This document shows, piece after piece, positions 1-64,000 of a DNA stretch of 64,000 bases. Made by a program: the position numbers and the translations under genes. Where the stretch lies: IMG/VR virus record IMGVR_UViG_3300032562_000004, positions 171,813 through 235,812 of that record. One strand, 5' to 3'. The notes under the pieces are model-generated. The model did not search any database, had not been told where the DNA came from, and worked only from the letters and a program-made list of their open reading frames with translations. Every line of letters starts with the position of its first letter. Positions within the stretch are counted from its first letter, which is position 1.

Positions 1-294
1 TATTTTTTTATTAACTTGATATGGATTGGTGCTATAGTATCCAGCAATACTTCCAATAGTAATTAAAGTTACTTTTGAATCTTTTAAATCTTTTATGATA
101 TTTGCTTGTATAGTACCTGAATAGGCATTATTGAATACTATGTCCGCTGATTTCATTATAGACAAGCACTCGTCGTACTTTGTAGTTAAATCGTATCCGT
201 TACTACGACTTAACCCGATAACTTCTTCATTGGGGAATAATTCAACTATTTTGCTTCCTACTAAACCAGTATGTCCAGTGATTACTATCTTCAT
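1..294 (-). CDS. NAD(P)-binding Rossmann/SDR-like protein, 5' part only (runs off window)
   Basis: Manual translation from ATG at 294: MKIVITGHTGLVGSKIVELF...DIVFNNAY...ITIGSIAG (GxxGxxG and NNA motifs). Not in the ORF track because it is truncated. Confidence 0.75.
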   Translation of the reverse strand, partial: MKIVITGHTGLVGSKIVELFPNEEVIGLSRSNGYDLTTKYDECLSIMKSADIVFNNAYSGTIQANIIKDLKDSKVTLITIGSIAGYYSTNPYQVNKKI

Positions 295-310
295 TCTATA
301 TTTACCAACA

Positions 311-334
311 AAAAAAGGACCCGAAGGCCCTTTT
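311..334 (-). terminator. Rho-independent terminator with UUCG tetraloop
   Basis: Minus strand AAAAGGGCC-TTCG-GGTCC-TTTTTTT, directly after the 352..804 gene. Confidence 0.85.
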
Positions 335-351
335 AGTTTAACTCGTAAAAA

Positions 352-804
352 TTAGAACGAGTACTTAACACCTGCGGTTACGATGTTGCCATTGTAAGCC
401 TTAGTAATGTTATTACCTTTTTGGTAGGCATAATCAGCTACCAAATTTACATTCTTAACTACAGGATAGGCAATCCCTGCGCCAATAAATCCAGCACCAC
501 CATTACCTACGCCAGGTTTTTGTGTGTCAATAAATGCAGCTCCAGCACGAACATTAGTTTGTACGGGACCTAGTTTGATAACGTCATAACTCACAGATGC
601 TGTGTAACGATTAACATCAACAGCATTGGTAGTACTACGATCAAAAGTTCCTTGAACGCCAATTGCGCCAAATGATTGACCAACAGAAACGCCTGCGGTA
701 TCTTGTTTAGAGCCCATGTTGCGGCCACCAAAAACACCAACGTCAGTTGCGAAAGCAAAAGTAGTTGATGCTAATAATGCTACTGCTAAAATTACTTTTT
801 TCAT
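352..804 (-). CDS. Outer-membrane beta-barrel protein (Ail/Lom/OmpA-like)
   Basis: Signal peptide MKKVILAVALLASTTFAFA, alternating beta-strand pattern, C-terminal aromatic ...GVKYSF (BAM signal). Confidence 0.8.
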   Translation of the reverse strand: MKKVILAVALLASTTFAFATDVGVFGGRNMGSKQDTAGVSVGQSFGAIGVQGTFDRSTTNAVDVNRYTASVSYDVIKLGPVQTNVRAGAAFIDTQKPGVGNGGAGFIGAGIAYPVVKNVNLVADYAYQKGNNITKAYNGNIVTAGVKYSF

Positions 805-922
805 ACTAATAGTTCCTTTATGTTTATACTACTGAACAAATATTTATTGTTTTTTTGCGTTGGCCTGCAAAAATTGCTAGGTTTTGGCATATTTTTAAGT
901 TTAATATACGCATATAATGAAG

Positions 923-950
923 TCAAAAGAATAGGGGTCGAAGCCCCTAT
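923..950 (-). terminator. Rho-independent terminator ending the tmRNA transcript
   Basis: Minus strand ATAGGGG-CTTCGA-CCCCTAT-TCTTTT. Confidence 0.85.
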
Positions 951-1292
951 CTGTTATTTTCTGTTTCGACGGATAACTCCGCAAAGCAGTGATTAAACTG
1001 CTAATGTTTGGCGTTGTGCTGTACGAGCAGAGAAACGAATTCCCTTACCTGAAACAGTTACTTCGCCTTTAGATGCGTTTGCATTTAAGTTTTTCGCTTG
1101 ATTTACAGTCATCGCCTACTGTGTTGCCTCTTTCATTATCTCACCATGTCGAAACCTTGTCATCCCCACTGAAACATACTACAGCTTTTGGCCTCGCTAC
1201 CGATAACTCGGTTCGGTAATATGCTTCGGTGGAGATGCCGGGAATCGAACCCGGGTCCACAGCGCCTTCACTACGAAGGAATTACAACAATT
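951..1292 (-). ncRNA. ssrA: Circularly permuted (two-piece) tmRNA: acceptor piece ~1292..1228, intervening segment 1227..1168, coding piece 1167..~951
   Basis: T-arm plus 3' acceptor strand GGACCCGGGTTCGATTCCCGG-CATCTCC-ACC precedes the 5' strand GGGGATG-ACAAGGTTTCGAC. The 7-bp acceptor stem has G3.U70. A resume context AAACTTAAAT-GCA-AAC is followed by a tag ORF. Confidence 0.9.
993..1082 (-). other. tmRNA tag reading frame ANASKGEVTVSGKGIRFSARTAQRQTLAV*
   Basis: Resume codon GCA at 1082..1080, 29 sense codons, TAA at 995..993. Confidence 0.8.
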
Positions 1293-1294
1293 CT

Positions 1295-1498
1295 TTACAG
1301 CGGAAGAATATTTGATGCTTGCTTGCCTTTAGGGCCTGCCACTACATCGAATGTTACCGCTTGATTCTCTTTTAAACTCTTAAAACCATTTGTGCTAATT
1401 GCGGAAAAATGTGCAAACAATTCCTCACCACCAGCATCGGGGGTAATAAATCCAAACCCTTTTGCATCATTAAACCACTTTACTTTACCTGTTGCCAT
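1295..1498 (-). CDS. cspA: Cold-shock protein (CSD)
   Basis: [18 protein letters not shown] (RNP1) and LFAHFSAI (RNP2), 67 aa. Confidence 0.97.
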
Positions 1499-1525
1499 GT
1501 TACTTTACTTCCTTTATTAAAAACT

Positions 1526-1555
1526 ATTATACTACTATTTTACCTATTTTGTCAA
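1526..1555 (-). promoter_or_regulatory. sigma70-type promoter for cspA/tmRNA
   Basis: TTGACA-N18-TATAAT upstream of the cspA SD. Confidence 0.75.
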
Positions 1556-1742
1556 CCAATTTGATATAAACAAGCGTAGCGTGATACTTAATATATCTAA
1601 CCACTCTAAAACTCAAATGAGCATTAGTAGGTATATTTAGTATTGATCGGTTCCGAATTGCTGGCAATGGACCACAACCTAATCTGCTCCACTCTTCTTC
1701 AGAGTAATAATACTGTTCAACTGGTTTTTTGTTCTGTTCCAT
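1527..1742 (-). CDS. Hypothetical protein
   Basis: 71-aa ORF preceded by a TAAATA motif. Confidence 0.55.
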   Translation of the reverse strand: MEQNKKPVEQYYYSEEEWSRLGCGPLPAIRNRSILNIPTNAHLSFRVVRYIKYHATLVYIKLVDKIGKIVV

Positions 1743-1784
1743 AAATCTATTTAGTACTGGTAGGCCTTGTTACTTAAAGACATT

Positions 1785-1860
1785 TGGTGGTCCGGGTAGG
1801 ACTTGCACCCACACTCCCCGAATTATGAGTTCGACGCTTTACTTTTTAAGCTACCGGGCC
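1785..1860 (-). tRNA. tRNA with CAU anticodon, probably Ile2 (lysidine type) rather than Met
   Basis: GGCCCGG...TCGAA-CTCATAA-TTCGG...GTGGG-TGCAAGT-CCTAC-CCGGACC-A-CCA, 76 nt with encoded CCA. C4-G69/C5-G68 pairs favour Ile2. Confidence 0.88.
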
Positions 1861-1877
1861 ATCTTTACTACATTGTA

Positions 1878-1906
1878 AGTATAACATCGTTAGCTATAAT
1901 TGTCAA
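1878..1906 (-). promoter_or_regulatory. sigma70-type promoter for the tRNA
   Basis: TTGACA-N17-TATACT ending 17 nt before the tRNA 5' end. Confidence 0.75.
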
Positions 1907-2258
1907 GAAATTTTTCTAGACTACCATACAAATTAGCTAATACTGCTTCTTTACTACCAAAAAAAACAATAGACTTTGGTACACCTTTAGTAGTTATAAT
2001 ATAGTAAGGCATTTGAAGTTTTCTATCAAGGTCTAGTATTGTATGCTGATTAAACTTCATAGGATCATCAATGCGATATTCATAAAATTCAAGGTCTAAT
2101 GTATCGGCTAAAGCAAACCAACCTAATTGAGTTAATCTAAGTCCGCCAGTTGGACGCAAATTATACCACCATGATACTCTAGCTGATTCTACGCTAATGC
2201 GTTGTTCTTCCGGGAGTTGATTTACTAATTGTTCTGTAAGTTTGAGTTTGTTACGCAC
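1890..2258 (-). CDS. Hypothetical phage protein
   Basis: 122-aa ORF in operon. Confidence 0.7.
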   Translation of the reverse strand: MRNKLKLTEQLVNQLPEEQRISVESARVSWWYNLRPTGGLRLTQLGWFALADTLDLEFYEYRIDDPMKFNQHTILDLDRKLQMPYYIITTKGVPKSIVFFGSKEAVLANLYGSLEKFLDNYS

Positions 2259-2265
2259 AGTAATA

Positions 2266-2553
2266 TCAAGGATATACTTTTTCGCCTTGCTTGAGTAACA
2301 CTACGCTAAACTTATCAGTTTTGAATTGTGTGTTGAGTTTTTTGGCAAGATTGATTGCGTGACCTGGATTACTAAAACTTACTTTTTTATATTTAGGTCC
2401 AGGGTACTGAACTAATAAATTAGAAGTTTTAAGATTAACTGGTTTATTATCAAAGTAAACGGCCCATACTCCTTCCGAAGCAAGTACTTGCTCGGTTTTG
2501 TATGTTTGCTTGTTTGTAAGCTCAGCTAAAATGGTTGGCTTGGGGCGACTCAC
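2266..2553 (-). CDS. Hypothetical phage protein (MSRPKPT...)
   Basis: 95-aa ORF, GTG start overlapping the upstream stop (GTGA). Confidence 0.75.
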   Translation of the reverse strand: MSRPKPTILAELTNKQTYKTEQVLASEGVWAVYFDNKPVNLKTSNLLVQYPGPKYKKVSFSNPGHAINLAKKLNTQFKTDKFSVVLLKQGEKVYP

Positions 2554-3152
2554 TTAGAATTCCTTTTGAATAGTTCTTTTCGTGCTTCAGATATTTTTTT
2601 ACAAGTTTCTGGAGAACGCTTTTTACCTTTGTGGAGCAACGATATTTTTTGTTTGAATTCCTCACTTCGTGGAACCATTATTTGTTTAGCTCTAGCATCT
2701 TTTATTTTTTGTTTTGTTTCGTCACTATGCTTTTTTCCTAACATAGTAGGCGCTTGTTTTGCTCTAGCAGTTCGAATCTTTTCTTTACTAGACTCTGTAT
2801 GTCTATAGTTTTTACTATTTTCTCTAATTTTTTGTCTAGTGGACTCTTTTACAGTACCGTAACTACCTCCCATTAATCCATCTTCGGGTTTAATGTTAGC
2901 CCATTCTGCTGACTCGACAATTTTGTTTTCTGTAGAAAATTTTAAAGCGTATTCGACTAATGTTTCTTTATTATCGAATAGCTGACACCAAACGGTAGTA
3001 ACATCTAGACCGTGTTTATTAAGATGTGCCCGCCAGTGTACGCCAGATCCTAAATATTTGTTAGGATCCCGTATAGTTTTTCCAAAGTATTTTAGACCGG
3101 TAGTATTATGTTGCTTAATGTACAACCAGGTAGGTTTAAACGGTTTCGACAT
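2550..3152 (-). mobile_element. Free-standing GIY-YIG homing endonuclease with NUMOD3-type repeats
   Basis: WLYIKQHNTTGLKYFGKT...YLGSG..W N-terminus, ANIKPEDG, and repeats HTESSKEKIR / HSDETKQKIK / RSEEFKQKIS. Confidence 0.85.
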
Positions 3153-3190
3153 AGTATATTATTTAGTCATAATATACCTACTTATTTCAT

Positions 3191-3403
3191 TTATTTGAAC
3201 CCACCGCCATCAATTTTAAGTTCAATAACCTGGTCCTGCTGGGGCTTTAATGCGGCTGTTTGTAGGGTTCTAAGTTCAAGTAATAGCTCGGTTAAGTCCG
3301 CGGCCATGCCTTTAGCATCTTTCATTGGCATAACAAAGTCTTTACTACCCCGAGCATCATTACCTCGAACCCGCTCAATAAATTTTTGTAAGTGTAAGCT
3401 CAA
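3191..3403 (-). CDS. Hypothetical protein
   Basis: 70-aa ORF in operon. Confidence 0.7.
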   Translation of the reverse strand: MSLHLQKFIERVRGNDARGSKDFVMPMKDAKGMAADLTELLLELRTLQTAALKPQQDQVIELKIDGGGFK

Positions 3404-3774
3404 TGTTCTCTCTTTAAAAAGTTAGCTAGCTTAGGTGGTTCCCATCCCAATGGTTTAAGAATTTTACCATCTTCACGACGGCGTACTTTGCCCAGTTGAC
3501 GGTCAATTTTGGCAAAGTTAGTAGCCATTACCTCACGCCAAGCACCTTCACCATCTGCGCCCATCGAATTGATTGCTCCGATAGTAACGACAATAATATC
3601 GATTAAAGCATCAAGAGTTTCAACTTGATTTTTATTAGCAATAGCTACTTGTAGCTCGTCGTATTCTTCTGTAATCAATTTGGAGTAAAGTCTAAACTGA
3701 TCATCATTCATGCCTGAGATAGTCTGCTCGCAAGCTGTCATAAATTTTGCTGAATCCTTAAACGGGTTTGTCAT
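3400..3774 (-). CDS. MazG-like/all-alpha NTP pyrophosphohydrolase
   Basis: EEYDEL...ETLDALIDIIVV...SNFAK-like and GKILKP motifs. Start moved to ATG 3774 (MTNPFKD), which overlaps the upstream stop. Confidence 0.8.
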   Translation of the reverse strand: MTNPFKDSAKFMTACEQTISGMNDDQFRLYSKLITEEYDELQVAIANKNQVETLDALIDIIVVTIGAINSMGADGEGAWREVMATNFAKIDRQLGKVRRREDGKILKPLGWEPPKLANFLKREH

Positions 3775-4391
3775 ACTTTTTCCTTTTTCTTTAATTGTGC
3801 GTTGCGTCTTGCTTCGGACCAAGGCTTACCTTTATGCTGTGATCCATAAATCTTTTTTCTCTCTTCTTCTGTAAGAGAACTTCTATGTTGTAATGCCTTT
3901 TCTTGCATCACTACTTTTGTATCTTCTGAATGTTCTTTATCTCTAAACGGATTATTTTCCTTCATCCATTCTCTGTGTTTTTCTTTTCTTCTCTTTGCTT
4001 CTTCTTTATCCTGTTGTATCTCTTCGTAAGTCTTGCCTTTGTTTTTACCTGGCTTACCTCTGCTGGCATTGCCTATTTTAGTTTTTGCTTCTTCGGTATG
4101 ACTAAACGGACCACCATCGCCTGCTTCTGGTTTTAAGTTAGCCCACTCTGGACTATCTACTACCTGCCATAAGTCACTGTAGTACAGGCCCCAGGCTCTT
4201 ATTTCTTCATTATCTTTACACTCTTTTAATATTTCTGTATCAACATCATTGCCGTGTTTCTCGATATGAGCTGACCAACGCTTACCAGAACCTTTGTAAG
4301 TGTACGGATCTTGATTAGTCTTACCTAAATATTTTAATCCGGTTTTACGATGAGTTTTAATGTACAAGTAAATCATATTGTACTTAGTCAT
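3771..4391 (-). mobile_element. Free-standing GIY-YIG homing endonuclease
   Basis: YLYIKTHRKTGLKYLGKT..DPYTYKGSG, WANLKPEAGDGG, NUMOD3-like HTEEAKTKI / HSEDTK. Confidence 0.85.
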
Positions 4392-4408
4392 CGTAAAGGG
4401 TTAGTCAT

Positions 4409-4585
4409 TTATTTCTCTTGTATCTTTTTCACTTCTATACAAGCCCATCCCGATGCTGATTTAACAAGTACTCCATCATTCATTTCGCATTGGTTAGCTC
4501 TTTGTATTTGCTGATAAATCAAAAAAGGAACGGATAACAATATCAATAAAAGTATTGGCGGCCAAATTTTTTCAATTAAATTCAT
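4409..4585 (-). CDS. Small membrane protein (not in ORF track)
   Basis: Manual translation MNLIEKIWPPILLLILLSVPFLIYQQIQRANQCEMNDGVLVKSASGWACIEVKKIQEK*, 58 aa with one hydrophobic helix; overlaps the upstream stop. Confidence 0.7.
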   Translation of the reverse strand: MNLIEKIWPPILLLILLSVPFLIYQQIQRANQCEMNDGVLVKSASGWACIEVKKIQEK

Positions 4586-5031
4586 TTAGGTAGTGCCTCT
4601 TCTTTAGTTTGAAATGGACCCTCGTAAGGGTAGCGTTGTAATACAATTAATTTAGGATCTTGCATAGCCGCCCAATGACGACCTTTCTTGACTGTGTACC
4701 AACCAGCCGCATACCAAGATTTACTTTTCTTTGTTTTAGTGTAAACTGGTAGCTTTTGTGGAACGTCCCACATAGGATTATATACACGACCTGCTGCCGG
4801 AAAGCCATGTACTATATTGGTTGTTTTCTTTTTCTCAGGTTTAATAATAGCTTCAAAAGTAACATTGATATTTCGTTCAACTAATTTAATACTTTTGTAT
4901 TGTGCTACTACTTGATTATTAATCTTAACTTGATAGCCGCCATCGCAGGCTTCAATGTTCCCTACTTTATTATTATTTTCTTGTAAAATCCAAAACTGTT
5001 TATCTATTACGGGTTTAGCTACTAGACTCAT
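4582..5031 (-). CDS. Hypothetical phage protein
   Basis: 149-aa ORF in operon. Confidence 0.7.
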   Translation of the reverse strand: MSLVAKPVIDKQFWILQENNNKVGNIEACDGGYQVKINNQVVAQYKSIKLVERNINVTFEAIIKPEKKKTTNIVHGFPAAGRVYNPMWDVPQKLPVYTKTKKSKSWYAAGWYTVKKGRHWAAMQDPKLIVLQRYPYEGPFQTKEEALPK

Positions 5032-5228
5032 TTAGTCATCCTTTTTCTACATTGTTCTTTTACTGCTACAGGATAGTCGGGACTAATCTCTGCGATACCA
5101 CAATCATACTTTACTGTTACATGGCGTACATCTGCGGGCCAAAATGCTAAGGCTAATATAGTTAACAATACAGCAAATGTTACCGTAGTCCAAAACATAT
5201 CTTTAGCCATATTATTCTTCAACTCCAA
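5028..5228 (-). CDS. Small membrane protein
   Basis: Hydrophobic segment FWTTVTFAVLLTILALAFW. Confidence 0.6.
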   Translation of the reverse strand: MELKNNMAKDMFWTTVTFAVLLTILALAFWPADVRHVTVKYDCGIAEISPDYPVAVKEQCRKRMTK

Positions 5229-5424
5229 AATGTTCTTTAATTACTCTGCCTACACCTAGAGTAATACCTTCGGCTTCTGAATTATGGTCATTGGCAACTT
5301 CGGCACATTCCTGAACAATCAACTCGGCGAACTTGGCTAAATCGTCGTGCGACATATTGCCATCGCTTAGATTATTATCAGTGATACCAGCCTGTTCAGC
5401 AAGTTGTTTAATCTTCTCGTTCAT
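5212..5424 (-). CDS. Hypothetical protein (MNEKIKQLAEQAG...)
   Basis: Internal ATG downstream of a TTGACC-N17-TACAAT promoter is more plausible than the track start at 5478. Confidence 0.65.
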   Translation of the reverse strand: MNEKIKQLAEQAGITDNNLSDGNMSHDDLAKFAELIVQECAEVANDHNSEAEGITLGVGRVIKEHFGVEE

Positions 5425-5527
5425 TGCTTTAATTCCCAAATTTAATTGTATGCTACTATTGTAACAGAATTTAACCATACGGTCAACTATTTTGGTAACC
5501 TAATAAAATTAACGAAAGATAAATATG

Positions 5528-5597
5528 AACTAAATAAGTGTAGTTCGCGATCCTGGCAGATCCAACTACTCTAACAGTTAAAAAGGAACTATTAGCA
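5528..5597 (+). promoter_or_regulatory. Late promoter plus conserved structured leader of homing endonuclease (copy 1)
   Basis: AACTAAATA-AGTGTAGTTCGC-GATC-CTGGCA-GATC-CAACTACTCTAAC...AAGGA; shared with 36961 and 31025. Confidence 0.8.
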
Positions 5598-6338
5598 ATG
5601 ACTATTTACACGCTTTACATTAAGACGCATAAGAAAACAGGACTAAAATATTTAGGTCAAACTCATTACGATCCCTATGAATACAAAGGTTCGGGGATTG
5701 ATTGGAAAAAACATATTAAACAGTATGGAGACGATATTACTACTCAAGTTATTTATTCCGGAAAAAATCGTAATGAAATGTCGTCCTTGGGCAGATATTA
5801 CAGCAACCTATACCGCATTACAACTTCTGTGGATGATTTTGGCAACAGAATTTGGGCTAACAGAACTATAGAAAACGGTGGAGGCGGATGGAACATAGGT
5901 AAAACATACTCTACAGAAGAACGAAAAAAGTTTGGGCATACTAAGCATAAGGGTTCTAAACGAACAGATAAACAAAAACAAAAAATGAAGGATAATCACG
6001 CAGATTTTTCTGGTAGCAATAATCCTAACTATGGCAAAAAAGCAAAAGATTCAACACTTACAAAAATGAGAGTCTCAAAAGTAAGAGTATGTCGCATAGT
6101 TGATCGCAAAGAAATGTCTGTAAACGAACTTACTGGCTGGATTAAGCGAGGCTGTAATCTAAAAGACAACTATCGACATGATCCTACTATCTATTCATTT
6201 ACTAACCTAATAACTAACGAAACTATTACTGCTACTAAACGAGAAATGATTGAACGATACAATCTAGATCAAAGTGCTATGAGTAGAGTATTAACCAGAA
6301 AGTTAAAATCTACTAAGGGATGGTCTTTAACTTTGTAG
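5598..6338 (+). mobile_element. Free-standing GIY-YIG homing endonuclease, antisense to flanking genes
   Basis: TLYIKTHKKTGLKYLGQT..DPYEYKGSG, WANRTIENGGG, GSNNPNYGK and a C-terminal HTH-like tail; overlaps the RNase H 3' end. Confidence 0.85.
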
Positions 6339-7328
6339 TGATCCAGTGTAGTGCTTATTAAGCCAATCACCAAATGTTGCTGCGTTTTCGCTTACCTTTG
6401 TAAGTTCGTAACGCCCACAAAATTTAAGGAAGTGACTACCAACTTGTCCTACATCCTTGTGACTAATTTGTTCCTTAATAGTATCATCTACTACTTCTTT
6501 AACATCATCTGGTTGCGCTGTTAAATCTACTAATGCTACATTACGCTGATAATCGTCCAACACACGATGTTCTACACCATCTGGATCCGTCCAGCGTTGT
6601 AGCATCATATTGTTCCAATTATATCCCTTTTTGTCCTTGTCAGCGAATGCCTCCACAAGGCCAACCTTGTTTTTAGTGCCCTTTGTTCTGACACCGGGAA
6701 ATGCCGAAAAGACATTGTCGCTCGAATCGCCGCGCATACATTTCTCAAAAAGTAACCACTGTGGATCCGGTATTGTTTTTGGTTCTTTAGTTTTCTTGTC
6801 GATGACTGGTCTACCTTTGGCATCAAAGATTCCTTCTATAGTATGTAATTCGTCGGTAATTCCGTTATACTGCTTGACATTTTGTGCTAATAATTGAACA
6901 AAGTCAGTATCACTGCTGATAATAACGTGTTCATCTTGTGGATGTAATGCGATCCAACGAGCTATAATATCATCCCCTTCTGCTGTTGGGCAACGGATAA
7001 CACTACAGTTTGTTTTCTCTGACAAGTATTTAGTCAAGGAATCATAGGTTTCCCAGAACATCTTATCTTCTTCTTGTTCTGCTTCTGTAAGCGCAGCTCT
7101 AGATACAGCACGATTAGCCTTATATGGTTTGTAGAAGTCTTTGCGCCAACTGCGCCCTTCTAAAGCAAATACCACATGATCCGCCTCAAATCGACGAGCC
7201 ATTTTGTTAGCGGCCATTAATGTTACATGGAGGGCAAATCCTACCTTTTCCCAAGTATCACTAGCACGAAAGGCTCCATGTCTAGCACGAAAGAAAAGAT
7301 TAGCGGTATCTATAAGAACATATTTCAT
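6327..7328 (-). CDS. rnh: T4 RNase H-like 5'-3' exonuclease (FEN family)
   Basis: LIDTANLFFR, EGDDII, ISSDTDFVQL, GDSSDNV motifs. Confidence 0.9.
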   Translation of the reverse strand: MKYVLIDTANLFFRARHGAFRASDTWEKVGFALHVTLMAANKMARRFEADHVVFALEGRSWRKDFYKPYKANRAVSRAALTEAEQEEDKMFWETYDSLTKYLSEKTNCSVIRCPTAEGDDIIARWIALHPQDEHVIISSDTDFVQLLAQNVKQYNGITDELHTIEGIFDAKGRPVIDKKTKEPKTIPDPQWLLFEKCMRGDSSDNVFSAFPGVRTKGTKNKVGLVEAFADKDKKGYNWNNMMLQRWTDPDGVEHRVLDDYQRNVALVDLTAQPDDVKEVVDDTIKEQISHKDVGQVGSHFLKFCGRYELTKVSENAATFGDWLNKHYTGSLQS

Positions 7329-7334
7329 ACAAAC

Positions 7335-7363
7335 AGTATAGCAGAACTTATATTAAAAGTCAA
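7335..7363 (-). promoter_or_regulatory. sigma70-type promoter for rnh
   Basis: TTGACT-N17-TATACT just before the ATG; no SD visible. Confidence 0.7.
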
Positions 7364-7902
7364 ACGAAATTGTTGGTAATAATGTAATTTAGGAGTAAAC
7401 GGTTCCAAAAAGAATGCCCGTCTTTACCAAAATGCTTAGAATTTGGGGATACCGTTTCGATATTGGCATTACGAATTTTATCTTCGTAAGTATCTGATAT
7501 AAAGCTATTGTTCCAATCGTGTTGGATGTTAAAAGATTGGCTACTGTTAAAAAATATATGTTTAATATTTTGGTTGGCTAATTCCAAATGAAATTGCCAA
7601 ATTTTTCCTTCATCTTCAGCAGTAGCAGGCCATTGGATAATAACTAAAACATCCTGCTTTTTCTCGTCTAACCATTTTTTTGTTGCGGCTATAATATCAT
7701 CGGTGGTATTATCAACATACGCTTCGCAATGAAAACTATAACGAAGGGCTAGACTTAACATCTTGCCCCAACTGATTGCTATATTATCAGGATGCGGTAG
7801 TTGGCCTAAATGAGCTATTCTTGCGTCATCGCCGGCAACAATATATTGATTTACAGCTTCGGCGGCTGTGGTGTGACTATCACCGTTTACATATAATATC
7901 AT
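7360..7902 (-). CDS. Hypothetical, SGNH/GDSL-like
   Basis: N-terminal LYVNGDS and C-terminal HFGKDGH resemble SGNH blocks I and V. Confidence 0.5.
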   Translation of the reverse strand: MILYVNGDSHTTAAEAVNQYIVAGDDARIAHLGQLPHPDNIAISWGKMLSLALRYSFHCEAYVDNTTDDIIAATKKWLDEKKQDVLVIIQWPATAEDEGKIWQFHLELANQNIKHIFFNSSQSFNIQHDWNNSFISDTYEDKIRNANIETVSPNSKHFGKDGHSFWNRLLLNYIITNNFV

Positions 7903-8372
7903 TGTTGTTTTAAGAGTTTAAAAGTTTCAGCTTCGACTACACGTCTGCGTAAACTACTACTTGAAAACGAATGGTCACGATCGTTAAAAATACATTCGAT
8001 ACCTCGTCGATAACATTCACTCTTTCCAGTAAATTCTTTATCCTCATACTCAATACCCAATACACGAACATCCAAAGGCAGTATTAGAAGCAAATCAACT
8101 AAGTCTTGTTCTGTTTGATAAACAACAACTTCGTCTACATAGCGACAAGCGGCTAATTGTATTTGCCGTTCAACAATACTTTGTACAGGTTTGTTTTTAG
8201 TATCTCGGTCAATAGTAGGATCTGTTTGCAATCCAGCAATTAAGTAATCACAATGGTTCTTAGCTTCGGATAGCATAGCAATATGCCCAGCGTGTAGCAT
8301 ATCAAAAGTACTAAAGGTAATACCAATCTTTTTACCTTCTTCTGTAAGTCTGCGAATGTGATTAAAAATCAA
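7899..8372 (-). CDS. Cytidylyltransferase (TagD/RfaE-like, HxGH family)
   Basis: TFSTFDMLHAGH, GLQTDP, SSSSLR motifs. Confidence 0.88.
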   Translation of the reverse strand: MIFNHIRRLTEEGKKIGITFSTFDMLHAGHIAMLSEAKNHCDYLIAGLQTDPTIDRDTKNKPVQSIVERQIQLAACRYVDEVVVYQTEQDLVDLLLILPLDVRVLGIEYEDKEFTGKSECYRRGIECIFNDRDHSFSSSSLRRRVVEAETFKLLKQQ

Positions 8373-8734
8373 CTTACTTCACTCCTGCCATCGCCAACAT
8401 CGCGACTTTTAACTACTCGCGGCGACATTGCTTCGTATTGTTCTGCTGTTTCTAATACTACATTACGACATACTGCGGTAAACCAACGATCAATAATATC
8501 TGCGTCTGTATCTTTAGGATCCATCATATAGCCATGGCGAACCAAATCGGCAATCATTTTGTCATTCCAATCAAATTCAAATGCGCCTGAATTAATATCG
8601 TTAGGATCTATGTCCATACTTAATACTTCAAAGTATGCTTCGCCTTTTTCAGTAGCAACTTGTTTAGCTGACTTAGCTTGTTGTTGCGCTACAGCCGCAA
8701 TTGGCTTCTTTTTAAAAAAATCAAATATTCCCAT
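8369..8734 (-). CDS. Hypothetical phage protein
   Basis: 121-aa ORF. Confidence 0.7.
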   Translation of the reverse strand: MGIFDFFKKKPIAAVAQQQAKSAKQVATEKGEAYFEVLSMDIDPNDINSGAFEFDWNDKMIADLVRHGYMMDPKDTDADIIDRWFTAVCRNVVLETAEQYEAMSPRVVKSRDVGDGRSEVS

Positions 8735-9837
8735 TACTGATCCTTAAACAAATTTATTTCTTCCCATGGCAAATCTTTTTTGCCAAAGTGACCATAGTTA
8801 GTAGTCTTACTGTATATAGGTCTAAACAGCTTAAAGCGATTAATAATACCTAACGGAGTTAAATCTACATTATTATAAATCCACTCTGTTAACGCACGAC
8901 TATCACCGTCTGACTCTATATAAAAACTCATAGGTTGTGCTACCCCAATAGCATAACTAATTTGTACAGTAGCCCAGTTAGCACGACCAGCGGCAACAAT
9001 ATTCTTAGCCAAATAGCGAGCCATGTAAGCGGCGCTACGGTCTACCTTAGTAGGATCCTTGCCACTAAACGCACCACCGCCGTGTGGGCTATATCCACCG
9101 TATGTGTCTACAATAATCTTACGACCTGTTAATCCTGTGTCACCATCAGGACCACCTACTACAAAACGCCCTGTTGGGTTAATATAAAATTCTGTCTTTT
9201 CATCTACAAATTCTGTAGGTAATATATTACGAATAATATTGCCAACGTCTTTACGAACAGTTTCGATATCAACATCGGCATTATGTTGTGTAGAACAAAC
9301 TACTTTAGCAATACGAATAGGTTTGGCATCATCGCTGTATTCAAAAGTAACTTGACTCTTAGCATCTGGTCCAAGATAGTTAAGTACACCTTGTTTACGA
9401 ACTTGTGTTAACCCTTCTACAATTCTATGACTCCAGTAAATTGCCGAAGGCATAAAGTTTTCTGTTTCGTTACAAGCATATCCAAACATTAATCCTTGGT
9501 CGCCTGCGCCAAAGTTGTCTGTGCCTAACGCAATATCTGCGGACTGGCCATGTAGCAAGTTAATAATTTTAACAGTACGCCAATCAAATCCTGACTGCTC
9601 GTAACCAATATCTTTGATGACTCGACGAATAGCTGATTCTACTTCTTCTGAATGTAATACACCTTTATATTCTCCAGCAACAATTACTGTATCTGTAGTT
9701 ACCAATGTTTCACAAGCACAACGAAGACTAGTGTCTTCTTTACTCATTACTAAATCTAAAATAGCATCACTAATAGCATCTGCTACTTTGTCTGGATGTC
9801 CTTCTGATACTGATTCGCTTGTGAATAGATAGCTCAT
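8734..9837 (-). CDS. metK: S-adenosylmethionine synthetase
   Basis: FTSESVSEGHPDK, GAGDQG, GGGAFSGKDPTKVDRS signatures; start at MSYLFTSES (9837). Confidence 0.98.
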   Translation of the reverse strand: MSYLFTSESVSEGHPDKVADAISDAILDLVMSKEDTSLRCACETLVTTDTVIVAGEYKGVLHSEEVESAIRRVIKDIGYEQSGFDWRTVKIINLLHGQSADIALGTDNFGAGDQGLMFGYACNETENFMPSAIYWSHRIVEGLTQVRKQGVLNYLGPDAKSQVTFEYSDDAKPIRIAKVVCSTQHNADVDIETVRKDVGNIIRNILPTEFVDEKTEFYINPTGRFVVGGPDGDTGLTGRKIIVDTYGGYSPHGGGAFSGKDPTKVDRSAAYMARYLAKNIVAAGRANWATVQISYAIGVAQPMSFYIESDGDSRALTEWIYNNVDLTPLGIINRFKLFRPIYSKTTNYGHFGKKDLPWEEINLFKDQ

Positions 9838-10079
9838 TAATTTCCTTTTAATTTCCATATAAGATGTTCGGTACTGCTATGCCATTTGTATTGATACGCT
9901 GGTTCGCCTGGCCCGGACCATCCAGCTACGCCACGATAGGCATATTCTAGCCAGATTAACTTATTACTTAGCGCACATTTATGGGGTAGCCAAGAAAATT
10001 TGAGTTCCCAAAATGCCTTTCTATAAAAAGGATCGATTAAATCAGGTATAGGCATACCATGAAATCCTTGTGGATACAA
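9837..10079 (-). CDS. Hypothetical protein
   Basis: 80-aa ORF. Confidence 0.55.
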   Translation of the reverse strand: MYPQGFHGMPIPDLIDPFYRKAFWELKFSWLPHKCALSNKLIWLEYAYRGVAGWSGPGEPAYQYKWHSSTEHLIWKLKGN

Positions 10080-10934
10080 TCAAGTACCCCAGTCGTTTTT
10101 CCAAAGAACCACTTGAAGTCTATCACTATAGCGTAAGCCATTTGCCATAGCTAGTTCTGCTACTCGACGATTATTCAAAGTATAAACACTTTCAACCCCG
10201 CCAACTGGCATTAAGTAAATTGGGCCTTTAAACCCAGCCGCTTGATAAATTTGCGATACTGCTAGTGCTTCTTCGGCATCTTCTTCTGTAGAGATTACAA
10301 ATTTTAAATAAGTGTATCCAACTTCTTGATATTCGCAAACTACTTCAGGCTTAATAGCATCTTCACGCAATTCACCAGAGCAACTTAATTTAGCACTAAC
10401 ACTAAATGTAACTTGTTTAGGCTTGCCAACTCCATCTAATGACCAGTTAATCAAAAACTCTTTAAACTCTGGACTTAGCTTTTGAGTGCCATTCGTTTCA
10501 AAAGTAATTTCTCGTAAATTGGCCATCTTAGGATTGTTCAGCAAGTCTGGATAAGCACGTTGCCAACCTAACAAAGGTTCTCCGCCTGTGATAACCAAGT
10601 GCTCAGTGCCCCACTGACCAAATGGCAGAATCTCCATAATGCGATTAGCAATAGCATCTGACTCCATTAAAGGACTTAAATCTTTAAAGCGCGGATCCCA
10701 ACTAGCATAGCTATCACATCCTGTACTTACTAATGGCAAGTCTTCATATTTGGTAAACATATGAGCAACTTCTGCTATTTCTTCTACTTCTGTGCTAAGT
10801 TGACCTTTGGGCATACCAAATCCAGCACAGCGGAAATTACAGCCGAAAGTTCTAAGGAATATACTGGGCACTCCCATATAGCGACCTTCGCCTTGAATAC
10901 TATAAAATAGTTCTGCTACTTTTAATTTACTCAC
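10080..10934 (-). CDS. queE: 7-carboxy-7-deazaguanine synthase (radical SAM)
   Basis: ELFYSIQGEG...FLRTFGCNFRC...CDS, ITGGEP, ETNGT. Confidence 0.92.
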   Translation of the reverse strand: MSKLKVAELFYSIQGEGRYMGVPSIFLRTFGCNFRCAGFGMPKGQLSTEVEEIAEVAHMFTKYEDLPLVSTGCDSYASWDPRFKDLSPLMESDAIANRIMEILPFGQWGTEHLVITGGEPLLGWQRAYPDLLNNPKMANLREITFETNGTQKLSPEFKEFLINWSLDGVGKPKQVTFSVSAKLSCSGELREDAIKPEVVCEYQEVGYTYLKFVISTEEDAEEALAVSQIYQAAGFKGPIYLMPVGGVESVYTLNNRRVAELAMANGLRYSDRLQVVLWKNDWGT

Positions 10935-11220
10935 CGAATTCCTCTCTCATCATTTGATCATGTTCATTTTCTTCTTTAGCACCTTTCCGTGCTTTTTGTT
11001 CTTGATAGCCGCGACTACCGTCTCCTTTGCCTTTTACTCTGCGCCCACACTCCGTACATTCGTGAAATCCTTGTACAAACTCTTTTCCACTATCAAATGT
11101 TATTACTTCTGTGCCTTCGATTGTGAATTTTTTGTAACACTGGTTAAAGGTACAAACCACTTTCATAGTTTCAGGATCTATAAAAGATACGTCTACTTTT
11201 TTCTTTGACAATTTACTCAT
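10927..11220 (-). CDS. Hypothetical, Cys-motif (zinc-ribbon-like) protein
   Basis: CTFNQC...CTEC; start set at MSKLSKK (11220). Confidence 0.55.
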   Translation of the reverse strand: MSKLSKKKVDVSFIDPETMKVVCTFNQCYKKFTIEGTEVITFDSGKEFVQGFHECTECGRRVKGKGDGSRGYQEQKARKGAKEENEHDQMMREEFGE

Positions 11221-11771
11221 TTCTTCCACCACCCTTCATAAGGAAAATTAACCCATCGAGGGTCTTCGTTTTTATTAATCTCCATACCAGCATAGTTAAT
11301 AGTTAATTCACTCTTACTTGGTAAGTTATCGATTAGTACTGCTACTCGTACATTGTTGCCCCAAACTTGTTCCCAAACTTCTGTAGCCTGCGGTAAGCAA
11401 CTTGATTGCCAATCTTGTTTAATCCAGTTTAGAGTAGCACCTGTATCATTAATATCATCAACGATAAGAATATTTTTGCGTAGCTTTTTCTTAGAATATG
11501 ATTCGTGATCTTTGCGGATTTCTAAGTTGACATACCCAAAGGCATCACTTGCCATTCCGCAATCACTTACACAATCTTGATCATCCCGTAATGATACTTT
11601 AAGTGTTTGCATTGGCACGTCTAGATATTGGGATATAAGAACAGCTGGAAGTAACCCGCCACGAGTAAGTCCTACAACATAATCGGGTTTCCAGCCGTCT
11701 TTCGTAATTTGACGTAGAATGTCTTGAGTTAAACATTCTACGTCTTTGTAAGTTAAATTAGTATGGTCCAT
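11217..11771 (-). CDS. Type I phosphoribosyltransferase (Gpt/Hpt-like)
   Basis: VVGLTRGGLLPA, LIVDDINDTGAT PRPP-binding motif, WVNFPYE. Confidence 0.9.
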   Translation of the reverse strand: MDHTNLTYKDVECLTQDILRQITKDGWKPDYVVGLTRGGLLPAVLISQYLDVPMQTLKVSLRDDQDCVSDCGMASDAFGYVNLEIRKDHESYSKKKLRKNILIVDDINDTGATLNWIKQDWQSSCLPQATEVWEQVWGNNVRVAVLIDNLPSKSELTINYAGMEINKNEDPRWVNFPYEGWWKK

Positions 11772-11777
11772 ACAAGT

Positions 11778-11806
11778 ATTATACACACTTGTATTTAGGT
11801 CGTCAA
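11778..11806 (-). promoter_or_regulatory. sigma70 promoter with nested CTAAATA late motif
   Basis: TTGACG-ACCTAAATACAAGTGTG-TATAAT. Confidence 0.75.
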
Positions 11807-11810
11807 GCTA

Positions 11811-12704
11811 TTACGATAAAATTTGGCGAATACCTTCTTCAAACGACATAGGATTATAGTCAGGCATAATCGAACGAAGTTTGGTAATATCAGGACGGCG
11901 ATTAGCAACAGAACCTGGCATACTTGGTAACTGTTCAAATACTGCGTCTGGATGACCTAATTCGGTAGCAATAACTTTAACAGCATCACCAATTGAAATC
12001 TCGCGGTCATTGCCCACATTAACCAATTCACGAGTAGTGTTTTCGGCAACATAGATACTAGCACGGATAGCATCTGATACATGACAGAAGCTACGAGTTT
12101 CTTGTGCGCCGATTACAGAGAAAATACCGTTTTTAATCTTGTTAATTTGGTCACCTAAGAAATGACCTTGTTTACTGTTTTCACCATATACATTAAAGTA
12201 ACGGATCATAACATAAGGTAAGTCCGAATTAGCCAAATAGTTTTCACTAGTAATCTTAGCCAAACGATAACTCCAACGAGCATTGTGTATATCTTTAATA
12301 AACACATCTGAATTCTCTGGAACTGGACTCGTAGGATCATCTGCTACAATTTCACTGCTCGAAGCATATACTAAGCTCTTAAGATTAGTACATTTACGAG
12401 CAAAATTGAAAATGTTTAAATCGCAAACAAAGTTATTTTCTAATACCTTGTTAGGCATTTTGTAAAAGTTAGTTGTACCGTTAATAGCACCATAGTGATA
12501 AATGTAATCAAAATCAGTTGGCAATAATTCATCAAACAATACTGTGTTATTTAAGTCAGCGGCAACAAACTTATCACAATCAGGAATACTTGAACTACGA
12601 CTATGATTATCTAGTGCCCATACTTCATTGCCAGCGGCTTTAAGTTGTTTACAAAATTCTGTGCCTAGCAATCCGCTAGCGCCTGTAATTAAAATTTTAG
12701 CCAT
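11811..12704 (-). CDS. NAD-dependent nucleotide-sugar epimerase/dehydratase (extended SDR)
   Basis: ITGASGLLG, YASSSE, YRLAK (YxxxK), RYFNVYG. Confidence 0.92.
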   Translation of the reverse strand: MAKILITGASGLLGTEFCKQLKAAGNEVWALDNHSRSSSIPDCDKFVAADLNNTVLFDELLPTDFDYIYHYGAINGTTNFYKMPNKVLENNFVCDLNIFNFARKCTNLKSLVYASSSEIVADDPTSPVPENSDVFIKDIHNARWSYRLAKITSENYLANSDLPYVMIRYFNVYGENSKQGHFLGDQINKIKNGIFSVIGAQETRSFCHVSDAIRASIYVAENTTRELVNVGNDREISIGDAVKVIATELGHPDAVFEQLPSMPGSVANRRPDITKLRSIMPDYNPMSFEEGIRQILS

Positions 12705-13473
12705 TTACAATTTTCTCATTATCTTTAATAGTTGCTTCAATCATAGCGAAGTCAAGTCCTAAGTTCTTAACTAAGTTAGCCCACGCACTTGTATCTTTTG
12801 GCAAGCAATGTCCGCCAAAGCCACGCAAGTTTTCATTACACATCAAATATGCTGGATTAATACAATCACGCTTGGTAATAGCATTGTAAACATTATTATA
12901 ATCTGCGCCTAATGCTTTACATACTTCATAAGCAATATTAGCAAAAATAATTTGTACAGAATGATTTACATTGTTGAAGTATTTGATAACTTCTGCTTCT
13001 GCTGGCTTAACACAAGCAACATTTTGTGGCAAGTTACCATGGATAGCTTTAACAATAATATAATCTTCTTCGCGATTACTGCCAATTACTAATAAATCAT
13101 GATTGTACATAAAATCAGCTAACGCTGTTTTAGCACGAAGAAATTCTGGAACGGAGCAAATACGCAAGTTAGGGTATTGGGCAGATAGCTTATCGCAAGT
13201 ACCAGGAACACAAGTACTTTTAAGTCCTACTAAACCTTTGTAGCCAGCGTCGTTTAATTCGCCAACTACCTTTTCTACAATACTTGTATCGCAATCACCA
13301 TTTGGCGCTTGGTTAGTAGGAACACAAATGAATACACATTCTGTATCTAATACATCATTAAGTGTTGATCCTTCGTATGCTGGATCAAAGAAACTCATTT
13401 GGTGACCCAAATGATTTAATCCTTCATAAACTGCTTTGCCTACTGTGCCTTTTCCTATTAAACCAATCTTCAT
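12697..13473 (-). CDS. UDP-glucose/GDP-mannose dehydrogenase family (lacking the C-terminal domain)
   Basis: IGLIGKGTVG, FICVPT, KST, PEFLR, GFGGHCLPKD. Confidence 0.9.
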   Translation of the reverse strand: MKIGLIGKGTVGKAVYEGLNHLGHQMSFFDPAYEGSTLNDVLDTECVFICVPTNQAPNGDCDTSIVEKVVGELNDAGYKGLVGLKSTCVPGTCDKLSAQYPNLRICSVPEFLRAKTALADFMYNHDLLVIGSNREEDYIIVKAIHGNLPQNVACVKPAEAEVIKYFNNVNHSVQIIFANIAYEVCKALGADYNNVYNAITKRDCINPAYLMCNENLRGFGGHCLPKDTSAWANLVKNLGLDFAMIEATIKDNEKIVNG

Positions 13474-14070
13474 TCAATTCTCCTCTGGATATTTCATATC
13501 AACTAGTTGATTACTCTGAGCTGACGCCATGCTTAATATTTCTTGTGCCACATCTTCGGGTTCTAAACATATAGCCGAAGTTTTCATATCTATCATTTTA
13601 GTGCGTGTGCGTACTGGATTAATTAATCCTAATGTAACTTCACTGCCTTTAAAATACTCACAGGCACCTTGCCATACATTATATAGTGCTGCTTTACTGG
13701 CGGCGTATAAAATGTAGTCTTTGCGTCCTGACTTATACGCACTAGATCCAACCATAATAATCTTTACAGGTTTCTTAGTACCGTTACTAATGTAATGACG
13801 AATAATGGACCAATTCGATCCAATGTTTATATCAAATGTATTTGAATGTGTTTCGTTATTAGTTTTATCGAAATGACCTACACAATTTACAATAACATCT
13901 GGATCATTACTTGATAACATTTCTTGTATTTTAATATCGCTATCTAAATAAACAAAATTTACTTGATTTTTGCTAATAGGTTTGACAATATAGCCGGCTC
14001 GAGTGAAGGCTTCACAGGTAGCTTGACCGATGCCGCCATTAGATCCAAATATAACTGCTCGTTTAATCAT
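13474..14070 (-). CDS. Short-chain dehydrogenase/reductase
   Basis: IFGSNGGIG, YAASK. Confidence 0.85.
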   Translation of the reverse strand: MIKRAVIFGSNGGIGQATCEAFTRAGYIVKPISKNQVNFVYLDSDIKIQEMLSSNDPDVIVNCVGHFDKTNNETHSNTFDINIGSNWSIIRHYISNGTKKPVKIIMVGSSAYKSGRKDYILYAASKAALYNVWQGACEYFKGSEVTLGLINPVRTRTKMIDMKTSAICLEPEDVAQEILSMASAQSNQLVDMKYPEEN

Positions 14071-14476
14071 GTTTTGGTAAAATAGAATCTACACGGAATG
14101 TATCATTCTCGTAATCTTCGCCACCGCGTGGGCCTTCAGCAAAAGCAATAAACACACAGCCATCGCTACCAGCTTCCATACCGTGGATCTCATTAGGTTC
14201 GCTAATAACCATATCCCCAGGACCGGCAGTGATTCCAACGGCTGGCTCATCACTATCAACAGGCTTAGAGTAATAGTGTAAAGTACCAGCTAACACATAG
14301 GTATACTGCGTAGTAAGTTTGTGATAATGATTAGCACGAATAGCACCAGGAGCGTTAGTAATAATACAAGCATGATTCATATTTGCTTTGTAAAAAATAT
14401 CGGTAATCGAACCACGGTCGTCTGCGTGTTTGCCTAAACCTTCTTCTGTATTGTTATAAATGTTGTAATGTCTCAT
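14063..14476 (-). CDS. Cupin, sugar 3,4-ketoisomerase/epimerase-like (FdtA/WxcM type)
   Basis: DDRGSI, GAIRANHYH, EPNEIHG. Confidence 0.8.
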   Translation of the reverse strand: MRHYNIYNNTEEGLGKHADDRGSITDIFYKANMNHACIITNAPGAIRANHYHKLTTQYTYVLAGTLHYYSKPVDSDEPAVGITAGPGDMVISEPNEIHGMEAGSDGCVFIAFAEGPRGGEDYENDTFRVDSILPKHD

Positions 14477-15702
14477 TGTGATATAAACCTTGTGTTAGGG
14501 TTGATGCTTAATAGAGCTTTCTTTAGTGGCTCTCCGATATTCCAGCTTAGTACTAATGCGTATGGTTTTTCGTGTTTAGCAAACTCGTCATCGCTACGAA
14601 TAGGAATACGAGTTAATGGTGTGTATTTGCCTTGTTTAAATTGACTAGCATCTGTAATACAAGTTAATACTGTTTTATCTAGTTTGTGCCAGTTTAACCA
14701 AGTATTAGCTTTGGCTGCCGCCCCAACACCAATAATAACAGCATCAGGTTCATCTGCTAAAATTTGATAAAAGTTAAGTAGCCACGCATTGCGTTGCTTT
14801 TCAAACTTGTCTTGTAATTTGGTATAGAAAGTAGTATCAAACAAACCCATAGCAGTTTCGTTTTCGATAGCACCACGAACCAAGAATGGCATTCCGTTGT
14901 TAGTAGTATGTTTAGCAATAACTCTAATACTGCCGCCATGATAATCAACTATATCAAAATCTACAATATCTAAACCAACTTGCTGTAGCAAGTTCCAAGC
15001 ACTCTTAATAGTAAAGTAAGAAATGTGTTCGTGATAAACCATATCTACGAATCGACCACTTTCAATCATACTTGCCCAGTACGGTAACTCAAATACAAAT
15101 ATACCATCTTTATCTAATAACTGTGAAACTCCCGAAGCAAAGTTAACAGGATCGTTAGCATGATTGAATACATTGTTAGCTATAATTACCGAAGCCTTGC
15201 CATGTTCTTCGGCAACTTCAACTGCTGTATCAATATTGAATAAAGCAGCTAATGAGTCGACTCCTTTTTCTTTGGCAATATCGCACATAGTTTGGGAAGA
15301 ATCGATCCCAAGTACTTTGGTATCTGTATCTTGAAATTGTTTAATTAAGTAAGCATCGTTACTACCAATCTCTACAACCAATCCCTCAGTGTTGTATTTG
15401 CTTTTGATAGTAGAAGCATATTCATCCCAGTGATCTCTGGCAGTTTTTGAATTTGACGATGTATAGCTATAACTGTATAAGTTATAACGATCTTCGGCAT
15501 CGCTAACGAATCCTAATTGGATTTGCCCTGAACTAGAATTTAAATGTAGTTGTAGTGGAAATACTGGTTCAGACATATGAAGCTGATCTTCAGCAATGAA
15601 TGTATCAGCATAAGCGTGTTGCCCGAAGTCTAAAATTTTTGTAACAAACTCGCCTGTAATTAAACAGCGATCTAAGTGGGTGCTTTCAGTTATTTTACTC
15701 AT
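14473..15702 (-). CDS. NDP-hexose C-methyltransferase
   Basis: N-terminal C(L)ITG/DFG..AYA..F, VEIGSNDA, NVFNH, YHEHISYF, HGGSIR, GAAAKANT, SWN. Confidence 0.88.
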   Translation of the reverse strand: MSKITESTHLDRCLITGEFVTKILDFGQHAYADTFIAEDQLHMSEPVFPLQLHLNSSSGQIQLGFVSDAEDRYNLYSYSYTSSNSKTARDHWDEYASTIKSKYNTEGLVVEIGSNDAYLIKQFQDTDTKVLGIDSSQTMCDIAKEKGVDSLAALFNIDTAVEVAEEHGKASVIIANNVFNHANDPVNFASGVSQLLDKDGIFVFELPYWASMIESGRFVDMVYHEHISYFTIKSAWNLLQQVGLDIVDFDIVDYHGGSIRVIAKHTTNNGMPFLVRGAIENETAMGLFDTTFYTKLQDKFEKQRNAWLLNFYQILADEPDAVIIGVGAAAKANTWLNWHKLDKTVLTCITDASQFKQGKYTPLTRIPIRSDDEFAKHEKPYALVLSWNIGEPLKKALLSINPNTRFISQ

Positions 15703-16529
15703 TATCTTTTTACCGGAGTTTGTATCATTTGTTTATTAATATCATTCTTTTTAAGTTTTTCCCAAGGATCCTGTTGACCTAGTTTTACATTTTGCCAGAA
15801 AGAAAGGTCTTTACCTTTTGACACTAGATAAGAAGCAATCTTTTCAGCGTCAACTAATCTGCCATTGCCATATGAAGGATGATGGAAATCTTTTGGACTA
15901 CTAGGATTACCTTCTAATACCTCACGATTTTTAAATGTAAGGTCTGCGTTGCTACCAGTTAAGTCATGTCTATCGTGTGTAGCGTAAATTTCTACAATTT
16001 CCATAATGTCAAGCATATAAGCAATTTGACTTAACTCAGCATCAATCATTTGATGACGTGAGAAGAATCCAAATAAGTCATACCATTCTTTAGGAACAAT
16101 AGGGAAAATAGAATATGGATGTTCGCGATGAACATGGATTTTAAGTAGTTTGAATTCACCAGTATGATCAGTGATAATTTTATCCCAACCTGTAGTTTCC
16201 ATCAAAGCATCGTCATTCCAAACAAACAACCAATCAGCTGATGCTTGTGCGGCTAAGCCATTATAGTAACGATTTAATCCAACATAACCCATTGGTTCAA
16301 ATACCATTACAGTATAATGAATTCCTTTTTGTTCCATCCAAGGCTGGATTGATTCGGAAAAATATTTTAATCCAACTTCATCATCATTATCAAATGCTAA
16401 TAATAATTGGACCCCGTCAATATCAAGTACTCTGTTAAAAACACTAATAATACTTAATTTTAATGCTGTAGTTCTGCCTCTTGTAGGAAGCATTACCGCT
16501 ATTTTATAATCGTTTTTGGACTGGGCCAT
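15702..16529 (-). CDS. Glycosyltransferase, GT-A (GT2-like)
   Basis: AVMLPTRGR, WLFVWNDDA (DxD-like). Confidence 0.75.
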   Translation of the reverse strand: MAQSKNDYKIAVMLPTRGRTTALKLSIISVFNRVLDIDGVQLLLAFDNDDEVGLKYFSESIQPWMEQKGIHYTVMVFEPMGYVGLNRYYNGLAAQASADWLFVWNDDALMETTGWDKIITDHTGEFKLLKIHVHREHPYSIFPIVPKEWYDLFGFFSRHQMIDAELSQIAYMLDIMEIVEIYATHDRHDLTGSNADLTFKNREVLEGNPSSPKDFHHPSYGNGRLVDAEKIASYLVSKGKDLSFWQNVKLGQQDPWEKLKKNDINKQMIQTPVKR

Positions 16530-16588
16530 TGTTATCCTTTGTACAGTTTGTACTATTTACTGGATAATATAGGTACTTAATAATTTTC

Positions 16589-16873
16589 TTAATCTTTGTA
16601 GATAGTGGACCATGTAACTAACTTAGCTGACTTTTTTAAGGTAGCATCGTGTAGTTCTTTCTCAGTAAATAGTTCGTGAGCTTTGAGTAATTCAATTAAT
16701 AAAGTGACATCGCCTAATTCTTGTATCAATTCTTCGCGTTGAGTGCGCCCAGATTTGAGATTTTCTCCTTCTATCCCAAATCTGCGGCACTTGCTTATAG
16801 CTTGAATAACTTCAGCACACTCTTCTTGTAGAATGTCTAAAATTTCGTTAATTTTAGGCGAAGAGGTCTTCAT
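16589..16873 (-). CDS. MazG-like pyrophosphohydrolase
   Basis: LQEECAEVIQA...ELGDV. Confidence 0.8.
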   Translation of the reverse strand: MKTSSPKINEILDILQEECAEVIQAISKCRRFGIEGENLKSGRTQREELIQELGDVTLLIELLKAHELFTEKELHDATLKKSAKLVTWSTIYKD

Positions 16874-17357
16874 TCCATTCCCTGTGTCCTTCGCGATACG
16901 CCATGTTAGACATTGTTTCGCGAACTTCTACACGATAGCACCATAAGCGGTCAGCTTCGGATTGTCCCCACATATCAGGTATGTAAACTCCGTTAACATA
17001 TTTGTAAAGTTGATCAGCTAGGCCTTCACAACCTAATTTAGGAAGAATGGTTAGTTTAGCAAGATTGCGTTTTTCCATTTCTTTATAAAAGTCAAGTTCC
17101 GGATCATCTTCTGCTACTAACAATGTATGGTCAAACTGTGACTCTAATACCGATTTCAATTCTTTAAGTCCACCGTAATCGGCTGCCCAGTTGCGTACAT
17201 CTAAATCATTTGTACCAAAATAAAACTTCATACTAAATGAATAGCCATGAATTAAATTACAATGACTATCAGCTCTCCATTGACGATAAGCGCAAGGAAA
17301 TGCGTCATGATATTCTTTAGTACTTGTGTATTTGTATTGTATTGCTTGGTTTGCCAT
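16854..17357 (-). CDS. queD: 6-carboxy-5,6,7,8-tetrahydropterin synthase
   Basis: CNLIHGY, DYGGLK, FDHTLL, GCEGLA, VRET. Confidence 0.9.
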   Translation of the reverse strand: MANQAIQYKYTSTKEYHDAFPCAYRQWRADSHCNLIHGYSFSMKFYFGTNDLDVRNWAADYGGLKELKSVLESQFDHTLLVAEDDPELDFYKEMEKRNLAKLTILPKLGCEGLADQLYKYVNGVYIPDMWGQSEADRLWCYRVEVRETMSNMAYREGHREWNEDLFA

Positions 17358-17359
17358 TT

Positions 17360-17441
17360 ATTTCTCCTATGTTAGATTATAGCATAGGCAGCAGAATTTG
17401 TATACCGGGATGATGCTCAAAAGACCGGTTGAAACTATTTA
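17360..17441 (-). promoter_or_regulatory. Structured 5' leader of queD with late promoter and SD-sequestering hairpin
   Basis: TAAATA; ACCGG/CCGGT stem; CCTATG/CATAGG stem overlapping AGGAG. Confidence 0.55.
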
Positions 17442-17695
17442 TTATCAGATTCTGGTGTAGCAGCAGGAGCTACTGGCTTTTCGGTAGTACCCATCTTTTT
17501 AGCAAGGTATGGATCAACATATGGTTTGTTAACTGTTTCGTCGGCCACATTCCAACCAATGGCACTAAAGAATCCTACAATTAACCAAGTTCCTATAAGT
17601 TCAATGATCATATTTTTATTATTACGAAAAAAGATATTGTATAAATGCGACAAACATAATCCAATATATATAAATTTCGTGTAGTATCTGTTCAA
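17435..17695 (-). CDS. Small membrane protein (start probably internal, MIIELIGTW)
   Basis: Hydrophobic segment LIGTWLIVGFFSAIGW. Confidence 0.55.
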   Translation of the reverse strand: MNRYYTKFIYIGLCLSHLYNIFFRNNKNMIIELIGTWLIVGFFSAIGWNVADETVNKPYVDPYLAKKMGTTEKPVAPAATPESDNK

Positions 17696-18496
17696 TCATC
17701 TCGGGGCAAAGTCCTGTTGTAGTTTGATATTGTCCATAAACTCTTTCTTAGTGCCAGCATCTTCATTAAATGCTCCACGCAATACAGTAGTCTGTGTCAG
17801 ACTAGAGTGTGCCATAATACCTCTATTTTCGCAACAACCGTGAACAGCCTGTATATATACACCTACGTCTTTACTATCAGTTGCTTTCATTATTTCTTTA
17901 GCGATGTCATTACATAGTTCCTCTTGTAAAGTCCCACGGCGAGCACACCATTGAGCAATCCTTGTATACTTAGAAAGACCAATGAGCTTGTTGGCAGCGA
18001 TGATCCCGATATAGGCAACCCCACTAACTGGCTGATGATGATGACTACACATACTACGCAATTCACTGCGAACAACCAACATACCTTCATATCTATCCTC
18101 TGAATTATTTGGAAACGCTGTACAATCTGGAGCCGGCTCATATCGCCCTGCCATAATTTCGTTAAAATACATCTTAGCTAATCTTTTAGCTGTGCCTTTA
18201 CTGTTGGGATCATTTTCGCGATCAATAAGCAATGCGTCTAGTACACCTTCAAATGCTATAGTGGCATTAGCAATTAATTCATCTCTGTGCCCGACTACAT
18301 ACTCACTAATGTTATCCCCAGCCCAGAAGCGTTTCTTATCGCGTTTCATATTAAAACGGATAGCATCGGCTAAGGTTGCTTCTTCGTACCCTTTGTCGCT
18401 CATCATCATTGCGGCATCTTCGTAGCCAGGATGATACGGTGCTTCTTCTACTAATTTCTTAGCGTTTTCTCTATCTTCTGTTGTAAATGATGTCAT
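17696..18496 (-). CDS. folE: GTP cyclohydrolase I
   Basis: SMCSHH, IGLSKYTR, LQEEL, HGCCENRG. Confidence 0.95.
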   Translation of the reverse strand: MTSFTTEDRENAKKLVEEAPYHPGYEDAAMMMSDKGYEEATLADAIRFNMKRDKKRFWAGDNISEYVVGHRDELIANATIAFEGVLDALLIDRENDPNSKGTAKRLAKMYFNEIMAGRYEPAPDCTAFPNNSEDRYEGMLVVRSELRSMCSHHHQPVSGVAYIGIIAANKLIGLSKYTRIAQWCARRGTLQEELCNDIAKEIMKATDSKDVGVYIQAVHGCCENRGIMAHSSLTQTTVLRGAFNEDAGTKKEFMDNIKLQQDFAPR

Positions 18497-18891
18497 TCGT
18501 TTTCCTCTGATAATCTGTCAATAATTTCTTGTTGCTCTTGTTCTTTCATTTGATTTATGTCTAACTTTTCAAATCTATAGCCATATCTCATTGATGGCAT
18601 AAGCGCAATCTTTTCAAACATATCCATTTGGTCAGTTGTAACGCCATAGATATAGCCTCTAACTTCTTCACTTTCTGTTTCCGCGTTAGCAAGTTTAGAA
18701 CCTCTTTTGGAAGCGCCATGTAGTGTAGAACGCCAAGCATAGTATTCTTCATCGATTGAATCAACAAACCCTTTTAATTTAGGATCATCCTTTTTAGCAA
18801 CCCATACAATGTATAAGTTGTCAGATTCATATAACAAAGTATGCTCAGTTTCGTTAGAAGTTATACGCTCAAATTGTTCTGTTAGTATCAT
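18493..18891 (-). CDS. Hypothetical protein
   Basis: 132-aa ORF. Confidence 0.6.
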   Translation of the reverse strand: MILTEQFERITSNETEHTLLYESDNLYIVWVAKKDDPKLKGFVDSIDEEYYAWRSTLHGASKRGSKLANAETESEEVRGYIYGVTTDQMDMFEKIALMPSMRYGYRFEKLDINQMKEQEQQEIIDRLSEENE

Positions 18892-18901
18892 ATATGCTTT
18901 T

Positions 18902-18930
18902 ATTATAAAGGTTATTTAGGTTTAAGTCAA
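18902..18930 (-). promoter_or_regulatory. sigma70 promoter with nested CTAAATA late motif
   Basis: TTGACT-TAAACCTAAATAACCTT-TATAAT. Confidence 0.75.
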
Positions 18931-18933
18931 TTA

Positions 18934-19989
18934 CTATGTAATATTTTTTAACAGATTTGTAGCCGAAAAGAAGTTTTCAGAAAGATCCTTGGCTTGTTTT
19001 TCGATATATGGAATTCGAACATCATATGATTCCATATCTTCTATAATAACCTTACATAAGTCTGGACGATAAACATTATACGCTTCATAACTTTCAGTCC
19101 ATATACTAGGATATTTGAAATGATTATAATACATTTCAGTATAACTTAATCGATCCGGAACTAGGGGAATGGCTCCTAGTAATGCGCCTTCGTAACAGCT
19201 AATGCCAAGTGTTTCTTGTAAGTTAGCAGAGAACACAATCTTAGCTTCGCCCAACAATGTGTGATATTCATGTTTAGTAAGTTCTTGTTCTTGACAAACA
19301 ACGAATTCATATTGTGGTAAGTGTGTAGCCAAATCTTTAAAAATGTCTACTTGTTTTTCTGGAGCAATACGATGTGGAAATAAGATTAAGTCACGCTTTT
19401 TTAAATTCTTATAAGGAGCCAGTTCAGCTTCCATATACTCCATGGGCCATCCTGTTTGTGTTACATAAGGATTGGTACCATTATCTTCTACATCAAATAA
19501 GTTTTTAGCAAACATTTTGATATGAAAATCTGTAGCAAAGTAGTTGTGGTCGTATGAAAAGAAATAACTCTTTTCAGCGTGACGCACCCATGGCTTATCT
19601 CCAACTAAGCGTCCAAGAAAGTCTTGAGGATCATAACTGCCAGCATGCCATAAGCCATGTGTGGTTACAGGAATCTGTAACAACTCGCTCATGTATTTTA
19701 AGTTTATGATGCCAGGATGCCAAGCATCAGTAAAAATGAAATGATCACCAGGATTAACTGCTCCGGAGCAAAATAAACGGCCCATCTGCTCAACTTGATT
19801 AGCCTTGTATATATTGGTGCCACCAAAATTAAGAAAAGCACCAGGAGTAGTGGCTTTAGGAATATCCTCAGGGCCAGCGATAATTTGAACATCGTGTCCT
19901 CTCTTTCTAAGAAGGTTAGGTAAGTGAGTTTTCCACTCGCAGGTATAACGAGTGGAAACACTTTCTAGATCGACTAAAAAAACGGTCAA
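18934..19989 (-). CDS. Glycosyltransferase, GT-B (GT4-like)
   Basis: ILFPHRIAPEKQ, QETLGISCYEG (E-x7-E-like), P.RLSY.E. Confidence 0.75.
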   Translation of the reverse strand: MTVFLVDLESVSTRYTCEWKTHLPNLLRKRGHDVQIIAGPEDIPKATTPGAFLNFGGTNIYKANQVEQMGRLFCSGAVNPGDHFIFTDAWHPGIINLKYMSELLQIPVTTHGLWHAGSYDPQDFLGRLVGDKPWVRHAEKSYFFSYDHNYFATDFHIKMFAKNLFDVEDNGTNPYVTQTGWPMEYMEAELAPYKNLKKRDLILFPHRIAPEKQVDIFKDLATHLPQYEFVVCQEQELTKHEYHTLLGEAKIVFSANLQETLGISCYEGALLGAIPLVPDRLSYTEMYYNHFKYPSIWTESYEAYNVYRPDLCKVIIEDMESYDVRIPYIEKQAKDLSENFFSATNLLKNIT

Positions 19990-20207
19990 ATCGGTCTTCC
20001 TAAACGACGTGCGTCTTCAACCCACATATTCTTAGCATTTTTGCCTTGAATAAATTTGTTGTACTGTTGCCAAGCATAGCTCTTAAAGTTATACAAGTCT
20101 CCTTCGTTGAAACGATATCCGTAGTCAACGCAGAAGTCTAGAAACTTACCAAGGTCATCTTGGACTGATAGTGCGCGAGCACTGGGTTTATATTGTTGCT
20201 TACCCAT
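19986..20207 (-). CDS. Hypothetical protein
   Basis: 73-aa ORF. Confidence 0.65.
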   Translation of the reverse strand: MGKQQYKPSARALSVQDDLGKFLDFCVDYGYRFNEGDLYNFKSYAWQQYNKFIQGKNAKNMWVEDARRLGRPI

Positions 20208-20216
20208 TGTGTTTCC

Positions 20217-20672
20217 TTAAAATTTAATACTATTTGTTGGGCGAGAAAGTTCATACTTTATGAGGCAACCGTTCTCACCATCTTCGGCTACTTCAATCCA
20301 TACAGCACGTTCAGGATACCTGGCGGCTATTTGTACATACAAGTCATCGGCTATCATTTCACATGACTTAAAATCGAGTTCTAAAATATCTTTACTGTAC
20401 AAACTTTCTAACCAGCGTTTAAATTGTATGAACTCCAAATCTCTATTCGAATGCCAAACATCAATCCAAACTTTAAACCAGAACACGTGCCTGTGTGGAC
20501 TAGCTAAAAAGCTAACATCATATTCGCCGGCTGTACATAAATTAGGATCTGTGGCTGCCGCTGGATAACGATGGATACCTTCTCTACGGAAAGTACACCA
20601 AATTTTACGCTCGGCATTTTCTTTAATGCGGTTAGCTTTTTCTAATAATGCTTGTTGTCGTTGTTGATCCAT
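20217..20672 (-). CDS. Second QueD-like T-fold protein
   Basis: HRHVF (HxH), HSNRDLEF, SCEMIADDL, VAEDGENG parallel the QueD motifs HGH...TAENxA...V.E. Confidence 0.55.
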   Translation of the reverse strand: MDQQRQQALLEKANRIKENAERKIWCTFRREGIHRYPAAATDPNLCTAGEYDVSFLASPHRHVFWFKVWIDVWHSNRDLEFIQFKRWLESLYSKDILELDFKSCEMIADDLYVQIAARYPERAVWIEVAEDGENGCLIKYELSRPTNSIKF

Positions 20673-20673
20673 T

Positions 20674-21006
20674 TTAATGTTTCCAAAGTTCCATTGCTAC
20701 AATTTTTCCGATTGTTTCTGCTACATCTGTCCCATCCGGAATAATATGGGTTGAATAATTGGTACGACTGTTTTTATCATCGTACTTGCGGAGTTGTACA
20801 ATAGTGCCACCTTGTGCTGGCATTACATTAAATGATAGTCCGTTAACATCAATCGATGGGTCGTTACCGTCTAAACAAACTTCAGTAGGATAGCAGTCAT
20901 CTCTTTCAACAGTCATATAACCAGCACCTAGCCAGTTTAATATAGCAAGTCGCCATTTTCTTGGTAACATATTATTCCTTATTTCCGTAATCAAAAATTG
21001 ATCCAA
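20674..21006 (-). CDS. Hypothetical protein
   Basis: 110-aa ORF (start may be internal). Confidence 0.55.
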   Translation of the reverse strand: MDQFLITEIRNNMLPRKWRLAILNWLGAGYMTVERDDCYPTEVCLDGNDPSIDVNGLSFNVMPAQGGTIVQLRKYDDKNSRTNYSTHIIPDGTDVAETIGKIVAMELWKH

Positions 21007-21568
21007 ATGTAGATTTAGACATAGTTTTAAGTTTATCCATGTTGCTATCGGAAATTCGCCAATCTAAAGATCTTGTTTTGGTTGGATTTGTATTTTCAAA
21101 ATAACCATAAAATCCTCCTTTTTGGGAAGTGTATGCAATTTGAGGATTTTTGATTATTTGATTTCTTGCGTGTTTATAGGCTTGCTCGCATATATCTTGT
21201 ACATGAGGCTGATCAAAATCAATAAGGTCAATATCAACTATAATACTATTTTTGTCTAATGTAGCTCTTAATTGTTTTTTAATTTTTTTATGAATAGGTG
21301 TATCATACCAATTAACAATACTGATAACATCTTCTGGCAACATTGTGCCTACAGTTTGAGCACTGGTAGCATTTTCATGTCGAGTCTTGAACTCCCAGTC
21401 AAATTCTTTACAATCTACACCATTACCACGATTTATGTTAATGCCCATAGATTCAATTTTATTTTCAAAATCTCTGCCAGCATCTCCATGTTTTTCATTA
21501 GTTAGGACTGTGCCTATTAATGATTTTTTAATCATATCTAGAATGAATTTTTCTTGTGCGGTAATCAT
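20972..21568 (-). CDS. Possible PD-(D/E)xK nuclease-fold protein
   Basis: GRDFE...GVDC...WEFKTR pattern. Confidence 0.45.
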   Translation of the reverse strand: MITAQEKFILDMIKKSLIGTVLTNEKHGDAGRDFENKIESMGININRGNGVDCKEFDWEFKTRHENATSAQTVGTMLPEDVISIVNWYDTPIHKKIKKQLRATLDKNSIIVDIDLIDFDQPHVQDICEQAYKHARNQIIKNPQIAYTSQKGGFYGYFENTNPTKTRSLDWRISDSNMDKLKTMSKSTFGSIFDYGNKE

Positions 21569-22083
21569 TTGATTTCTTCATCTTGAGTATACTGATCCCA
21601 GTATGTATATTTGTCTTTGGCCATTAAATCATGTAGCTGGTGCGTCCATACTCCAGGATTACTATGACCCCATGTTGTGTCATCTAATTTAAGTGTAGCG
21701 TTATAATTAAATTGTTTAATGTAAGGCAATTTACAACTAATCATAGGAATAAATCTTGGATATTCAGAATAACCAGATTCGATAACACCTTCTGCGTGTT
21801 TAATATCAAAATCCAATGTAATCCAATACCCAGTTTCTAGCAATGGCATAATAACTTCATCCCAGGGCCGATATTCTGCCTGCGTTACTGCTTTAGGATT
21901 GAAACTTTGACTTGTGCCAAAATAGATATGTTTACAATCAGCTTCGATTGCTTTTTCGAGAATTTCTCTTACTGGCGGGGTACCGACTACAAATAATGTT
22001 TTCATACCATACGCAATAGTATGCTCGACTTCGTAGCCTGTAAAGTAAACTACATCTTGTCTTTGTTCAGTGTTTAATCCCAC
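21565..22083 (-). CDS. Conserved hypothetical phage protein
   Basis: 172-aa ORF (TLFVVG...HIYFG...WITLDFD...PGVWTH) within the modification cluster. Confidence 0.7.
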   Translation of the reverse strand: MGLNTEQRQDVVYFTGYEVEHTIAYGMKTLFVVGTPPVREILEKAIEADCKHIYFGTSQSFNPKAVTQAEYRPWDEVIMPLLETGYWITLDFDIKHAEGVIESGYSEYPRFIPMISCKLPYIKQFNYNATLKLDDTTWGHSNPGVWTHQLHDLMAKDKYTYWDQYTQDEEIK

Positions 22084-22964
22084 TTGATATAACCTCTACT
22101 GTAGCCGCTTGGACGGTCCTTACCATCCGCAAACGCCTGATCCCACTCTATGTTACGATTATAACACTTAGTCCAGAACTTGTCAACATCAAGTTGTCCA
22201 GATTGAATCCAATATACTGCTTTCTTCATATGCCAAATAAATTCTGGATTACGAGGACTAGGGAATACCATTGTACAGGCTTTCCATAATAAATTGGCAA
22301 AGTCTGTAGTTACTTTCTTTTGTGCTCCAAAAATAATTAAGGCTTGGTTAGCTAAAAAGTCTTCATCAAATACAGCAGAGCCAGAACTTAAATCGATAAC
22401 AATTTCGTATTTCTTTTCTGGAATAGTAGGAACCATAATATCGCCCCATAAGTCTTTATTACTACGACCTACTACAGTAATATCATTTTGTACCTTGTCA
22501 ATCTTAAGTGTGTTATACGCTACCCATGCTAAGAATCCGCTACCAAGAATTAGTATGTTACCGTTGCGCTTGTCAATTTCGTGTTGTGCTTGACGAATCA
22601 AATTGATACCACAAGCTACAGGTTCTATAATATATTTAGGATCAGCTTGGGGAATAACTACAAATTCATCTTTACGAACATTGTAGTAATCAGCATAAGC
22701 AGGTTCGCCGCGAGTAGCAACATAATCGCCTACTTGAACATCAACAACATTACCACCTACTTGGGTAACTTGACCAACACCTTCGTGTCCGCTCATTTCA
22801 ATAGGCAATGGACCAAATCCACCTGTCATCATATCAATGTCCGAACGGCATACTCCAGTCATTACAGCCTTGACTTCGATTTCGTTTTCGGTGTTATCTG
22901 GCTTGTCCCACGCTAGCTCACTGAACGAACCTTTGCCGTCAGTAGCTAATAATCTTACTTTCAT
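22074..22964 (-). CDS. Zinc-binding (MDR) alcohol/sugar dehydrogenase-like
   Basis: GVCRSD, GHEGVG.V..VG, EPVACG, ILGSG. Confidence 0.85.
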   Translation of the reverse strand: MKVRLLATDGKGSFSELAWDKPDNTENEIEVKAVMTGVCRSDIDMMTGGFGPLPIEMSGHEGVGQVTQVGGNVVDVQVGDYVATRGEPAYADYYNVRKDEFVVIPQADPKYIIEPVACGINLIRQAQHEIDKRNGNILILGSGFLAWVAYNTLKIDKVQNDITVVGRSNKDLWGDIMVPTIPEKKYEIVIDLSSGSAVFDEDFLANQALIIFGAQKKVTTDFANLLWKACTMVFPSPRNPEFIWHMKKAVYWIQSGQLDVDKFWTKCYNRNIEWDQAFADGKDRPSGYSRGYIKWD

Positions 22965-23872
22965 GCTAACTCGTAAATGTCAATGTTTTCAATAGTCTTG
23001 TGAATCCATACATCTAATTCTAGTTGTAGGTCCCAAAACGCCGGTGTGTCTTTCATTTCTATAGCAGTACTAATCATACGCTTATATGCATCTTCTGGAC
23101 ATAATCCAAGTTCGAAGTAGTAATGGCTACCATCTTCAAATGTCATTAAAATACTACGGTCATCACCAGTTAATGTGCGCCAGTTAGATTCAATAATCCA
23201 ATGGCAGCCATGTGTATCCACATAACTTAATTCCACTTGATCTTCTACATCATAGATACCGTTAACATCTACACGGCCATAATCTGTTTGTGTAAGTTCA
23301 GGTAATGTCCAAAAGCGTTCAGCCGATTCTGTAAGCATATTTGCTTGGTCGTAACTAAATCCAGATAATGATTGGAATAAACTTAACAAATGCGGAAGTA
23401 AATCTCTACTGACTCCACCGTATGCTAAACTCTTAGTAGTAAACCATGTACCCGGATTAGGAACACGGTCATTGTTGTTCCAAGTTAAGTTAATGATTTT
23501 TGCTTTGTGTGCTAGTTGTGTTAGTGTAGCAATATTTTCACGATACTGATTATTCTTAACCATCATGAAGCGTGTATCAGGATAATCGTCTACAAGATTA
23601 TACCACGCTACTGCTGACTCTAGTCCTGGCTTCTCGATAAACACAATACGAGTATGATTTGCTATAGCACGAGCAATATCTTCGTGTGTAAAATTAGGAG
23701 TACAAATATGAGCAGTATCAAAACAAGCATGATCCTTGAATACTTCTTCCAATTCATAATAATCGGCGTCTTTACTTAAATCAGGATCGACTGTAACAAT
23801 CTCATGACCAAGTTCAGTTAATACTTGTTTGTATAACTGCCCAATGCCCATTCCTACAATAAGACTTTTCAT
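22961..23872 (-). CDS. Gfo/Idh/MocA family oxidoreductase
   Basis: LIVGMGIG, ICTPNFTH, FIEKP, GGVSRDLLPH. Confidence 0.85.
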   Translation of the reverse strand: MKSLIVGMGIGQLYKQVLTELGHEIVTVDPDLSKDADYYELEEVFKDHACFDTAHICTPNFTHEDIARAIANHTRIVFIEKPGLESAVAWYNLVDDYPDTRFMMVKNNQYRENIATLTQLAHKAKIINLTWNNNDRVPNPGTWFTTKSLAYGGVSRDLLPHLLSLFQSLSGFSYDQANMLTESAERFWTLPELTQTDYGRVDVNGIYDVEDQVELSYVDTHGCHWIIESNWRTLTGDDRSILMTFEDGSHYYFELGLCPEDAYKRMISTAIEMKDTPAFWDLQLELDVWIHKTIENIDIYELA

Positions 23873-25551
23873 GCTTCACTTTCAAGTGCGTCAAGTTTAG
23901 TTTCATCCAATCCAGAATCATCCATATGGTGTTCTTCTGGTTCCTCTGCTTCAAATAAATTACTAAACATAGTACTAGCATTAACTGTTTTCTTACCAGT
24001 AGCGCCACGAGTACCGATAATGCTTTGCCAAAACTTATCATACAAATCAATAATAGCAATAGCTGTTTCACGATCCGGAGCAGCAAATATTGCTTCTACT
24101 ACATCCTTAAAGTATACAGTATCAAAGCGTTCATCTACAAGCATATTGGGACATTTGCCCGCATCATACTCGCGATTAGCTCGTTGTACTGATTCTAAGT
24201 GTGTCCAAACATTATGTCCCATGAGTAATGCGTAAGAGAATGAATCCCAACTTGTTTTACCTTCTTTGCCTACTTTATTTTTGTCGCCTGGTTTATATAT
24301 GCAAATATCTTTAATCTGTAAGTTATTACTAACAGGACTATCGTCGAAGTGATGAATTAGTTTATCTTGTAATACAGCATCGCTAAATTTGCGTGTATCT
24401 GTGGCATACTTTTTATCGTCAACGATAGCACTCATACGATAACACCACTTCTTACGATCTTCGATATCTATTTGATGGTAGACTTGTCCATTAGCGGTTG
24501 CTAAGAATGGACTAGCACAATCAAAACTAATAGTGAAAGCAGGATTAACATACTTACGAACAGCCCGTTGAATATCAGTCAACAATAATGCCCATTCTAG
24601 TTTACTTGTACCCAAGAAGTGCATCCAATCTTGTTTACCTTCTTGTAGTAATCCATCGAACTTCAGTGCTACTAGTCTACGCAATACTAAGTCAACGTCA
24701 CACATATTCTGGCCACCCATAGCCCAACCATTAAATGCCTTATTGCCGTAAATGTTTGGATCGCAGAAGTCTTTCATCTGAGCATACCAGTCATCGGCCT
24801 GTGCGTGATTTTCACCTTGTAGTACATTTAAGAACTTACAAGCACCTGTGCGGTGTTTGATAAAATATTCGTTATTGTACTTGGTTGCTTCGACGGCCTG
24901 CTGATAAGATTCAATACCGGTAGCGGCACGACCAGCTGGACTACGCTCTACCCACGCTGGAATATCAAGTACCATACCATAGTCCATAATACCGTCCATC
25001 CAAGCTAATACTTGGCTACGCTTTTTCTGTGCCGCATCTAATTTAGCTTGATATTCTTTTACATGGTCAATCTTAGTATATTTGGTGTTGCCGTTCTTAT
25101 CATGTTTAGGTGTACCATCTGGCTTTAACGCAGGAACTTGTTCTATGCCTTTAGCTATAGCCTCAGCCATTTTAGCGGCTACTTCCGGGCCGTTAGGATC
25201 ACGCCATTCACCTTCCCACACACCTTTACCAATTTGGAATCCGCCCGAATCGCCTAGAATGAAAGTGTTAGCACGATCCCTGTTACGAATCATGTCTTCA
25301 TTCCAGTCTTGTTTGTTAAGATCCAAGTTGGCGTGTCCTGCTGAATACAAACTCCACTTATATGTAAACAAACCTTTTTGACTATTAAGCCAATTAAGCA
25401 TTTCCATATCTTGGATATTAGTAGGCATACGGGCTTGGTCAACATATTGACTGCCTCGTTGTTTTCCTATGTAAGTACCGTAGAACCCCGACAATGCTGG
25501 CAAAAAGATAGCATAGTCGGATTGTTTGGCAGTTAAATTATCTTGCGCCAT
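23869..25551 (-). CDS. dpdA: DpdA/TGT-like guanine transglycosylase
   Basis: ILGDSGGFQ, MVLDIP, NVLQG, GWAMGG, HFLG, SFDCASP; located in a folE/queD/queE cluster. Confidence 0.8.
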   Translation of the reverse strand: MAQDNLTAKQSDYAIFLPALSGFYGTYIGKQRGSQYVDQARMPTNIQDMEMLNWLNSQKGLFTYKWSLYSAGHANLDLNKQDWNEDMIRNRDRANTFILGDSGGFQIGKGVWEGEWRDPNGPEVAAKMAEAIAKGIEQVPALKPDGTPKHDKNGNTKYTKIDHVKEYQAKLDAAQKKRSQVLAWMDGIMDYGMVLDIPAWVERSPAGRAATGIESYQQAVEATKYNNEYFIKHRTGACKFLNVLQGENHAQADDWYAQMKDFCDPNIYGNKAFNGWAMGGQNMCDVDLVLRRLVALKFDGLLQEGKQDWMHFLGTSKLEWALLLTDIQRAVRKYVNPAFTISFDCASPFLATANGQVYHQIDIEDRKKWCYRMSAIVDDKKYATDTRKFSDAVLQDKLIHHFDDSPVSNNLQIKDICIYKPGDKNKVGKEGKTSWDSFSYALLMGHNVWTHLESVQRANREYDAGKCPNMLVDERFDTVYFKDVVEAIFAAPDRETAIAIIDLYDKFWQSIIGTRGATGKKTVNASTMFSNLFEAEEPEEHHMDDSGLDETKLDALESEA

Positions 25552-26132
25552 TATTTAAGACCCATTTGTTTTCTTATTTCAGTCGCTGAAATAGAGTGCG
25601 TATCCTCGTCGAATACTTCGTTTTCAATTTTATAACCAACATTACGACCATAGGTAATGTTTGTAATATTAGGAACGAATACAATAATATACTGTCCTTC
25701 ATACTTTTCCTTTAAATCCGCATGGATGAAGTTTTCTACTTCTTCTTTTTTAAATGGATTAGAATCATTCCAACCTTCGCAATCACGGATCATAATACAA
25801 ACTTGACCTGTTTTAGCAATAGCACGGTCAAACAATGCTCTATGTCCGGCGTGCCATGGCTGCCAACGCCCTAGCATTTGAACAGTAGGCTTACGCCAAT
25901 CAAATCCATCTGGATGTGCGGTTGGCTTAGTATGTCTGCCCCATTTAATTTTATTCCAAACTCTTTCATGAAACCAAAATAAACATATTTTAGTTAACAC
26001 TTCGATAGAAGCGATACTACCAGCAACTACTAGTTCTCCTGTAACAAGAAAACTAACAATAAATGTGTCGATAGTACCAGTAAGGCGCCATGATAGCGCC
26101 TTAACTAAACTTCTAATATTAGTGTCAAACAT
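25551..26132 (-). CDS. DUF2061-like membrane domain fused to an HxGH nucleotidyltransferase-like domain
   Basis: SLVKALSWRLTGTIDT...ERVW N-terminus; LGRWQPWHAGH and ISATEIR C-terminus. Confidence 0.7.
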   Translation of the reverse strand: MFDTNIRSLVKALSWRLTGTIDTFIVSFLVTGELVVAGSIASIEVLTKICLFWFHERVWNKIKWGRHTKPTAHPDGFDWRKPTVQMLGRWQPWHAGHRALFDRAIAKTGQVCIMIRDCEGWNDSNPFKKEEVENFIHADLKEKYEGQYIIVFVPNITNITYGRNVGYKIENEVFDEDTHSISATEIRKQMGLK

Positions 26133-26854
26133 TATTTAGATTGAGCTGGTAGAATATAAGAATAAACAGCAAGTCCGGAATCAACAATAATCTGCATTGC
26201 GCCTTCATCACTAATACGCATTACTTTATCGCCATACAAGTCAAGAATGCCAATAACAGCTTTGACTGGCCAACTCCATGCTCGCTTGAGATCACCTTGT
26301 ACATCTGGTTGGAATACAAAGTTACCAGCGTGTGTTGAATGATCTCCAAAGAAGAACTTCAAATCACCGCCGTCTACTTTAACTTGGAAATTGTTTTCTT
26401 CGCTATTAGCTGTAGCTTGCATTTTCAAACGCTGAATAGCCGCTGCGCTTGGTTCAACCTCTAAGTTCCATTTAACACCTTTGAACTTAATAGTCTTAAT
26501 CTTTTCATTAGCAACTTCGGCTGCCATAAAACGATATGAATTCTTAAAGTCGCCTGCTTTGTTCACAAAGTTTAACTGATCCGGCGCATTGTCGGCTCTG
26601 CGATTAATAGCAAGTGTAGCATCTTCTTTGTACTCTTGTAAGTTCAAAAGAATTTTAAGTTTGGCTAAATTTGGCATACCAAATGTACCAATAAATTCTG
26701 CTACTGGATTGATTGTTTTACCTTCTACAACAATCGAATTATCTTCAGCTTTGCCAAAGATATTTGTTTCAGTGTCAGTTCCAACTACACGAACTTGTTC
26801 AATACTGCCCAAGTCAAAAGTATGTGAAACTAAGTCTAAAAGATGATCACGCAT
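26132..26854 (-). CDS. Probable sliding clamp (gp45-like)
   Basis: 240 aa, beta-rich two-domain size, next to DNA polymerase; a clamp loader is at 58079. Confidence 0.6.
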   Translation of the reverse strand: MRDHLLDLVSHTFDLGSIEQVRVVGTDTETNIFGKAEDNSIVVEGKTINPVAEFIGTFGMPNLAKLKILLNLQEYKEDATLAINRRADNAPDQLNFVNKAGDFKNSYRFMAAEVANEKIKTIKFKGVKWNLEVEPSAAAIQRLKMQATANSEENNFQVKVDGGDLKFFFGDHSTHAGNFVFQPDVQGDLKRAWSWPVKAVIGILDLYGDKVMRISDEGAMQIIVDSGLAVYSYILPAQSK

Positions 26855-26881
26855 TTAATATTTCCTTTAAGTAATGTTGAT

Positions 26882-26910
26882 AGTATAACAGGTTTATTTA
26901 GGTTTTACAA
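26882..26910 (-). promoter_or_regulatory. sigma70 promoter with nested CTAAATA late motif
   Basis: TTGTAA-AACCTAAATAAACCTGT-TATACT. Confidence 0.7.
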
Positions 26911-27819
26911 CTATTTTGAAACTATTTTCGCCAAAGGTTGTCCACCTTTAATCGAATCTAAAACGCCTGGCTTACGCAACTCTAGCCAAGTACTTGCTTC
27001 GTACGTATTATAAGAATACGCAATTTCATATCCTATATTAATGGCTAAATTTTTGATAAATGAACCAGGGGTATAGGATCTATGATTTTTTTCAGCTAAT
27101 CGAACAGCACTAACTCGGTCGCAATCATTAAATGTCATAATGAAAGTTCCTCCTGGTTTGAGCTTTTCGAAAACTTCTTTTAAATATTTTTGAATCATTT
27201 CAAAAGGACGATAATCCAAATAATCATAGGCCAAGCACAATCCAATTTGATTATTAGGTATTTTACTTAAAATTTCTCGATCAAAATCTTCGACAATAGT
27301 ATAAGAGCGTAGTCGATTTTGATATTGAGTACTAAAAGTGCTTAATGCTGGTAATAATAAATCATGTTTTAAATCCACAATGTATAATGGATCATGCCCT
27401 ACCATATCTTCAATAAAAGGTCCTGCGCTAGGTCTGATAATTAGTGCGGGCATACGCCAATCAGCATATAGCTTTACTCTACTACGGTATAGGTCCATGC
27501 TTATACGATTATTTGTACGGATCTTTAAGACTGTTGCGCTATCCTCGTATAATTCCCATTCAAGTACATCGGTATAAGATTTATAACTTTCTTGAAATAG
27601 TGGTGGTTCAGCATCACTAATATCTTTATCTAACTGAGTTTTTAAATTATTAAAATCGCGTTCAAACATATCAAACGCATCGTTGATATCCTGTTGTCGT
27701 TTATTAAGACTAGCGGCTAGATATGTAATTTCATTTAATGACTGATTAGCAATATCTCTGGCAGGTACCGCAGATAATTTATCTAACTGATTTTTTAAGA
27801 ATACGAGATCACTCAACAT
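26911..27819 (-). CDS. Class I SAM-dependent methyltransferase-like protein with N-terminal coiled coil
   Basis: C-terminal ...LKEVFEKLKPGGTFIMTF motif. Confidence 0.6.
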   Translation of the reverse strand: MLSDLVFLKNQLDKLSAVPARDIANQSLNEITYLAASLNKRQQDINDAFDMFERDFNNLKTQLDKDISDAEPPLFQESYKSYTDVLEWELYEDSATVLKIRTNNRISMDLYRSRVKLYADWRMPALIIRPSAGPFIEDMVGHDPLYIVDLKHDLLLPALSTFSTQYQNRLRSYTIVEDFDREILSKIPNNQIGLCLAYDYLDYRPFEMIQKYLKEVFEKLKPGGTFIMTFNDCDRVSAVRLAEKNHRSYTPGSFIKNLAINIGYEIAYSYNTYEASTWLELRKPGVLDSIKGGQPLAKIVSK

Positions 27820-27821
27820 AA

Positions 27822-30482
27822 TTAGAACTCAAATAAATTTTGAAATGTATTTTCAGTATTAGTAGCACTAGCTAAGTCCCAATCTAATACACTTAATAAG
27901 TTATCAATCTTTTGGTCTACAATAGTAGCTTCCATTAAGGCATCATCAAATGGAAGTTCTTTAAACCAATCAGGCAAACGTTGCTCATCTGTAGGGTAAC
28001 CAATACTAGTCCAACCCAATGGATTTGGCTTTAACTTACATACAATAGTTTTCATGCCGTCGACTACCGCAATAGAATAATTGTCGCTATTCATACGACG
28101 TAGATTGTTCCAGTTTAGTGCCGCACGAACGTGTCCTGGCATATTAGCTTTGCCTGCTTTTTCTTCAGCCGCACCATATTTGGTCAAGTTGTTTACACGT
28201 TTAGGTGTACCCTTTTCCCAAGCTGGACGCTCAGCAAACGCATACTTAAATTCTCTAATGCGCTCAACAATTTCTTCACGACCTGTACCAGTTAATACCT
28301 TTTCCAAAATCTCACTTAAAAACTCTTGAATTATTTTAGGAGTATCCGAACGCTTTAAGTCTAAGCCCATAGCTTTAATCTTGCCTGGCTTACCGTCTAC
28401 GTCAAGGCGCTTGCCTTCTAAGTCATAAATTAATACAGCATAACGCTTCTTAGTAATAAACAAACTATTAGATGCTACTAGTTCGCGACCCGCTTTAATA
28501 AGTTCGCCAGCTTCACGAGGACAGTGGAAAGCCTGTTCCATAAATGCCGGAAATGAATCATTAACTTGATCCGCAATGCTATCATAGAGTTGAATACAAC
28601 TTTCTTTACTCCAAGACATCTTTCCAGCCGCCACATCATCTTTGATAGCTGGCCACGCTGTAAAATAGCATGAGTCAGTGTCACCATAGATAATTGCTTG
28701 TCCTAAATGGTCTTTAACCCCAAAGATACATTCGTTAATATAACTAGCCATGTGTCGAGCAATACTACGACCCGATAGTGTAGTTGACTGTCCAATACGC
28801 TTGTCAAAGAAACGACAATGTGGATTTAAAATAGCACCGTATAACGAATTTAAGTTAATCTTCTTAACTAACTGTCGCTTATCCCAGAACGCAATCATCT
28901 TAGGATCAGTAGCTTCTTTTTTCTTAGCTTGAAGTTCTTTACGTTCAGCATACCAACGCTCTAACAATCCTGGCACAACACCTTTACGCTCATATGTAAC
29001 AATAGTGCCATTAGCGGTTAGCATCCAAGGTTTGTTAGAATTAAATACCATCTCCCAAATCTCAGCCGCACTATGTACAGTACTATCGCCATCTTGCCAG
29101 TCGATTGTAATTTCAGTACCACGCTGTTGATCCATGACCGCTGTATATTCTAATGTAGCAAACATACCTTCCCACGCTGCCGCAAATGATTTGCCTTTAC
29201 CAACAATTTCATTAATGTAACGATCAGTCATAATAGGACGAAGTTGTCCTACTACAGTTTCCATTCCCATGTTCAACGCACGAATAGCAGATGGATAAAG
29301 TGAGTTAATATCCACAGCGCCGATCCATTCATGAATACCCTTTTTAGGATACGCAACATAAGCACCTGCGGCCGCTGTATCTTCTTCGTCTGTTAATCTT
29401 TGTTTACGATTAGGTACAACAAGTCCACGCTCATGTGCTTCGTTAATAATAGCTTGTTCAGTAACAGCTACGGCACCCATTGTAGTTGCTAACAATACAG
29501 TATTGGCGTGTGCGAGTTCGTTAGCTAAGTCCAAGAAGCGTAACTTCTTATCTAACTTGTCTAACAACAATGTATCTTGCCTGTTATACACAATAAACTG
29601 TTTAAAGTCTTGATTGTATAATTGATCCAATGTGCCTTCGTATTGTGTTTTACTTTCGCCTAGTTCATATTCAGAAATAGCATCCAATGAATAACTGTGT
29701 CGTTCTTCATAGGTGTACTTACGATATAATTGCATATAGTCCATGTGTACACGACCTACGATATCATAAGTTGTGCTAGTAGCACCATATCGCTCAAATT
29801 CACGCTCTTTAGGGAATTGACCCCACAAGCAGAATCTGCGTGTATCATCTTTAGACAATACTCGCTTGATACGATTTACTGTGTATGGTATATCATAGCC
29901 TTCTGAGTTCCAACCTGAAATAACATCTGCGTCATCGATTAAGTCCAGGAATGTTTTTAACATATCCTCTTCTTTTTCAAACACAATACAGTTTTCAAAG
30001 TCTTTAGCAATATCATTAGCTGTTTCGATACTCATATGCTTGGGTGGCACAACCAATGTAACTAGTTGCTCCATCCATTGTAAGTAAACAGAAATAGCTG
30101 TAATGCCGTTGAATGGATCAGTGGTAGGAGAGAATCCTTTCTCCTTGTGAAAGTCTACTTCAATGTCGAAGAATGCCGCATGGAGTTCTGGAGCATCTTT
30201 ATTTTTGTAATTTTCTTCTAAACAACGGAAGATAGGATTGATATCAGATTCATAAAGTTGTTTGCCTTTTTGAATGGCTACTTCCTTACGAAACTCTTTA
30301 CTATTACGACTAGAAAAGCGGGCAACTGGTGTGCCATAGATAGAAGTAAATTTACCTCTAGGATCGTTGTAGTAAAAGATATAATCAGCGGGGTATTCTT
30401 TATAAATTCTTTCCCCGTTGATTCGTTCTACAACATGAATTCGATCGTGTTCACGATCATATAGACAATCTACATAACTCAA
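27822..30482 (-). CDS. Family B DNA polymerase (T4 gp43-like)
   Basis: Exo FDIE, DINSLYPS, KINLNSLYG, YGDTDS; TTG start with GGAG SD. Confidence 0.97.
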   Translation of the reverse strand: MSYVDCLYDREHDRIHVVERINGERIYKEYPADYIFYYNDPRGKFTSIYGTPVARFSSRNSKEFRKEVAIQKGKQLYESDINPIFRCLEENYKNKDAPELHAAFFDIEVDFHKEKGFSPTTDPFNGITAISVYLQWMEQLVTLVVPPKHMSIETANDIAKDFENCIVFEKEEDMLKTFLDLIDDADVISGWNSEGYDIPYTVNRIKRVLSKDDTRRFCLWGQFPKEREFERYGATSTTYDIVGRVHMDYMQLYRKYTYEERHSYSLDAISEYELGESKTQYEGTLDQLYNQDFKQFIVYNRQDTLLLDKLDKKLRFLDLANELAHANTVLLATTMGAVAVTEQAIINEAHERGLVVPNRKQRLTDEEDTAAAGAYVAYPKKGIHEWIGAVDINSLYPSAIRALNMGMETVVGQLRPIMTDRYINEIVGKGKSFAAAWEGMFATLEYTAVMDQQRGTEITIDWQDGDSTVHSAAEIWEMVFNSNKPWMLTANGTIVTYERKGVVPGLLERWYAERKELQAKKKEATDPKMIAFWDKRQLVKKINLNSLYGAILNPHCRFFDKRIGQSTTLSGRSIARHMASYINECIFGVKDHLGQAIIYGDTDSCYFTAWPAIKDDVAAGKMSWSKESCIQLYDSIADQVNDSFPAFMEQAFHCPREAGELIKAGRELVASNSLFITKKRYAVLIYDLEGKRLDVDGKPGKIKAMGLDLKRSDTPKIIQEFLSEILEKVLTGTGREEIVERIREFKYAFAERPAWEKGTPKRVNNLTKYGAAEEKAGKANMPGHVRAALNWNNLRRMNSDNYSIAVVDGMKTIVCKLKPNPLGWTSIGYPTDEQRLPDWFKELPFDDALMEATIVDQKIDNLLSVLDWDLASATNTENTFQNLFEF

Positions 30483-30550
30483 ATTAATCTCCGTTTATGG
30501 CCGGTAAGCCTTGTTTCATGTTCGTTAAGCGAACGACTCTTACTGCTAAC
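30483..30550 (-). promoter_or_regulatory. Structured leader of the DNA polymerase gene
   Basis: GTTCG-CTTAA-CGAAC hairpin and CCG-GCCATAAA-CGG hairpin overlapping GGAG. Confidence 0.5.
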
Positions 30551-30558
30551 TATAATAT

Positions 30559-30819
30559 TTATAGTGTTTTGCCCACTTGAGTTAAAATTTGTTCTAGCAA
30601 GCTATGGTCATCTTGTGTACGGCCAAATTCAGCTTTGTGAGCAATCTTAATAGCTTTTTTAAGGATAGCTGGTTTAATTTCTAATTCTTCAGCAATAGCT
30701 TTAACTGTGTCATTCAATCCACCTTGTAGTGTTTCGATTTCCATAGTAACAGCCATACCTTCATTGATAATTTGCTCTAATTTTTTAGTTTGTTCTGCTG
30801 TGAATACGCGGTCTGACAT
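30559..30819 (-). CDS. Small DNA-binding protein (DsbA/GapR-like)
   Basis: 86-aa helical protein, ...VKAIAEELEIKPAILKKAIKIAHK. Confidence 0.55.
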   Translation of the reverse strand: MSDRVFTAEQTKKLEQIINEGMAVTMEIETLQGGLNDTVKAIAEELEIKPAILKKAIKIAHKAEFGRTQDDHSLLEQILTQVGKTL

Positions 30820-30846
30820 TTAGTTCTCCTGTTAATAATGTTACAA

Positions 30847-30875
30847 GTATACAGGATATTTTGGATGAAGTCAAA
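30847..30875 (-). promoter_or_regulatory. sigma70-type promoter
   Basis: TTGACT-TCATCCAAAATATCCTG-TATACT. Confidence 0.75.
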
Positions 30876-30879
30876 TGAT

Positions 30880-30975
30880 AAAAGACACTTTTGGCTAAAC
30901 GGTAGCGAATCGCTTTACCAAGGCAGGCTCCGCCTACACCGGCCGTTTTACAACGGTCCTAAGGGTGTTCTTTAC
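30880..30975 (-). ncRNA. Candidate multi-stem ncRNA driven by a late promoter
   Basis: Closing stem AAAGAACAC/GTGTCTTT with three internal hairpins; GC-rich island in AT-rich DNA; TAAATA at 30988..30983. Confidence 0.55.
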
Positions 30976-31072
30976 ATATAAGTATTTACCGAAGTACAGT
31001 TTTCAAAATGCCAACGATTCATAGCATTAGAGTAGTTGGATATCCCCATATCGCGAACTACACTTTTATTTA
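30972..31072 (-). pseudogene. Homing-endonuclease relic: conserved leader (copy 3) fused to C-terminal MNRWHFENC
   Basis: TAAATAAAAGTGTAGTTCGC-GATAT-GGGG-ATATC-CAACTACTCTAATGCT followed by ATG AAT CGT TGG CAT TTT GAA AAC TGT. Confidence 0.75.
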
Positions 31073-31153
31073 TCTATAGATAACAGGTGCGTAAGGATTA
31101 AGTTTATAATCCTCATCACCGTGTTGTTCTGGATAAACTGGATATTCGTTCAT
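31070..31153 (-). CDS. 27-aa peptide MNEYPVYPEQHGDEDYKLNPYAPVIYR
   Basis: Manual translation; preceded by TAAATA. Confidence 0.5.
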   Translation of the reverse strand: MNEYPVYPEQHGDEDYKLNPYAPVIYR

Positions 31154-31161
31154 ATTAATAT

Positions 31162-32256
31162 TTATTTAAAATCGTTATCGGACAAATAATAGTCTTCAAT
31201 ATTAAATTTATGGATAATATTGAAATCAGTATCGATACCTTCAAACATCATACGCTGTAAGAAAACAGTTCGTAAGCTAGGCTTTTTGAGTTTATTATCG
31301 AGATAGTCTTGATTTTTATCAAATTCAAATATTTCTAATTTTGCTTGTTTTTTATACTCAACCCATTTTGTGATATTCCTAGCATCTTGCGAGTTAATAC
31401 TCCAAAGTTGGAAATCAGTTGAATCATAAAAATGGTGTAAGTATGTATTCATAAATTCTTCAGAAAAGTTATGCCATAGTTTCGGAGAGCATAACACTAA
31501 TAATCTAAATCTTACTGATTGCCACTTAAAGCAAAAGTTCCACCACCAAAACCAATCAGCATTTTTTTCTATTGTTATACCGTATGTGTCAGCTGAACGA
31601 CATACTGCGTCTATTAATAATGTAGAAACTTTAGGAACTTGTATTTTGCTGTTTAAGTACGAAAATATAATATCTTTAGAAAAGCTATTATTAAAAACAT
31701 CAGCTCTTTCTAACATAAAGTTTTTTAACATATCGCTACCAAATAATTGGTCGTTATGCTCACCTGTTACTAATATAATACTTTTATCAAATAACCAAGG
31801 AATAGTTTCACTATTGATTATTTGTAATTTGCCAGCAATATAATTTCTAAAGAATTCCTGATTTTCAATTACTGCGTCATAGCTTGTTAATACTCTAATT
31901 CTATCTTTAACTTCAGCTAACGGATAATTTTCTAAAAAACTAATCAACATTCTTGTACTGTCGATGCCGCCGCTCCACATAATGCCTAATGGCTTTTGTA
32001 GTCGAATGCTAAGTTCCCATAGTTCAGCAGCTCGTTTGTTACAACAATCTCTATAAGATAAAAAATTTGATGTTAATAGCGGTAACTCGCTACCTGGATA
32101 TACTTTAGTGTTGATTGGTTGTTTAAACTGGTTAGTTCTATCTACTAACCCAACAGCATTACTAATAGTTTTGTACATTGCTTTCCAGTCAGCAACTTCT
32201 GAATATAATGGTGTCGGTAATACAGCATTAGAATTAAAATAATAAACGGATTTCAT
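31162..32256 (-). CDS. PP-loop (N-type) ATP pyrophosphatase, QueC/asparagine-synthetase-like
   Basis: IMWSGGIDST, VTGEHNDQLFG; ATGA overlap with the upstream gene. Confidence 0.7.
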   Translation of the reverse strand: MKSVYYFNSNAVLPTPLYSEVADWKAMYKTISNAVGLVDRTNQFKQPINTKVYPGSELPLLTSNFLSYRDCCNKRAAELWELSIRLQKPLGIMWSGGIDSTRMLISFLENYPLAEVKDRIRVLTSYDAVIENQEFFRNYIAGKLQIINSETIPWLFDKSIILVTGEHNDQLFGSDMLKNFMLERADVFNNSFSKDIIFSYLNSKIQVPKVSTLLIDAVCRSADTYGITIEKNADWFWWWNFCFKWQSVRFRLLVLCSPKLWHNFSEEFMNTYLHHFYDSTDFQLWSINSQDARNITKWVEYKKQAKLEIFEFDKNQDYLDNKLKKPSLRTVFLQRMMFEGIDTDFNIIHKFNIEDYYLSDNDFK

Positions 32257-32885
32257 GTTTCGGCATTGCCCCAAAATTCTGTATATATTTGCATTCTTAC
32301 AATATCTAATTCTTCTTGCGTAATTGCTTGGTTAATCATATCTTTGAATTTTTCTGCTAGGGCAGTAATTCTAAATTTAGTTATATTTTCAGTCTCAATT
32401 TTCAAACTTAACTCAGCAAATACTTGTTCAACCGGACGCTCAACAATGCGAGCATACTCTTCTATCATAAGAGTATAAAATCCTTTACTAGGATCGCATT
32501 TTGTTATTTCTATATCGGCGACGGCACTAAACGCTGTCCATTTTGTTGTATCGACTCTTAATAAAGCATTTCCAGTATGGGTTTCCCATATACCAAATAA
32601 AATATGTCTGCGCTTTATAATTTCACGATTAATTAACCAAGATTCACTAACTTGAGTTGGATCAATAGGAACTAACTGTCCTGATCGCTTGTCATTTTTC
32701 CAAACATTATCATAAAATTCTGTTCGGTTTTTAAACTTTTCATAGTTATTTACAAATGGTGTAATACCACGCACAAAGCAATCAATAGAACTTGACGCTA
32801 ATGCGTTAGCTGTAACTAATCGATTGGTAGAAGTGTAAACACAAAAATTTTCGTGACTTACTACAAGGTAGTGCATATCGTACAT
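32253..32885 (-). CDS. Hypothetical protein
   Basis: 210-aa ORF coupled to the PP-loop gene. Confidence 0.65.
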   Translation of the reverse strand: MYDMHYLVVSHENFCVYTSTNRLVTANALASSSIDCFVRGITPFVNNYEKFKNRTEFYDNVWKNDKRSGQLVPIDPTQVSESWLINREIIKRRHILFGIWETHTGNALLRVDTTKWTAFSAVADIEITKCDPSKGFYTLMIEEYARIVERPVEQVFAELSLKIETENITKFRITALAEKFKDMINQAITQEELDIVRMQIYTEFWGNAET

Positions 32886-32921
32886 ATGATATACTTATAC
32901 TGCTAGATTTTGTTTAAATTA

Positions 32922-35408
32922 TTATTGACCTTGGATAGACCAGTCGTAGTCTACATTAACGACAACTTTGCCTTGCTTACCATAATATGCGTATGGATCA
33001 AACTCGTCACTAGTAACTTTGATACGCTTACTACTGCCATCATCAAAATATACTGTCCAAACAAAGTATTCGCCTGGGCGCAAACTTTCATTAACTTCGT
33101 CTTTAATCAAACGCAATGCTTCTTTGCGTACTTGAATATGACCGCCGTTATCTAAGTCTACTGTATAATATCCAGGAGCGCCTTTAAATGCGCCTGGACG
33201 GATTTCTCCAATAGTGCCCATTTGTCCAGCTTCAGGACCTTTAACAATCTTAACACGATTGCCTAAGTTCTTAGCTTCACTGATAGCTTCAGCTAACATA
33301 ACATCTAGGTTTTCGATACTTTCACAATGCCATTTTCTAAGTGATAATGCTTTACGAGTTGGCTCTCCGTTGGGCTTTTTCATAGGACCCTTCATGCCAC
33401 TCATACGAGCGCAAAATGATTTGCGGCGCTTATCATCTTTACTGCCTTTTTTAATTTTACTAGGCTTTTTAGTAACAGCGGTTTGTAGTTTAGATCCAGG
33501 ATGTTCTTTGCGATAAGAGTCAACACCTTTCTTGTTTAAGCCGCCGTTTTTATTCTTGCCTGATTTCTTTTGCCAAGCGGCTGTTTCGTCTACAGCTTTC
33601 TTTTTAGCAATAGCAATAGCAGCTTGTTGTGCTGGGTTAGCGGCTTCTTCAACAGATTCATTAGGCACACAGTTACGCACTCGGCCACCATTTTTGCCCT
33701 TCTTAGTTCCTTCTTCGTGTTTGCCAGGCCAACATTTGGAAAAACCATTTGAATCTTTTTGACCTTTTTTGATTTCTGTAAATGTTTTACGAGCTGATTC
33801 ATAGATAGCAGGTTTAGTAATATTGTATCCATTACGAACAGCCCACGATAAGAAATTATCTGATTCTTCAAGTTGACCAGTTAATCCTTTGTAAGCACCT
33901 TTAACCATGTCAATTTGTTTTTGTCCAACTTGTTGCATAAATGATTTTTTAGGTTCAGCTTTCTTAGGTGCCTTAGGAGCTGTCATTTGCTTAATAGCAT
34001 ATTCTTCAGCATCCTTGCGTAACTTAGCACCTTCTTCATCAGTCATTTCACCTAATCTAGCGGCAGCCGCTTTTTTCAATTGATTAGCGTGTTTGCCGGC
34101 ACCACTTTGCATTACTGACTTAGGAGCATGGGTACTTTTTCTAAGAGGTTGCGATAAAGGATTAGAGCGAACGGTCATGTTGCCATCAATGCCCTCATCT
34201 ACTTCTTGATCATCGCCGTTAATTTCGTGTTCGTCACCTTTGTGTAAATCTGGATCAGGTTGACTCTTCATACCTTTAGCTTTAGCAATTAAATATGCTA
34301 ATTCTTTATCACCCATTGGATTGTCTAACTCTTCCAAGCCGCCAAAACCTTGCCCTGGCTTAGGAGGATTTGGATCTGTACCTTTCCAGTATCCGCCAAA
34401 CTTAGGACCATCTGGATGATGTGCGGCTGCAGCCATTGATCCTTCCTTCATGATAGGATTTAATGTAATCTTATCTGCTTTTTCTTTTTCGCCTTGGTTG
34501 TATAATTTCTTCTTCCAGTTATCGTGAAAGCGGCGAGCATCTTCATAGTAATCAAACTGTTTAACGGACTTGCCGGCTAAACAAACTTCATATGGCTCTA
34601 CTTTGTTAAAGTCTTGCCAACCTTCTACTTTAATTAATTCATCCTGGTCAGGCTCGCCTGGGGCAGAATCTTTCCATTCTTCGACTGTAGCAGGAGCTTT
34701 AGTAATACCATGTTCTTTGTTAGCTTTTTTACGCCAAGCGATATAACTACCATTATTGTTTACACCACCACCATGCTCATCTAAGTCTGCTTTGCGAGCT
34801 CGCATAGCATTATGGCCTTTGGACCACAATAAATGTTCTGGCGATCCTTTTGGATGCGGATTGCTATCATATGATTTACCTTTAATAGCGGCATGCATGC
34901 CAGCATCGTGCGGGCTTACTTTTAAACTTTCGTCTACATCGCGATTTTTGTTATTGTAGAATTTTTTAATACTACGAGCACTTGTGCGTGGCTTTGGAGC
35001 AATACGATAATCTCTGCCTGGGGCTTGTTCTTTTTTGCGACGAACTACAGCTTTAGCTTCTTCCTTGCTACCGTAAGTTCCTTCTTTAGTGCCGTCAATA
35101 AAAACTGTATATGTATAATTTGTATCTGCGTAGTCTTCTTCTAAATCAAACGCATCTAAATTACTTTGTGCTGTTCTTTCATTATGGGCCAATGTTTCTG
35201 CGCCCGGAGCTTCATCTACTTTTAGTTTGTAATAACTGTCGCGCTCTGCTTTAGCTTTAGCGTATGCGTGACGCATAGCTTCTTTATATTTAGGATCGTT
35301 TGATTCTTTAGCACGAGCTAAAAAGTCATCCATTTTAGCATTTAAGTCTTCAATACGACGTGCTTCAAGGTCGTCGATAGCCCCTTCAAATATATCAAAT
35401 AAATTCAT
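32922..35408 (-). CDS. Large mosaic, probably virion-internal polyprotein (includes a DUF6321-like module, a CWPG..K..C motif and a KOW-like module)
   Basis: Many short modules separated by V/L-x-E linkers; AWQKKSGKNKNGGLNKKG...RRKSFCARM; RVKIVKGPEAGQMGTI. Confidence 0.75.
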   Translation of the reverse strand: MNLFDIFEGAIDDLEARRIEDLNAKMDDFLARAKESNDPKYKEAMRHAYAKAKAERDSYYKLKVDEAPGAETLAHNERTAQSNLDAFDLEEDYADTNYTYTVFIDGTKEGTYGSKEEAKAVVRRKKEQAPGRDYRIAPKPRTSARSIKKFYNNKNRDVDESLKVSPHDAGMHAAIKGKSYDSNPHPKGSPEHLLWSKGHNAMRARKADLDEHGGGVNNNGSYIAWRKKANKEHGITKAPATVEEWKDSAPGEPDQDELIKVEGWQDFNKVEPYEVCLAGKSVKQFDYYEDARRFHDNWKKKLYNQGEKEKADKITLNPIMKEGSMAAAAHHPDGPKFGGYWKGTDPNPPKPGQGFGGLEELDNPMGDKELAYLIAKAKGMKSQPDPDLHKGDEHEINGDDQEVDEGIDGNMTVRSNPLSQPLRKSTHAPKSVMQSGAGKHANQLKKAAAARLGEMTDEEGAKLRKDAEEYAIKQMTAPKAPKKAEPKKSFMQQVGQKQIDMVKGAYKGLTGQLEESDNFLSWAVRNGYNITKPAIYESARKTFTEIKKGQKDSNGFSKCWPGKHEEGTKKGKNGGRVRNCVPNESVEEAANPAQQAAIAIAKKKAVDETAAWQKKSGKNKNGGLNKKGVDSYRKEHPGSKLQTAVTKKPSKIKKGSKDDKRRKSFCARMSGMKGPMKKPNGEPTRKALSLRKWHCESIENLDVMLAEAISEAKNLGNRVKIVKGPEAGQMGTIGEIRPGAFKGAPGYYTVDLDNGGHIQVRKEALRLIKDEVNESLRPGEYFVWTVYFDDGSSKRIKVTSDEFDPYAYYGKQGKVVVNVDYDWSIQGQ

Positions 35409-35409
35409 T

Positions 35410-36486
35410 CTATTTTTCTTCTATGTAATCAGCCGATTGCTCAGCGTCATGTTTGGCTTTACGACGAGCCATATACATTTCTAATGCTATTTCACATTCT
35501 TCTAAACTGCTAAAACGACTTGGTAATTCTTTGCCAGCACGTTTGATACAAAAGCCATTGCGCTCATCGCCGTGGATCTCAACTAATACAGAGCCGCCGC
35601 CACCTGAGCCAATGCCAACATCCTCGACTGGAACATTAACTGTTTTAACTGGAGCTGTTGCGCTTTCTGCGTATGTAGGATCAGTTAACCCAGCAGGCGC
35701 TTCGCCTTGTGCCGGAGTTTGATTTGGATCTTCGTCCAACTCATTTTCGTGTTCGCCGTATTCGTCGGCATCTTCATCATCGGCGTATTGATTGTATTCA
35801 ACATTAGCAGCATTAAAACTGTGTGTTCCGTGATTGTATAAATTTACAATTATAAAATTACTGCGTTGTCCAAAATCAACAATTTCGCCAGTAGCGCCGC
35901 TAAACTGTACATCGCCAATAATTTCAACTGGGTCACCAATTCGTAATTCTTGACCTTCTTCTAAACTATCAGGGATAGCTTCTTCTACATCTTGTTCTTT
36001 TTTCTTTGCTAACTCAGCACGAGTTTGTTGTGCTAACTTGTTGCCTACGCCTGTGCCTTGTTTGTTGAAGCCCGGAGGATTGCGAAACGGTTTAGCCGGA
36101 GCCGGTGTGTATGGTGCGTCGGGATCTTGATCAGCTTCGTCGACTGATTCTTTAGACTGTAGTTCTAAATCTTTTAATTCTTTTTTCTTTAAGTCTAAGT
36201 CTTGTTTTTTCTTAGTAATTAAATCTTTGTCTTGTTTGAGTGAATCTTCTGCTGATTTTAAATAATCAACTAAACTTGCTTTAACTTTTGATAGTACATC
36301 GTCTGACTTCTCTTCGGCAAACTCAACACCACCGACACCAGGAGTAAAATCCTCTTCGGCTTTTTTTAAATTATTAAAGAGTGCTGGTTTCTTCTGTTTA
36401 GATTCAGCAATATGCTCATGCTTAGGAGCTATGCGCCCCTCAAGTATGGCTAATTTTTCTACAATACTATAAAAGTTATGGTCCAT
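35410..36486 (-). CDS. Acidic mosaic protein, probably virion-internal
   Basis: LEG/FAEE/VDEA/VEEA/LEEG/LDED/YAES linkers; KOW-like LRIGDPVEIIG...GATGEIVD. Confidence 0.65.
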   Translation of the reverse strand: MDHNFYSIVEKLAILEGRIAPKHEHIAESKQKKPALFNNLKKAEEDFTPGVGGVEFAEEKSDDVLSKVKASLVDYLKSAEDSLKQDKDLITKKKQDLDLKKKELKDLELQSKESVDEADQDPDAPYTPAPAKPFRNPPGFNKQGTGVGNKLAQQTRAELAKKKEQDVEEAIPDSLEEGQELRIGDPVEIIGDVQFSGATGEIVDFGQRSNFIIVNLYNHGTHSFNAANVEYNQYADDEDADEYGEHENELDEDPNQTPAQGEAPAGLTDPTYAESATAPVKTVNVPVEDVGIGSGGGGSVLVEIHGDERNGFCIKRAGKELPSRFSSLEECEIALEMYMARRKAKHDAEQSADYIEEK

Positions 36487-36926
36487 TATGCTCTAGCTTC
36501 TTTCAAAAAACTTTGTAGCATCCAGATAAACTTGTTTGTGGCAGTTAATCTTTCAGCGATAAAATTTGCGATATCTTGCTTGTTCTCTGCTGTAGCAGCC
36601 GCAAAACATTCATTAAGAAGGTTGATCATAACATGGGAATCAGCTAGTAATTCCTCAAGCATGAGTTGTGCTCTAGGCACTTTAGTTTGGTCTTGAATAC
36701 GGGATAACTCGTTATAACGAGTAAGGCTAGCAGGAGTGTATTCTCCCAGGGTGCGGATAAACTCCCCGAGCGGGTCAACGGCAGAATATGCGTCCTCATA
36801 CACTTTTTGTAGGAATTTATGATATTGATAGAAGTCTTTGCCTTCTACATTAAAATGAAAGAAATGGGCTTTTAAGTAATAAGCGAAGTCACTCGCGAGT
36901 AAAATTTTCATCAATTCAGCCAGCAT
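36486..36926 (-). CDS. dps: Dps/ferritin-like DNA-protection protein
   Basis: HFFHFNVEGKDFYQYHKFLQKVYED...D..GE.IR...WML. Confidence 0.88.
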   Translation of the reverse strand: MLAELMKILLASDFAYYLKAHFFHFNVEGKDFYQYHKFLQKVYEDAYSAVDPLGEFIRTLGEYTPASLTRYNELSRIQDQTKVPRAQLMLEELLADSHVMINLLNECFAAATAENKQDIANFIAERLTATNKFIWMLQSFLKEARA

Positions 36927-36948
36927 TTTAAATCCTTTAAATTATATA

Positions 36949-36969
36949 TTATTTAGTTAAAACTAAATA
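36949..36969. promoter_or_regulatory. Back-to-back TAAATA late promoters (inverted repeat)
   Basis: TATTTAGTT-AA-AACTAAATA serves dps (minus) and the HNH gene (plus). Confidence 0.65.
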
Positions 36970-37031
36970 GAAGTGTAGTTCGCGGATCTCGACAATCCCA
37001 ACTACTCTAACGCTTATAAGGAGCAATCAGC
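36961..37031 (+). promoter_or_regulatory. Late promoter plus conserved structured leader of homing endonuclease (copy 2)
   Basis: AACTAAATAGAAGTGTAGTTCGC-GGAT-CTCGACA-ATCC-CAACTACTCTAAC...AAGGAG. Confidence 0.8.
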
Positions 37032-37613
37032 ATGAGTATTTACAGAAAAGATAGCTACCATCGTAAAATATACGAGGATCACTATGGGCCAATTCCAAAA
37101 GATTCAGAAGGTCGTAGCTACGAAATACATCATATAGACGGAAATCACGAAAATAACAACATTGATAATCTTCTCTGTGTAAGCATACAGGAACATTATA
37201 ATATACACTATTCTCAAGGAGATTTCAAGGCTTGCCTTATAATGTCTAAAAGAATGGACATTTCTCCGGAAGAAAAATCGAGGCTAGCAAAAATAACTAA
37301 CGCAGGCAAAAACAATCCAAGTTATGGGATTTATTGGTGGACTAATGGAGTTGAAGAAAAGAAATCAAAAACTCAACCGGGACCAGAATGGACTCGCGGA
37401 AGATCTGCTATATTAAAAACTCGTGTATCGTCTACTATAGTTAAAAAGGATATTCGAGCAGGGGCAAAAAATACAAGTTATGGAAAATATTGGTGGACTA
37501 ACGGAATAGATAGCATTAAATCAGATAAGTGCCCAGAGGGATATTACAGAGGGGTAGGAGAAATACAGAGAATGAAGTCAAGAAATAAGTTGGCTAAATC
37601 TTGGATTTTTTAG
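37032..37613 (+). mobile_element. Free-standing HNH homing endonuclease, antisense to flanking genes
   Basis: YEIHHIDGNHENNNIDNL...EHYNIH; two YG.YWWTNG repeats. Confidence 0.88.
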
Positions 37614-37806
37614 TTGATTTGTATGCTTTATATTCTTTAGGAGTATTAGGAGTAAGATCGTTAGTTTCGACACCTGTAAAGAATGAGCCCTGGGGTATTC
37701 TTCGCTGTACGGCTCCTAGAGGAGTAGCCACGGGCGCAATACTTCCTGCGCTAGTACTAGCTACACTGGCGTCTTCTTTTAACCCTATAATTTCAAATAG
37801 TTTCAT
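37594..37806 (-). CDS. Small late protein (MKLFEIIGLKEDASVASTSAGSIA...)
   Basis: 70-aa ORF with CTS-like N-terminus. Confidence 0.6.
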   Translation of the reverse strand: MKLFEIIGLKEDASVASTSAGSIAPVATPLGAVQRRIPQGSFFTGVETNDLTPNTPKEYKAYKSTKKSKI

Positions 37807-38090
37807 TCTAAAATCCTAAATTTTAAGTTATCTATAACTGCTCCGGGCCCGTATTCTACTTTTAAACTTTTAACATTTAGTTGGGCTAAATGCGGGGCAA
37901 CTAACTCATAGCGTAACGTGTATTCACCCGGTTCGGCACTAATTTGTAAATCTTCTTCCAAAGCACTATCAGTCCAAATCCATGTACGTTCTGCAAATAA
38001 TTCGTCATTAACATACAAACGATAGATAGGACTTAATCCTTCCCAATCGCAGTCAATATTACTCAGTATACGCACAAATTTTTTGCTCAT
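37803..38090 (-). CDS. Hypothetical (probably structural) protein
   Basis: 95-aa beta-rich ORF after TAAATA. Confidence 0.65.
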   Translation of the reverse strand: MSKKFVRILSNIDCDWEGLSPIYRLYVNDELFAERTWIWTDSALEEDLQISAEPGEYTLRYELVAPHLAQLNVKSLKVEYGPGAVIDNLKFRILE

Positions 38091-38108
38091 ACTGTATTTA
38101 GCGGAATT

Positions 38109-39914
38109 TTATTTAGGTGCGGCAACTAATCGAACATTCTGTGCGATATCGCCTCTGTAGCCGTGTGTTGATTCAGGGTCATCTGCCCCGGTATTGATAG
38201 GTTTGTTAGTTTTCATATTAAATGCGTAAACATTTAATGAACGCCCATAACGTTGTTCTAAATCTTGCCATACTCTTTGGCCGCCTGGGGATTGATATTT
38301 GTCACTAACTAGCGTAAGCCCTTGGTTTTTAACCAACCAAGCATACAAATCTGCGGCACGAATAGGAGCTTTAGGACCTCCATATATACCAAATATTTCA
38401 AATGAATGTGGTTTGTTTGTTCCGCTAATGGTCATTTGACTAACGCGAGTTTTAGGATCAAAAACGGAGTAAGCAGAATCGTTACCCTTGTCCCACTTAT
38501 ATACTTCTAACTGTCCTAAGTTCCCTACTAAGTTACCAAGTAAACGTTTTTCTTTACCTGGAGGCACTGGTTCGCCTTTGTTTACTAAACCTGACTTGTC
38601 TTGATTTTTAGTTTTGATATTGTTATGATAAATCACTTCACTTAACTCTCGTTCTTTATTTACGCGAGCCATATGCTGATCATATGTTTCTTCATCATCG
38701 TCTGACTCTAAGGGAACATAAGCTGGCATAGAAGTCATACCCATATCTCTAGCAGCCACAGCTCTGTGGTTGCCGTCAATAATCCAGCCTTCATTATCTA
38801 CTACAATAGGTTTATTTTTAATGTCTTGTGCTGTAATATCTTTAACATAATTGTAGTCAACTAAGTTGATTTGATCGTACGGACTAACTTCATCTGAATC
38901 TATATGTAAACTAGTTAGAGGTACCGTAGTGAGTTCCCATTTAGCATGATTCATTACAGCATGGTCTATAGTAAATTCATCTTTAGGATGTATTTTTTTA
39001 ACATAAGACAATATTTCTTTGTTACTTTCTTCGCTGACTGGTTCCCATGACATTGGTTTAGCACCTTTAGCGACGGGTTTAAAACCATGACGCTTATATA
39101 ACTTAGTTAATGAGGCTTGACTTACATTACCCTTAGCCCAAGGATACAATGTTAACTTAATACCCGCTTCTTGTGCTTGACGCTGTAGCTCTTTAATAGC
39201 ACGACTACCAACACCTTTGCGTTGTTCGGGCCCGGCCATGATCCAATCTATTTCTACTGTATCAGGTTTCATACTAGGTTTGAGTTTGAACGCGGCAAAT
39301 TGCTGATCTTCGCCTTCTCCCCATACCATAACTTTATCTGCTTGACCATACGGCCAATCAGGATACTGACTATATACCCTGTCAATAAATTCTTGTGCTT
39401 TATTTGATTCTACAGCTTCATTTAAATTTTTTTTTAAAAAAGTATCGGCTAACTTTTTACACAGTAATTTAATCTTGCTATTTTCTGTAATAATGATTGT
39501 AAACTTTTCTTGGGTATTATCTTGTGATGGATCACTATACCCGCAATAAGCTAATTTGATATGTTTTTCATTTAATAAATCTGTACAGCTAACGCCATAG
39601 CGATTATCGCCAGTATCTTCACAGCATGGGCTCAGTGTAGTAATTACAATACTGCCCTTTGGCAATTCTCCGTACTCTTCTTCATACTTGTCTATGGCTG
39701 CTCGTTCCGCATGGATTCTTGAATTTCCATATAGATAATTTACACCAGTGACTAATCTACCCCGAGTATCTAATACCGCGGCGGCTACCATACCATAAAA
39801 GTCTGGATTATCTTGTTGTCCTTCGATGACCATATCGCAAAGCTCAACAAGAACTGCGTCTAGTTTTTCACGACTAAACTTTAGTTTAGGTTGGATAAAA
39901 TCGTTTAAAATCAT
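38109..39914 (-). CDS. Multi-domain protein: Zn-deaminase + GNAT + ParB-like + GNAT-like
   Basis: HAERAAI...TLSPCC..C; QRKGVGSRAI; PIVVDNEGWIIDGNHR; SDKYQSPGGQRVW. Domains joined at LNE, VSEE and LSE. Confidence 0.8.
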   Translation of the reverse strand: MILNDFIQPKLKFSREKLDAVLVELCDMVIEGQQDNPDFYGMVAAAVLDTRGRLVTGVNYLYGNSRIHAERAAIDKYEEEYGELPKGSIVITTLSPCCEDTGDNRYGVSCTDLLNEKHIKLAYCGYSDPSQDNTQEKFTIIITENSKIKLLCKKLADTFLKKNLNEAVESNKAQEFIDRVYSQYPDWPYGQADKVMVWGEGEDQQFAAFKLKPSMKPDTVEIDWIMAGPEQRKGVGSRAIKELQRQAQEAGIKLTLYPWAKGNVSQASLTKLYKRHGFKPVAKGAKPMSWEPVSEESNKEILSYVKKIHPKDEFTIDHAVMNHAKWELTTVPLTSLHIDSDEVSPYDQINLVDYNYVKDITAQDIKNKPIVVDNEGWIIDGNHRAVAARDMGMTSMPAYVPLESDDDEETYDQHMARVNKERELSEVIYHNNIKTKNQDKSGLVNKGEPVPPGKEKRLLGNLVGNLGQLEVYKWDKGNDSAYSVFDPKTRVSQMTISGTNKPHSFEIFGIYGGPKAPIRAADLYAWLVKNQGLTLVSDKYQSPGGQRVWQDLEQRYGRSLNVYAFNMKTNKPINTGADDPESTHGYRGDIAQNVRLVAAPK

Positions 39915-39915
39915 T

Positions 39916-41256
39916 TTAGTGGAACATTAGGAAACTGTTGATTACATCCAATCTGTTGGCAGCACGGTCTCCGTGTCCTGCTGGAAATATAACCACATTC
40001 CACTTAGGTTTAGGGCCTTCAGGGATGGTTAACATCTGATCGTATGTGATAATTGATGCTGGATCAATTTTATATCTAGTGGCCAACATTTTTTTAAATT
40101 CTTCCCATGCTTCGGGACTTTTAACCTGTGTACGACCTTTGGCATCTTTAACATATTTCCCTTTAGCATCCGTAACAAACAATGTGCGGAACAAGTCTTT
40201 GGGTAATGTTACAGCATCTTTAACTGCATTTCCTTGAGCTTTGTGTAGTTCAATTTGCTTTTCTTCACCGCGCTTACTTCCCGAACTAAAGTTAACAATA
40301 AAATTATCTGGTTTGTTGGCAGTTGCAGCCGCGGCTATTTTTGTATAAGCATAAAATTTTACATCTGGATTAGTACGAGCAACGTTAAATGCTAGATCTA
40401 AATATTCTTTACTAAAGAAATCTCCAGCATCATGCCAGCGTACAACTAATCTAATACCATGCTTGTCTGCTTTGCCTTTAAGACCTTGTATTTCTTTGTT
40501 AACCATGGCCATATATCCAGCAGGGTCATTGACTAAAAAGTTTAATGCTTGTGCGGCTGACATGCTACTAGCAGGGAACATTACATATCCACCTTTACGA
40601 GCGTAGCAAAATAATTGACATCCGCCAGCACCAGGGCAAGTAGTAATTTCTACAAAATCGCCTGTTTCCTCGTCCACAACAACACCGCTTAATGCTGGCA
40701 ATGTTAAGTCATAAACAATTTCGCCTTCTGTAGCACTCTTACTCATTTTAGCATTAGTGCCTAATAATGAACGAGGACGGGTAGTGATTTGACGGGCCAA
40801 ATCATCTAAATCCCATTCGGTACCTTCGTCATCTTTAGTAATTGCTTTGATATTGCTACCGTGTATGATTGGAGCAAATCTATCTTTCTTTGTCTTAGTA
40901 CCAGTTTTAATACGATCGGCATAGCCTTGTAACTCATCGCGACTCATTCGGCGATGTGGAGCATTTAACCCAATAGCTTCATTTGTAATTTCTTCTACAT
41001 TTAAAATTTTAGCCCCGGGGTGGTGAATCTCAACTTTATGTTGTGCGATTCGTGCGCTCTGAGCTTTGACCTTAAAATGTTTTGTGACACCGTATATATT
41101 TGCTGTAATTCTAAATTGTTTATTAAATTGGCCGGCTGCTAATAACCCACTAATGTCAGATTCTTCAACACCTTGATCTTCAATATGTAACGGAGTGACT
41201 TTAAATCCACCTAGTGTTGTTTGTGCAGATTCAAAGATAAATTCATGGGCTTTCAT
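39916..41256 (-). CDS. Gene-product-88-like protein with a CTS-like N-terminus
   Basis: MKAHEFIFES; TCPGAGGCQLFCYA; VRWHDAGDF; YAYTK. Confidence 0.7.
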   Translation of the reverse strand: MKAHEFIFESAQTTLGGFKVTPLHIEDQGVEESDISGLLAAGQFNKQFRITANIYGVTKHFKVKAQSARIAQHKVEIHHPGAKILNVEEITNEAIGLNAPHRRMSRDELQGYADRIKTGTKTKKDRFAPIIHGSNIKAITKDDEGTEWDLDDLARQITTRPRSLLGTNAKMSKSATEGEIVYDLTLPALSGVVVDEETGDFVEITTCPGAGGCQLFCYARKGGYVMFPASSMSAAQALNFLVNDPAGYMAMVNKEIQGLKGKADKHGIRLVVRWHDAGDFFSKEYLDLAFNVARTNPDVKFYAYTKIAAAATANKPDNFIVNFSSGSKRGEEKQIELHKAQGNAVKDAVTLPKDLFRTLFVTDAKGKYVKDAKGRTQVKSPEAWEEFKKMLATRYKIDPASIITYDQMLTIPEGPKPKWNVVIFPAGHGDRAANRLDVINSFLMFH

Positions 41257-42731
41257 TAATACGTCCTTTTAAATAATTCTAATTCTTCCATCATCCGATG
41301 GACGATGCCATCTGGACGAAGTTCTTGTGGTTTACCTTGTGCGTCGGTGTCTAATAAAAATGCATTAGCACAACGACCAATTTCTCCTGGACGCACATCA
41401 ACAGTTAGCGCCATTAAGAAGCGTGGATCTTTTGCTTCTGCGGCTGTTGGAATATAGCCCGTAGCTTCATTTAATTCGATAGCCATAAACAATTCAGGAT
41501 GTAGTTGAGCATACTTACGCATCAATACACCAGCTTTGGCATTAGCTTCATTTTCATATGGACTGCCATCTTCTCCAGCGTCTGCTGGAACTGGTCCTAT
41601 TTCATTTTGTTTTTGATGTACAAGTTCGTGTGCTACAGTTCTTAATACATCCATAATATGACGGCCGCCTACACCAACTTCAAGTTCATTGGTTCCATCA
41701 TTGTAGCGTCCAAAAGTTTTGTTTCTTACGGACCATTGTGGGTCACGACGAATTCTTAAGTTAATTTCTTTTTTTAATTTTAAATGGGAAACACAAAAAT
41801 TAATAAAATCTTCAATAATGTCTTTGTCATTATGTTTGTCTTCGTTAGCAAACATACAAGTACTAGGATTGGTTCCGTCTGGAGTAACACCAACTTCATC
41901 TAATTGTGCTTCGTTGGTAAACTCGGAAGTAGTAGGATTAGTACCGTCTGGTGTAATGCCAACTTCTTCGATATAGTCAGGACCAAAACCATATTTTACA
42001 GGAGCTTGTGGCTTACGCTCTTTTAAACTTAACTCTTGGCTTCTTGCTTCTTTACGAGCATTATGTAACTTTTTCAATTCACCACTATTGCGTAGTAATT
42101 TGAAGGCTAAATTTTCTGGGCCAAACTCGCCGTGATTAGCTAGTCCTGTACCACGCATATTTTTAATTTTATCTAATAGAGCATTCATTTGGTCTATAGA
42201 TTTAGATTTAATTGCTTGTTTAATACGCTTACTTAAATCCTTGTATTTGCTCTTAACGCTCATATCATCGATATCAGCGTGTTTGCGTCTAGGAATTTGT
42301 ATCCATTCGTTATCTACAATACTGTAAATTCCTTGACTATGATGTTCTTCGCTTATGTCCTGTACATACAATTCAACAGGAATACCTTTAATAGTAATTT
42401 TATGTTCGTTGTTATAGATAAACTTTTTAGCATCAAAAAGTTCACGATATATTTCTTTGTTTTCGTCATTGCCTAAATCTACAATTAAATGTAAATCTAT
42501 ATCAGAATGTGGAGTATAAGAAAATGCGGCATTACTACCCGAACTTGTTATATCTTTTAAATTTAAGTTGTCGACGCCAAGTGATTCAGCAAAGTCTGAA
42601 GCAATAGCTAATAACTGCTCACGGATTTCAGGATGTAAATGTTCGCTTTTATCCCATAATAAAGGATTAAGTTTATCGTGAAATTTAACTGCGTCTGCTA
42701 AATTGAAGGATTCTAATTGTTCAATGTTCAT
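41256..42731 (-). CDS. Pol-beta-like nucleotidyltransferase fused to a zincin (HExxH) domain
   Basis: SGSNAAFSYTPHSDIDLHL...PVELYVQ; RTVAHELVHQKQ...ENEANA. Confidence 0.8.
   Translation of the reverse strand: MNIEQLESFNLADAVKFHDKLNPLLWDKSEHLHPEIREQLLAIASDFAESLGVDNLNLKDITSSGSNAAFSYTPHSDIDLHLIVDLGNDENKEIYRELFDAKKFIYNNEHKITIKGIPVELYVQDISEEHHSQGIYSIVDNEWIQIPRRKHADIDDMSVKSKYKDLSKRIKQAIKSKSIDQMNALLDKIKNMRGTGLANHGEFGPENLAFKLLRNSGELKKLHNARKEARSQELSLKERKPQAPVKYGFGPDYIEEVGITPDGTNPTTSEFTNEAQLDEVGVTPDGTNPSTCMFANEDKHNDKDIIEDFINFCVSHLKLKKEINLRIRRDPQWSVRNKTFGRYNDGTNELEVGVGGRHIMDVLRTVAHELVHQKQNEIGPVPADAGEDGSPYENEANAKAGVLMRKYAQLHPELFMAIELNEATGYIPTAAEAKDPRFLMALTVDVRPGEIGRCANAFLLDTDAQGKPQELRPDGIVHRMMEELELFKRTY
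41841..41970 (-). repeat. Tandem duplication of a ~23-aa module EVG(I/V)TPDGTNP(T/S)T..F.NE
   Basis: Two copies visible in both protein and DNA. Confidence 0.85.
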
Positions 42732-42748
42732 TAATATATTTAGCGTAA

Positions 42749-42783
42749 AAAACAAAAGCCGTTACAGACTTAACTGTAACGGC
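42749..42783 (-). terminator. Rho-independent terminator immediately followed by a TAAATA promoter
   Basis: GCCGTTACAG-TTAAGT-CTGTAACGGC-TTTTGTTTTTT. Confidence 0.85.
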
Positions 42784-42809
42784 CTTTGCCCGTTTATAAA
42801 CTACCCAGT

Positions 42810-43745
42810 TTATTTTTTCTTTTTGCCTTTGCTTGAAGCAACTACAGTAGCTTTAGGAGCTTCTGGTGCTGCTACAGGAGCGTCAGATACAGCGGCTGCC
42901 TGTGCTTGGGCTGGTAATGACTGTGCTGGTTGCTGATTACTAATAGCCAAAGAATGTAAGTCTTTGTATAGTTGATCTTGTGTAGCATAGTCAAATACAT
43001 AGGTGCCTGTGTGCTTGAGCAATACACGCTTGTCTACCCAAACTTTACCACCTAAATCACGCCAGTTTTCGCAGAATGTCCAGTCTTCACTGTAATAACG
43101 ATTCTCGCGAACTGCTGTGTCAAAATATGTTTTCATATAAACATTTAACTCTGGTGGCAAACCAATATCAGAGTTGAAAGGCTTAACTGCTGGGTGGGCA
43201 TTTAACTTCTCAAATACGCCACGCTTCATTAAGAGGAATCCTGTGCCAGTTTTAGTAACTTCTTGTAAGCCATCTGGGCCTTCTTCGGCACCGTCAAATC
43301 CATTAACACACCACTTAACTGGTAAGGATTTCATTGGATACAAACCGCCAATAACATCTACGTCACGATTTAACATAACGAGCAAGTGCCATGGCTCCCA
43401 ACCGATGTCAGCATCGATAAACATTAAGTGTGTTGAATCTGGGTTAGAAAGGAACTTAGCAGTAAGAGTATTACGAGCACGACTAATCAATGACTCATTG
43501 GTCATAGTTTCCATAGTCCAATCAATGCCTAATTGACGGGCTGTATTTGCCCATTTAATGTAGCTCATAAATGTAGATTCAGTAAGCATACCACCATAAC
43601 AAGGCATACAAATATGTACACGGGTAGTTTTTAAGTAATCAATGTTGATTTGCACTTGGCCTGCTTGTGGAGCTGACGGTGCTTGTGCTGTTGGGGTAGC
43701 TGCTTCTGTGGTTGCATCTAGGTTAGTTTGTTGGGTTGATACCAT
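42810..43745 (-). CDS. GT-A glycosyltransferase-like protein with Ala/Pro-rich ends
   Basis: HICMPCYGG, NESLISRARN, MFIDADIGW, SEDWTFC. Confidence 0.75.
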   Translation of the reverse strand: MVSTQQTNLDATTEAATPTAQAPSAPQAGQVQINIDYLKTTRVHICMPCYGGMLTESTFMSYIKWANTARQLGIDWTMETMTNESLISRARNTLTAKFLSNPDSTHLMFIDADIGWEPWHLLVMLNRDVDVIGGLYPMKSLPVKWCVNGFDGAEEGPDGLQEVTKTGTGFLLMKRGVFEKLNAHPAVKPFNSDIGLPPELNVYMKTYFDTAVRENRYYSEDWTFCENWRDLGGKVWVDKRVLLKHTGTYVFDYATQDQLYKDLHSLAISNQQPAQSLPAQAQAAAVSDAPVAAPEAPKATVVASSKGKKKK

Positions 43746-43791
43746 GGGTTCCTCTTATAAATGTGTAACATATTTACACGAGTAAGGAGAC

Positions 43792-44730
43792 CTAGTAAAA
43801 TTTTCTGTCGTCTAATTGAATATAAACTTCGTTAATAGGAATAGCTATTTGATTGTTTTTTATTATAGATTTAAATCGCTTATTTGTTACATCAGGATCT
43901 AGTCCAAAATACCTAGCCATATCTTGTTGGGTAGCTATTCTAAGATCCATAATCTTTTCAAATCCATGATATTTAATTCGCGGAGTTGTGTGTGGAAAAT
44001 GTGATCTCATCATAATTGTTTTAGCAGGCACATCGATTGACCCTGATTTTAATATGTAAGGATTGTTTATTAACATCTGATTAACAGGATCTTGAAGATA
44101 TGCGCTATGTATTTCTGATGTTGTTTGATAGAAAAATACGCTGTGATTTAAACTATTTTTCCTACACCATTCTAACGGAGCAAGTGAGCCGATATCGTAG
44201 GTATCGCATACAGGATCATTATTTGGATCAACTTCATTATATATTTTTTGTTCTAACCCTAGCCCAGCACTTTTGCCACCAAAAATACCAAATCCATTCA
44301 TATCTTCTATGTGCTGTAATAGTTCAATTGTATAGTATCTAAAAACATTATTCGACACAAGATTTTGATTAAGATATTTCTTGTAGCCTTCTTTTAAAAA
44401 AGACAGCATATCAAATTCAAAAAATTTGTACTCAACCTTATTTGCTTCGCACCAACTAATAGCGTAACTTATATCGTGTGTGTTTAAATCGTCTGGAAAT
44501 TTGGCAATCAATGCCTTGAAAGGAATATTTGCGTTTTTAAATGTGCTAGCAACAACTTCACTATCAATCCCGCCAGACATACATACCCAAATATCTTTAG
44601 TGGTCGATTCTGCTATAGTGGTAGCAGCAATTTTAATTTCTTCAATCCAAGATAATGGTTTTCTAACACAAGGTGAGTACCAAATTTTGAAGGCAATAGG
44701 ATCGTAATTTATACCAAAACTTTTATACAT
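43792..44730 (-). CDS. Second PP-loop ATP pyrophosphatase-like protein
   Basis: VCMSGGIDSEVV. Confidence 0.65.
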   Translation of the reverse strand: MYKSFGINYDPIAFKIWYSPCVRKPLSWIEEIKIAATTIAESTTKDIWVCMSGGIDSEVVASTFKNANIPFKALIAKFPDDLNTHDISYAISWCEANKVEYKFFEFDMLSFLKEGYKKYLNQNLVSNNVFRYYTIELLQHIEDMNGFGIFGGKSAGLGLEQKIYNEVDPNNDPVCDTYDIGSLAPLEWCRKNSLNHSVFFYQTTSEIHSAYLQDPVNQMLINNPYILKSGSIDVPAKTIMMRSHFPHTTPRIKYHGFEKIMDLRIATQQDMARYFGLDPDVTNKRFKSIIKNNQIAIPINEVYIQLDDRKFY

Positions 44731-44739
44731 TATTTGTTT

Positions 44740-45558
44740 TTAATAAAATTTTCGACCAGTTTTTTCGTCGATGAAATTAGGAATTAAATCTTCTTCAAAA
44801 CTTCTATAGCAATGTGCGGCGGTGCGTTCTGCTAGAATTGTTGACTCTAATAATTTTGCTAACTTGGCTCTATGTTGTTTACTTTCATTGCGTACTACTG
44901 GCATAGGTTGATCAATTACATCGCCGTCAAGGTCAGGCTGTTGAATTACTATGTCGCGAGCTTTTTGTGCTACGCCTAATTTCTTATCAAATAATTGTTG
45001 TAGGGCAGTATCATCAGTACCATATAAGTCATGTAAGATTTGTTTACGATCCGCTTCGCTACCATTAGAATACATATTGCGTATTGCTGAAGCAGAGTCA
45101 GCATCTTTGCCTCTAACTTTAAATGTAACAGTTGGAGTAACCATTACATAAGCGTGTTTGGTCAACGGTTGAAGTTTGCCATCTTTAGGATAAGGTTGCA
45201 TATAACTTGGCTCACCGTTCTTTTTAACACCAAACTTGAAGCGTGGATTTTCGCCCATGTCTTTTTCTGATACAGCAAACACTAACGCAGTATTTTCTGG
45301 ATCTGGAATATCTTTTGTAATTTCTTGTGCTTGATAAGGATTGCGTACTTGTACAATGTGACTAGCAGGTATTCCTATTTTTGTAAGCATCTCTACTTTG
45401 TCAGCAAAACTAAAGGGATTTGTCACAGGAGCAGTTACATCAGAAGTAGCTACATACACATTTTCAGCACCAAATTTCTTAGCTAGATAATCGTAGCTAG
45501 ACTTATGACCTTTGTGGCCAGGCTGAAATCTTCCGGGATATATTACAACTGTACGCAT
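44740..45558 (-). CDS. HxGH nucleotidyltransferase-like protein
   Basis: YPGRFQPGHKGH, NPFSF, SASAIR. Confidence 0.75.
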   Translation of the reverse strand: MRTVVIYPGRFQPGHKGHKSSYDYLAKKFGAENVYVATSDVTAPVTNPFSFADKVEMLTKIGIPASHIVQVRNPYQAQEITKDIPDPENTALVFAVSEKDMGENPRFKFGVKKNGEPSYMQPYPKDGKLQPLTKHAYVMVTPTVTFKVRGKDADSASAIRNMYSNGSEADRKQILHDLYGTDDTALQQLFDKKLGVAQKARDIVIQQPDLDGDVIDQPMPVVRNESKQHRAKLAKLLESTILAERTAAHCYRSFEEDLIPNFIDEKTGRKFY

Positions 45559-45575
45559 TCTAATATTTAGCTATA

Positions 45576-45944
45576 TTAGAATATTACGTTTGCTGAATTA
45601 ATAGTTCCGCCAGTAAAGGATGATACATTGGCTCGCAACCATACGAAATTGCCAATCATATTAATAGCTTGGGTATCTGTAGTAGCTACATTGGCATTAC
45701 CGTAAGTTTCAATTCTGAACCATTCAGCTTGCTGAGTCCAATCGTTCAAACTACCTTCTATAGTAAGAACACCAACAAAATCTGTTGTTTGAATCATAGC
45801 TGTTTGAGCAGATCCTTGTCCGCCATAGTAATTTGCGGCTGGAATAGCATTACCATAAAATTGTGTATTAGCCCCATTATAATTACCAGATGGGATTCTG
45901 TATGTAGTTGGAGGCAATAAACCTTCATTAGTAAAAGTCGTCAT
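45576..45944 (-). CDS. Probable virion structural protein
   Basis: Beta-rich T/G/N composition; flanked by TAAATA motifs. Confidence 0.55.
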   Translation of the reverse strand: MTTFTNEGLLPPTTYRIPSGNYNGANTQFYGNAIPAANYYGGQGSAQTAMIQTTDFVGVLTIEGSLNDWTQQAEWFRIETYGNANVATTDTQAINMIGNFVWLRANVSSFTGGTINSANVIF

Positions 45945-45954
45945 AGTATATTAT

Positions 45955-46683
45955 TTATGCTGGGATGATTTCCAGCGTTTTTCTAATTATACCAGGGGAT
46001 ATAAGCTCTAGCATAACTAGCCAGCCTTCCCCATCGTGATCTATAAAGAAATAATCTTGGGTCCGCAAATAAGGGGACTTTGATAGCCATTTAGCAAAAG
46101 CCGGAGCAACTCTTATAGTATCTTGTTGATTATTAAAAAAGTTAATTAAACTGTCTTTATTAGCTTGTGTTAGTTTTACGCTTTTAAAATAACTTCTGTG
46201 GGTAAACTTAGGAACTTTTAATTTAACAGTATTTTTAGGTCTCGATATTATAGCTTCTGTATATTCCTTATTGTCAAGGAAACTCATAGCATTAAGTCTT
46301 TTAAGTAAAGACATATTGTTACTGTATATCCAACCCAAGTTAACCGATGTAACTAATTTAAAATCAGCGGTTGTTGTAAGTAGTAACTCAGCTAATTCGT
46401 GAAGATCCTCAGAAGTTTTATCAGTAATATCTTTCCAACGCCTTGTTAATATAGTTTGAGCTAGTTGAGGTTGGCCGCCGGGACGAACTAAAGTCCAACG
46501 CTGTTGTGCGACTTCTCGCCACAACTTTCTACGATCAATAATAGCATCGATATAGTTGTGGTCGAGAGTCTTCATAGCACTTACTTCATCTAAAGCAAAT
46601 GCTACGCAGTATCGATATTTGTCGTAAAAGTATCTATCTTTATCGACAGGCTTAAACGTTAGGAGATTCGCCATCAAGAACAA
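45955..46683 (-). CDS. Hypothetical protein
   Basis: 242-aa ORF. Confidence 0.65.
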   Translation of the reverse strand: MFLMANLLTFKPVDKDRYFYDKYRYCVAFALDEVSAMKTLDHNYIDAIIDRRKLWREVAQQRWTLVRPGGQPQLAQTILTRRWKDITDKTSEDLHELAELLLTTTADFKLVTSVNLGWIYSNNMSLLKRLNAMSFLDNKEYTEAIISRPKNTVKLKVPKFTHRSYFKSVKLTQANKDSLINFFNNQQDTIRVAPAFAKWLSKSPYLRTQDYFFIDHDGEGWLVMLELISPGIIRKTLEIIPA

Positions 46684-48931
46684 TAATACCAGAATTGTCT
46701 ACAATCGCCAATGGAGCAGTTTGGATAATTGTAAAATCAATCTTATCATCGATTATGATAGCATTGACGGTGCAGTCAGATAAGCGTTCAAACAAAATCT
46801 TCTTAGACAAAGGTACACGAATCAATTCGTCAATCTTACGATTAAGTGGACGAGCACCCATCTTAGGATCATAACCTTTATCAGCTAGCATATCAATAAC
46901 TGCTTCGGATAAATTAAGTCTAATATTTTTATTGTTCAAACTAACTTGTAACTGTTCAACAAATTTAAGTACAACTTTCTTAATAGCAAGGGTATCAAGT
47001 TTCTTAAACTTACAAATTTGATCGATACGATTACGCAACTCAGGTTTGAAGAAGTCCTTCATTGCTTTATCTTCTGATCCTGTTTTTTGTAGTGCTTGAC
47101 CAAATCCAATGTTATTGTTTTCGTTATCGCGAGCACCTAAGTTACTTGTCATAATGATAATAGTATTCTTAAGGTTAACAGTTTTGCCGTTAGCACTAGT
47201 AATACGAGCTTCGTCTAACATCTGTAACATAATGTTAATAACATCAGGGTGAGCTTTTTCAATTTCATCAAACAGGATGATTGAATACGGATTCTTACTA
47301 ATATCACTGATTAACTTGCCGCCACCTACATTGCCATCTTCAAATCCTACATATCCTGGAGGCGCACCAATCAACGAACTTACAGTATGCTTTTCTTGAT
47401 ATTCTGACATATCATACTTTAATAATTGCATATCTAAGTTTGTAGCTAGTAACTTAGCAAGTTCTGTTTTACCAGTACCAGTTGGTCCTAAGAATAAGAA
47501 ACTAGCAATAGGACGATTGTCGTTGCCAATACCAGAAAAGTTAATATAAACTCGCTCAAGTACGCTGTCTACTGCTTCGTCCTGACCATATAATTTTTCT
47601 TTAATATTCGATTCAAGTTCTACAATATTAGCTGAACGCTCGTTTTGTAATCGATCCATAGGAACTTCAGTAACACGACTTAATTGTTCCATAATCATTT
47701 CTTTAGTAATAGTTACATTACCTTGATCCTTAACTCGTTCCTTAGCGCAAGCGCCGTCTAACAAGTCAATACTCTTATCTGGATTCTTACGGTCGTGTAT
47801 ATAACGACCTGATAAATCTACAGCGGCCGTGATAGCATCTGTATCAATTAATACATTGTGGAATGATTCTAAGCGTGGGCTAAGTCCAATAAGGATTTGT
47901 TCTGTAACTTCGTTAGTTGGTTCATCGATACTTACACGATGGAAACGACGCATTAACGCACGATCCTTTTCAAAGGACTCGTAGTATTCTTCCCATGTTG
48001 TACTTGCGATTACCTTAAGTTTACCTTTAGTAATAGCAGGTTTTAACATATTAGCAAAGTCAAGTGTAGATTGTGAGCTAGCGCCAGCACCTTTCATAGT
48101 GTGTGCTTCGTCTACAAACAAAATACAATTACCTTTAGTTTCTAATGCGCCAATAACTTGTTTGAACTTTTCTTCAAATTCGCCGCGATATTTAGAACCA
48201 GCTAACAATGATCCAATCTCTAATGCCCATACTTCATGAGCAATTAAGAACTTAGGAACACGATTATTAATAATCTCTTGAGCTAGGCCTTCTGCGATAG
48301 CAGTTTTACCTACCCCGGGATCTCCAACCATCAATACATTAGCTTTAAATTTACGAGCTAATACTGTAATCATTTCATCAAGTTCAGCACCGCGGCCAAT
48401 CATTGGCTCAAGGCGATCTTCTACCGCCATCTTAGTTAAGTTAACACAGTATTCAGTTAAAATTTCATCTGCTTGCGTAGTTGTAAGAACTACATCATCA
48501 TGTTTGTAGTGTGCTTGCCAGTATTCCATGAACTCTTGTTTCTTAACACCATACTTTAATAAAAAGTAATGTGCGTGTGAATTATTTTCAGCCATCATAG
48601 CAAGATACAAGTCGCCAGTATTCATTGAACGGCGCCCTGTGAACAATACTTGTGTCATTGCTCTGTTGAAGCAACGCTCGAGAGCATTTGTTTTCTTAGG
48701 CTGATTGTCTTTTTTAGTAGTAACCAAACTAGTTAAACTTTGTAAGTAAGCATCTAACTCCATATCTAATAAATCTACACTAGTCCCAAAAGATTCTAGT
48801 ACTTTATAAAATGGAGCATGGCGTATTAATACCAATAAGACGTGCTCAGTTAAAACATATTCGTGTTGACGCTCTTTAGCCAATTTAACAGCTTGGGCGA
48901 CGATTTGTTCGATTTCTTTATTGTTTTGCAT
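46652..48931 (-). CDS. clpA: ATP-dependent Clp protease ATP-binding subunit ClpA
   Basis: Clp N-domain, two AAA+ modules (GDPGVGKT, GPTGTGKT), DMSEY, LFDEIEKAHPD, MGARPL; no ClpB middle domain. Confidence 0.93.
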   Translation of the reverse strand: MQNNKEIEQIVAQAVKLAKERQHEYVLTEHVLLVLIRHAPFYKVLESFGTSVDLLDMELDAYLQSLTSLVTTKKDNQPKKTNALERCFNRAMTQVLFTGRRSMNTGDLYLAMMAENNSHAHYFLLKYGVKKQEFMEYWQAHYKHDDVVLTTTQADEILTEYCVNLTKMAVEDRLEPMIGRGAELDEMITVLARKFKANVLMVGDPGVGKTAIAEGLAQEIINNRVPKFLIAHEVWALEIGSLLAGSKYRGEFEEKFKQVIGALETKGNCILFVDEAHTMKGAGASSQSTLDFANMLKPAITKGKLKVIASTTWEEYYESFEKDRALMRRFHRVSIDEPTNEVTEQILIGLSPRLESFHNVLIDTDAITAAVDLSGRYIHDRKNPDKSIDLLDGACAKERVKDQGNVTITKEMIMEQLSRVTEVPMDRLQNERSANIVELESNIKEKLYGQDEAVDSVLERVYINFSGIGNDNRPIASFLFLGPTGTGKTELAKLLATNLDMQLLKYDMSEYQEKHTVSSLIGAPPGYVGFEDGNVGGGKLISDISKNPYSIILFDEIEKAHPDVINIMLQMLDEARITSANGKTVNLKNTIIIMTSNLGARDNENNNIGFGQALQKTGSEDKAMKDFFKPELRNRIDQICKFKKLDTLAIKKVVLKFVEQLQVSLNNKNIRLNLSEAVIDMLADKGYDPKMGARPLNRKIDELIRVPLSKKILFERLSDCTVNAIIIDDKIDFTIIQTAPLAIVDNSGIIVLDGESPNV

Positions 48932-48994
48932 GTTTTCCTTTGCTTGGTACTAGTTAAGTATATAGCATTACTAAACAAAATACAATGATTATGG

Positions 48995-49789
48995 TTACTT
49001 CTTTTGTGCTTCTTTGATAAGATTGGTTAGTTCGTCACTTAGGCTAGATGGCATTTTGGCATGAATTCTAACTAATAAATCGCCAACAGGTCCTTGGCGT
49101 GAAGCTAGTCCTCTACCTTTCAGACGCAATAGTCCGCCTGGCTGTGTTAACGGTGGAATGGTTAAAGTTAATTGGTTACCCAAAATATCTTTTACTTCTG
49201 TTTCTCCGCCAACTAAACAATCCCAAATAGATACTTGCTGGTCCATTGTTAAGTTTAATCCTTGGCGATGCCATTTTGGATGTTGATGTATTCTAAAATT
49301 AACAATTAAATCTGTGTTACCAGGACCTATGCCAGGATATTGAATATTATCGCCATCGTTAAGTCCCAATGGGATTTCTATTTCAATTGTCATTGAGCCT
49401 TGCTGTGTACCTACAGTAACAGGCCGCTTGCCGCCTTGTGCTACATCTTGTAATGTTACCCATAAGCTCATTCTGGTATGGGTTTGTCGTTGCTGTCCTG
49501 GATGTTGATGCCCTGGATGAAACTGTGCGCCAAACATACTAAAGATATTGTTAAAATCGAACCCGCCACCATTAAATTCAAAATGTATATTTTGATTAGG
49601 ATTATCGTATTGGGCTCGTTTACTAGGATCGCTTAATGTTTCATAAGCCGACTGAACCGATTGAAATTTAGCTTTATCGCCACCTTCGCGGTCTGGATGA
49701 TACTTTGCCGCCATACGGCGATATGCTTTTTTAATATCGTCAGCAGACGCATTACGGTCTACTCCTAAGGTTTGATAGTGATCTGTCAT
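48995..49789 (-). CDS. dnaJ: DnaJ/CbpA-type co-chaperone (J-domain + C-terminal domain, no zinc finger)
   Basis: [10 protein letters not shown]...YHPD..GD...AYETLSD; LRLKGRG..GDLLV. Confidence 0.92.
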
Positions 49790-50385
49790 ATTGTAATAAA
49801 TGTGCAATTTTTTCGTATTAGATAGGGAGATAAATTTGTAGCCGCCATTGCTTCTCTAATAGAAGCATATTCAATACCATTAAGTAATAACGGTTTTGAG
49901 GCGGCGTTCTCTTTACCTGTCCTGTTGCCTTTTTGTTTTTGACTGCTCTTACGTTTTCTATCATTGGAACAAGGTATTCCATATAATGGATGATTACTAC
50001 CTTTCATTCGTTCGCTTTGTGCTGGATTCTTCTTACCGCCCCAGACACTTAGCTCACCGACGTATACACCTTTTAATGCTTTACTTCGTTTGGCTCGAAC
50101 TTCTGGAGATATATTACTTCCGCCTTCGCCGCCATCTGTTTGATTTGCTAATATGCCAGTACCGATGTCTTTGCGCCCAAACTTTTTAATAAGTTTTTTT
50201 TCGAGGTCAAACGCTTCCTCCTCAAATAAAGATTTGGCAATTATTATAATTCGATTTTTATCTGATGGTGGTTTATAAGTGCGTTTTTTTGACCATGCTC
50301 GATCACCGGACCCCTTACCTATGTAGTAAGGGGATTGCCCGTCTTTACGAAGATAAGCATAAACATAGAATTTTGGGTCAGTCAT
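49786..50385 (-). mobile_element. Free-standing GIY-YIG homing endonuclease
   Basis: FYVYAYLR...PYYIGKG...E...N.TDGGEG; NUMOD3-like tail; own TTTACA-N17-TATAAT promoter. Confidence 0.88.
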
Positions 50386-50421
50386 AATATTAATTATACT
50401 ACAAACAACCTGCGGTGTAAA

Positions 50422-50604
50422 TTATTTCTTCTTTTTGGATTTAGGAGTAGGTTCTGGAACTACTGTGCCTTCTACTTTTTTGTGTACTTTGACATTTTTA
50501 CATACTTGTTTGCCTTTTTGTTCATGACAAACTTTTTCCATAACGCCACCTGCGTGTGCTACTGTAAATCCTAATGTTAATGCGATTACTAATATAGATT
50601 TCAT
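50422..50604 (-). CDS. Small secreted protein
   Basis: Signal peptide MKSILVIALTLGFTVAHA, two Cys. Confidence 0.6.
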   Translation of the reverse strand: MKSILVIALTLGFTVAHAGGVMEKVCHEQKGKQVCKNVKVHKKVEGTVVPEPTPKSKKKK

Positions 50605-50620
50605 TTTATTATCCTTATCC

Positions 50621-51304
50621 TTATAGTGCTGGGAATGACTGTGTTGGGCCACTTGGCTTACCGCTAGCTGTTATTGGCGGTGTTGAATTAAAGGTTGGAG
50701 GAGTGGCTGTTGAGCCAAATCCGCCTGACGCAGGAGCGCCGAATCCGCCCGCTGTACTACCCCCGAAACCTCCTGCTGCCGGAGCGCCAAATGTTGAAGC
50801 CCCGCTTGATGATGAACCGAATCCGCCACTTTGTTGTCCTCCAAAACCGCCCCCTGCTGGAGCGCCAAAACCGCCACTTTGTTGACCACCAAAGCCTCCG
50901 CCCATTCCGGAGTTCATACCGTTATTCATACCGTTATTCATCATGCCAGGTTGCATACCTGGTGGAATATATGTGGTTCCAGCTCCAGGACCAAAGCCTT
51001 CGGCTAACCCGCCTTGCTCTGCGCCGGCCATCTTTTCTTTAGTGCGACCATAAGCGGCAATGCCTAATACCGCACCCATAGCAATATGAAATAGCCCAGC
51101 ACCTTGTAGTGTAAGTGGCTGCCATTGACTTAAAGGTCCAACTCTTTGCATAGTTTGAACCAACGCCCACAATACAGGAAATAACATAAAGTCACAACAA
51201 CATACAGCCATATACATCCAGCCCATCATTGGACGCCATTTGGCATTCATCCAATCTTCTTTTTTCTTCTCACTTGCGCTTAGTTGATTCTCGCAGTTAG
51301 ACAT
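50621..51304 (-). CDS. Holin-like membrane protein (3TM-holin type) with a Gly/Phe repeat tail
   Basis: WRPMMGWMY...PLTLQGAGLFHIAMGAVLGIAAYGRTKEK; located in the lysis cassette. Confidence 0.65.
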   Translation of the reverse strand: MSNCENQLSASEKKKEDWMNAKWRPMMGWMYMAVCCCDFMLFPVLWALVQTMQRVGPLSQWQPLTLQGAGLFHIAMGAVLGIAAYGRTKEKMAGAEQGGLAEGFGPGAGTTYIPPGMQPGMMNNGMNNGMNSGMGGGFGGQQSGGFGAPAGGGFGGQQSGGFGSSSSGASTFGAPAAGGFGGSTAGGFGAPASGGFGSTATPPTFNSTPPITASGKPSGPTQSFPAL

Positions 51305-51341
51305 ATTAGCTCCTTGTTATTGTTATTATTTTGTATTTATA

Positions 51342-51752
51342 TTATTGCGGTGCTACTAAAGGTGGAGCTTCTGGATCTGTTACTTGTTCTAACTGTGCCG
51401 GTGTAAGAGCTGTAGGATCTATAGCAACAGGAGCTGTAACTACTACAGGTGCTACAGGAGCAGCACGATTCATAATTTCTTCGGCTTTTCGAGCGGCAGC
51501 TTCTGCTTCGGTTGCTAATGCTTCTGCGGCAGCTTGTGCCTTAGCTACATCAGCTCGGGCACGTGCGGCGGCAGCTTGTGCGGCTTGACTAGCAGTTTGC
51601 GCGGCTTTAGCAGCTTTAACTTTAGCGGCTTGTAATGCTTGTTCAGCATGAGCAATATCTGCTTCTGCGTGTTCTGCTATTTGTTTAGCATCAATAAATG
51701 CGGCTTTTAATTTTTCTGCGGCCGCTTTTTCAATTTTTGTAAACCATCCCAT
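51342..51752 (-). CDS. Ala-rich coiled-coil protein
   Basis: MGWFTKIEKAAA..., long Ala/Gln/Lys helix. Confidence 0.6.
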   Translation of the reverse strand: MGWFTKIEKAAAEKLKAAFIDAKQIAEHAEADIAHAEQALQAAKVKAAKAAQTASQAAQAAAARARADVAKAQAAAEALATEAEAAARKAEEIMNRAAPVAPVVVTAPVAIDPTALTPAQLEQVTDPEAPPLVAPQ

Positions 51753-51762
51753 GTTATTCTCC

Positions 51763-52023
51763 TTAATATACTGCGCCAATAATAGTTAATAATCCACTAA
51801 TAACTGTGTTTAGTGTTTCTTTAAACTGTAACTGACTCATTTCTTGTACAACGGCTAATTGTCGTTGTGTATCTTTTAATAGCTCTGCTAAATCTTGTGT
51901 ACTAAACTGTCCAGCTTGTGCGGCTTGGGTAGCTTGTTGAATATTCTGTGCCGCTTGAGCAAACGCAGGATCTCCACAGTTAGCTAAGTCCGATAATGCT
52001 TGATTGATTTGATCCATATTCAT
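51763..52023 (-). CDS. Hypothetical protein with C-terminal hydrophobic segment
   Basis: 86 aa. Confidence 0.6.
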   Translation of the reverse strand: MNMDQINQALSDLANCGDPAFAQAAQNIQQATQAAQAGQFSTQDLAELLKDTQRQLAVVQEMSQLQFKETLNTVISGLLTIIGAVY

Positions 52024-52421
52024 CGAGGTCTACTCCCTATAACGTGTTGAATTATTTCTGCTGTATTCTCAACATTAGACATTTTGAGTTTACAGAATAA
52101 CGGCGACACTGGTGTGCTTTCTGTGTATCTAGTTGCTAACCCTTGTGCTATTTCGTTTAATGACTTTGCGGCTTTATAGCCGTTGTCATTGTGTGGTAAT
52201 TCTTGACTATACTTTTCATACAATTCTGTTTTATATGCTAATGCTGTAGCATTGGATTGCGCTAGTAAAGGATTACTACATTGATTTTTATACATACTAG
52301 CATCTACACGAATTTCTGTAATTTGATGATATTCAATGTTATCAAACTTAGTCATTAACACAGCATCTACTACTGTACAACTAACTAATACAGGTAATAA
52401 TAGTGCTATAAGGCGTTTCAT
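52020..52421 (-). CDS. Lipoprotein
   Basis: Lipobox LVSC. Confidence 0.7.
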   Translation of the reverse strand: MKRLIALLLPVLVSCTVVDAVLMTKFDNIEYHQITEIRVDASMYKNQCSNPLLAQSNATALAYKTELYEKYSQELPHNDNGYKAAKSLNEIAQGLATRYTESTPVSPLFCKLKMSNVENTAEIIQHVIGSRPR

Positions 52422-52690
52422 TTAGATTCACCGTAAATGTTTTTGTTTGTGTTATACCATTGTATCCAAGTTTCAACTCGTTCCTTTAACAAATAGTATT
52501 GAGCAAAATTATCATTTGCGTTTTCAATCATATCTGTTAGTGTGCGCTTGTCTTCTGGCAATGGAGTTAAATCTGGTGGCGGTGCTAACATTTCATCACT
52601 AGCAGTAGGCCACTTTAATGTAACTGGAACAGTATTATTAGCACAACCGGCAATAGTAACCACAAATAATAGTATTAATAATTTTTTCAT
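52418..52690 (-). CDS. o-spanin-like lipoprotein (Rz1-like)
   Basis: Lipobox IAGC and Pro-rich segment; follows the i-spanin candidate. Confidence 0.7.
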   Translation of the reverse strand: MKKLLILLFVVTIAGCANNTVPVTLKWPTASDEMLAPPPDLTPLPEDKRTLTDMIENANDNFAQYYLLKERVETWIQWYNTNKNIYGESK

Positions 52691-53166
52691 TTTGTTGGCC
52701 CTACGGTAACAAATCCATTAGTAGCTTGATTTTTAACAGCGCGATTATAAGTATCAAAAGCTATATCATTTATAGTACATTCTTTGTTTATTACTACACG
52801 ATTTTGTTCAGCTTGTTGTTTAACTCCATAAGTATGACCTTTAATTAAATTTTCATTAGCTTTAAGAGCTTGAGTAAGTTGTGCGTTGGCAGCATCACTT
52901 TTTTGTTCTAGTAATTGCATTTGCTGTTGTGCGTCTTTTAAATCTTGTTGATATATAGCTACTACACCAGAGCCACCATACATAAAAATACTAACCAACA
53001 TTACTATACCACTAACTGGTTTAAGGAATATAGCATAAGGTTTACATTCAGGAATATGTGTTAATATTCCAGATAAAAAATAAATTGCGGCGGCACCACC
53101 TGCGGCAGCTGGCCATACCCAGACTGGTATGTTACCTAACAAGTAGTGGACAGCAAAAGCATACAT
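52687..53166 (-). CDS. i-spanin-like membrane protein (Rz-like)
   Basis: N-terminal TM helices plus periplasmic coiled coil; follows the endolysin. Confidence 0.65.
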   Translation of the reverse strand: MYAFAVHYLLGNIPVWVWPAAAGGAAAIYFLSGILTHIPECKPYAIFLKPVSGIVMLVSIFMYGGSGVVAIYQQDLKDAQQQMQLLEQKSDAANAQLTQALKANENLIKGHTYGVKQQAEQNRVVINKECTINDIAFDTYNRAVKNQATNGFVTVGPTK

Positions 53167-53777
53167 TATGAACTCAATATCTGATAAGCACGACTACAAT
53201 GTTGTTCGCGTTCAGGAAGACCTAATTCGCCGCCATTGATTTTAATACTTAACTCACGAATATTGCCAGCATCGGCATATTGATTAAGATTATTATTTTC
53301 CCAGAACCAGCAAGCTGATTGAATAGCGCCTTCGAATGTAGTAAGGAACGCAGGAACATCGTCGATATTCATTTGTAGACTGTCAGCAAATGCTTGATAG
53401 TTACTACGACCAGTAACTTGAATCAAACCGCGGCCACAAAACTTCCAACCATCGCCTGATGCTTCGTCGCCATTGCCCATACGACCAGCATAAGCACGAT
53501 TAGCAATCTTTTCTGGATTGTGTGCGTATTGGTCAGCAATGTCTGGTGTAAAGTGACTAGGCCAAACACGACATAAGCTAGCCGCCTGATAATTTAAATT
53601 TTCATGTAATGCTGTATAGCCAGCAGACTCAACATAAGTTTCACCTAAAAAGGCAGCTACCCGATTGATTGTTGTGATATCGTAATCAGGAAGAATTTTG
53701 TTTAATGCGTTACACCAGTGTTCAACATATTCGTTGCCTGGTAATATTTGTGCTAATTGATCTTGTCTTATTTCCAT
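53166..53777 (-). CDS. Glycoside hydrolase family 19 endolysin
   Basis: AAFLGETYVES, ENLNY, GDGWKFCGRGLIQVTGRSNY, INGG. Confidence 0.9.
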   Translation of the reverse strand: MEIRQDQLAQILPGNEYVEHWCNALNKILPDYDITTINRVAAFLGETYVESAGYTALHENLNYQAASLCRVWPSHFTPDIADQYAHNPEKIANRAYAGRMGNGDEASGDGWKFCGRGLIQVTGRSNYQAFADSLQMNIDDVPAFLTTFEGAIQSACWFWENNNLNQYADAGNIRELSIKINGGELGLPEREQHCSRAYQILSS

Positions 53778-53815
53778 AGTAGATGTGCTCCGTGTCTACT
53801 AATATTTAGTTAGAT

Positions 53816-54223
53816 TTAAGGTAAAATGTTGCTGGCTATTATACTAGCCCAACGCTCAGCATCTTGTTCTGTTACACGATAATCGTATGTTTTAGGGCTT
53901 TTAAATAAGGCATTAGTATCAGCAAATCTGCCCTCTTTAATAGTATCTACCCATATTGTAATCTCCGGGGCAAATATTTCACGCATTTCTAGTAATGGGC
54001 ATACGAAATCAGCAATAGCATATTCTGATTCACTTGCGTCACATAGTTCACGCATACGACGACTTTGACGAATTCTTCCTTCTTCGCTAAAGTCCCAATC
54101 GTTAAATTGTGCTCTAATTTCGTCAGCATTAAAATGCTGTGCGTTAATTTTTTCTACTAAGGATTTTGCTAAGGTAGTTTTTCCTGAGCCAGGAAGGCCC
54201 AGGATTAAAATACGATGTGCCAT
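53816..54223 (-). CDS. P-loop kinase, adenylylsulfate-kinase-like
   Basis: ILGLPGSGKTT, NADEIR..DWDFSEEGRIRQ, DFVCP. Confidence 0.8.
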   Translation of the reverse strand: MAHRILILGLPGSGKTTLAKSLVEKINAQHFNADEIRAQFNDWDFSEEGRIRQSRRMRELCDASESEYAIADFVCPLLEMREIFAPEITIWVDTIKEGRFADTNALFKSPKTYDYRVTEQDAERWASIIASNILP

Positions 54224-54378
54224 TATTATTATAATCTTTCAATAGTTACATAACTACCGTACGGCGTTGTGTTTGTGGTAAGCATCCAGGTGCTCATTTA
54301 GCTTGTCCTGTTTTTATTCTTCTTTGACCCAACGGCAAGTTGTTTCGTCAAATGTGTAGCCATCGCCCGGTGTAGGTG

Positions 54379-54522
54379 CTATGAATGCGTCACGACCTGA
54401 GTCATATGTAAATCCAACGCCGGCTCTATCACTGCTACAGGCTCTTGTACAACTTTCTCGGCTCCTGTACCATGTTGTTCTATTGTGTCAGCTAATGCTC
54501 TTAATATTTCTTCAAATCTCAT
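54379..54522 (-). CDS. Short ORF, probably a gene-fusion relic
   Basis: MRFEEILRALADTIE...; overlaps an out-of-frame fragment of another gene. Confidence 0.4.
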   Translation of the reverse strand: MRFEEILRALADTIEQHGTGAEKVVQEPVAVIEPALDLHMTQVVTHS

Positions 54523-54523
54523 T

Positions 54524-55081
54524 TTATAATATCCCCGCGGCGGCTTGTAGAGCTTTGATAGATTCATCTTGCTCGTAATATGCTTTTGTAGGCAACCCAG
54601 CTGCCACTCGCATTTCGTTTAATCCTTCATCGTGTGTTTCACGATATGCTTTTGGCGATAGTGGAACTATGCGCTCAAATTCTTCTTGAGTGTAAGGATA
54701 TTCCTTACCTTCATAAACCATTGTCCAATCTTTTGGCTCAAATTCTGTTAAGGTAGACAAATCATCTAATAACTGTTGTACATGGGAACCTGCTGTACTG
54801 CGTCTACGAATTTCAACATATACTAAGTAACGATTTGGTTTAATTTCGCCTGGACTACGGTCAGCATCAATAATAAAATCATAACCTTTTTCGAACCAAT
54901 TCATTAAATCTTTCGAAGCATTAGGGTCGCGAACAAAGAAAGAGATAACAATAATGTCATCATCCTCGCCCATCTTGCTAGTAAACTCGTCAATATGAAT
55001 AACTGGCTTTAATAAGCCTTCCATGTCTTTATATTCTAAAGTTTCAAATATAAAATTAGAGTTGAGGTTCTTGTTGTCCAT
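54524..55081 (-). CDS. Conserved hypothetical phage protein
   Basis: 185-aa acidic ORF. Confidence 0.7.
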   Translation of the reverse strand: MDNKNLNSNFIFETLEYKDMEGLLKPVIHIDEFTSKMGEDDDIIVISFFVRDPNASKDLMNWFEKGYDFIIDADRSPGEIKPNRYLVYVEIRRRSTAGSHVQQLLDDLSTLTEFEPKDWTMVYEGKEYPYTQEEFERIVPLSPKAYRETHDEGLNEMRVAAGLPTKAYYEQDESIKALQAAAGIL

Positions 55082-55628
55082 TGTCTGTATAGTTAGGTTG
55101 TGTTTGTTCTTTGTCTAAATCTTTACTGTACGCATTGTCTAAGTCTTCCAAGTCCATTTCTTCCTCTTCCAACGCAATACTTCCAGTACGGATATCACTC
55201 ATTAAATTCTTAGGCATAGTAATTTCTACTAGCCAAATCTTTTTCTCGATAATTCTAGCAATTTTAGTGCCAGGACGATAATCGGATGGATCCTCAATTT
55301 TAAGAGGAATCTTCATGTTAGTTTTTTTAAATTTTACTTCACAATCAAAAGGAAGTAATCTGCGAGCCCCGCGTGGGTCTGGCATTAAATTCTCAGGCCA
55401 CATAAAAATACAAGAAACTTTGTATTTGGAAATAGTAGGGCCTTGTACTAATTCACCAATTCCCCAGTTCTTAAATGCGTATAAATCCAAAGAATCCAAC
55501 ACACGCTCGTAGTCAAGTAAAGTTAATAAACTACCTTCACTAAGGTAGATATCTTTAATGTTGGCGGCGACCTGCCAATAGTCGGCATGATCTTTAAAGA
55601 TTTCAGAGTCAAAAGGTTTATTTGCCAT
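55056..55628 (-). CDS. Conserved hypothetical phage protein
   Basis: 190-aa ORF after a TAAATA motif. Confidence 0.7.
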   Translation of the reverse strand: MANKPFDSEIFKDHADYWQVAANIKDIYLSEGSLLTLLDYERVLDSLDLYAFKNWGIGELVQGPTISKYKVSCIFMWPENLMPDPRGARRLLPFDCEVKFKKTNMKIPLKIEDPSDYRPGTKIARIIEKKIWLVEITMPKNLMSDIRTGSIALEEEEMDLEDLDNAYSKDLDKEQTQPNYTDNGQQEPQL

Positions 55629-55817
55629 AGTAATGTATTTAGTTAAATGGAAAGGTTAAGGTTATTTTGAAATTTAAGCGCAGAACAGCACTTTGGACTA
55701 TTACTTATGCTTGAAATATAAGATATTAACACCCATAGAATATAAAAATCATGGGTCGTAAATACTCTTGACAGCAAGGTGCTGTCGGAAGTAACTCAAC
55801 TACAAACGGAGTCTAAA

Positions 55818-56552
55818 TTGAGTAGACAAAGAGCAGCAAAATCTCAAAAACGTCAAATGACACATCAAGAAAATACGATAAGGTTCGATCAGGCAAAACC
55901 AGTAAAACAGCGCCCAATTGATATAGTTCCTAGAACTAGAAATCAAGAGCGTTTAGTGCTGGCTTTACAAAGTGACGAGCAACATATCGTTGTAACAGCA
56001 GGCCCTGCGGGCACAGGCAAGACATATCTTGCCGTCCTGGCGGCAATAAAAGCCTTTAGAGAAGGAGAAGTAGATCGCATAGTACTAACTAGACCAGCAG
56101 TTTCTGTTGAAAACGAAAATCACGGATTTTTACCGGGTGACTTAAATCAAAAAATGGACCCGTGGATTAAACCAATTACAGACATACTGAGAGAGTATTA
56201 TCGTCCGCAAGACATTGCAGCGATGATCGAAGATCAGAAAATTGAAATTGCTCCGTTGTCGTTTATGCGTGGACGCACATTCAAAGACAGTTTTATTATT
56301 GCCGATGAAATGCAAAATGCCACGCCTAATCAAGTAAAAATGCTAATGACCCGTATTGGCGAAGGCAGTAAAATTGTAATCACGGGCGACGTAGAACAAG
56401 CCGATCGTAATCGCGGCAACAATGGTTTGATGGACCTTTGTTTAAGATTATCGAAAGGGGGTGTAAAGGGTATTGCTGTTTGCGATTTAGATTGTCGCGA
56501 TATACAGCGGCACAAGATCATTGATAGTGTGCTAAACCTTTACGCTGATTGA
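55818..56552 (+). CDS. phoH: PhoH-like ATPase
   Basis: GPAGTGKT, RPAV...GFLPG, MRGRT, DEMQN, TR.G..SK...GD..Q.D; TTG start after GGAG. Confidence 0.95.
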   Translation: MSRQRAAKSQKRQMTHQENTIRFDQAKPVKQRPIDIVPRTRNQERLVLALQSDEQHIVVTAGPAGTGKTYLAVLAAIKAFREGEVDRIVLTRPAVSVENENHGFLPGDLNQKMDPWIKPITDILREYYRPQDIAAMIEDQKIEIAPLSFMRGRTFKDSFIIADEMQNATPNQVKMLMTRIGEGSKIVITGDVEQADRNRGNNGLMDLCLRLSKGGVKGIAVCDLDCRDIQRHKIIDSVLNLYAD

Positions 56553-57151
56553 CCAGTAATTAGCTCGTAAATGTGCTTCCAGTTCTTTACGAGCGTTACT
56601 CCAGGATGGTAGTGATGCATGTTGTGGCCGTGCTCTATTAGTAGGGAATTTAATCCATACTTGTATCCGGCCTCAGCATTCTCGATTTTGTCTTCAATCC
56701 AAACTAGGCCAGTGCCTTCATATTCTTCTAAGGCCTCATCTTTGTGTGCGCCAGTATCCAGACACACGATGCGTTCAAAAGTATGCTCACCAAACAATTT
56801 ACTTAGATTCATCTCACGAAGTCTCTGAGCATTAGGATCTAGACTTAGTGAAGTAATACAGTGGAATTTATAACCGTGTTCCTCGACTAAGCGTTTTACA
56901 TAGTACATGGCATCGCGCTGGGCGGGAAGGAATCCAATGGCCGCACTTTCATTAAAAATGCGTATCAGCTTGACTACTTGTTCACGAGGTATGCCATAAC
57001 GGATAGACATATCGTAATTGAGCTTGCTACCTGGAACTTCTTCGAATCCGTGTTCTTGCATCCAGACATTAAAGGCCCATTCCCAATCTAACAAACAACC
57101 GTCAGCATCGGTTAGGATAAGTTTTTTTCTGTTTCTATATTTCGATTTCAT
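56540..57151 (-). CDS. HAD-family phosphatase (5'(3')-deoxyribonucleotidase-like)
   Basis: LTDADGCL, TS, WIEDK. Confidence 0.82.
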   Translation of the reverse strand: MKSKYRNRKKLILTDADGCLLDWEWAFNVWMQEHGFEEVPGSKLNYDMSIRYGIPREQVVKLIRIFNESAAIGFLPAQRDAMYYVKRLVEEHGYKFHCITSLSLDPNAQRLREMNLSKLFGEHTFERIVCLDTGAHKDEALEEYEGTGLVWIEDKIENAEAGYKYGLNSLLIEHGHNMHHYHPGVTLVKNWKHIYELITGQSA

Positions 57152-57202
57152 ATTACTATTATAGTATAATATGAATTGTTTGTCAAGTTAGTGCGTACTA
57201 AC

Positions 57203-57811
57203 TTAGACTTTGTGAGTCCCATTATACATAGGGTGATCAAACTCGGCTGACGAAATAGTGCTAAAAATATGAATTGGAAGTACTATAAGTTCAGAATCAT
57301 TAGTTTTGAAATGATGGGGAGTCATTTTTCCAAGCAAAATAACATCACCACAATTTAATTGGTACTCTTGTTGAGAATCAGCTGTACCAACAATAGATAT
57401 ACCTTGTCCCTGTACAACATAAACTACTCTTGGCGTAGCATGAATGTGATGAGCTTGTTCAGATGTATAAGGGGGAATACATAACATTTGGAATGTTGGG
57501 TCGCCTGGCCGAACTGGATTAATTAATTGTTTTGTGCTACATCCGTTGATGTAAGGTAAATCAGTTCCGCGATTAAATGTACTAGTTCTTGTTTCTGGTG
57601 TATAGCCAAAAATTTCCACACACATTTTTGTAGATAATAATGTTGTACCGTCACCTGTTTTTGATACAGCGGTATCATTGTCCAAATACCAGTAACTCGA
57701 TAGTTGATTAGTTAAAATAGTTTGCTCACCGATATACACTTTATATTGATATAAATCGCTACTCACTGATTCGTATGTAGATGGTGTGTTTGAATTAAGT
57801 ATTTGGAACAT
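57203..57811 (-). CDS. Cupin-domain protein
   Basis: QAHHIHATPRVVYVVQGQG...LNCGD...PHHF; start set at MFQIL (57811). Confidence 0.75.
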   Translation of the reverse strand: MFQILNSNTPSTYESVSSDLYQYKVYIGEQTILTNQLSSYWYLDNDTAVSKTGDGTTLLSTKMCVEIFGYTPETRTSTFNRGTDLPYINGCSTKQLINPVRPGDPTFQMLCIPPYTSEQAHHIHATPRVVYVVQGQGISIVGTADSQQEYQLNCGDVILLGKMTPHHFKTNDSELIVLPIHIFSTISSAEFDHPMYNGTHKV

Positions 57812-58091
57812 TTTTGCTTTCAGTAGGTAATGCGTGGCCATTTTCTTGTAACAATCTTTCCATAATAGCAGGATAAAATGGATAATAGTAGCCAACTATA
57901 CGCTCCCAATCTTTTGGAATAGTGCTATCACGCAACGATGCTTTAAGTACTTTGCATTCTTTAAAGTCCAAAATAACACTAGCAGTTTGCCAATCTTTAG
58001 TACGAACCCTAGTAGTTACAGTCATACCTTCGTCAATTTTACCGTTGGCTTGGTAAAAATAAGTTAACATTAAATATCTCATAGTTGGCAC
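57795..58091 (-). CDS. Hypothetical protein
   Basis: 98-aa ORF. Confidence 0.65.
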   Translation of the reverse strand: MPTMRYLMLTYFYQANGKIDEGMTVTTRVRTKDWQTASVILDFKECKVLKASLRDSTIPKDWERIVGYYYPFYPAIMERLLQENGHALPTESKNVPNT

Positions 58092-58999
58092 AATTCAGTT
58101 AATGTAGCGGACAAGTTAATTTCTTGGTCAGCTACCATAGGAACATTTACAAGCCCATTGCGAATAATAATAATTGCTTGATCCTGTTTGTGTGTATCAG
58201 TACTCCATAAGTCTAAGTTATCATACATCCAGCGGAACATACTGTCCATATCTTCAGTACTTGCTTGACTACAAATAATCTTACGGGCTTCGTTAGTCTT
58301 GCCAGCTTTAAATAATGCTACAGCGTCTAGCTTCCAATCTTTAACTGACTGATCATTGTCGCCTGGTTTAACTAAAGTGCCGGTCATGCTATTGGGTTGT
58401 ACTAAATTTAAACATTTGCGCAAGTCTGGGTAAGTGGCACGCACATAAGAATCTAGTGTGTCTAAATCAAATTCAACTTCCTCAGTCACTAATACAGTTG
58501 CTACACGAGCAGTAAACTCTGTAATATCTGTTTTTTCAATATGAAAGCCTTGGCAACGACTATGAATCGCTGGCATAATTTTATTAGGATAGTTACAAGT
58601 TAAAATAAAACGCACAGATTCTGCGTAGTCTTCCATTAAGTTACGAAGTGCTGGTTGAACAGAGTTAATGTTCATATAATCAGCTTCGTCAATCAATACT
58701 ACTTTAAATTTGCCAAATGGCATAGTACTACAAAAGCCAATTAGCTTATCAATCCACTCAACTTTTCTGGCATCTTTAGAACCGTTAGCTGACATTACAT
58801 CATATTCATCTACACCTAGCTCGTTAATTAATAACTTAGCTAATGTAGTCTTGCCTGTGCCAGGGCTACCGCTTAATAATAAATGCGGAATACTGCCTTG
58901 TTTAATCCAAGTTGTAACTTGTTGTTTTTGACTTTCGTCGGTAAACACATACCCTTCAGTAGTGTTGGGCCTAAATTTTTCTGTCCAAAGAGCCTGCAT
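58079..58999 (-). CDS. Clamp loader AAA+ subunit (gp44/RFC-like)
   Basis: WTEKFRP, GSPGTGKT, IDEADY, SRC. Confidence 0.93.
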   Translation of the reverse strand: MQALWTEKFRPNTTEGYVFTDESQKQQVTTWIKQGSIPHLLLSGSPGTGKTTLAKLLINELGVDEYDVMSANGSKDARKVEWIDKLIGFCSTMPFGKFKVVLIDEADYMNINSVQPALRNLMEDYAESVRFILTCNYPNKIMPAIHSRCQGFHIEKTDITEFTARVATVLVTEEVEFDLDTLDSYVRATYPDLRKCLNLVQPNSMTGTLVKPGDNDQSVKDWKLDAVALFKAGKTNEARKIICSQASTEDMDSMFRWMYDNLDLWSTDTHKQDQAIIIIRNGLVNVPMVADQEINLSATLTELCQL

Positions 59000-59267
59000 C
59001 TATTTCTTCCTTATCCAATATTAATTTTACATCATATCCTGCTAATTTTACAGCCGCCAAAGTTGTTTCATCTGTGCCTTTAATGTTTTCTTTATCGTAC
59101 TTAGATACTAGTCTTTCTTCATTATACACATTTAAAGGGTCGTCGTCAACTGGTTTGGCTGGTTGTGTTTTGCCAAAGATTGAATCCCAATTATTTTGAA
59201 CTGTTTCGTTTGATACTAGATTCGGCCTGCGGCCATAGCCTTTGCCACCGTCTCCGGATAATGCCAT
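58971..59267 (-). CDS. Hypothetical protein
   Basis: 98-aa ORF. Confidence 0.5.
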   Translation of the reverse strand: MALSGDGGKGYGRRPNLVSNETVQNNWDSIFGKTQPAKPVDDDPLNVYNEERLVSKYDKENIKGTDETTLAAVKLAGYDVKLILDKEEIDAGSLDRKI

Positions 59268-59479
59268 TATACCAACTCTTCAGCAATACCTAATAATTCA
59301 GCAAACACCAATAGGTATCCAGCTGACTGAATGTAAGGATTCATTTCTAACCAACCACCACCAGCAAGTGCTAGTCCAGCTATAATTCGTAATGCGCTTT
59401 TAGCTAAACTAATTCTTAAATGTTTGGCGGCATTTGGATGTTTTTCTATTTGTGTTGCGTTAGGTCTAGTTAATCCCAT
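59267..59479 (-). CDS. Small membrane protein
   Basis: Two hydrophobic segments. Confidence 0.6.
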   Translation of the reverse strand: MGLTRPNATQIEKHPNAAKHLRISLAKSALRIIAGLALAGGGWLEMNPYIQSAGYLLVFAELLGIAEELV

Positions 59480-59480
59480 A

Positions 59481-59666
59481 TTATTTTCCTTTAAAAAAAT
59501 GAAGTATATTATAAAATCTAGTTTTATAATGGGTGAACAGGGGTTTTAATATTGCTGGATGGTACGGACAGCGTCCTTGCCGATAATCACACTCAGGAGT
59601 GTATTCGTGTCCGCAAGTTGAACAATCTATCTTTTTAGTAGTTGAATTAATCTTTCTTGATCCCAT
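59481..59666 (-). CDS. Small Cys-rich protein
   Basis: CSTC...C...CPYH. Confidence 0.55.
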   Translation of the reverse strand: MGSRKINSTTKKIDCSTCGHEYTPECDYRQGRCPYHPAILKPLFTHYKTRFYNILHFFKGK

Positions 59667-59848
59667 ATTTCTTCTCCAGCAAATTTTGGTAATGAAACAA
59701 ACGCATCATCTAAATATCGTTTGAGCATATATAAATCTCTTTTACAATTCATTTGAGTAAATCCATCATTCATTGGAGAACTGATTTCACTAATCGATTC
59801 TCTTATTGCTTGATAAGCTGGATTTAAGTTGGGCTGTTTAAAACCCAT
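59627..59848 (-). CDS. Hypothetical protein
   Basis: 73-aa ORF. Confidence 0.6.
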   Translation of the reverse strand: MGFKQPNLNPAYQAIRESISEISSPMNDGFTQMNCKRDLYMLKRYLDDAFVSLPKFAGEEIWDQERLIQLLKR

Positions 59849-60243
59849 TAGCTTGGCATTTCTTGTTTTTCAATATGTACAGCAGTTGAAATACCTTCCA
59901 ATGTTGGGCACTCAACATCGTCGGATACAAGTAGTATATCCTTAGGATCAATCTTACGAACAGTTTGTTCGCCGTTTTCATCTTCTATTTCTAAACCGCG
60001 AGTCCAACGACCGTGTGCTACAAGAATCCACTGTCCTACTTTGACTGTAGTTTGTTTTGGTCCTACCGCATATACCTTACCCCAGCGTGGACGAATGCCA
60101 TGGCCCTTACCATTGTCGTTTGGAATCCAAATACCACCTTGAGTAATACGCACATCAAAAGCCATGTCATGTACAATCACATGATCTTTCACAGCTTTAA
60201 ACTGTTCTCTTTTTATTTTATGCGGTTCAAACTGATGTTTCAT
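59848..60243 (-). CDS. groES: GroES-like co-chaperonin
   Basis: DHVIV...TQGGIWIP...GKVYAVGP...VKVGQWIL...DILLV. Confidence 0.85.
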   Translation of the reverse strand: MKHQFEPHKIKREQFKAVKDHVIVHDMAFDVRITQGGIWIPNDNGKGHGIRPRWGKVYAVGPKQTTVKVGQWILVAHGRWTRGLEIEDENGEQTVRKIDPKDILLVSDDVECPTLEGISTAVHIEKQEMPS

Positions 60244-60717
60244 TTAAATCTTTCTTACAGGTTTATCTTGTTGTTGTTGACGAGCTGTTTTTTCTAACTC
60301 TTGCTTAACTGTTTTAGCACGAGCGATAGCTCCTGCCAACCCACCTTGATCGTCTGTTGTGGTTTCTGTAATACTTGCTGGTGTCGAATCTGCTACCGGC
60401 AATGGATCAGCTTGTGGGGCTATAGGAGCTGATGCTACAACTGGCTGGCCTGTTGCCATAGCTGGCGCTTGTACTGGAGCTTCTGTTGAATGTTGATGGT
60501 TAGTTTGTACTGGGCCATCTGATACATTAGTTTGGCGCTGAATGCGTCTTTGTAATTGTTGATTTCTAGAATCGATAATATTACCTTGAGCATCGATTCT
60601 GTCGCCGCGAGCATTTACGCCCATATTGCCAACAGCTCTAACATTTTCATTTTGTAAACGCATAGATCCAATGTCTACTTGTTTGCCTCTCGCTGTTTTA
60701 TATACTTTAGTTGTCAT
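60244..60717 (-). CDS. Hypothetical protein
   Basis: 157-aa ORF after TAAATA. Confidence 0.65.
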   Translation of the reverse strand: MTTKVYKTARGKQVDIGSMRLQNENVRAVGNMGVNARGDRIDAQGNIIDSRNQQLQRRIQRQTNVSDGPVQTNHQHSTEAPVQAPAMATGQPVVASAPIAPQADPLPVADSTPASITETTTDDQGGLAGAIARAKTVKQELEKTARQQQQDKPVRKI

Positions 60718-60743
60718 AATATTCTCCTGAATTCTTACTGTAT

Positions 60744-61262
60744 TTAACGCAAAAATTCGCCGATGTTTAATTTATAGTGCATAGAATCTATTTTATGTAC
60801 TCCCATTTTATATAATATAAAACTGGATACTGAACTTCCACGCCCTACACCCCAAATTACACGATTTTCTTTCATAATATCCACGAGGTACTTTAAAAAT
60901 TTGAGCAAATCAAATAAATTACGCTCTTGATATAATAATAGTTCTTCCCCGCATCGTTGTAATTCGGCTTCATTGTTACATAAATCTAGGATATACTGAG
61001 CTATATCCATATCTTTATATGCTTGTGGCACGTGCCAATTTTGTTGTTTTTCGTAATCCCATGCTGGGACAGTTTTATTGCCTTCGATAGTCCAAGGTAA
61101 AAAAGTATTTGGAAATCTTTCAACGAATTTAATTATCTTTTCAATATCAACTGTATTATCTACAATCATACCTTTGAATGAATCTAGTTTACGGCCTTGC
61201 ATTAACAGATCAACTACATCTGTTTCATTAAAAATCATTTCGCCGTAATTATTCTGTTTCAT
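60744..61262 (-). CDS. Stand-alone fragment resembling part of DNA polymerase III alpha (DnaE)
   Basis: EELLLYQERNL...KYLVD...WGVGRGSSVSS...GVHKID...L..GEFL. Confidence 0.75.
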   Translation of the reverse strand: MKQNNYGEMIFNETDVVDLLMQGRKLDSFKGMIVDNTVDIEKIIKFVERFPNTFLPWTIEGNKTVPAWDYEKQQNWHVPQAYKDMDIAQYILDLCNNEAELQRCGEELLLYQERNLFDLLKFLKYLVDIMKENRVIWGVGRGSSVSSFILYKMGVHKIDSMHYKLNIGEFLR

Positions 61263-61878
61263 CTAATCTTTTAAAATCAGCATAAACTACTGTGTTACCA
61301 TATTCATCGTCTTCTTCTGGCTTTTCAGTTATATCTTCTATATCTGGCCATTGTAAGTCTAAATCACGCCAAACACTTCCTTGATGTATTGTAACAACTT
61401 TATCAACATCAATCAAGTCTCCTTCGCAATGTACTAAATCAGCAGAGTCCCACCAAGTAGGAGATTCCAAACTGTCGATGTTTTCATTATCGCCATGTAT
61501 ATAAATTACACCATCGCCAATTACACTACTAATTTCAACTTCGCCTAGTACAATACGGTCTTCCATAATAGCTGATAACTTTTGGAATAACATTATTCCC
61601 ACTAATTGATCTACTGGATCGCCCGGAAATGTAACAACACGCAAGCCAGCATCCGCATACTTTTTACATTGTTCTTCGTGCTCGGCACTAATAAACATTG
61701 AGCTATCTAGTATATTATACACGAAATACTTAATACGGTCAAATGCTACATTATTAGCAGCACCGTCTGGTGTATTAGTCATCATGTATAACTTGGCCAC
61801 ATAGTTGTTCATTTGCATTTGACCATTATAATAAATGCCGGCGGTAAAATTAAGGGGGTATTGTATTCTTACGTTCAT
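61249..61878 (-). CDS. Hypothetical protein
   Basis: 209-aa ORF. Confidence 0.65.
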   Translation of the reverse strand: MNVRIQYPLNFTAGIYYNGQMQMNNYVAKLYMMTNTPDGAANNVAFDRIKYFVYNILDSSMFISAEHEEQCKKYADAGLRVVTFPGDPVDQLVGIMLFQKLSAIMEDRIVLGEVEISSVIGDGVIYIHGDNENIDSLESPTWWDSADLVHCEGDLIDVDKVVTIHQGSVWRDLDLQWPDIEDITEKPEEDDEYGNTVVYADFKRLDETE

Positions 61879-62099
61879 GAGATGTCAATCATTCCATCAA
61901 AGTCTGTGCCTGATTGTGCGGCCTTCATTTTACTTTGATATTTGTTTTGATAAGTTTCTAGTGCCATACGAATTTGGTTACACAAATCGTGATTCCCTAA
62001 ACGATAAGCAATACTAAGTTTTTTGTTTAATTCGGCAATCTTACCAGAGAGTTCGTCAGTAGTAAGATTATCAATACTAGGTAATAGTGGATGTTCCAT
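61875..62099 (-). CDS. Hypothetical protein
   Basis: 74 aa; TTGACA-N17-TACAAT promoter upstream. Confidence 0.65.
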   Translation of the reverse strand: MEHPLLPSIDNLTTDELSGKIAELNKKLSIAYRLGNHDLCNQIRMALETYQNKYQSKMKAAQSGTDFDGMIDIS

Positions 62100-62141
62100 A
62101 TACTAATTGTATAGGAAAAATATGGTTATGTCAATAGCTTT

Positions 62142-63041
62142 TTAGCTAAATGAAACGCCGTTGTTACCAATACAATACCAACTGCCATTGCCAAATTGTA
62201 ATGTACAAGCTGAGCCTGTAGAACTTAATGTAACATTACCAGTATTGCCTAAATTCCATCCAGCACTAGTAACAGCTACAACCATAGAGCCTGCCGCTAC
62301 ATTGGCTGCCACTAAAGTTTTAATTTGTCCAGAAACTCCATTTGGAAGTGTAGCTGTTTCAGCTGAACCTGTAGTAATATAACTTGTAGTTACTGCTAAA
62401 TTAGATACCGCACTAGCTGCTAATGATTCACTGGAATTATTAAATGGCTGTAATTCTTGATTAGTTTGATTAATCGAAATAGTAGCACCGTTAGATGATG
62501 TACTAAATGTAAATGAGTATACACCAGATGCCGCAAAAGTTATTACATTGGTACTAGGATTTAATCCTTGAATACCAGTAGTGTTAACACTAACTGCTGT
62601 AGGTAATGTTACAGTATGTGCCGCACTAGCTACAGTAATTTGAACTGTAACAACACCTTGTTGTCCTGCTATAGGCCAATTACTAAATCCTAAACTTACT
62701 GATCCACTAGTAGTAAAAGATTGGAAATGTCCTGCGGAGTAATCAATAGTAACTACATTTGATACTGGGACTAACCCAGAAACTGCTACAAATGCAAAGT
62801 CAGATACAAGAGCATTAGTTAATGGGGAATTCAACATATTGTTTTGAACAGAAAGATTTGCTCCGCCTGTTAACTGAGAATTTACAATGGATTTATTTTG
62901 TAAATCGGTAATTTCTTGTGCCGCATAGTTAAAATTCGTAGAAGTATTCGTGAAGTTATCACGAAAACCTTGCGAGTTGTTATCTTGACCGGCTACTGGG
63001 TAAGCGCCGTTAATGTTATTTGGGTTAATCTGACTTGTCAT
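62142..63041 (-). CDS. Probable virion structural protein
   Basis: YPVAGQDNNSQGFRDNF N-terminus; Ser/Thr/Asn/Gly-rich beta sequence; TAAATA-type motif upstream. Confidence 0.65.
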   Translation of the reverse strand: MTSQINPNNINGAYPVAGQDNNSQGFRDNFTNTSTNFNYAAQEITDLQNKSIVNSQLTGGANLSVQNNMLNSPLTNALVSDFAFVAVSGLVPVSNVVTIDYSAGHFQSFTTSGSVSLGFSNWPIAGQQGVVTVQITVASAAHTVTLPTAVSVNTTGIQGLNPSTNVITFAASGVYSFTFSTSSNGATISINQTNQELQPFNNSSESLAASAVSNLAVTTSYITTGSAETATLPNGVSGQIKTLVAANVAAGSMVVAVTSAGWNLGNTGNVTLSSTGSACTLQFGNGSWYCIGNNGVSFS

Positions 63042-63094
63042 TCTTAGTATCCTTGAATATGCTATTATTTAGCTAATTTGATAACTGTTTAAAA

Positions 63095-64000
63095 TTAGTA
63101 ATTAAAACTTGCTCTAGGGTAAGTTTGTCCCGTTACGGGCCTTGGACCTACTACATACCCTGGAAAAACAGGGCCTTGAGTTGATTGGCTAAACAACGCG
63201 GCAATAGCTGTTCCAATTGGGCTACCTAATCCAGTACATGCATCCCAGCCAGGAGTTGCGCTATATCCAGTAGATAAATTAGATGCGTTATCGCCTACAG
63301 TTATATCGTTAAATGCTTGGTGATTATTATAAAATAATGTATTCAATAATCCACCTTGTCTTCCGTAAAGTTGTATTAATCTAGCAATCATGCCAGCATA
63401 TAATGGACAACAAGCACTGGTTCCACCATACTGACTAAATGTATTGCCAGTGCCCCAATAAAATTGATATCCTGTATTTGGATCAGAATTGCCGGCAACA
63501 TCAGGTACTCCGCGTACTGTTAAAGGAGATACTGTTCCAGCCGGATATAATTTTGTTGTTAACCCCACTTGAAACGCTGGCTTGGCGTTATAAACACTTT
63601 TGCCACCGCCCGAAGGAGTCCAAGTTACTTCGCTAGTAATTGTAGTTCCGCTTATTTGAAGTGTTGTTCCGCCGCAACCTAATACATAAGGACTGGACGC
63701 TGGAAATAGTACTTCGGGAGACGAACTTGCCCAAGTTGAACCTTCGTCACCTGATGCTACACATACTGGGATACCAATAACTACTGCTTGAGCTAGTACT
63801 GCATTCATAGAAGCTATAGAGCCCGAAGACCAATAAGTTGTTTCGCCTGCGCCCCAACTTATAGTAAGAACACAAGGGTTATTAACAGTATCGTGTATTG
63901 CTGTATTAATTGGGTCGTACCAATCAGGTCCTGGTACAGGACTACTATCACCGCCACCATATCCAAAATACATGGCTATTGTAGCATTTGGAGCTACTCC
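63095..64000 (-). CDS. Peptidase S53 (sedolisin/kumamolisin), 3' part; ORF continues beyond the window
   Basis: ISWG, ASGDEG, PASSPYV..GGT, PDVAG, GGTSACCP, DITVGDN...GWDACTGLGSP. Confidence 0.9.
   Translation of the reverse strand, partial: GVAPNATIAMYFGYGGGDSSPVPGPDWYDPINTAIHDTVNNPCVLTISWGAGETTYWSSGSIASMNAVLAQAVVIGIPVCVASGDEGSTWASSSPEVLFPASSPYVLGCGGTTLQISGTTITSEVTWTPSGGGKSVYNAKPAFQVGLTTKLYPAGTVSPLTVRGVPDVAGNSDPNTGYQFYWGTGNTFSQYGGTSACCPLYAGMIARLIQLYGRQGGLLNTLFYNNHQAFNDITVGDNASNLSTGYSATPGWDACTGLGSPIGTAIAALFSQSTQGPVFPGYVVGPRPVTGQTYPRASFNY

What the first reader, a model, noticed from the sequence alone, without database searches (positions are those of the whole stretch)
993..1082. Atypical 29-residue tmRNA tag ending LAV, in a genome that also encodes ClpA
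Seen: the tag is ANASKGEVTVSGKGIRFSARTAQRQTLAV*. It lacks the usual ANDE(N/Y)...ALAA pattern, is long and basic, and ends in LAV. The same window encodes a full ClpA (46652..48931) and a DnaJ. Known: ssrA tags route proteins to ClpXP/ClpAP, the upstream residues bind SspB, and the C-terminal residues determine ClpX recognition. Inference: the phage may redirect rescued nascent chains away from host ClpXP/SspB towards its own ClpA, or stabilise them.
Basis: partly seen in the sequence, partly recalled or inferred. Interest (0 to 1): 0.7.

Follow-up and report, generated by a model that had tools for sequence, protein, structure and literature searches.

The report
Jumbo-phage tmRNA with rebuilt long tag
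A freshwater jumbo phage carries its own two-piece ribosome-rescue RNA (tmRNA) whose tag was rebuilt by a 19-codon insertion into a conserved 29-residue peptide shared by about 100 related phage contigs; this suggests the phages give rescued proteins a non-standard fate, but a specific link to the phage's own ClpA is not supported.

Summary
Window 902-1319 (minus strand) is a circularly permuted, two-piece tmRNA (Rfam 118 bits) with G3:U70. Its resume codon sits in the conserved UAAAU-GCA context and the tag is 29 residues ending LAV.

It is not a one-off. About 100 IMG/VR contigs from lake phages of roughly 320-350 kb carry the same tag family. That family has a conserved core (GEVTVSGKxVKF, pN/pS 0.39), variable flanks and an invariant (L/F)AV end. 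On a ClpA tree the long-tag phages form one clade nested among relatives with canonical tags such as ANDEQFALAA.

Alignment shows the long tag is a canonical AN...LAA tag with an exact 57-nt in-frame block inserted. The cassette is kept while the tmRNA body is exchanged. A metatranscriptome contig covers just the coding piece.

ClpA and ClpP are also present in canonical-tag relatives. ClpA has no clade-diagnostic residues. The phage also encodes ClpS. Tags ending in valine are known to remain ClpXP substrates. No SmpB is encoded, so the RNA depends on the host's.

The same phage carries a second tmRNA with a canonical tag, outside the window. The most likely reading is a still-degradative tag with altered routing. 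This is a new variant of a known kind.

The parts
1526..1555 (-). Sigma-70-type promoter-like site (TTGACA, 18 nt, TATAAT; 12 of 12 matches) upstream of csp. Candidate promoter for a csp-tmRNA co-transcript.
   Evidence: This is a consensus match only.
1295..1498 (-). Cold-shock protein gene (67 aa, CspE/CspD-like). Its stop codon lies 5 nt before the first tmRNA model position.
   Evidence: (PF00313, E 2e-28). The RNA-library contig X24 is 100% identical over 1366-1502.
1228..1289 (-). tmRNA acceptor piece: 3' strands of P2, the T-arm, the acceptor 3' strand CAUCUCC, discriminator A and CC. The next base is G, so the terminal A of CCA is not encoded.
   Evidence: Rfam alignment; sequence.
1168..1227 (-). 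Intervening spacer between the two pieces, expected to be removed by processing. It is hypervariable among relatives.
1083..1167 (-). 5' part of the coding piece: acceptor 5' strand GGGGAUG (1161-1167, giving G3:U70), GGUUUCGAC, the P2 5' strands, the short 'class A' PK1 stem and the UAAAU resume context.
996..1082 (-). Tag reading frame of 29 codons. Codons 1-2 (A-N) and 27-29 (L-A-V) are homologous to a canonical tag. Codons 3-26 correspond to the inserted or replaced block, which contains the conserved core GEVTVSGK-x-(V/I)-(K/R)-F.
993..995 (-). UAA stop codon, lying in the loop of a hairpin (GCAGU / ACUGC).
969..982 (-). Post-stop hairpin (GCGGA-GUUA-UCCGU) supported by compensatory changes across the family. 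Its loop may pair with AUAAC at 953-957 to form a pseudoknot (seen by eye, not tested formally).
   Evidence: pairs with 6, 2 and 13 double changes.
925..951 (-). Intrinsic terminator (8-bp stem, 4 G-C pairs, T-run). The stem sequence differs between relatives but always pairs.
1785..1860 (-). tRNA-Met (CAU), the last member of the phage's tRNA array. The tmRNA lies at the edge of that array.
46652..48931 (-). ClpA-type double-ring AAA+ unfoldase (759 aa).
48995..49807 (-). J-domain co-chaperone (270 aa, DnaJ/CbpA-like: J domain plus DnaJ_C). Context gene.

Best explanation
This is a functional, phage-encoded, two-piece tmRNA.

How it works (inferred from the standard tmRNA pathway). It is probably transcribed with the upstream csp gene, cut into an acceptor piece and a coding piece, and charged with alanine by host AlaRS through G3:U70. 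It must be delivered to stalled ribosomes by host SmpB and EF-Tu, because no SmpB is encoded by the phage. Translation resumes at GCA and appends a 29-residue peptide.

What the tag is (shown). The peptide is a remodelled canonical tag. An exact 19-codon in-frame block replaces the middle of an AN...LAA tag, and the last alanine has become valine with a compensating change in the stop-codon hairpin. The remodelled cassette arose once in a clade of roughly 320-350 kb freshwater jumbo phages. It is kept under purifying selection in its core even where the surrounding tmRNA body has been exchanged.

What it most likely does (inferred). The hydrophobic (L/F)-A-V-COOH end still works as a C-terminal degron for AAA+ proteases, with ClpXP-type recognition and possibly weaker than LAA. 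The conserved, basic core, which looks able to form a beta-hairpin, replaces the host adaptor (SspB-type) site. That would change routing or kinetics, through a different adaptor or protease, or by giving proteases a longer handle to engage. The result would be that products of ribosomes stalled during infection are handled differently from host-tagged ones.
For: - Gene identity.
- G3:U70 and the partly encoded CCA.
- No SmpB in the roughly 320 kb composite of this phage or in 11 related large records, including two near-complete genomes.
- Family size: 64 loci from a tag-based scan plus 32 further loci from a scan anchored only outside the tag. All carry the same tag family.
- Selection in the unbiased set: core codons 6-20 have pN/pS 0.39. 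Length changes are whole codons only (87, 90 or 96 nt). In the earlier tag-pattern sample the other two frames carry stops in 36 of 36 and 29 of 36 sequences.
- Single origin: 9 of 9 long-tag phages form one ClpA clade (SH-aLRT 98) nested among canonical-tag phages.
- Insertion: G018 (long tag) and G031/G029 (canonical tag) share one body and differ by an exact 57-nt block. G023 and G036/G048 are a second such pair.
- Backbone classes alternate inside the clade while the tag is retained.
- RNA structure downstream of the tag covaries.
- Expression: RNA-library contig X27 covers only the coding piece of a close variant.
- A terminal valine is compatible with ClpXP.
- A second tmRNA with a canonical tag in the same phage hints that the two tags are not redundant.
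Against: - No biochemical data exist. Tagging, degradation and the two-piece processing are all inferred.
- The flanking tag segments evolve at pN/pS of about 1 or more.
- Codons 7-9 and 17-19 never vary even at wobble positions. RNAalifold pairs codons 6-10 with the stop region. Part of the conservation may therefore be RNA-level rather than peptide-level.
- The A-to-V change sits in a covarying helix, so the valine could be a by-product of RNA constraints.
- No tag-specific partner protein was found.
- The host and its own tag are unknown.
- The RNA contigs come from metatranscriptomes that could contain some DNA.
- The beta-hairpin character of the core is my reading of the residue pattern, not a computed result.
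Confidence: 0.55

Rival explanations
1. One reading: the long tag routes rescued chains to the phage's own ClpA-ClpP machine, and away from host ClpXP and SspB.
For: The phage encodes an apparently competent ClpA, with both Walker A/B pairs, the KYRG and GYVG pore loops, and IGF at the ClpP-docking loop. It also encodes a ClpP that retains Ser, His and Asp. Both near-complete long-tag genomes have ClpA and ClpP.
Against: ClpA and ClpP are equally present in sister phages with canonical tags, and ClpA predates the long tag. None of 432 variable ClpA columns is diagnostic for the long-tag clade. The phage also has ClpS, which in E. coli reduces ClpA's interaction with ssrA tags. Tags ending in valine remain ClpXP substrates.
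Confidence: 0.15
2. A specificity switch to another host protease, Lon or FtsH, as happened with the long Mollicute tags. The exposed beta-strand-like hydrophobic and basic core would act as a Lon-type degron. Alternatively the 29-residue length would provide the long unstructured handle that FtsH needs.
For: There is a precedent: Mollicute tags are long and are recognised mainly by Lon (PMC9382460). The core alternates hydrophobic and polar residues with flanking Lys/Arg. The phage encodes no Lon of its own, so it would be using the host's.
Against: The retained (L/F)AV end looks like a ClpX/ClpA-type C-degron rather than the Mollicute ...YAFA end. There is no direct evidence, and the host's protease set is unknown.
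Confidence: 0.15
3. Rescue without a special fate: the phage needs only the ribosome recycling. The long frame would then be conserved mainly because its nucleotides form RNA structure needed for tmRNA folding or function, and the appended peptide would have no specific partner.
For: Wobble positions in codons 7-9 and 17-19 are invariant. A predicted long-range helix joins tag codons 6-10 to the stop region. The L/F codon and the A-to-V change covary with hairpin partners. The flanks evolve at pN/pS of about 1 or more.
Against: The core has pN/pS 0.39, with free wobble variation at codons 10-12, 15 and 20. Multi-nucleotide changes keep the residue class, for example CGT to AAG, Arg to Lys. Indels are always whole codons. 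Canonical-tag relatives with the same body work without these 57 nt, so the block is not needed for tmRNA architecture.
Confidence: 0.15
4. Interference: the phage tags many truncated host proteins with a slowly processed tag. These would occupy host ClpXP or another protease or adaptor, protecting phage proteins or blunting protease-dependent defences.
For: The evidence is indirect only. Tags ending in valine are degraded more slowly than LAA-type or LVA-type tags. One phage keeps a separate tmRNA with a canonical tag.
Against: No data bear on this directly. Eighteen of the 19 large long-tag records have only the long-tag tmRNA.
Confidence: 0.07

Closest known systems
Two-piece tmRNA of Methylophilales phage Melnitz and pelagimyophages (PMC9004378)
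   Same: A phage-encoded, circularly permuted ssrA in aquatic myophages. That paper counts 53 two-piece tmRNAs among 402 tmRNA-bearing phage genomes, mostly from aquatic sources.
   Different: Those tmRNAs are alpha-type. Loci of that kind in my first scan have short tags such as GEQVEMAMAA. Melnitz is controlled by a glutamine riboswitch. No conserved long tag is described there.
Betaproteobacterial two-piece tmRNA (Rfam RF01850) and its canonical tags
   Same: It is the best clan match for the window gene (117.6 bits). Sister phages carry beta/gamma-style tags such as ANDEQFALAA on the same body.
   Different: The tag has a 19-codon inserted block and ends LAV instead of LAA. The structured domain after the tag is very short: two hairpins and a terminator.
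Long Mollicute ssrA tags with a specificity switch to Lon (reviewed in PMC9382460)
   Same: A natural long tag of about 27 residues whose non-canonical sequence changed the protease that reads it. This is a precedent for tag remodelling leading to re-routing.
   Different: Those are cellular, one-piece tmRNAs ending ...YAFA, in organisms that lack ClpXP. Here the tmRNA is viral and two-piece, and the C-terminus stays close to LAA.
tmRNA (and SmpB) genes of huge phages and of mycobacteriophages such as Bxz1 (PMC7162821, PMC4131195)
   Same: Large phages that carry translation-rescue RNA alongside big tRNA sets.
   Different: Some huge phages also encode SmpB; this lineage does not. Neither paper reports a conserved remodelled tag.
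Engineered E. coli ssrA variants ending AAV or ASV (PMC11003136)
   Same: A C-terminal valine after a small residue. Degradation is intermediate and ClpXP-dependent.
   Different: Those variants keep the AANDENY adaptor site and are 11 residues long. The exact ending LAV on a 29-residue tag has not been tested.

Membership tests
tmRNA, circularly permuted (two-piece) form | Gene order: acceptor piece (T-arm, acceptor 3' strand) upstream of the coding piece (acceptor 5' strand, P2, PK1, tag frame) | tested here: met
   RF04321 matched over positions 1-213 of 213, 118.4 bits against a gathering score of 47. ARAGORN flags the gene as permuted.
tmRNA, circularly permuted (two-piece) form | tRNA-Ala-like acceptor stem with a G3:U70 pair | tested here: met
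   GGGGAUG pairs with CAUCUCC, giving G3:U70 (sequence).
tmRNA, circularly permuted (two-piece) form | 3' CCA end on the acceptor piece | tested here: inconclusive
   The window encodes A-C-C then G. The relatives L010 and L030 encode CCA. The terminal A would have to be added by a CCA-adding enzyme.
tmRNA, circularly permuted (two-piece) form | Alanine resume codon in a conserved upstream context, with a short frame ending at a stop codon inside a hairpin | tested here: met
   The UAAAU-GCA context is universal in the family. The stop lies in the GCAGU/ACUGC hairpin loop and its partners covary.
tmRNA, circularly permuted (two-piece) form | Processing into two separate RNAs | tested here: inconclusive
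   The metatranscriptome contig X27 (196 nt) covers only the coding piece of a close variant. It starts about 9 nt inside the predicted 5' end and does not enter the spacer. These are assembled contigs rather than mapped ends, and DNA carry-over is not excluded.
tmRNA, circularly permuted (two-piece) form | An SmpB partner | not testable with these tools
   No SmpB is found in this phage or in 11 related large records. It must come from the unknown host.
Canonical ssrA degradation tag (ClpXP/SspB type) | C-terminal ...ALAA-COOH | tested here: not met
   The family ends (L/F)AV in all unique sequences examined.
Canonical ssrA degradation tag (ClpXP/SspB type) | N-terminal AANDENY-type segment (the SspB site in E. 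coli-type tags) | tested here: not met
   Only A-N (or A-K) is retained. Residues 3-26 are the new block.
ClpA (ATP-dependent Clp protease ATP-binding subunit) | Clp_N domain, two AAA+ modules, no long middle domain, and a ClpP-docking tripeptide loop | tested here: met
   Pfam finds Clp_N, AAA, AAA_lid_9, AAA_2 and ClpB_D2-small. The protein aligns end to end with E. coli ClpA 1KSF at E 1.7e-169, with IGF where E. coli has IGL, and retains KYRG, GYVG and both Walker A/B pairs.
ClpA (ATP-dependent Clp protease ATP-binding subunit) | NCBIfam equivalog trusted cut-off (TIGR02639) | tested here: not met
   803 bits against a cut-off of 993. ClpA is still the best-scoring family. I call it ClpA-type rather than a curated equivalog.

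The most novel reading that the evidence does not exclude
The 19-codon block is a virus-specific addressing cassette. It would be a mobile, selected module that is carried or exchanged between different phage tmRNA bodies. It would re-programme the output of host trans-translation during infection by sending products of stalled ribosomes to a phage-chosen adaptor, protease or sequestration route that canonical tags do not reach. In that case phages would exploit tmRNA as a programmable tagging device and not merely as extra rescue capacity.
Probability: 0.25. Interest if true: 0.8.

Novelty: new variant of a known kind. Interest (0 to 1): 0.62.

Why it matters
Phage tmRNAs are usually treated as borrowed host genes that add ribosome-rescue capacity. 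Here a large, environmentally recurrent clade of jumbo phages has rebuilt the message part of the tmRNA. It keeps that rebuilt part under selection while the RNA body around it is swapped. This implies that what gets written onto rescued proteins matters to the virus.

The finding offers a natural and compact experimental handle: a 29-residue peptide with a well-defined conserved core and canonical-tag sister alleles on the same RNA body. That handle can be used to ask how tag sequence sets protease or adaptor choice, and what trans-translation does during infection. The tag could also serve as an orthogonal degron for synthetic biology.

The work also corrects the attractive but unsupported idea that the tag is paired with the phage's ClpA.

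Tried and rejected
1. Looking for a tag-specific partner gene. I compared three long-tag genomes (the composite of G001+G000, G018 and G019) with two canonical-tag genomes (G030, G031). Five ORFs were specific to the long-tag set. The best lead was a 93-aa protein (P0001) lying 1-3 kb from ClpP in G018 and G019, with a C-terminus loosely like SspB's LRVVK. A profile search found nothing in G030 or G031. A wider search then found it in the canonical-tag genomes G032, G033, G034, G035 and G044, so it was rejected.
2. ClpA co-adaptation. None of 432 variable columns is diagnostic of the long-tag clade.
3. Phage-encoded SspB or Lon. None was found.
4. Host inference.
   - The 31-mer acceptor sequence is shared with Actinobacteria, Chloroflexota and CPR bacteria, so it says nothing about the host.
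   - The nearest isolated phages are distant: DNA polymerase 43-50% identity, ClpA 40%.
   - blastn of the tmRNA against isolated phages matches only the T-arm and acceptor region.
5. A donor for the 57-nt block. Only chance-level matches were found in five genomes.
6. The 39-aa ORF from ATG 1112 that contains the tag frame. Its ATG lies inside the class A PK1 sequence (GGCGAUGAC), a motif that class B backbones lack, so I reject it as an ordinary gene.
7. My first selection estimate was biased by my own search pattern. I redid it on a sample defined by anchors outside the tag.
8. PMC516066 (Sharkady and Williams) is not held. PMC10862746 had nothing on LAV.
9. I sent no complex-prediction job, because I do not claim any specific protein pair binds.

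Full report
**1.

Rfam matches the permuted-tmRNA model end to end (1050-1289, 118.4 bits, E 1.7e-22) and the betaproteobacterial two-piece model (1024-1330, 117.6 bits).

Reading the sequence against the Rfam alignment gives this layout:
- The acceptor piece runs 1289..1228 and ends A-C-C followed by G.
- A spacer runs 1227..1168.
- The coding piece starts at GGGGAUG (1167).
- GGGGAUG pairs with CAUCUCC to give the G3:U70 alanine identity pair.
- The resume codon GCA (1082-1080) lies in the consensus UAAAU-GCA context.
- The frame runs 29 codons to UAA at 995-993. The stop lies in a hairpin loop.
- A second hairpin and an intrinsic terminator follow (951..930).
- A cold-shock gene (1295..1498) ends 5 nt before the tmRNA. 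It is preceded by a perfect -35/-10 match at 1555..1526, so co-transcription is likely.

**2. The setting**

The window is part of a 158.5 kb IMG/VR virus record. Its first 74,056 bases are identical to the last 74 kb of a 235.8 kb record, G001. Together the two describe about 320 kb of one phage. CheckV's label of 100% complete for G001 is therefore wrong.

The phage recurs in lake and freshwater metagenomes from 2012 to 2020. It has a family-B DNA polymerase. Its nearest isolated relatives are distant jumbo myophages.

It carries more than 30 tRNA genes and a large proteostasis set:
- ClpA-type and DnaJ/CbpA-type genes and Csp, inside the window;
- ClpP next to a GroES-type gene, outside the window;
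- ClpS next to an Hsp20-type gene and DnaK, outside the window.

ClpA and ClpP look catalytically competent and able to dock on each other. No SmpB, SspB or Lon is encoded.

**3. A family, not a one-off**

A scan of IMG/VR with the acceptor 31-mer, which does not depend on the tag, found identical copies of the tag. It also found two diverged versions, alongside phage two-piece tmRNAs with canonical tags. A codon-degenerate tag pattern then found 64 loci.

That pattern fixes the core, so I repeated the scan with anchors only outside the tag: the resume context, the post-stop hairpin and a downstream motif. This gave 80 loci, 32 of them new. All but one encode the same tag family in frame; the exception, L426, has a frame length that is not a multiple of three. 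The core shows natural variation.

In this unbiased set:
- The core (codons 6-20) has pN/pS 0.39.
- Codons 21-27 have pN/pS of about 1.0.
- Codons 2-5 toggle among small polar residues.
- A1, A28 and V29 are invariant. The last two are partly tied to the hairpin I anchored on.
- Frame lengths are 87, 90 or 96 nt, so only whole codons are gained or lost.

In the earlier tag-pattern sample the other two frames are closed. Multi-base changes keep the residue class, for example CGT to AAG.

There is a caveat. Codons 7-9 and 17-19 never vary even at wobble positions. RNAalifold pairs codons 6-10 with the stop region in an invariant helix, which is therefore untestable. Some of the constraint is probably at the RNA level.

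**4. Origin of the long tag**

ClpA relatives at 69-100% identity occur on at least 80 IMG/VR contigs, out of 316 confirmed stretches. In 23 large ClpA-bearing contigs, the tmRNAs found without reference to the tag are mostly canonical: ANDEQFALAA, ANDSQFALAA and ANDEKFLMAA. There are also possible intermediates: ANAANDEVFALAA, a 26-residue form, and a 31-residue long variant.

On a ClpA tree all nine long-tag phages form one clade (SH-aLRT 98) nested among canonical-tag phages.

A direct alignment shows how the tag was built. The G018 long-tag tmRNA and the G031 and G029 canonical-tag tmRNAs share nearly the same coding-piece body up to GCA-AAC-G. G018 then has an exact 57-nt block. The sequences re-join at L-A-V-stop against L-A-A-stop, with the hairpin partner strand changed to match. 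A second pair, G023 against G036/G048, shows the same thing on the other backbone type.

Two backbone classes, with a short or a long PK1, each occur with both tag types. They alternate within the long-tag clade: the window is class A, its ClpA sister G025 is B, G019 is A, G020 is B, G022 and G023 are A, and G018 is B. The tag cassette is therefore what is retained while bodies are exchanged, or else the cassette itself moves. No donor for the block was found.

The long-tag gene sits at the edge of the tRNA array in a conserved neighbourhood, the same position as the canonical tmRNA in G030 and G031.

**5. Expression**

In freshwater metatranscriptome X27, a 196-nt contig matches a long-tag variant (L171) with three mismatches and two single-base gaps. 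It begins about 9 nt inside the predicted 5' end of the coding piece and does not extend into the spacer or the acceptor piece. No flanking protein-coding DNA is covered. Another library has a 100%-identical piece of the csp gene.

This suggests a stable, separate coding-piece RNA. It is not proof, because these are assembled contigs and DNA carry-over is possible.

**6.

- ClpA and ClpP are present in canonical-tag sister phages, and ClpA predates the long tag.
- No ClpA column distinguishes the two groups.
- The phage also has ClpS, which in E. coli reduces ClpA's interaction with ssrA tags.
- ssrA variants ending AAV and ASV are degraded in a ClpXP-dependent manner, at intermediate rates.

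What the new tag clearly lacks is the canonical N-terminal segment that acts as the adaptor site.

A screen for genes gained with the long tag gave one lead, a 93-aa protein near ClpP. It failed on wider sampling.

**7. A second tmRNA**

The same phage has a second permuted tmRNA at G001:143567-143966, outside the window. Its tag is canonical (ANDESYALAA). It has a different acceptor stem that still carries G3:U70, an encoded CCA and a class B body, and it lies in a non-syntenic region. It is not a recent duplicate.

Among the 19 large long-tag records checked, only this one has two tmRNAs. A near-identical strain, G002, lacks the second copy. This is weak evidence that the two tags are not interchangeable.

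**8. Verdict**

Shown:
- a bona fide phage two-piece tmRNA;
- a translated frame whose core is under purifying selection;
- a single origin by a 19-codon in-frame insertion into a canonical tag;
- retention of the cassette across body exchanges;
- dependence on host SmpB;
- no specific association with ClpA.

Inferred: the (L/F)AV end still acts as an AAA+ protease degron, and the new core changes routing or kinetics. The rivals are phage ClpAP, Lon or FtsH, rescue-only with RNA-level constraint, and protease interference.

The literature I could search describes phage two-piece tmRNAs and long cellular tags. It does not describe this conserved remodelled phage tag. I rate it a new variant of a known kind and of moderate-to-high interest.

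Noticed in passing
G001:143567-143966 (minus strand; locus L413:1410-1809), outside the window: A second permuted tmRNA in the same phage. It has the canonical tag ANDESYALAA, a different acceptor stem (GUGGGCG/CGCCUAC) and an encoded CCA. Within the tmRNA clan its best Rfam match is the alpha type. It lies in a non-syntenic accessory region and is absent from the near-identical strain G002.
   Followed up: partly
G000:C1:120536-124111 (L003) and 139820-143056 (L004), outside the window; plus window 46652-49807 and 1295-1498: An unusually complete phage proteostasis set: ClpP next to a GroES/Cpn10-type gene, ClpS next to an Hsp20/IbpA-type gene and DnaK, plus ClpA, a DnaJ/CbpA-type gene and Csp. 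ClpA and ClpP are shared with canonical-tag relatives.
   Followed up: partly
G000 and G001 records: G000 positions 1-74056 are 100% identical to G001 positions 161757-235812, so the two records are overlapping pieces of one genome of at least 320 kb. CheckV's 100% completeness for G001 is an overestimate: related genomes with terminal repeats are 344-353 kb.
   Followed up: yes
L023, L027, L031 (IMG/VR loci): Another long-tag family in phage two-piece tmRNAs that share the same acceptor 31-mer. These tags are 26 residues, contain ...SFTGNTV(K/G)G..., and end with a canonical VAVAA. The S/T-x-S/T-G-x-x-V-K stretch loosely resembles the core of the tag studied here. Long tags may have arisen more than once, or the two families may be related.
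   Followed up: no
window 2550-3152 and 3771-4391 (minus strand): ORFs close to the tmRNA and tRNA array. ORF 2550-3152 has a NUMOD3 motif and is homing-endonuclease-like. On the 320-kb composite it and ORF 3771-4391 match each other at 36% identity and both match one G031 ORF. Such elements could promote the recombination seen around the tmRNA.
   Followed up: no
window 352-804 (minus strand): A 150-aa ORF immediately downstream of the tmRNA, with a signal-peptide-like N-terminus and a weak match to an outer-membrane beta-barrel family (PF13505, E 7e-4, below the cut-off). It has no homologue in the other four genomes compared.
   Followed up: no
G001:167835-167929 (upstream of the window; also L009, L016, L026, L038): ARAGORN calls a 95-nt tRNA-Ile with anticodon UAU at an unusual position (31). 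The call recurs in several relatives. It may hold an intron or an extra arm, or it may be a mis-call.
   Followed up: no
G000:C1:108429-108710 (L398:501-782, minus strand) and G001:5906-6181: A small (~93 aa) protein family with no Pfam match, present in two copies in this phage. It lies 1-3 kb from ClpP in G018 and G019 and has a conserved ...R(I/V)(I/V/M)NLS C-terminus. It is found in both long-tag and canonical-tag jumbo phages. Its function is unknown.
   Followed up: partly
G029 (L311, L313), 331 kb record: Its tmRNA scores only 38 bits against RF04321 and ARAGORN misses it. Even so, a canonical ANDEQFALAA frame on a class B body is readable. Its acceptor piece appears diverged or displaced.
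   Followed up: no

What the first reader, a model, noticed from the sequence alone, without database searches (positions are those of the whole stretch)
951..1292. Phage-encoded circularly permuted (two-piece) tmRNA
Seen: on the minus strand the T-arm/3'-acceptor half (…CATCTCC-ACC, ends 1228) comes first. A 60-nt spacer follows, closed by a 12-bp stem (GAAGCATATTAC/GTAGTATGTTTC). Then comes the GGGGATG 5' half, a resume site, the tag ORF and a terminator. The acceptor stem has the G3.U70 alanine determinant, and the final A of CCA is not encoded. Known: this acceptor-first, coding-second order is the permuted tmRNA form described in alphaproteobacteria, some betaproteobacteria and marine cyanobacteria. 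Inference: the phage carries its own two-piece trans-translation RNA, transcribed with cspA. Standard one-piece models could miss it.
Basis: partly seen in the sequence, partly recalled or inferred. Interest (0 to 1): 0.85.

Follow-up and report, generated by a model that had tools for sequence, protein, structure and literature searches.

The report
Jumbo-phage two-piece tmRNA, long tag
A large uncultured phage really does carry its own circularly permuted (two-piece) ribosome-rescue RNA; that kind of gene is already known in phages, and what stands out here is an unusually long, conserved 29-residue tag.

Summary
ARAGORN calls a permuted tmRNA, and two Rfam models pass their thresholds (tmRNA_permuted 118 bits against 47; beta_tmRNA 118 bits against 84). 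The acceptor piece (1289-1228, minus strand) comes first, then a 60-nt hairpin spacer, then the coding piece starting at G1 = 1167. G3.U70 is present, and the final A of CCA is not encoded. Comparison with 11 viral and 10 Rhodocyclaceae homologues recovers all helices, 13 of 37 pairs with compensatory changes. The window is a jumbo-type phage. A consensus promoter, cspA, the tmRNA and a terminator form one apparent transcription unit. No SmpB is in the window.

The kind is not new. Permuted tmRNAs are catalogued in many cultured phages, huge phages are reported to carry tmRNA and SmpB, and a cultured Pseudomonas phage (UF_RH6) carries an unannotated beta-type copy.

Distinctive points:
- The viral copies split from the sampled cellular genes with full support, and their core 24-mer is absent from 185,579 species genomes.
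- The spacer is two to three times the cellular length.
- A 28-30-codon tag ending (L/F)AV occurs on over 70 viral contigs with very different tmRNA cores, and in no GenBank phage.
- A ClpA homologue with a ClpP-docking loop is encoded by the same phage.

Verdict: new member of a known kind, moderate interest.

The parts
1526..1555 (-). Sigma-70-type promoter (TTGACA, 18 nt, TATAAT) that presumably drives the cspA-tmRNA transcript
   Evidence: 12 of 12 consensus matches. No other promoter-like site lies between it and the tmRNA, except a weak one inside the tmRNA itself.
1295..1498 (-). cspA/cspE-like cold-shock protein gene (67 aa), upstream cistron of the same unit
   Evidence: Pfam CSD at 2.1e-28. 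NCBIfam CspE/CspD/CspA families. The stop codon is 5 nt before the first tmRNA helix. The same linkage occurs in L028, L006 and L025.
1228..1289 (-). tmRNA acceptor piece. It holds the 5' strands of helix 2 (TGTTG at 1289-1285, CGCTGTG at 1264-1258), the T-arm (1254-1238), the acceptor 3' strand (1237-1231) and ACC (1230-1228).
   Evidence: Rfam alignments. RNAalifold and pair counts with covariation.
1168..1227 (-). Intervening sequence (60 nt) to be excised; a 12-bp closing stem with an inner hairpin
   Evidence: Fold z = -4.8. The closing stem is conserved, with compensatory changes, in viral and cellular homologues. Cellular IVS is 25-43 nt; viral IVS is 56-104 nt.
925..1167 (-). tmRNA coding piece. 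It holds the acceptor 5' strand GGGGATG (1167-1161), the 3' strands of helix 2, the PK1 region, the resume site, the tag ORF, the stop-codon hairpin, the 3' hairpin/pseudoknot region and the terminator.
993..1082 (-). Tag reading frame: resume codon GCA (1082-1080), 29 codons (ANASKGEVTVSGKGIRFSARTAQRQTLAV), stop TAA (995-993)
   Evidence: ARAGORN. The same or a related tag is on 66 loci (65 IMG/VR stretches plus the window), giving 36 distinct peptides, all starting with Ala and ending (L/F)AV. A further seven contigs come from a scan anchored on the core instead of the tag, which reads a long tag at 16 of 21 loci.
925..951 (-). Intrinsic terminator (8-bp G+C-rich hairpin at 951-930, T-run to 925)
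   Evidence: A homologous terminal hairpin is present in the cellular and viral homologues.
1785..1860 (-). Neighbouring tRNA-Met(CAT) with its own promoter-like site (1906-1878). It is part of the translation-gene neighbourhood, not of the tmRNA.
   Evidence: The tRNA-Met is likewise upstream of the tmRNA in L002, L008, L013, L015, L023, L028 and L032.
46652..48931 (-). ClpA homologue (759 aa), a candidate downstream handler of tagged proteins. This link is inferred, not demonstrated.
   Evidence: TIGR02639 ClpA at 803 bits over its full length. 38% identity to E. coli ClpA. IGF at the position of the ClpP-docking IGL617. Two Walker A motifs. It occurs on the same contigs as long-tag tmRNAs in at least six cases.

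Best explanation
This is a functional, phage-encoded, two-piece (circularly permuted) tmRNA of the betaproteobacterial structural type, carried by an uncultured jumbo-type phage.

Inferred mechanism:
1. A strong early-type promoter transcribes cspA and the tmRNA precursor as one RNA, ending at the hairpin terminator.
2. Host tRNA-processing enzymes cut the precursor. RNase P cuts 5' of G1167. An endo- or exonuclease, followed by the CCA-adding enzyme, finishes the end at ACC1228. The 60-nt hairpin spacer is discarded.
3. The roughly 62-nt acceptor piece and the roughly 240-nt coding piece stay together through the 7-bp acceptor stem and helix 2.
4. Host AlaRS charges the complex through G3.U70.
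5. The complex, with SmpB and EF-Tu from the host (or from a part of the phage genome outside the window), enters stalled ribosomes.
6. Translation resumes at GCA 1082 and adds a 30-residue tag (the charged Ala plus 29 encoded residues) ending in Leu-Ala-Val.
7. The ribosome is released, and the tagged chain is probably handed to a Clp-type protease. The phage's own ClpA homologue is a candidate unfoldase.

The likely benefit is to keep ribosome rescue running, on the phage's terms, during a long jumbo-phage infection. This would fit with the phage's tRNA set.

Shown here: the gene structure, its conservation and covariation, the phage context and the layout of the transcription unit. Inferred: processing, charging, the tagging activity and the fate of tagged proteins.
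For: Detection: ARAGORN tmRNA* and two Rfam models above threshold.

Structure: RNAalifold on 12 viral and 10 cellular sequences recovers distal and proximal helix 2, the T-arm, the acceptor stem and the IVS stem. 13 of 37 pairs show compensatory changes. There are no broken pairs in the acceptor stem, T-arm or proximal helix 2. G3.U70 is present in 22 of 22. In more diverged viral copies the acceptor stem is fully re-paired (GGGCCAT/ATGGTCC) and still keeps G3.U70. These copies pass RF04321 at 56-93 bits.

Resume context: UAAAU-GCA-AAC matches the beta consensus.

Tag: the frame stays open and ends in a hydrophobic (L/F)AV in 36 distinct variants, and length differences are whole codons. The four tag expansions relative to the 10-codon form (+3, +14, +16 and +19 codons) are all in frame between homologous resume and stop anchors. 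The tag is more conserved (p-distance 0.15) than the 40 nt on either side (about 0.39) in sets not ascertained through the tag.

Expression: consensus promoter and terminator.

Phage context.

Literature precedent for phage two-piece tmRNAs: PMC9004378 and PMC7162821.
Against: No SmpB is in the window or in any viral locus fetched. tblastn finds none, and a profile built from 36 SmpBs gives a best E of 1.2. Activity must therefore rely on the host's SmpB or on a gene elsewhere in the genome of at least 158 kb.

The tag is atypical (29 codons, ending LAV rather than LAA). Whole-tag dN/dS is only about 0.7, so a codon-level signature of peptide selection is weak.

The 5' end of the acceptor piece has no promoter of its own. 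It would need an extra cleavage, or it would stay attached to the cspA mRNA.

There are no expression or processing data, and the host is unknown.
Confidence: 0.88

Rival explanations
1. The RNA does perform trans-translation, but its purpose is to re-route tagged proteins, not to provide generic rescue. Under this reading the conserved 28-30-residue tag is a phage-specific signal. It might be a degron read by the phage's own ClpA homologue, or a tag that escapes the host's SspB/ClpXP pathway. The phage would thereby control the fate of proteins from stalled ribosomes and compete with the host tmRNA.
For: The long tag is kept on very different tmRNA cores and is more conserved than its flanks. 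It lacks the canonical AANDxxY...LAA layout. The phage clade encodes a ClpA homologue that retains the ClpP-docking IGF loop. That homologue is on the same contigs as long-tag tmRNAs in at least six cases. Precedent for a phage tmRNA-like RNA interfering with the host system: phage DS6A, as described in PMC11915505.
Against: The ClpA homologue is a general feature of the clade (317 viral stretches). Its co-occurrence with long tags specifically, as opposed to short tags, could not be tested. Closely related cores also carry ordinary ANDExFALAA tags. A C-terminal Ala-Val may still be read by host ClpXP. No ClpP, ClpX or ClpS is in the window.
Confidence: 0.25
2. The element is a passenger: a host ssrA gene, or an attachment-site remnant, picked up by imprecise prophage excision, with no function for the phage.
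For: tmRNA genes are common integration sites, and fragments of them do occur in prophages (discussed in PMC9004378).
Against: The gene is complete, with both pieces, and has compensated substitutions. It is conserved on more than 70 viral contigs. It is separated from the sampled cellular copies with 100/100 support and is only 62-76% identical to them. Its core 24-mer is absent from 185,579 species genomes. It has phage-like base composition and sits in a phage operon with a consensus promoter.
Confidence: 0.02
3. The tRNA-like acceptor piece mainly serves cspA expression. Under this reading it is a structured 3' end that stabilises or processes the cspA mRNA, and the downstream coding piece is secondary.
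For: cspA ends 5 nt before the acceptor piece and no promoter lies between them.
Against: Related tmRNAs occur without cspA upstream (L004, L011, L012, L029). One (L195) has a TATAAT-like -10 box directly upstream (my reading of the sequence, not a promoter scan). The coding piece, resume site and tag are conserved at least as well as the acceptor piece.
Confidence: 0.03

Closest known systems
Betaproteobacterial two-piece tmRNA (Rfam RF01850; Rhodocyclaceae such as Azonexus, Dechloromonas, Accumulibacter, Thauera, Azoarcus)
   Same: The permuted order is the same. The helix-2 5' strand (GTTGTAATTCC...AGGCG) is homologous. So are the T-arm, the acceptor stem with G3.U70, the hairpin IVS starting one base after ACC, the PK1 region, the resume context UAAAU/GCN-AAC, the stop-codon hairpin and the terminal hairpin.
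   Different: The core is only 62-76% identical, and the viral copies split from the sampled cellular copies with 100/100 support. The IVS is 60 nt against 25-43 nt. The tag is 29 codons ending LAV against 10 codons ANDE(R/Q)FA(L/I/V)AA. There is no dedicated promoter; it is co-transcribed with cspA. The sequence is A+T-rich.
Phage-encoded two-piece tmRNAs already described: OM43 phage Melnitz and pelagimyophages (alpha-type, glutamine riboswitch), Caulobacter phiCbK-like phages, cyanophages (PMC9004378 and its Table S1)
   Same: A permuted ssrA is carried by large lytic phages alongside tRNA genes. No SmpB has been noted nearby. The proposed role is in maintaining or steering translation during infection.
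   Different: The described cases are mostly alpha- or cyano-type and marine. This one is beta-type, has no riboswitch (none detected), is linked to cspA and has a much longer tag.
Pseudomonas phage UF_RH6 (Samunavirus, OQ383211), an unannotated beta-type permuted tmRNA; its relative SM1 is listed as 'Permuted' in the Melnitz Table S1
   Same: RF01850 at 104 bits and RF04321 at 119 bits. Acceptor-first order. A long IVS of about 110 nt. Phage-borne.
   Different: It is a 95-kb phage of Pseudomonas. The tag is 12 codons, ANDTSFDVRLAA, with a canonical LAA end. The core sequence differs (GGGGCTG... 5' half).
tmRNA and SmpB genes of huge phages (Al-Shayeb et al. 2020, PMC7162821)
   Same: Very large phage genomes that encode translation-rescue components among many translation genes.
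   Different: That survey reports presence only. It gives no account of gene form, tag or lineage. Here no SmpB was found in the 64 kb available.

Membership tests
Two-piece (circularly permuted) tmRNA | Gene order: the acceptor (3') piece lies upstream of the coding (5') piece, separated by an intervening sequence | tested here: met
   Acceptor piece 1289-1228, IVS 1227-1168, coding piece from 1167.
Two-piece (circularly permuted) tmRNA | tRNA-like domain formed in trans: 7-bp acceptor stem with G3.U70, T-arm, discriminator A and CC(A) | tested here: met
   GGGGATG/CATCTCC with G3.U70. T-arm of 5 bp with a TTCGATT loop. ACC at 1230-1228. G.U is invariant in 22 of 22 homologues, and positions 5:68 and the T-stem covary.
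Two-piece (circularly permuted) tmRNA | Helix 2 pairing holds the two pieces together | tested here: met
   Distal TGTTG/CAACA plus CC/GG. Proximal CGCTGTG/CATGGTG. Pairs 26:204 (GC/AU/GU) and 29:201 (GU/CG) covary, and none are broken. An alternative local hairpin CCTTC/GAAGG also covaries within the viral set.
Two-piece (circularly permuted) tmRNA | Score above the curated covariance-model thresholds | tested here: met
   RF04321 at 118.4 bits (threshold 47); RF01850 at 117.6 bits (threshold 84).
Two-piece (circularly permuted) tmRNA | Resume codon for Ala, followed by a short tag ORF ending in hydrophobic residues, with the stop codon in a hairpin loop | tested here: met
   GCA after UAAAU. 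The stop TAA lies in the GCAGT/ACTGC hairpin. The end is Leu-Ala-Val. The length (29 codons) and the Val end are atypical.
Two-piece (circularly permuted) tmRNA | Pseudoknot PK1 between helix 2 and the resume codon | tested here: inconclusive
   The first stem (ACAGT...ACTGT) aligns to the Rfam model and is conserved. The second, pseudoknotted stem is not modelled by the tools and I did not establish it.
Two-piece (circularly permuted) tmRNA | Maturation into two stable RNAs (RNase P at G1, 3' trimming and CCA completion) and alanylation | not testable with these tools
   This needs RNA-level experiments. The sequence only shows that the final A of CCA is absent here but encoded in some relatives.
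Two-piece (circularly permuted) tmRNA | Dedicated partner SmpB available | tested here: inconclusive
   None is in the window or in any viral locus. However, only 64 kb of a genome of at least 158 kb was available, and the host should supply SmpB.
Phage-encoded tmRNA (auxiliary translation gene of large phages) | Located in a bona fide phage genome, next to other phage translation genes | tested here: met
   PolB phrog_262 at 3e-192, with best relatives the jumbo phages Phosso and Atu_ph07. Identical contigs of up to 236 kb. A tRNA-Met lies next to the gene, and arrays of about 25 tRNAs lie within 4-10 kb in L013 and L023.
Phage-encoded tmRNA (auxiliary translation gene of large phages) | Not simply the host gene at an integration junction | tested here: met
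   The core 24-mer has 0 hits in 185,579 species genomes. The viral and cellular copies are separated with 100/100 support. The gene is embedded in a phage operon.

The most novel reading that the evidence does not exclude
The 28-30-residue tag, A-x4-GEVTV(S/T)GK-x-(V/I)K-FSAR-x5/6-(L/F)AV, is a phage-specific signal. It has been kept, and apparently exchanged as a module, among very different two-piece tmRNA cores in a large clade of uncultured jumbo phages. It would work together with the clade's own ClpA homologue as a self-contained, phage-controlled tagging-and-unfolding circuit for products of stalled ribosomes. This would be distinct from generic rescue by the host SsrA/SspB/ClpXP pathway.
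Probability: 0.2. Interest if true: 0.7.

Novelty: new member of a known kind. Interest (0 to 1): 0.42.

Why it matters
What phage tmRNAs do is still an open question. Published proposals range from maintaining the hijacked translation machinery to selectively tagging host proteins for amino-acid recycling. This locus adds three things.

First, it provides a well-defined, structurally validated lineage of two-piece tmRNAs that appears to be confined to viruses. It is found on dozens of large phage contigs.

Second, it shows that the tag, not the tRNA-like core, is the part these phages hold on to or swap. That points to the fate of the tagged protein as the selected function.

Third, it offers a concrete candidate partner, a ClpA homologue with a ClpP-docking loop, that could be tested in vitro without culturing the phage.

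On the practical side, public gene calls annotate the tag region as a 39-aa hypothetical protein, and a cultured Pseudomonas phage has its tmRNA overlaid by hypothetical CDSs. Annotation pipelines for phages would therefore benefit from routine tmRNA_permuted scans.

Tried and rejected
1. Closest cellular relative. The exact 24-mer of the 5' half gave 0 hits in genome contigs. The cellular reference set is therefore a sample (Rhodocyclaceae only), and a closer unsampled cellular lineage cannot be fully excluded.

2. My first regular expressions for the 5' half and T-arm were too strict. They made 53 of 66 long-tag loci look as if they lacked a tmRNA. ARAGORN, nhmmer and Rfam then showed that these loci are diverged permuted tmRNAs. 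I considered and rejected the idea that the tag block also occurs at the end of ordinary protein genes, because the frame is open for only 11-36 codons upstream.

3. Codon-level test for peptide selection. The tag-pattern scan is biased by design. On unbiased sets, dN/dS is about 0.7 and variable sites show no clear third-position excess. This is inconclusive.

4. RNA structure as the reason for tag conservation. There is only a weak hairpin, almost no covariation, and z = -1.2. Not supported.

5. SmpB, ClpP, ClpX and ClpS in the window: none found.

6. The single-sequence MFE fold of the whole precursor mispairs helix 2. I relied on the comparative analysis instead.

7. The supplements of the 2025 tmRNA database paper that are held as text contain no phage entries or tag strings.

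8. Inferring the host from the tmRNA type was rejected. A beta-type tmRNA is carried by UF_RH6, a phage of Pseudomonas aeruginosa, a host genus that is not a betaproteobacterium and that, to my knowledge (not tested here), has a one-piece tmRNA.

9. I did not use the metagenome scan, structure prediction or the large protein searches. They would not have changed the verdict.

Full report

Yes. On the minus strand the order is as follows:
- helix-2 5' strands, from T1289;
- T-arm, 1254-1238;
- acceptor 3' strand CATCTCC, 1237-1231;
- ACC, ending at 1228;
- a 60-nt spacer, 1227-1168;
- GGGGATG, from 1167;
- resume codon GCA, 1082-1080;
- a 29-codon frame, with TAA at 995-993;
- a G+C-rich hairpin with a T-run, 951-925.

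The base after ACC is G, so the terminal A of CCA is not encoded. The spacer's 12-bp closing stem exists, with two G.U pairs, and folds far better than shuffles (z = -4.8, 0 of 200).

ARAGORN reports a permuted tmRNA (tmRNA*) with the tag ANASKGEVTVSGKGIRFSARTAQRQTLAV. Rfam's tmRNA_permuted (118.4 bits, threshold 47) and beta_tmRNA (117.6 bits, threshold 84, E 3.6e-35) both match over their full length. The only corrections are to boundaries. Rfam's 3' end (1024) is misplaced inside the tag, because the beta model's terminal hairpin is aligned there; my reading is that the expanded tag causes this.

**2. Context**

The window has 37% G+C, and nearly all ORFs are on the minus strand. It encodes:
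- a family-B DNA polymerase (phrog_262, 3e-192) whose best relatives are jumbo phages Phosso (50%), Atu_ph07 (47%) and the Rak2/GAP32 group (43%);
- NUMOD3 homing endonucleases, a 5'-3' exonuclease, MetK, a holin-like protein, a DnaJ/CbpA-like protein and a ClpA homologue.

Its ClpA homologue gene is 100% identical at the protein level to that of IMG/VR contig 3300031884_000939 (158.5 kb), which also carries the identical tmRNA (L002). The identical tmRNA is also on contigs of up to 236 kb, with about 25 tRNA genes a few kb away. No GenBank phage is close at the DNA level.

**3. Expression layout**

A perfect TTGACA-18-TATAAT lies at 1555-1526. cspA runs from 1498 to 1295 and stops 5 nt before the first tmRNA helix. 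No promoter-like site lies between them, and the only terminator follows the tmRNA.

In cellular beta-type genes, the Rfam model includes a dedicated promoter at this position. Here that segment aligns to the end of cspA without similarity. Co-transcription with cspA is therefore the simplest reading. The same linkage is seen in L028, L006 and L025 but not in all relatives.

One consequence is that the 5' end of the acceptor piece must be made by cleavage, or the piece stays attached to the cspA message. This is inference only.

**4. Structure and homology**

I aligned the tRNA-like domain and helix 2 of 12 viral and 10 Rhodocyclaceae genes. RNAalifold, with no prior structure, recovered distal and proximal helix 2, the T-arm, the acceptor stem and the IVS closing stem. 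13 of the 37 pairs show double (compensatory) changes. My own counts on the Rfam-defined helices show no broken pair in the acceptor stem, T-arm or proximal helix 2. They also show covariation at 5:68, at two T-stem pairs and at two helix-2 pairs, and G3.U70 in 22 of 22 sequences.

The coding pieces share the same series of elements from helix 2 to the terminal hairpin. The phage gene is therefore homologous to the cellular beta-type permuted gene. It is a capture of an already permuted gene (or shares its ancestor), not an independent permutation.

**5. How the phage copies differ**

*Lineage.* The 146-nt core is 62-76% identical between viral and cellular copies, against 76-99% within the viral set. 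The two groups separate with 100/100 support. The 24-mer at the 5' end of the coding piece is in every first-round viral copy and in none of 185,579 species genomes.

*Spacer.* The IVS is 56-104 nt in the viral copies against 25-43 nt in the cellular ones, with the same closing stem.

*Tag.* Cellular tags are the 10-residue ANDE(R/Q)FA(L/I/V)AA. Viral tags range from canonical 10-mers to 13, 24, 26 and 29 residues.

**6. The long tag**

A scan allowing any synonymous codon for GEVTVSGK-xxx-FSAR found 65 IMG/VR stretches, on contigs of up to 344 kb. With the window these make 66 loci, carrying 36 distinct peptides of 28-30 residues. All of them start with Ala at the homologous resume codon and end in (L/F)AV-stop.

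These loci have strikingly different cores:
- acceptor stems GGGGATG/CATCTCC, GGGCCAT/ATGGTCC and GGGGGTG/CACCTCC;
- canonical or UGCAAGU-type T-loops;
- IVS from 24 to about 100 nt;
- one copy with a TATAAT-like -10 box directly upstream, so possibly its own promoter.

All the examples tested pass RF04321 (56-93 bits).

That set was ascertained through the tag, so I repeated the search from a diverged core 20-mer. Of the 21 loci found, 16 have the long tag. These include the conservative variants GEVTVTGK and GEVTVSAK, and one locus cut off mid-tag. Two have ANASNDEVFALAA, and three have short ANDE-type tags. The window-type core likewise carries both long and short tags. Core and tag are thus mosaic.

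In the unbiased sets the tag is much better conserved (p-distance 0.15) than the 40 nt on either side (about 0.39). Whole-tag dN/dS is about 0.7, and the third-position excess is weak. A conserved RNA fold does not explain the conservation.

The four tag expansions are all in frame between homologous anchors. That, together with whole-codon indels and the invariant Ala-Val end, argues that the frame is translated. Peptide-level selection is likely for the central block and the C-terminus, but it is not proven.

No GenBank phage encodes this peptide.

**7. Partners**

No SmpB is encoded in the window or in any fetched viral locus. The same query and profile detect SmpB next to ssrA in 37 cellular loci from many phyla. 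ClpP, ClpX and ClpS are also absent from the window.

The 759-residue ClpA homologue is full length against TIGR02639 and 38% identical to E. coli ClpA. It keeps both Walker A motifs and has an IGF tripeptide at the position of the ClpP-docking IGL617, as do seven other viral homologues.

A relative of this ClpA homologue is encoded by 317 viral stretches, and it shares a contig with a long-tag tmRNA in at least six cases. This makes it a plausible handler of tagged proteins, but a specific link to the long tag could not be tested.

**8. What is already known**

Two-piece tmRNAs are established in Alphaproteobacteria, a betaproteobacterial lineage and cyanobacteria (PMC11915505).

Phage-borne copies are documented. 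Phage Melnitz and the pelagimyophages carry them, and a survey found 53 permuted tmRNA structures among the 133 unique tmRNA structures encoded by 402 of 18,146 phage genomes. These include phiCbK-like Caulobacter phages, cyanophages and phages of Sphingobium, Roseobacter, Bordetella, Pseudomonas, Citrobacter and Stenotrophomonas (PMC9004378). Huge phages are reported to encode tmRNAs and SmpB (PMC7162821).

I verified that the cultured Pseudomonas phage UF_RH6 carries an unannotated beta-type permuted tmRNA: RF01850 at 104 bits, tag ANDTSFDVRLAA, IVS about 110 nt. The kind, and even the subtype, is therefore already present in public phage genomes.

**9. Verdict**

The element is a new member of a known kind. 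Its distinctive traits are:
- membership of an apparently virus-only lineage;
- an expanded spacer;
- co-transcription with cspA;
- above all, a long, conserved, (L/F)AV-terminated tag that is shared across heterogeneous cores in a large clade of uncultured jumbo phages.

Those traits give it moderate interest and a testable hypothesis about what phage tmRNAs are for. They do not make it a new category.

Noticed in passing
window 46652-48931 (-) and 48995-49807 (-): A full-length ClpA homologue lies next to a DnaJ/CbpA-like co-chaperone (J domain plus DnaJ_C, no zinc finger). The ClpA homologue has the Clp_N, AAA, AAA_2 and D2-small domains and an IGF ClpP-docking loop. A relative of it is encoded by 317 IMG/VR stretches, so this jumbo-phage clade carries its own proteostasis genes.
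   Followed up: partly
L004:3541-3753 (-), L036:7990-8202 (-), L025:2749-2970 (+), inside the tmRNA intervening sequence: In some relatives the IVS holds a small ORF preceded by an AAGGA Shine-Dalgarno-like motif. The ORF encodes a conserved hydrophobic peptide, MF(E/D)NW(H/Q)W.Y(L/M)WGIA..NY.., and the differences are mostly conservative or at third positions. A protein gene nested in the excised spacer of a permuted tmRNA would be unusual. The window's IVS has no such ORF.
   Followed up: partly
window 1785-1860 (-); L161, L164, L184, L189 tmRNA T-arms: The phage tRNA-Met has the T-loop GGGUGCAAGUCC instead of the usual GGUUCGAAUCC type. The same unusual T-loop appears in the diverged (type 2/3) tmRNA cores of related phages.
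   Followed up: no
L159:1170-1605 (Pseudomonas phage UF_RH6, OQ383211.1, about 52.9-53.4 kb): A cultured Samunavirus carries a beta-type permuted tmRNA (tag ANDTSFDVRLAA). It is not annotated in the record, and the 3' end of one 'hypothetical protein' CDS (orf85) and an opposite-strand CDS (orf84) overlap it. Its host, Pseudomonas, is not a betaproteobacterium and, to my knowledge (not tested here), has a one-piece tmRNA.
   Followed up: partly
L310:1193-1312 (JGI 3300032677 contig, same locus as window about 990-1110): Public gene calling places a 39-aa CDS over the tmRNA tag region. In metagenome annotations this tmRNA is hidden as a hypothetical small protein.
   Followed up: no
window 352-804 (-); L029, L004, L028 downstream of their tmRNAs: The tmRNA is followed by a gene for a 150-aa protein with a signal peptide and a weak outer-membrane beta-barrel match; this is conserved in L029. 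Other relatives have a roughly 250-aa signal-peptide protein instead. Outer-membrane-type proteins are thus encoded next to the translation genes.
   Followed up: no
L001, L003, L009, L010, L014, L017, L019, L030: A separate group of viral contigs carries short permuted tmRNAs (tags G(A/E)QVE(M/Y)AMAA; RF04321 at 68-71 bits for the two scanned, L001 and L003). They share the exact 25-nt T-arm/acceptor string with the window although the rest of the gene is unrelated in sequence.
   Followed up: no
L006:6576-7146 versus window 902-1319: L006 has the same tmRNA as the window, differing by one base in the terminal hairpin. Its sequence diverges completely right after the terminator, which indicates a recombination junction there. 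ARAGORN mis-assigns its tag (GTHQFLAKYIQTALA) because of this.
   Followed up: no
window 8734-9858 (-), 2550-3152 (-), 3771-4391 (-), 50621-51304 (-): Other cargo: a MetK S-adenosylmethionine synthetase (TIGR01034 at 477 bits, above its cutoff), two NUMOD3 homing-endonuclease-like genes close to the tRNA/tmRNA region, and a protein matching the GTA_holin_3TM family.
   Followed up: no
window 1264-1280 (-) within the acceptor piece: The segment CCTTC-GTAGT-GAAGG can form a local 5-bp hairpin. This hairpin covaries within the viral set (C-G, T-A, T.G at the closing position). It competes with the inter-piece CC/GG pairing of the Rfam model, so it may be an alternative conformer of the precursor or of the free acceptor piece.
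   Followed up: partly

What the first reader, a model, noticed from the sequence alone, without database searches (positions are those of the whole stretch)
2550..4408. Homing endonucleases that sit on the start codon of a target gene and mimic its N-terminus
Seen: before the 3771..4391 endonuclease is a 6-codon stub ATG ACT AAC CCT TTA CGA TGA (MTNPLR*, 4408..4388). The MazG-like gene downstream starts MTNPFK. The stub looks like the original 5' end, and the element appears to supply a replacement start. The 2550..3152 endonuclease starts MSKPFKPT and its downstream gene starts MSRPKPT. The 49786..50385 endonuclease starts MTD and DnaJ starts MTDH. All three are coupled to the downstream gene by an A/GTGA stop-start overlap. 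Inference: an intron-less homing strategy that inserts at translation starts and rebuilds the target N-terminus, which keeps the target expressed and makes the cut site immune.
Basis: partly seen in the sequence, partly recalled or inferred. Interest (0 to 1): 0.6.

Follow-up and report, generated by a model that had tools for sequence, protein, structure and literature searches.

The report
Homing endonucleases that duplicate gene starts
In an uncultivated jumbo phage, three selfish endonuclease genes are inserted a few codons into neighbouring genes. Each carries a re-coded copy of the displaced start so the host gene stays whole, a 5'-end mirror image of a trick so far described in fungal mitochondria.

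Summary
The sequence features are all present as described.

Comparison with about 150 related IMG/VR phage loci shows they are not chance.

- **Endonuclease-free relatives.** p149 overlaps the MazG start directly, p95 follows a conserved hairpin, and DnaJ follows a sigma-70-like promoter.
- **MazG site.** The six-codon stub MTNPLR* is the displaced MazG 5' end. It sits at the left edge of every version of this endonuclease element (58-100% identical). It is never seen at this locus without the endonuclease.
- **p95 site.** The second endonuclease starts on p95's own start codon and keeps about seven of its codons. p95 restarts with GTG and re-coded codons that are linked to the endonuclease.
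- **DnaJ site.** The third endonuclease took over DnaJ's promoter and ATG. The MTD match alone is at chance level.
- **Recent movement.** One endonuclease is 602/603 nt identical in two genomes whose flanking genes are 76-81% identical.

The position of the cut, the immunity of the cut site and the translational coupling are not tested. "Mimicry" is really duplication or capture. ATGA overlaps are normal in this genome.

The closest precedent is the fungal mitochondrial mobile ORFs that duplicate gene C-termini. I rate this a new variant of a known kind.

The parts
4582..5031 (-). p149, the conserved upstream gene. In endonuclease-free relatives its TGA overlaps the MazG ATG directly.
4409..4585 (-). 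p58, a lineage-specific small membrane-like ORF. It starts on the ATGA where MazG would start in relatives.
4388..4408 (-). Stub MTNPLR*: the displaced native 5' end of MazG (family consensus MTNPFRD). It is the left edge of the endonuclease element.
3771..4391 (-). HEG2: Seg-like endonuclease with a GIY-YIG fold and a NUMOD3 motif. The family core starts at the internal ATG at 4376 (MIYLYIK).
3400..3774 (-). MazG-like pyrophosphohydrolase. Its rebuilt start (3757-3774) reads MTNPFK, with an atypical K at position 6.
3191..3403 (-). p70, a conserved gene between MazG and the p95 site.
3153..3178 (-). 10-bp hairpin with a TAAATA late-promoter-like motif directly before the ATG. It precedes p95 in endonuclease-free relatives and precedes HEG1 here.
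2550..3152 (-). HEG1: Seg-like endonuclease. Its first 8 codons (3129-3152) are the captured p95 start (ATGTC...AAACCTAC).
2266..2553 (-). p95, a highly conserved gene of unknown function. Here it restarts with GTG and re-coded codons (2530-2553) overlapping the HEG1 stop.
50393..50421 (-). Sigma-70-like promoter TTTACA-17-TATAAT, 7 nt before the HEG3 ATG. The same architecture precedes DnaJ in endonuclease-free relatives.
49786..50385 (-). HEG3: an endonuclease with GIY-YIG-type motifs (phrog_314). It sits on the former DnaJ start.
48995..49789 (-). DnaJ. Its ATG overlaps the HEG3 TGA and has no promoter of its own.

Best explanation
These are free-standing homing-endonuclease cassettes with a GIY-YIG-type fold, no intron and no intein. 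Each is inserted inside the first 3-8 codons of a conserved phage gene.

Anatomy (shown).
- Each cassette carries at its 3' end a start codon plus a re-coded copy of the displaced codons. This copy overlaps the endonuclease stop codon, so the target ORF is complete again.
- The native start region stays upstream. It serves as the endonuclease's own promoter, start codon and first codons (p95 and DnaJ sites), or it ends at once as a 6-codon stub (MazG site).

Mechanism (inferred).
- The endonuclease cuts the endonuclease-free allele at or near the insertion point.
- Repair uses the native start region as the left homology arm and the gene body as the right arm, as the exons do for an intron-borne endonuclease.
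- Insertion splits the target site. The re-coded right-hand copy escapes re-cutting and lowers the repeat homology that could delete the cassette.
- The target gene is translated by termination-reinitiation after the endonuclease.

Likely origin (inferred). The founder events probably arose by one-sided repair. The right end of the break invaded a donor homologously. The left end, still carrying the recipient's first codons, was joined illegitimately in front of the endonuclease.
For: - Presence/absence at fixed sites. 125 of 139 related loci have only a 27-68 nt p70-p95 spacer, and 14 have a HEG1-type insert. In most MazG alleles the p149 stop codon overlaps the MazG start region (4 nt, ATGA, in the closest relatives; up to about 20 nt in more distant ones).
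- HEG1. The sequence upstream, including the hairpin and ATGTC, is the same as that upstream of p95 in the closest endonuclease-free relative L007. AAACCTAC (KPT) is kept in three HEG1 versions 62-100% identical.
- p95 in the window differs from L007 at 9 of the first 24 nt. It is then identical for 68 nt.
- Recent movement. HEG1 is 602/603 nt identical in L001 and L012, while p70, p95, MazG and p149 are 76-81% identical.
- The stub MTNP[LF]R* is present in all HEG2-at-MazG versions. These sit behind four unrelated upstream contexts, and homology among the elements begins at the stub ATG.
- In all of IMG/VR the stub pattern gives 24 hits. Eighteen are followed by this endonuclease and 6 lie in unrelated contexts, about the number expected by chance.
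- Rebuilt MazG starts are atypical in every HEG2+ lineage: K6, an ATT start, or loss of codon 2, with P to V as well in one lineage.
- The DnaJ promoter and ATG of endonuclease-free relatives now precede HEG3.
- The N-terminal domain model (pLDDT about 96) has the I-TevI catalytic domain as its top three PDB matches.
- No intron family was found in the window.
Against: - No cleavage site is known. Free-standing Seg and Mob enzymes often cut at a distance from their gene (own knowledge; PMC2988022).
- Two paralogous endonucleases in the same genome, HEG4 (5598-6338, + strand) and HEG5 (outside the window), show no capture.
- The HEG3 homologue in L247 shows no N-terminal similarity to its DnaJ.
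- A methyltransferase insert without an endonuclease (L078) shows the same duplication, and L072/L103 carry a stub plus a rebuilt start with no insert. In that lineage the left copy also encodes the overlapping p149 C-terminus. So the duplication can arise, or be selected, independently of an endonuclease.
- Atypical MazG N-termini also occur in some endonuclease-free alleles.
- The catalytic Arg position is not invariant in the family. Neither Pfam GIY-YIG nor a profile search of PDB sequences hits it.
Confidence: 0.6

Rival explanations
1. Passive scar. The duplicated starts are only by-products of illegitimate, one-sided recombination at gene starts in a recombination hot spot. They persist because both flanking reading frames must stay intact. 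They play no part in targeting, homology or immunity.
For: - The same duplication flanks a methyltransferase gene in L078, as a 17-nt repeat with 16/17 identity, and a no-insert scar in L072/L103.
- The p149-MazG junction carries at least eight unrelated inserts, including an HNH endonuclease on the other strand.
- HEG4 and HEG5 lack the feature.
Against: - The stub is kept, with mostly third-position changes, in elements whose endonucleases are only 58-74% identical. It marks the exact left limit of homology.
- Three of the four inserted ORFs (HEG1, HEG3 and the L078 methyltransferase) are fused in frame to the target start; in the fourth (HEG2) the copied start ends at once at an in-frame stop.
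- The pattern recurs at three sites and in two distinct endonuclease types within one genome.
Confidence: 0.25
2. Regulatory leader. The retained native start region mainly throttles endonuclease expression. It could be an operator that resembles the homing site (autorepression, as for I-TevI). It could also act as a mini-ORF or leaderless start that allows only weak, late translation.
For: [quoted passage not shown] Hairpin plus late-promoter control and coupling to upstream ORFs are also documented there (PMC2988022).
- A hairpin with TAAATA precedes HEG1.
- TGATAAATA follows the stub in four HEG2 versions.
- A promoter lies 7 nt before the HEG3 ATG.
Against: - It does not explain why the target's codons are duplicated downstream.
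- The TAAATA motif is degraded in the window's own HEG2.
- It is compatible with the main explanation and does not exclude it.
Confidence: 0.12
3. Coincidence. The short N-terminal resemblances and the ATGA overlaps are chance features of a compact operon.
For: - MTD/MTD is at chance level.
- 15 of 84 neighbouring gene pairs have 4-nt overlaps.
Against: - Endonuclease-free relatives show positional identity of promoters, hairpin and start codons.
- The stub co-occurs strictly with the endonuclease.
- The HEG1/p95 pair lies in the top 0.1% of the null distribution.
Confidence: 0.03

Closest known systems
Mobile endonuclease ORFs (mORFs) of fungal mitochondria that create hybrid genes (Allomyces macrogynus atp6; Glomus atp6, atp9, cox2, nad3; PMC3630166)
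   Same: - An endonuclease ORF (GIY-YIG or LAGLIDADG) is inserted inside a protein-coding gene without an intron.
- The element carries a foreign, diverged copy of the displaced gene terminus, which keeps the reading frame.
- The native terminus is left behind as a remnant.
- The ORF is often in phase with the host gene.
   Different: - Here the 5' end, not the 3' end, is duplicated. Only 3-8 codons are involved, not tens of codons.
- The native copy is reused as the endonuclease's own start.
- The host gene is restarted through a stop-start overlap.
- The host is a bacteriophage.
Free-standing Seg and Mob homing endonucleases of T4-like phages ('intronless homing'; review PMC2988022)
   Same: - Intron-less endonuclease genes between conserved genes, variable among relatives.
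- GIY-YIG N-terminal domain with C-terminal DNA-binding motifs.
- Overlap with neighbouring ORFs that suggests translational coupling.
- Hairpin and late-promoter control.
- Flanking markers are co-converted.
   Different: - The T4 examples are described as intergenic, or as overlapping the upstream gene.
- The review does not describe capture of the downstream gene's start codon and first codons, nor a duplicated N-terminus.
Aeromonas phage Aeh1 mobE, which splits nrdA (own knowledge; mobE is also discussed in PMC2988022)
   Same: A free-standing endonuclease inserted inside a coding sequence without an intron or intein, with the host function retained.
   Different: There the gene is split into two polypeptides that reassemble. 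Here the short 5' piece is duplicated, so a single full-length protein is made.
Intron- or intein-borne homing endonucleases such as I-TevI
   Same: - Proposed geometry only: the insertion point lies within the gene, flanking gene segments act as homology arms, and insertion splits the target site.
- The fold of the catalytic domain matches I-TevI.
   Different: No splicing element is present: no Rfam intron hit and the ORFs are contiguous. Gene integrity is restored by duplication, not by splicing.

Membership tests
Free-standing GIY-YIG (Seg-like) homing endonuclease | GIY-YIG catalytic fold (beta-beta-alpha-beta-alpha) | tested here: met
   AlphaFold2 model of HEG2 on a 38-sequence alignment: mean pLDDT 87, about 96 over residues 11-90, with the order E7-14, E20-25, H37-46, E50-58, H61-75. 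The top three Foldseek PDB matches are the I-TevI catalytic domain (1mk0, 1ln0): TM 0.64-0.68 by target and rmsd 2.5-2.9 A, but E-values of only 0.02-0.17.
Free-standing GIY-YIG (Seg-like) homing endonuclease | Conserved catalytic residues (Tyr of GIY, Tyr of YIG, Arg, His, Glu, Asn) | tested here: inconclusive
   Y10, Y21, H42, N85 and E89 are invariant in 38 sequences. R38, which I place at the I-TevI Arg27 position by motif comparison from memory, is not invariant. Pfam GIY-YIG is not hit, and a profile search of PDB sequences finds nothing. phrog_314 'homing endonuclease' is hit at E 1e-12 to 5e-16. Relatives in isolates are annotated as GIY-YIG homing endonucleases.
Free-standing GIY-YIG (Seg-like) homing endonuclease | C-terminal DNA-binding module | tested here: met
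   NUMOD3 is hit above the Pfam cut-off in HEG1, HEG2 and HEG4. In HEG3 it is below the cut-off.
Free-standing GIY-YIG (Seg-like) homing endonuclease | Presence/absence polymorphism at a fixed site among related genomes | tested here: met
Free-standing GIY-YIG (Seg-like) homing endonuclease | Signs of recent horizontal movement (the element is much more similar than its flanks) | tested here: met
   HEG1 is 99.8% identical between L001 and L012, against 76-81% for p70, p95, MazG and p149. This could not be tested for HEG2 or HEG3, because their only identical copies lie in near-identical genomes.
Free-standing GIY-YIG (Seg-like) homing endonuclease | Site-specific cleavage of the endonuclease-free allele and super-Mendelian inheritance | not testable with these tools
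   Needs enzyme assays and phage crosses.
Free-standing GIY-YIG (Seg-like) homing endonuclease | Not embedded in an intron or intein | tested here: met
   No intron family is found in the window at Rfam gathering scores. The ORFs abut with 4-nt overlaps.
mORF-type element that duplicates a gene terminus (fungal mitochondria) | Endonuclease ORF inserted within the coding region, carrying a replacement copy of the displaced terminus, with the native copy left as a remnant | tested here: met
   Insertion points lie after about codon 6-7 (MazG), codon 7-8 (p95) and codon 3 (DnaJ). The native copy sits upstream and the replacement copy downstream.
mORF-type element that duplicates a gene terminus (fungal mitochondria) | The replacement copy is more diverged from the closest element-free relative than the rest of the gene | tested here: met
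   In p95, 9 of the first 24 nt differ from L007 and the next 68 nt are identical. The Ser codon is AGT in the replacement copy and TCN in the native copy.
mORF-type element that duplicates a gene terminus (fungal mitochondria) | Duplication of the C-terminal (3') part of a mitochondrial gene | tested here: not met
   Here the 5' end of phage genes is duplicated. It works like a mORF but is not a member of that group.

The most novel reading that the evidence does not exclude
A third way, besides introns and inteins, for a homing endonuclease to live inside an essential or conserved gene. It inserts just after the start and carries a re-coded 'mini-exon 1' at its 3' end. The retained native start then has three roles. 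It is the left homology arm for homing, half of the split (hence immune) target site, and the endonuclease's own, possibly leaderless, translation start. If so, the ends of the duplicated segment would mark the cleavage sites to within a few bases.
Probability: 0.4. Interest if true: 0.75.

Novelty: new variant of a known kind. Interest (0 to 1): 0.6.

Why it matters
- It shows how selfish nucleases can colonise the inside of conserved phage genes without any splicing machinery. This widens the set of sites open to homing.
- It explains some short 'orphan' mini-ORFs and odd GTG or ATT starts in phage annotations.
- It predicts cleavage sites from sequence alone, which can be tested directly in vitro.
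- It links phage endonuclease biology with the mitochondrial mORF 'hybrid gene' phenomenon.
- It bears on how gene starts act as recombination boundaries in mosaic phage genomes.

Tried and rejected
- **DNA searches of isolate phages.** Near and distant DNA searches of the region against INPHARED phages found nothing. Relatives came only from IMG/VR.
- **PDB sequence search.** A profile search of PDB sequences with the endonuclease alignment gave no meaningful hit. Only the fold search recovered I-TevI.
- **L052 as a HEG1-deletion scar.** Its p95 starts GTGAGTCGG. Only AAGTGAGTCG is shared with the HEG1 3' end, so this stays undecided.
- **Generality.**
  - HEG4 (5598-6338, + strand) and HEG5 (L165:1574-2251) show no capture.
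  - Other inserted ORFs in relatives do not share N-termini with the downstream gene. These include a 410-aa ORF between p95 and p122 and a 279-aa ORF before p149.
  - Most of the 51 distinct family members sampled from IMG/VR show no obvious capture outside the MazG site.
- **HEG3 relatives.** The single-sequence scan found only one diverged homologue, L247. It sits at the same DnaJ site with an ATGA overlap but shows no N-terminal similarity.
- **HEG2's MTK start.** I first read it as a copy of MazG's MTN. I rejected this because, in other versions of the element, that stretch is TGATAAATA followed by a separate ATG.
Full report
**Context.**
- The window is part of a 158.5-kb IMG/VR virus record estimated to be 45% complete.
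- Related records reach 344 kb with terminal repeats, so this is an uncultivated jumbo phage.
- INPHARED isolates share no DNA similarity with the region.
- IMG/VR holds hundreds of relatives of the flanking genes, and 153 loci were fetched.
- On the - strand the gene order is p149, p58, stub, HEG2, MazG, p70, HEG1, p95, p122.

**Observation.**
- The true MazG ATG is at 3774-3772.
- 4-nt stop-start overlaps are common here: 15 of 84 same-strand neighbour pairs have one. The overlaps themselves are therefore unremarkable.
- By residues alone, MSKPFKPT against MSRPKPT lies in the top 0.1% of a null of 3,828 gene pairs.
- MTD against MTD is at chance level.

**The endonucleases.**
- HEG1, HEG2, a + strand copy (5598-6338) and a copy outside the window form one family.
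- They have NUMOD3 motifs and hit phrog_314 'homing endonuclease'.
- A model of HEG2 built on 38 homologues is confident: mean pLDDT 87, and about 96 for the N-terminal domain.
- Its three best PDB matches are the catalytic domain of I-TevI, with TM 0.64-0.68 by target.
- Pfam GIY-YIG and a PDB sequence-profile search do not detect the domain, and the expected Arg is not invariant. The fold is therefore GIY-YIG, but the active site is not fully canonical.
- HEG3 has GIY-YIG-type sequence motifs and also hits phrog_314.
- No intron family is found in the window.

**The p95 site.**
- In 125 of 139 related loci, p70 and p95 are separated by 27-68 nt. Fourteen loci carry a HEG1-type insert.
- The closest endonuclease-free relative is L007 (p70 98.6% and p122 100% identical).
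  - In L007 a 10-bp hairpin containing TAAATA is followed by ATG TCC CGT CCA AAA CCT ACG, which is the p95 start.
  - The window has the same hairpin followed by ATG TCG AAA CCG TTT AAA CCT ACC TGG, which is the HEG1 start.
- AAACCTAC (KPT) is kept in three HEG1 versions that are 62-100% identical. Paralogues at other sites lack this N-terminal extension.
- Downstream, p95 restarts with GTG in all four distinct HEG1+ alleles, overlapping the endonuclease stop.
- Against L007, the window's p95 differs at 9 of the first 24 nt, including Ser AGT against TCC. It is then identical for 68 nt. The replacement start therefore came in with the endonuclease, and the right-hand recombination boundary sits at about codon 8. 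That matches the length of the segment captured at the HEG1 N-terminus.
- HEG1 is 602/603 nt identical in L001 and L012, whose p70, p95, MazG and p149 are 76-81% identical. This is direct evidence of recent movement.

**The MazG site.**
- In most alleles the p149 stop codon overlaps the MazG start region. The overlap is 4 nt (ATGA) in the closest relatives and up to about 20 nt in more distant ones. The MazG N-terminus is MTNPFRD(Q).
- The junction is a hot spot. It holds at least eight unrelated inserts:
  - several small ORFs;
  - a 154-aa ORF;
  - a three-ORF block;
  - a 383-aa ORF;
  - a methyltransferase;
  - an HNH endonuclease on the other strand in L007.
- HEG2-type elements occur in at least six versions, 58-100% identical at the protein level. 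They sit behind four unrelated upstream contexts.
- All versions carry the stub ATGACNAAYCCNTT[AY]C[GT][AG]TGA. Homology among the elements begins at the stub ATG.
- Five of the six variable stub positions are codon third positions.
- In four versions the stub stop is followed by TAAATA and a separate ATG (MIYLYIK). The window's MTKYN extension is therefore a junction artefact.
- The stub pattern occurs in no HEG2-free MazG locus.
- In all of IMG/VR the pattern gives 24 hits. Eighteen are followed by this endonuclease. Six lie in unrelated contexts, which is within my own rough estimate of chance matches, about 17.
- Rebuilt MazG starts are atypical in every HEG2+ lineage: K6, an ATT start, or loss of codon 2, with P to V as well in one lineage. 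This fits immunising changes, but such variants also occur in some endonuclease-free alleles.

**The DnaJ site.**
- Endonuclease-free relatives have a TTGnnn-17-TATAAT promoter 6-10 nt, or a short hairpin leader, before ATGA[GC]TGA[CT] of DnaJ.
- In the window the same kind of promoter (11/12 match) ends 7 nt before the HEG3 ATG ACT GAC.
- DnaJ restarts at ATG ACA GAT, inside the HEG3 stop.
- L247 carries a 63%-identical homologue in the same position, with an ATGA overlap but no N-terminal resemblance.
- Takeover of the start position is therefore solid. Residue sharing at this site is weak.

**Limits of the pattern.**
- Two paralogous endonucleases in this genome do not follow it, nor do several other inserted ORFs.
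- Conversely, a methyltransferase insert in L078 starts VTNLFRD. This is the MazG N-terminus, which in that lineage overlaps the p149 3' end. The insert is flanked by a 17-nt repeat with 16/17 identity.
- L072 and L103 carry a stub plus a rebuilt start with no insert.
- The duplication is therefore not exclusive to endonucleases.

**Interpretation.**
- *Shown:* insertion inside the first codons of the gene; duplication of those codons; linkage of the re-coded copy to the endonuclease; conservation of the stub as the element's left edge; recent mobility of HEG1.
- *Inferred:* cleavage at the insertion point; the stub or native start acting as the left homology arm; immunity through site splitting and re-coding; translational reinitiation of the target; origin by one-sided homologous repair with an illegitimate left junction.
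- *Leaderless-like starts:* promoter-like motifs lie only a few nt before the p95 and DnaJ ATGs. These would give a simple reason why an inserted ORF must take over the very start codon.

**Comparison with what is known.**
- The T4 review describes intergenic Seg and Mob genes, overlaps with upstream ORFs, hairpin and late-promoter control, and operators that resemble homing sites. My term search of it turned up no N-terminal capture.
- A survey of nuclease genes at phage recombination boundaries does not describe it either.
- The nearest precedent is the mitochondrial mORF 'hybrid gene' arrangement. There the element brings a foreign C-terminal copy and the native C-terminus remains as a remnant (PMC3630166).
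- The phage case is the 5' mirror image, with much shorter duplications and reuse of the native copy as the endonuclease's own start.
- I therefore rate it a new variant of a known kind and of moderate to good interest.

Noticed in passing
window 1024-1330 (-), with tRNA-Met at 1785-1860 (-): A phage-encoded tmRNA. Rfam beta_tmRNA scores 117.6 bits and tmRNA_permuted 118.4 bits, and ARAGORN gives a tag peptide. It hints at a betaproteobacterial host. A CspA-like ORF (1295-1498) lies next to it.
   Followed up: partly
L007:5001, L010:1381, L040:5001, L043:5001, L047:5001: MazG alleles with ATT in place of ATG. All of them have AAGGAG 7 nt upstream, while ATG alleles in the same context have AAGGAA. 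This looks like a real ATT start with a compensating stronger SD. It could also be an endonuclease-escape variant.
   Followed up: partly
L007:4345-4908 (-): An HNH_3 endonuclease on the opposite strand occupies the same p149/MazG junction in the closest relative. This indicates turnover of different endonuclease families at one site.
   Followed up: partly
L078:1084-1728; L072:3150-3190; L103: A methyltransferase-like ORF is fused to the MazG N-terminus (VTNLFRD), with a 17-nt flanking repeat. L072 and L103 look like its deletion scar: a stub, about 12 nt of spacer with an SD, and a new ATG.
   Followed up: partly
L052:5340-5425 (six loci of this class): p95 starts GTGAGTCGG, as in HEG1-linked alleles, but there is no endonuclease and the 68-nt spacer is unrelated. 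It is either a scar of endonuclease loss or the source lineage of the replacement start.
   Followed up: partly
L177, L179, L182, L187, L192, L196, L200 and others, about 45 nt upstream of the endonuclease ATG: Many members of the same endonuclease family share the upstream context CCAACTACTCTAAyGCT..AAGGAGCAnCAGC. This points to another common insertion site, whose gene or RNA was not identified.
   Followed up: no
window 5598-6338 (+): A fourth Seg-like endonuclease lies on the strand opposite to almost all other genes. Its 3' end overlaps the 3' end of the flap-endonuclease-like gene (6327-7328, -) by 12 nt.
   Followed up: no
L001 vs L012, p122 and beyond (L001:6520-6888): p122 is 100% identical between two genomes whose neighbouring p95 is only 80.6% identical. 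A second recombination boundary therefore sits at the p95/p122 junction.
   Followed up: no
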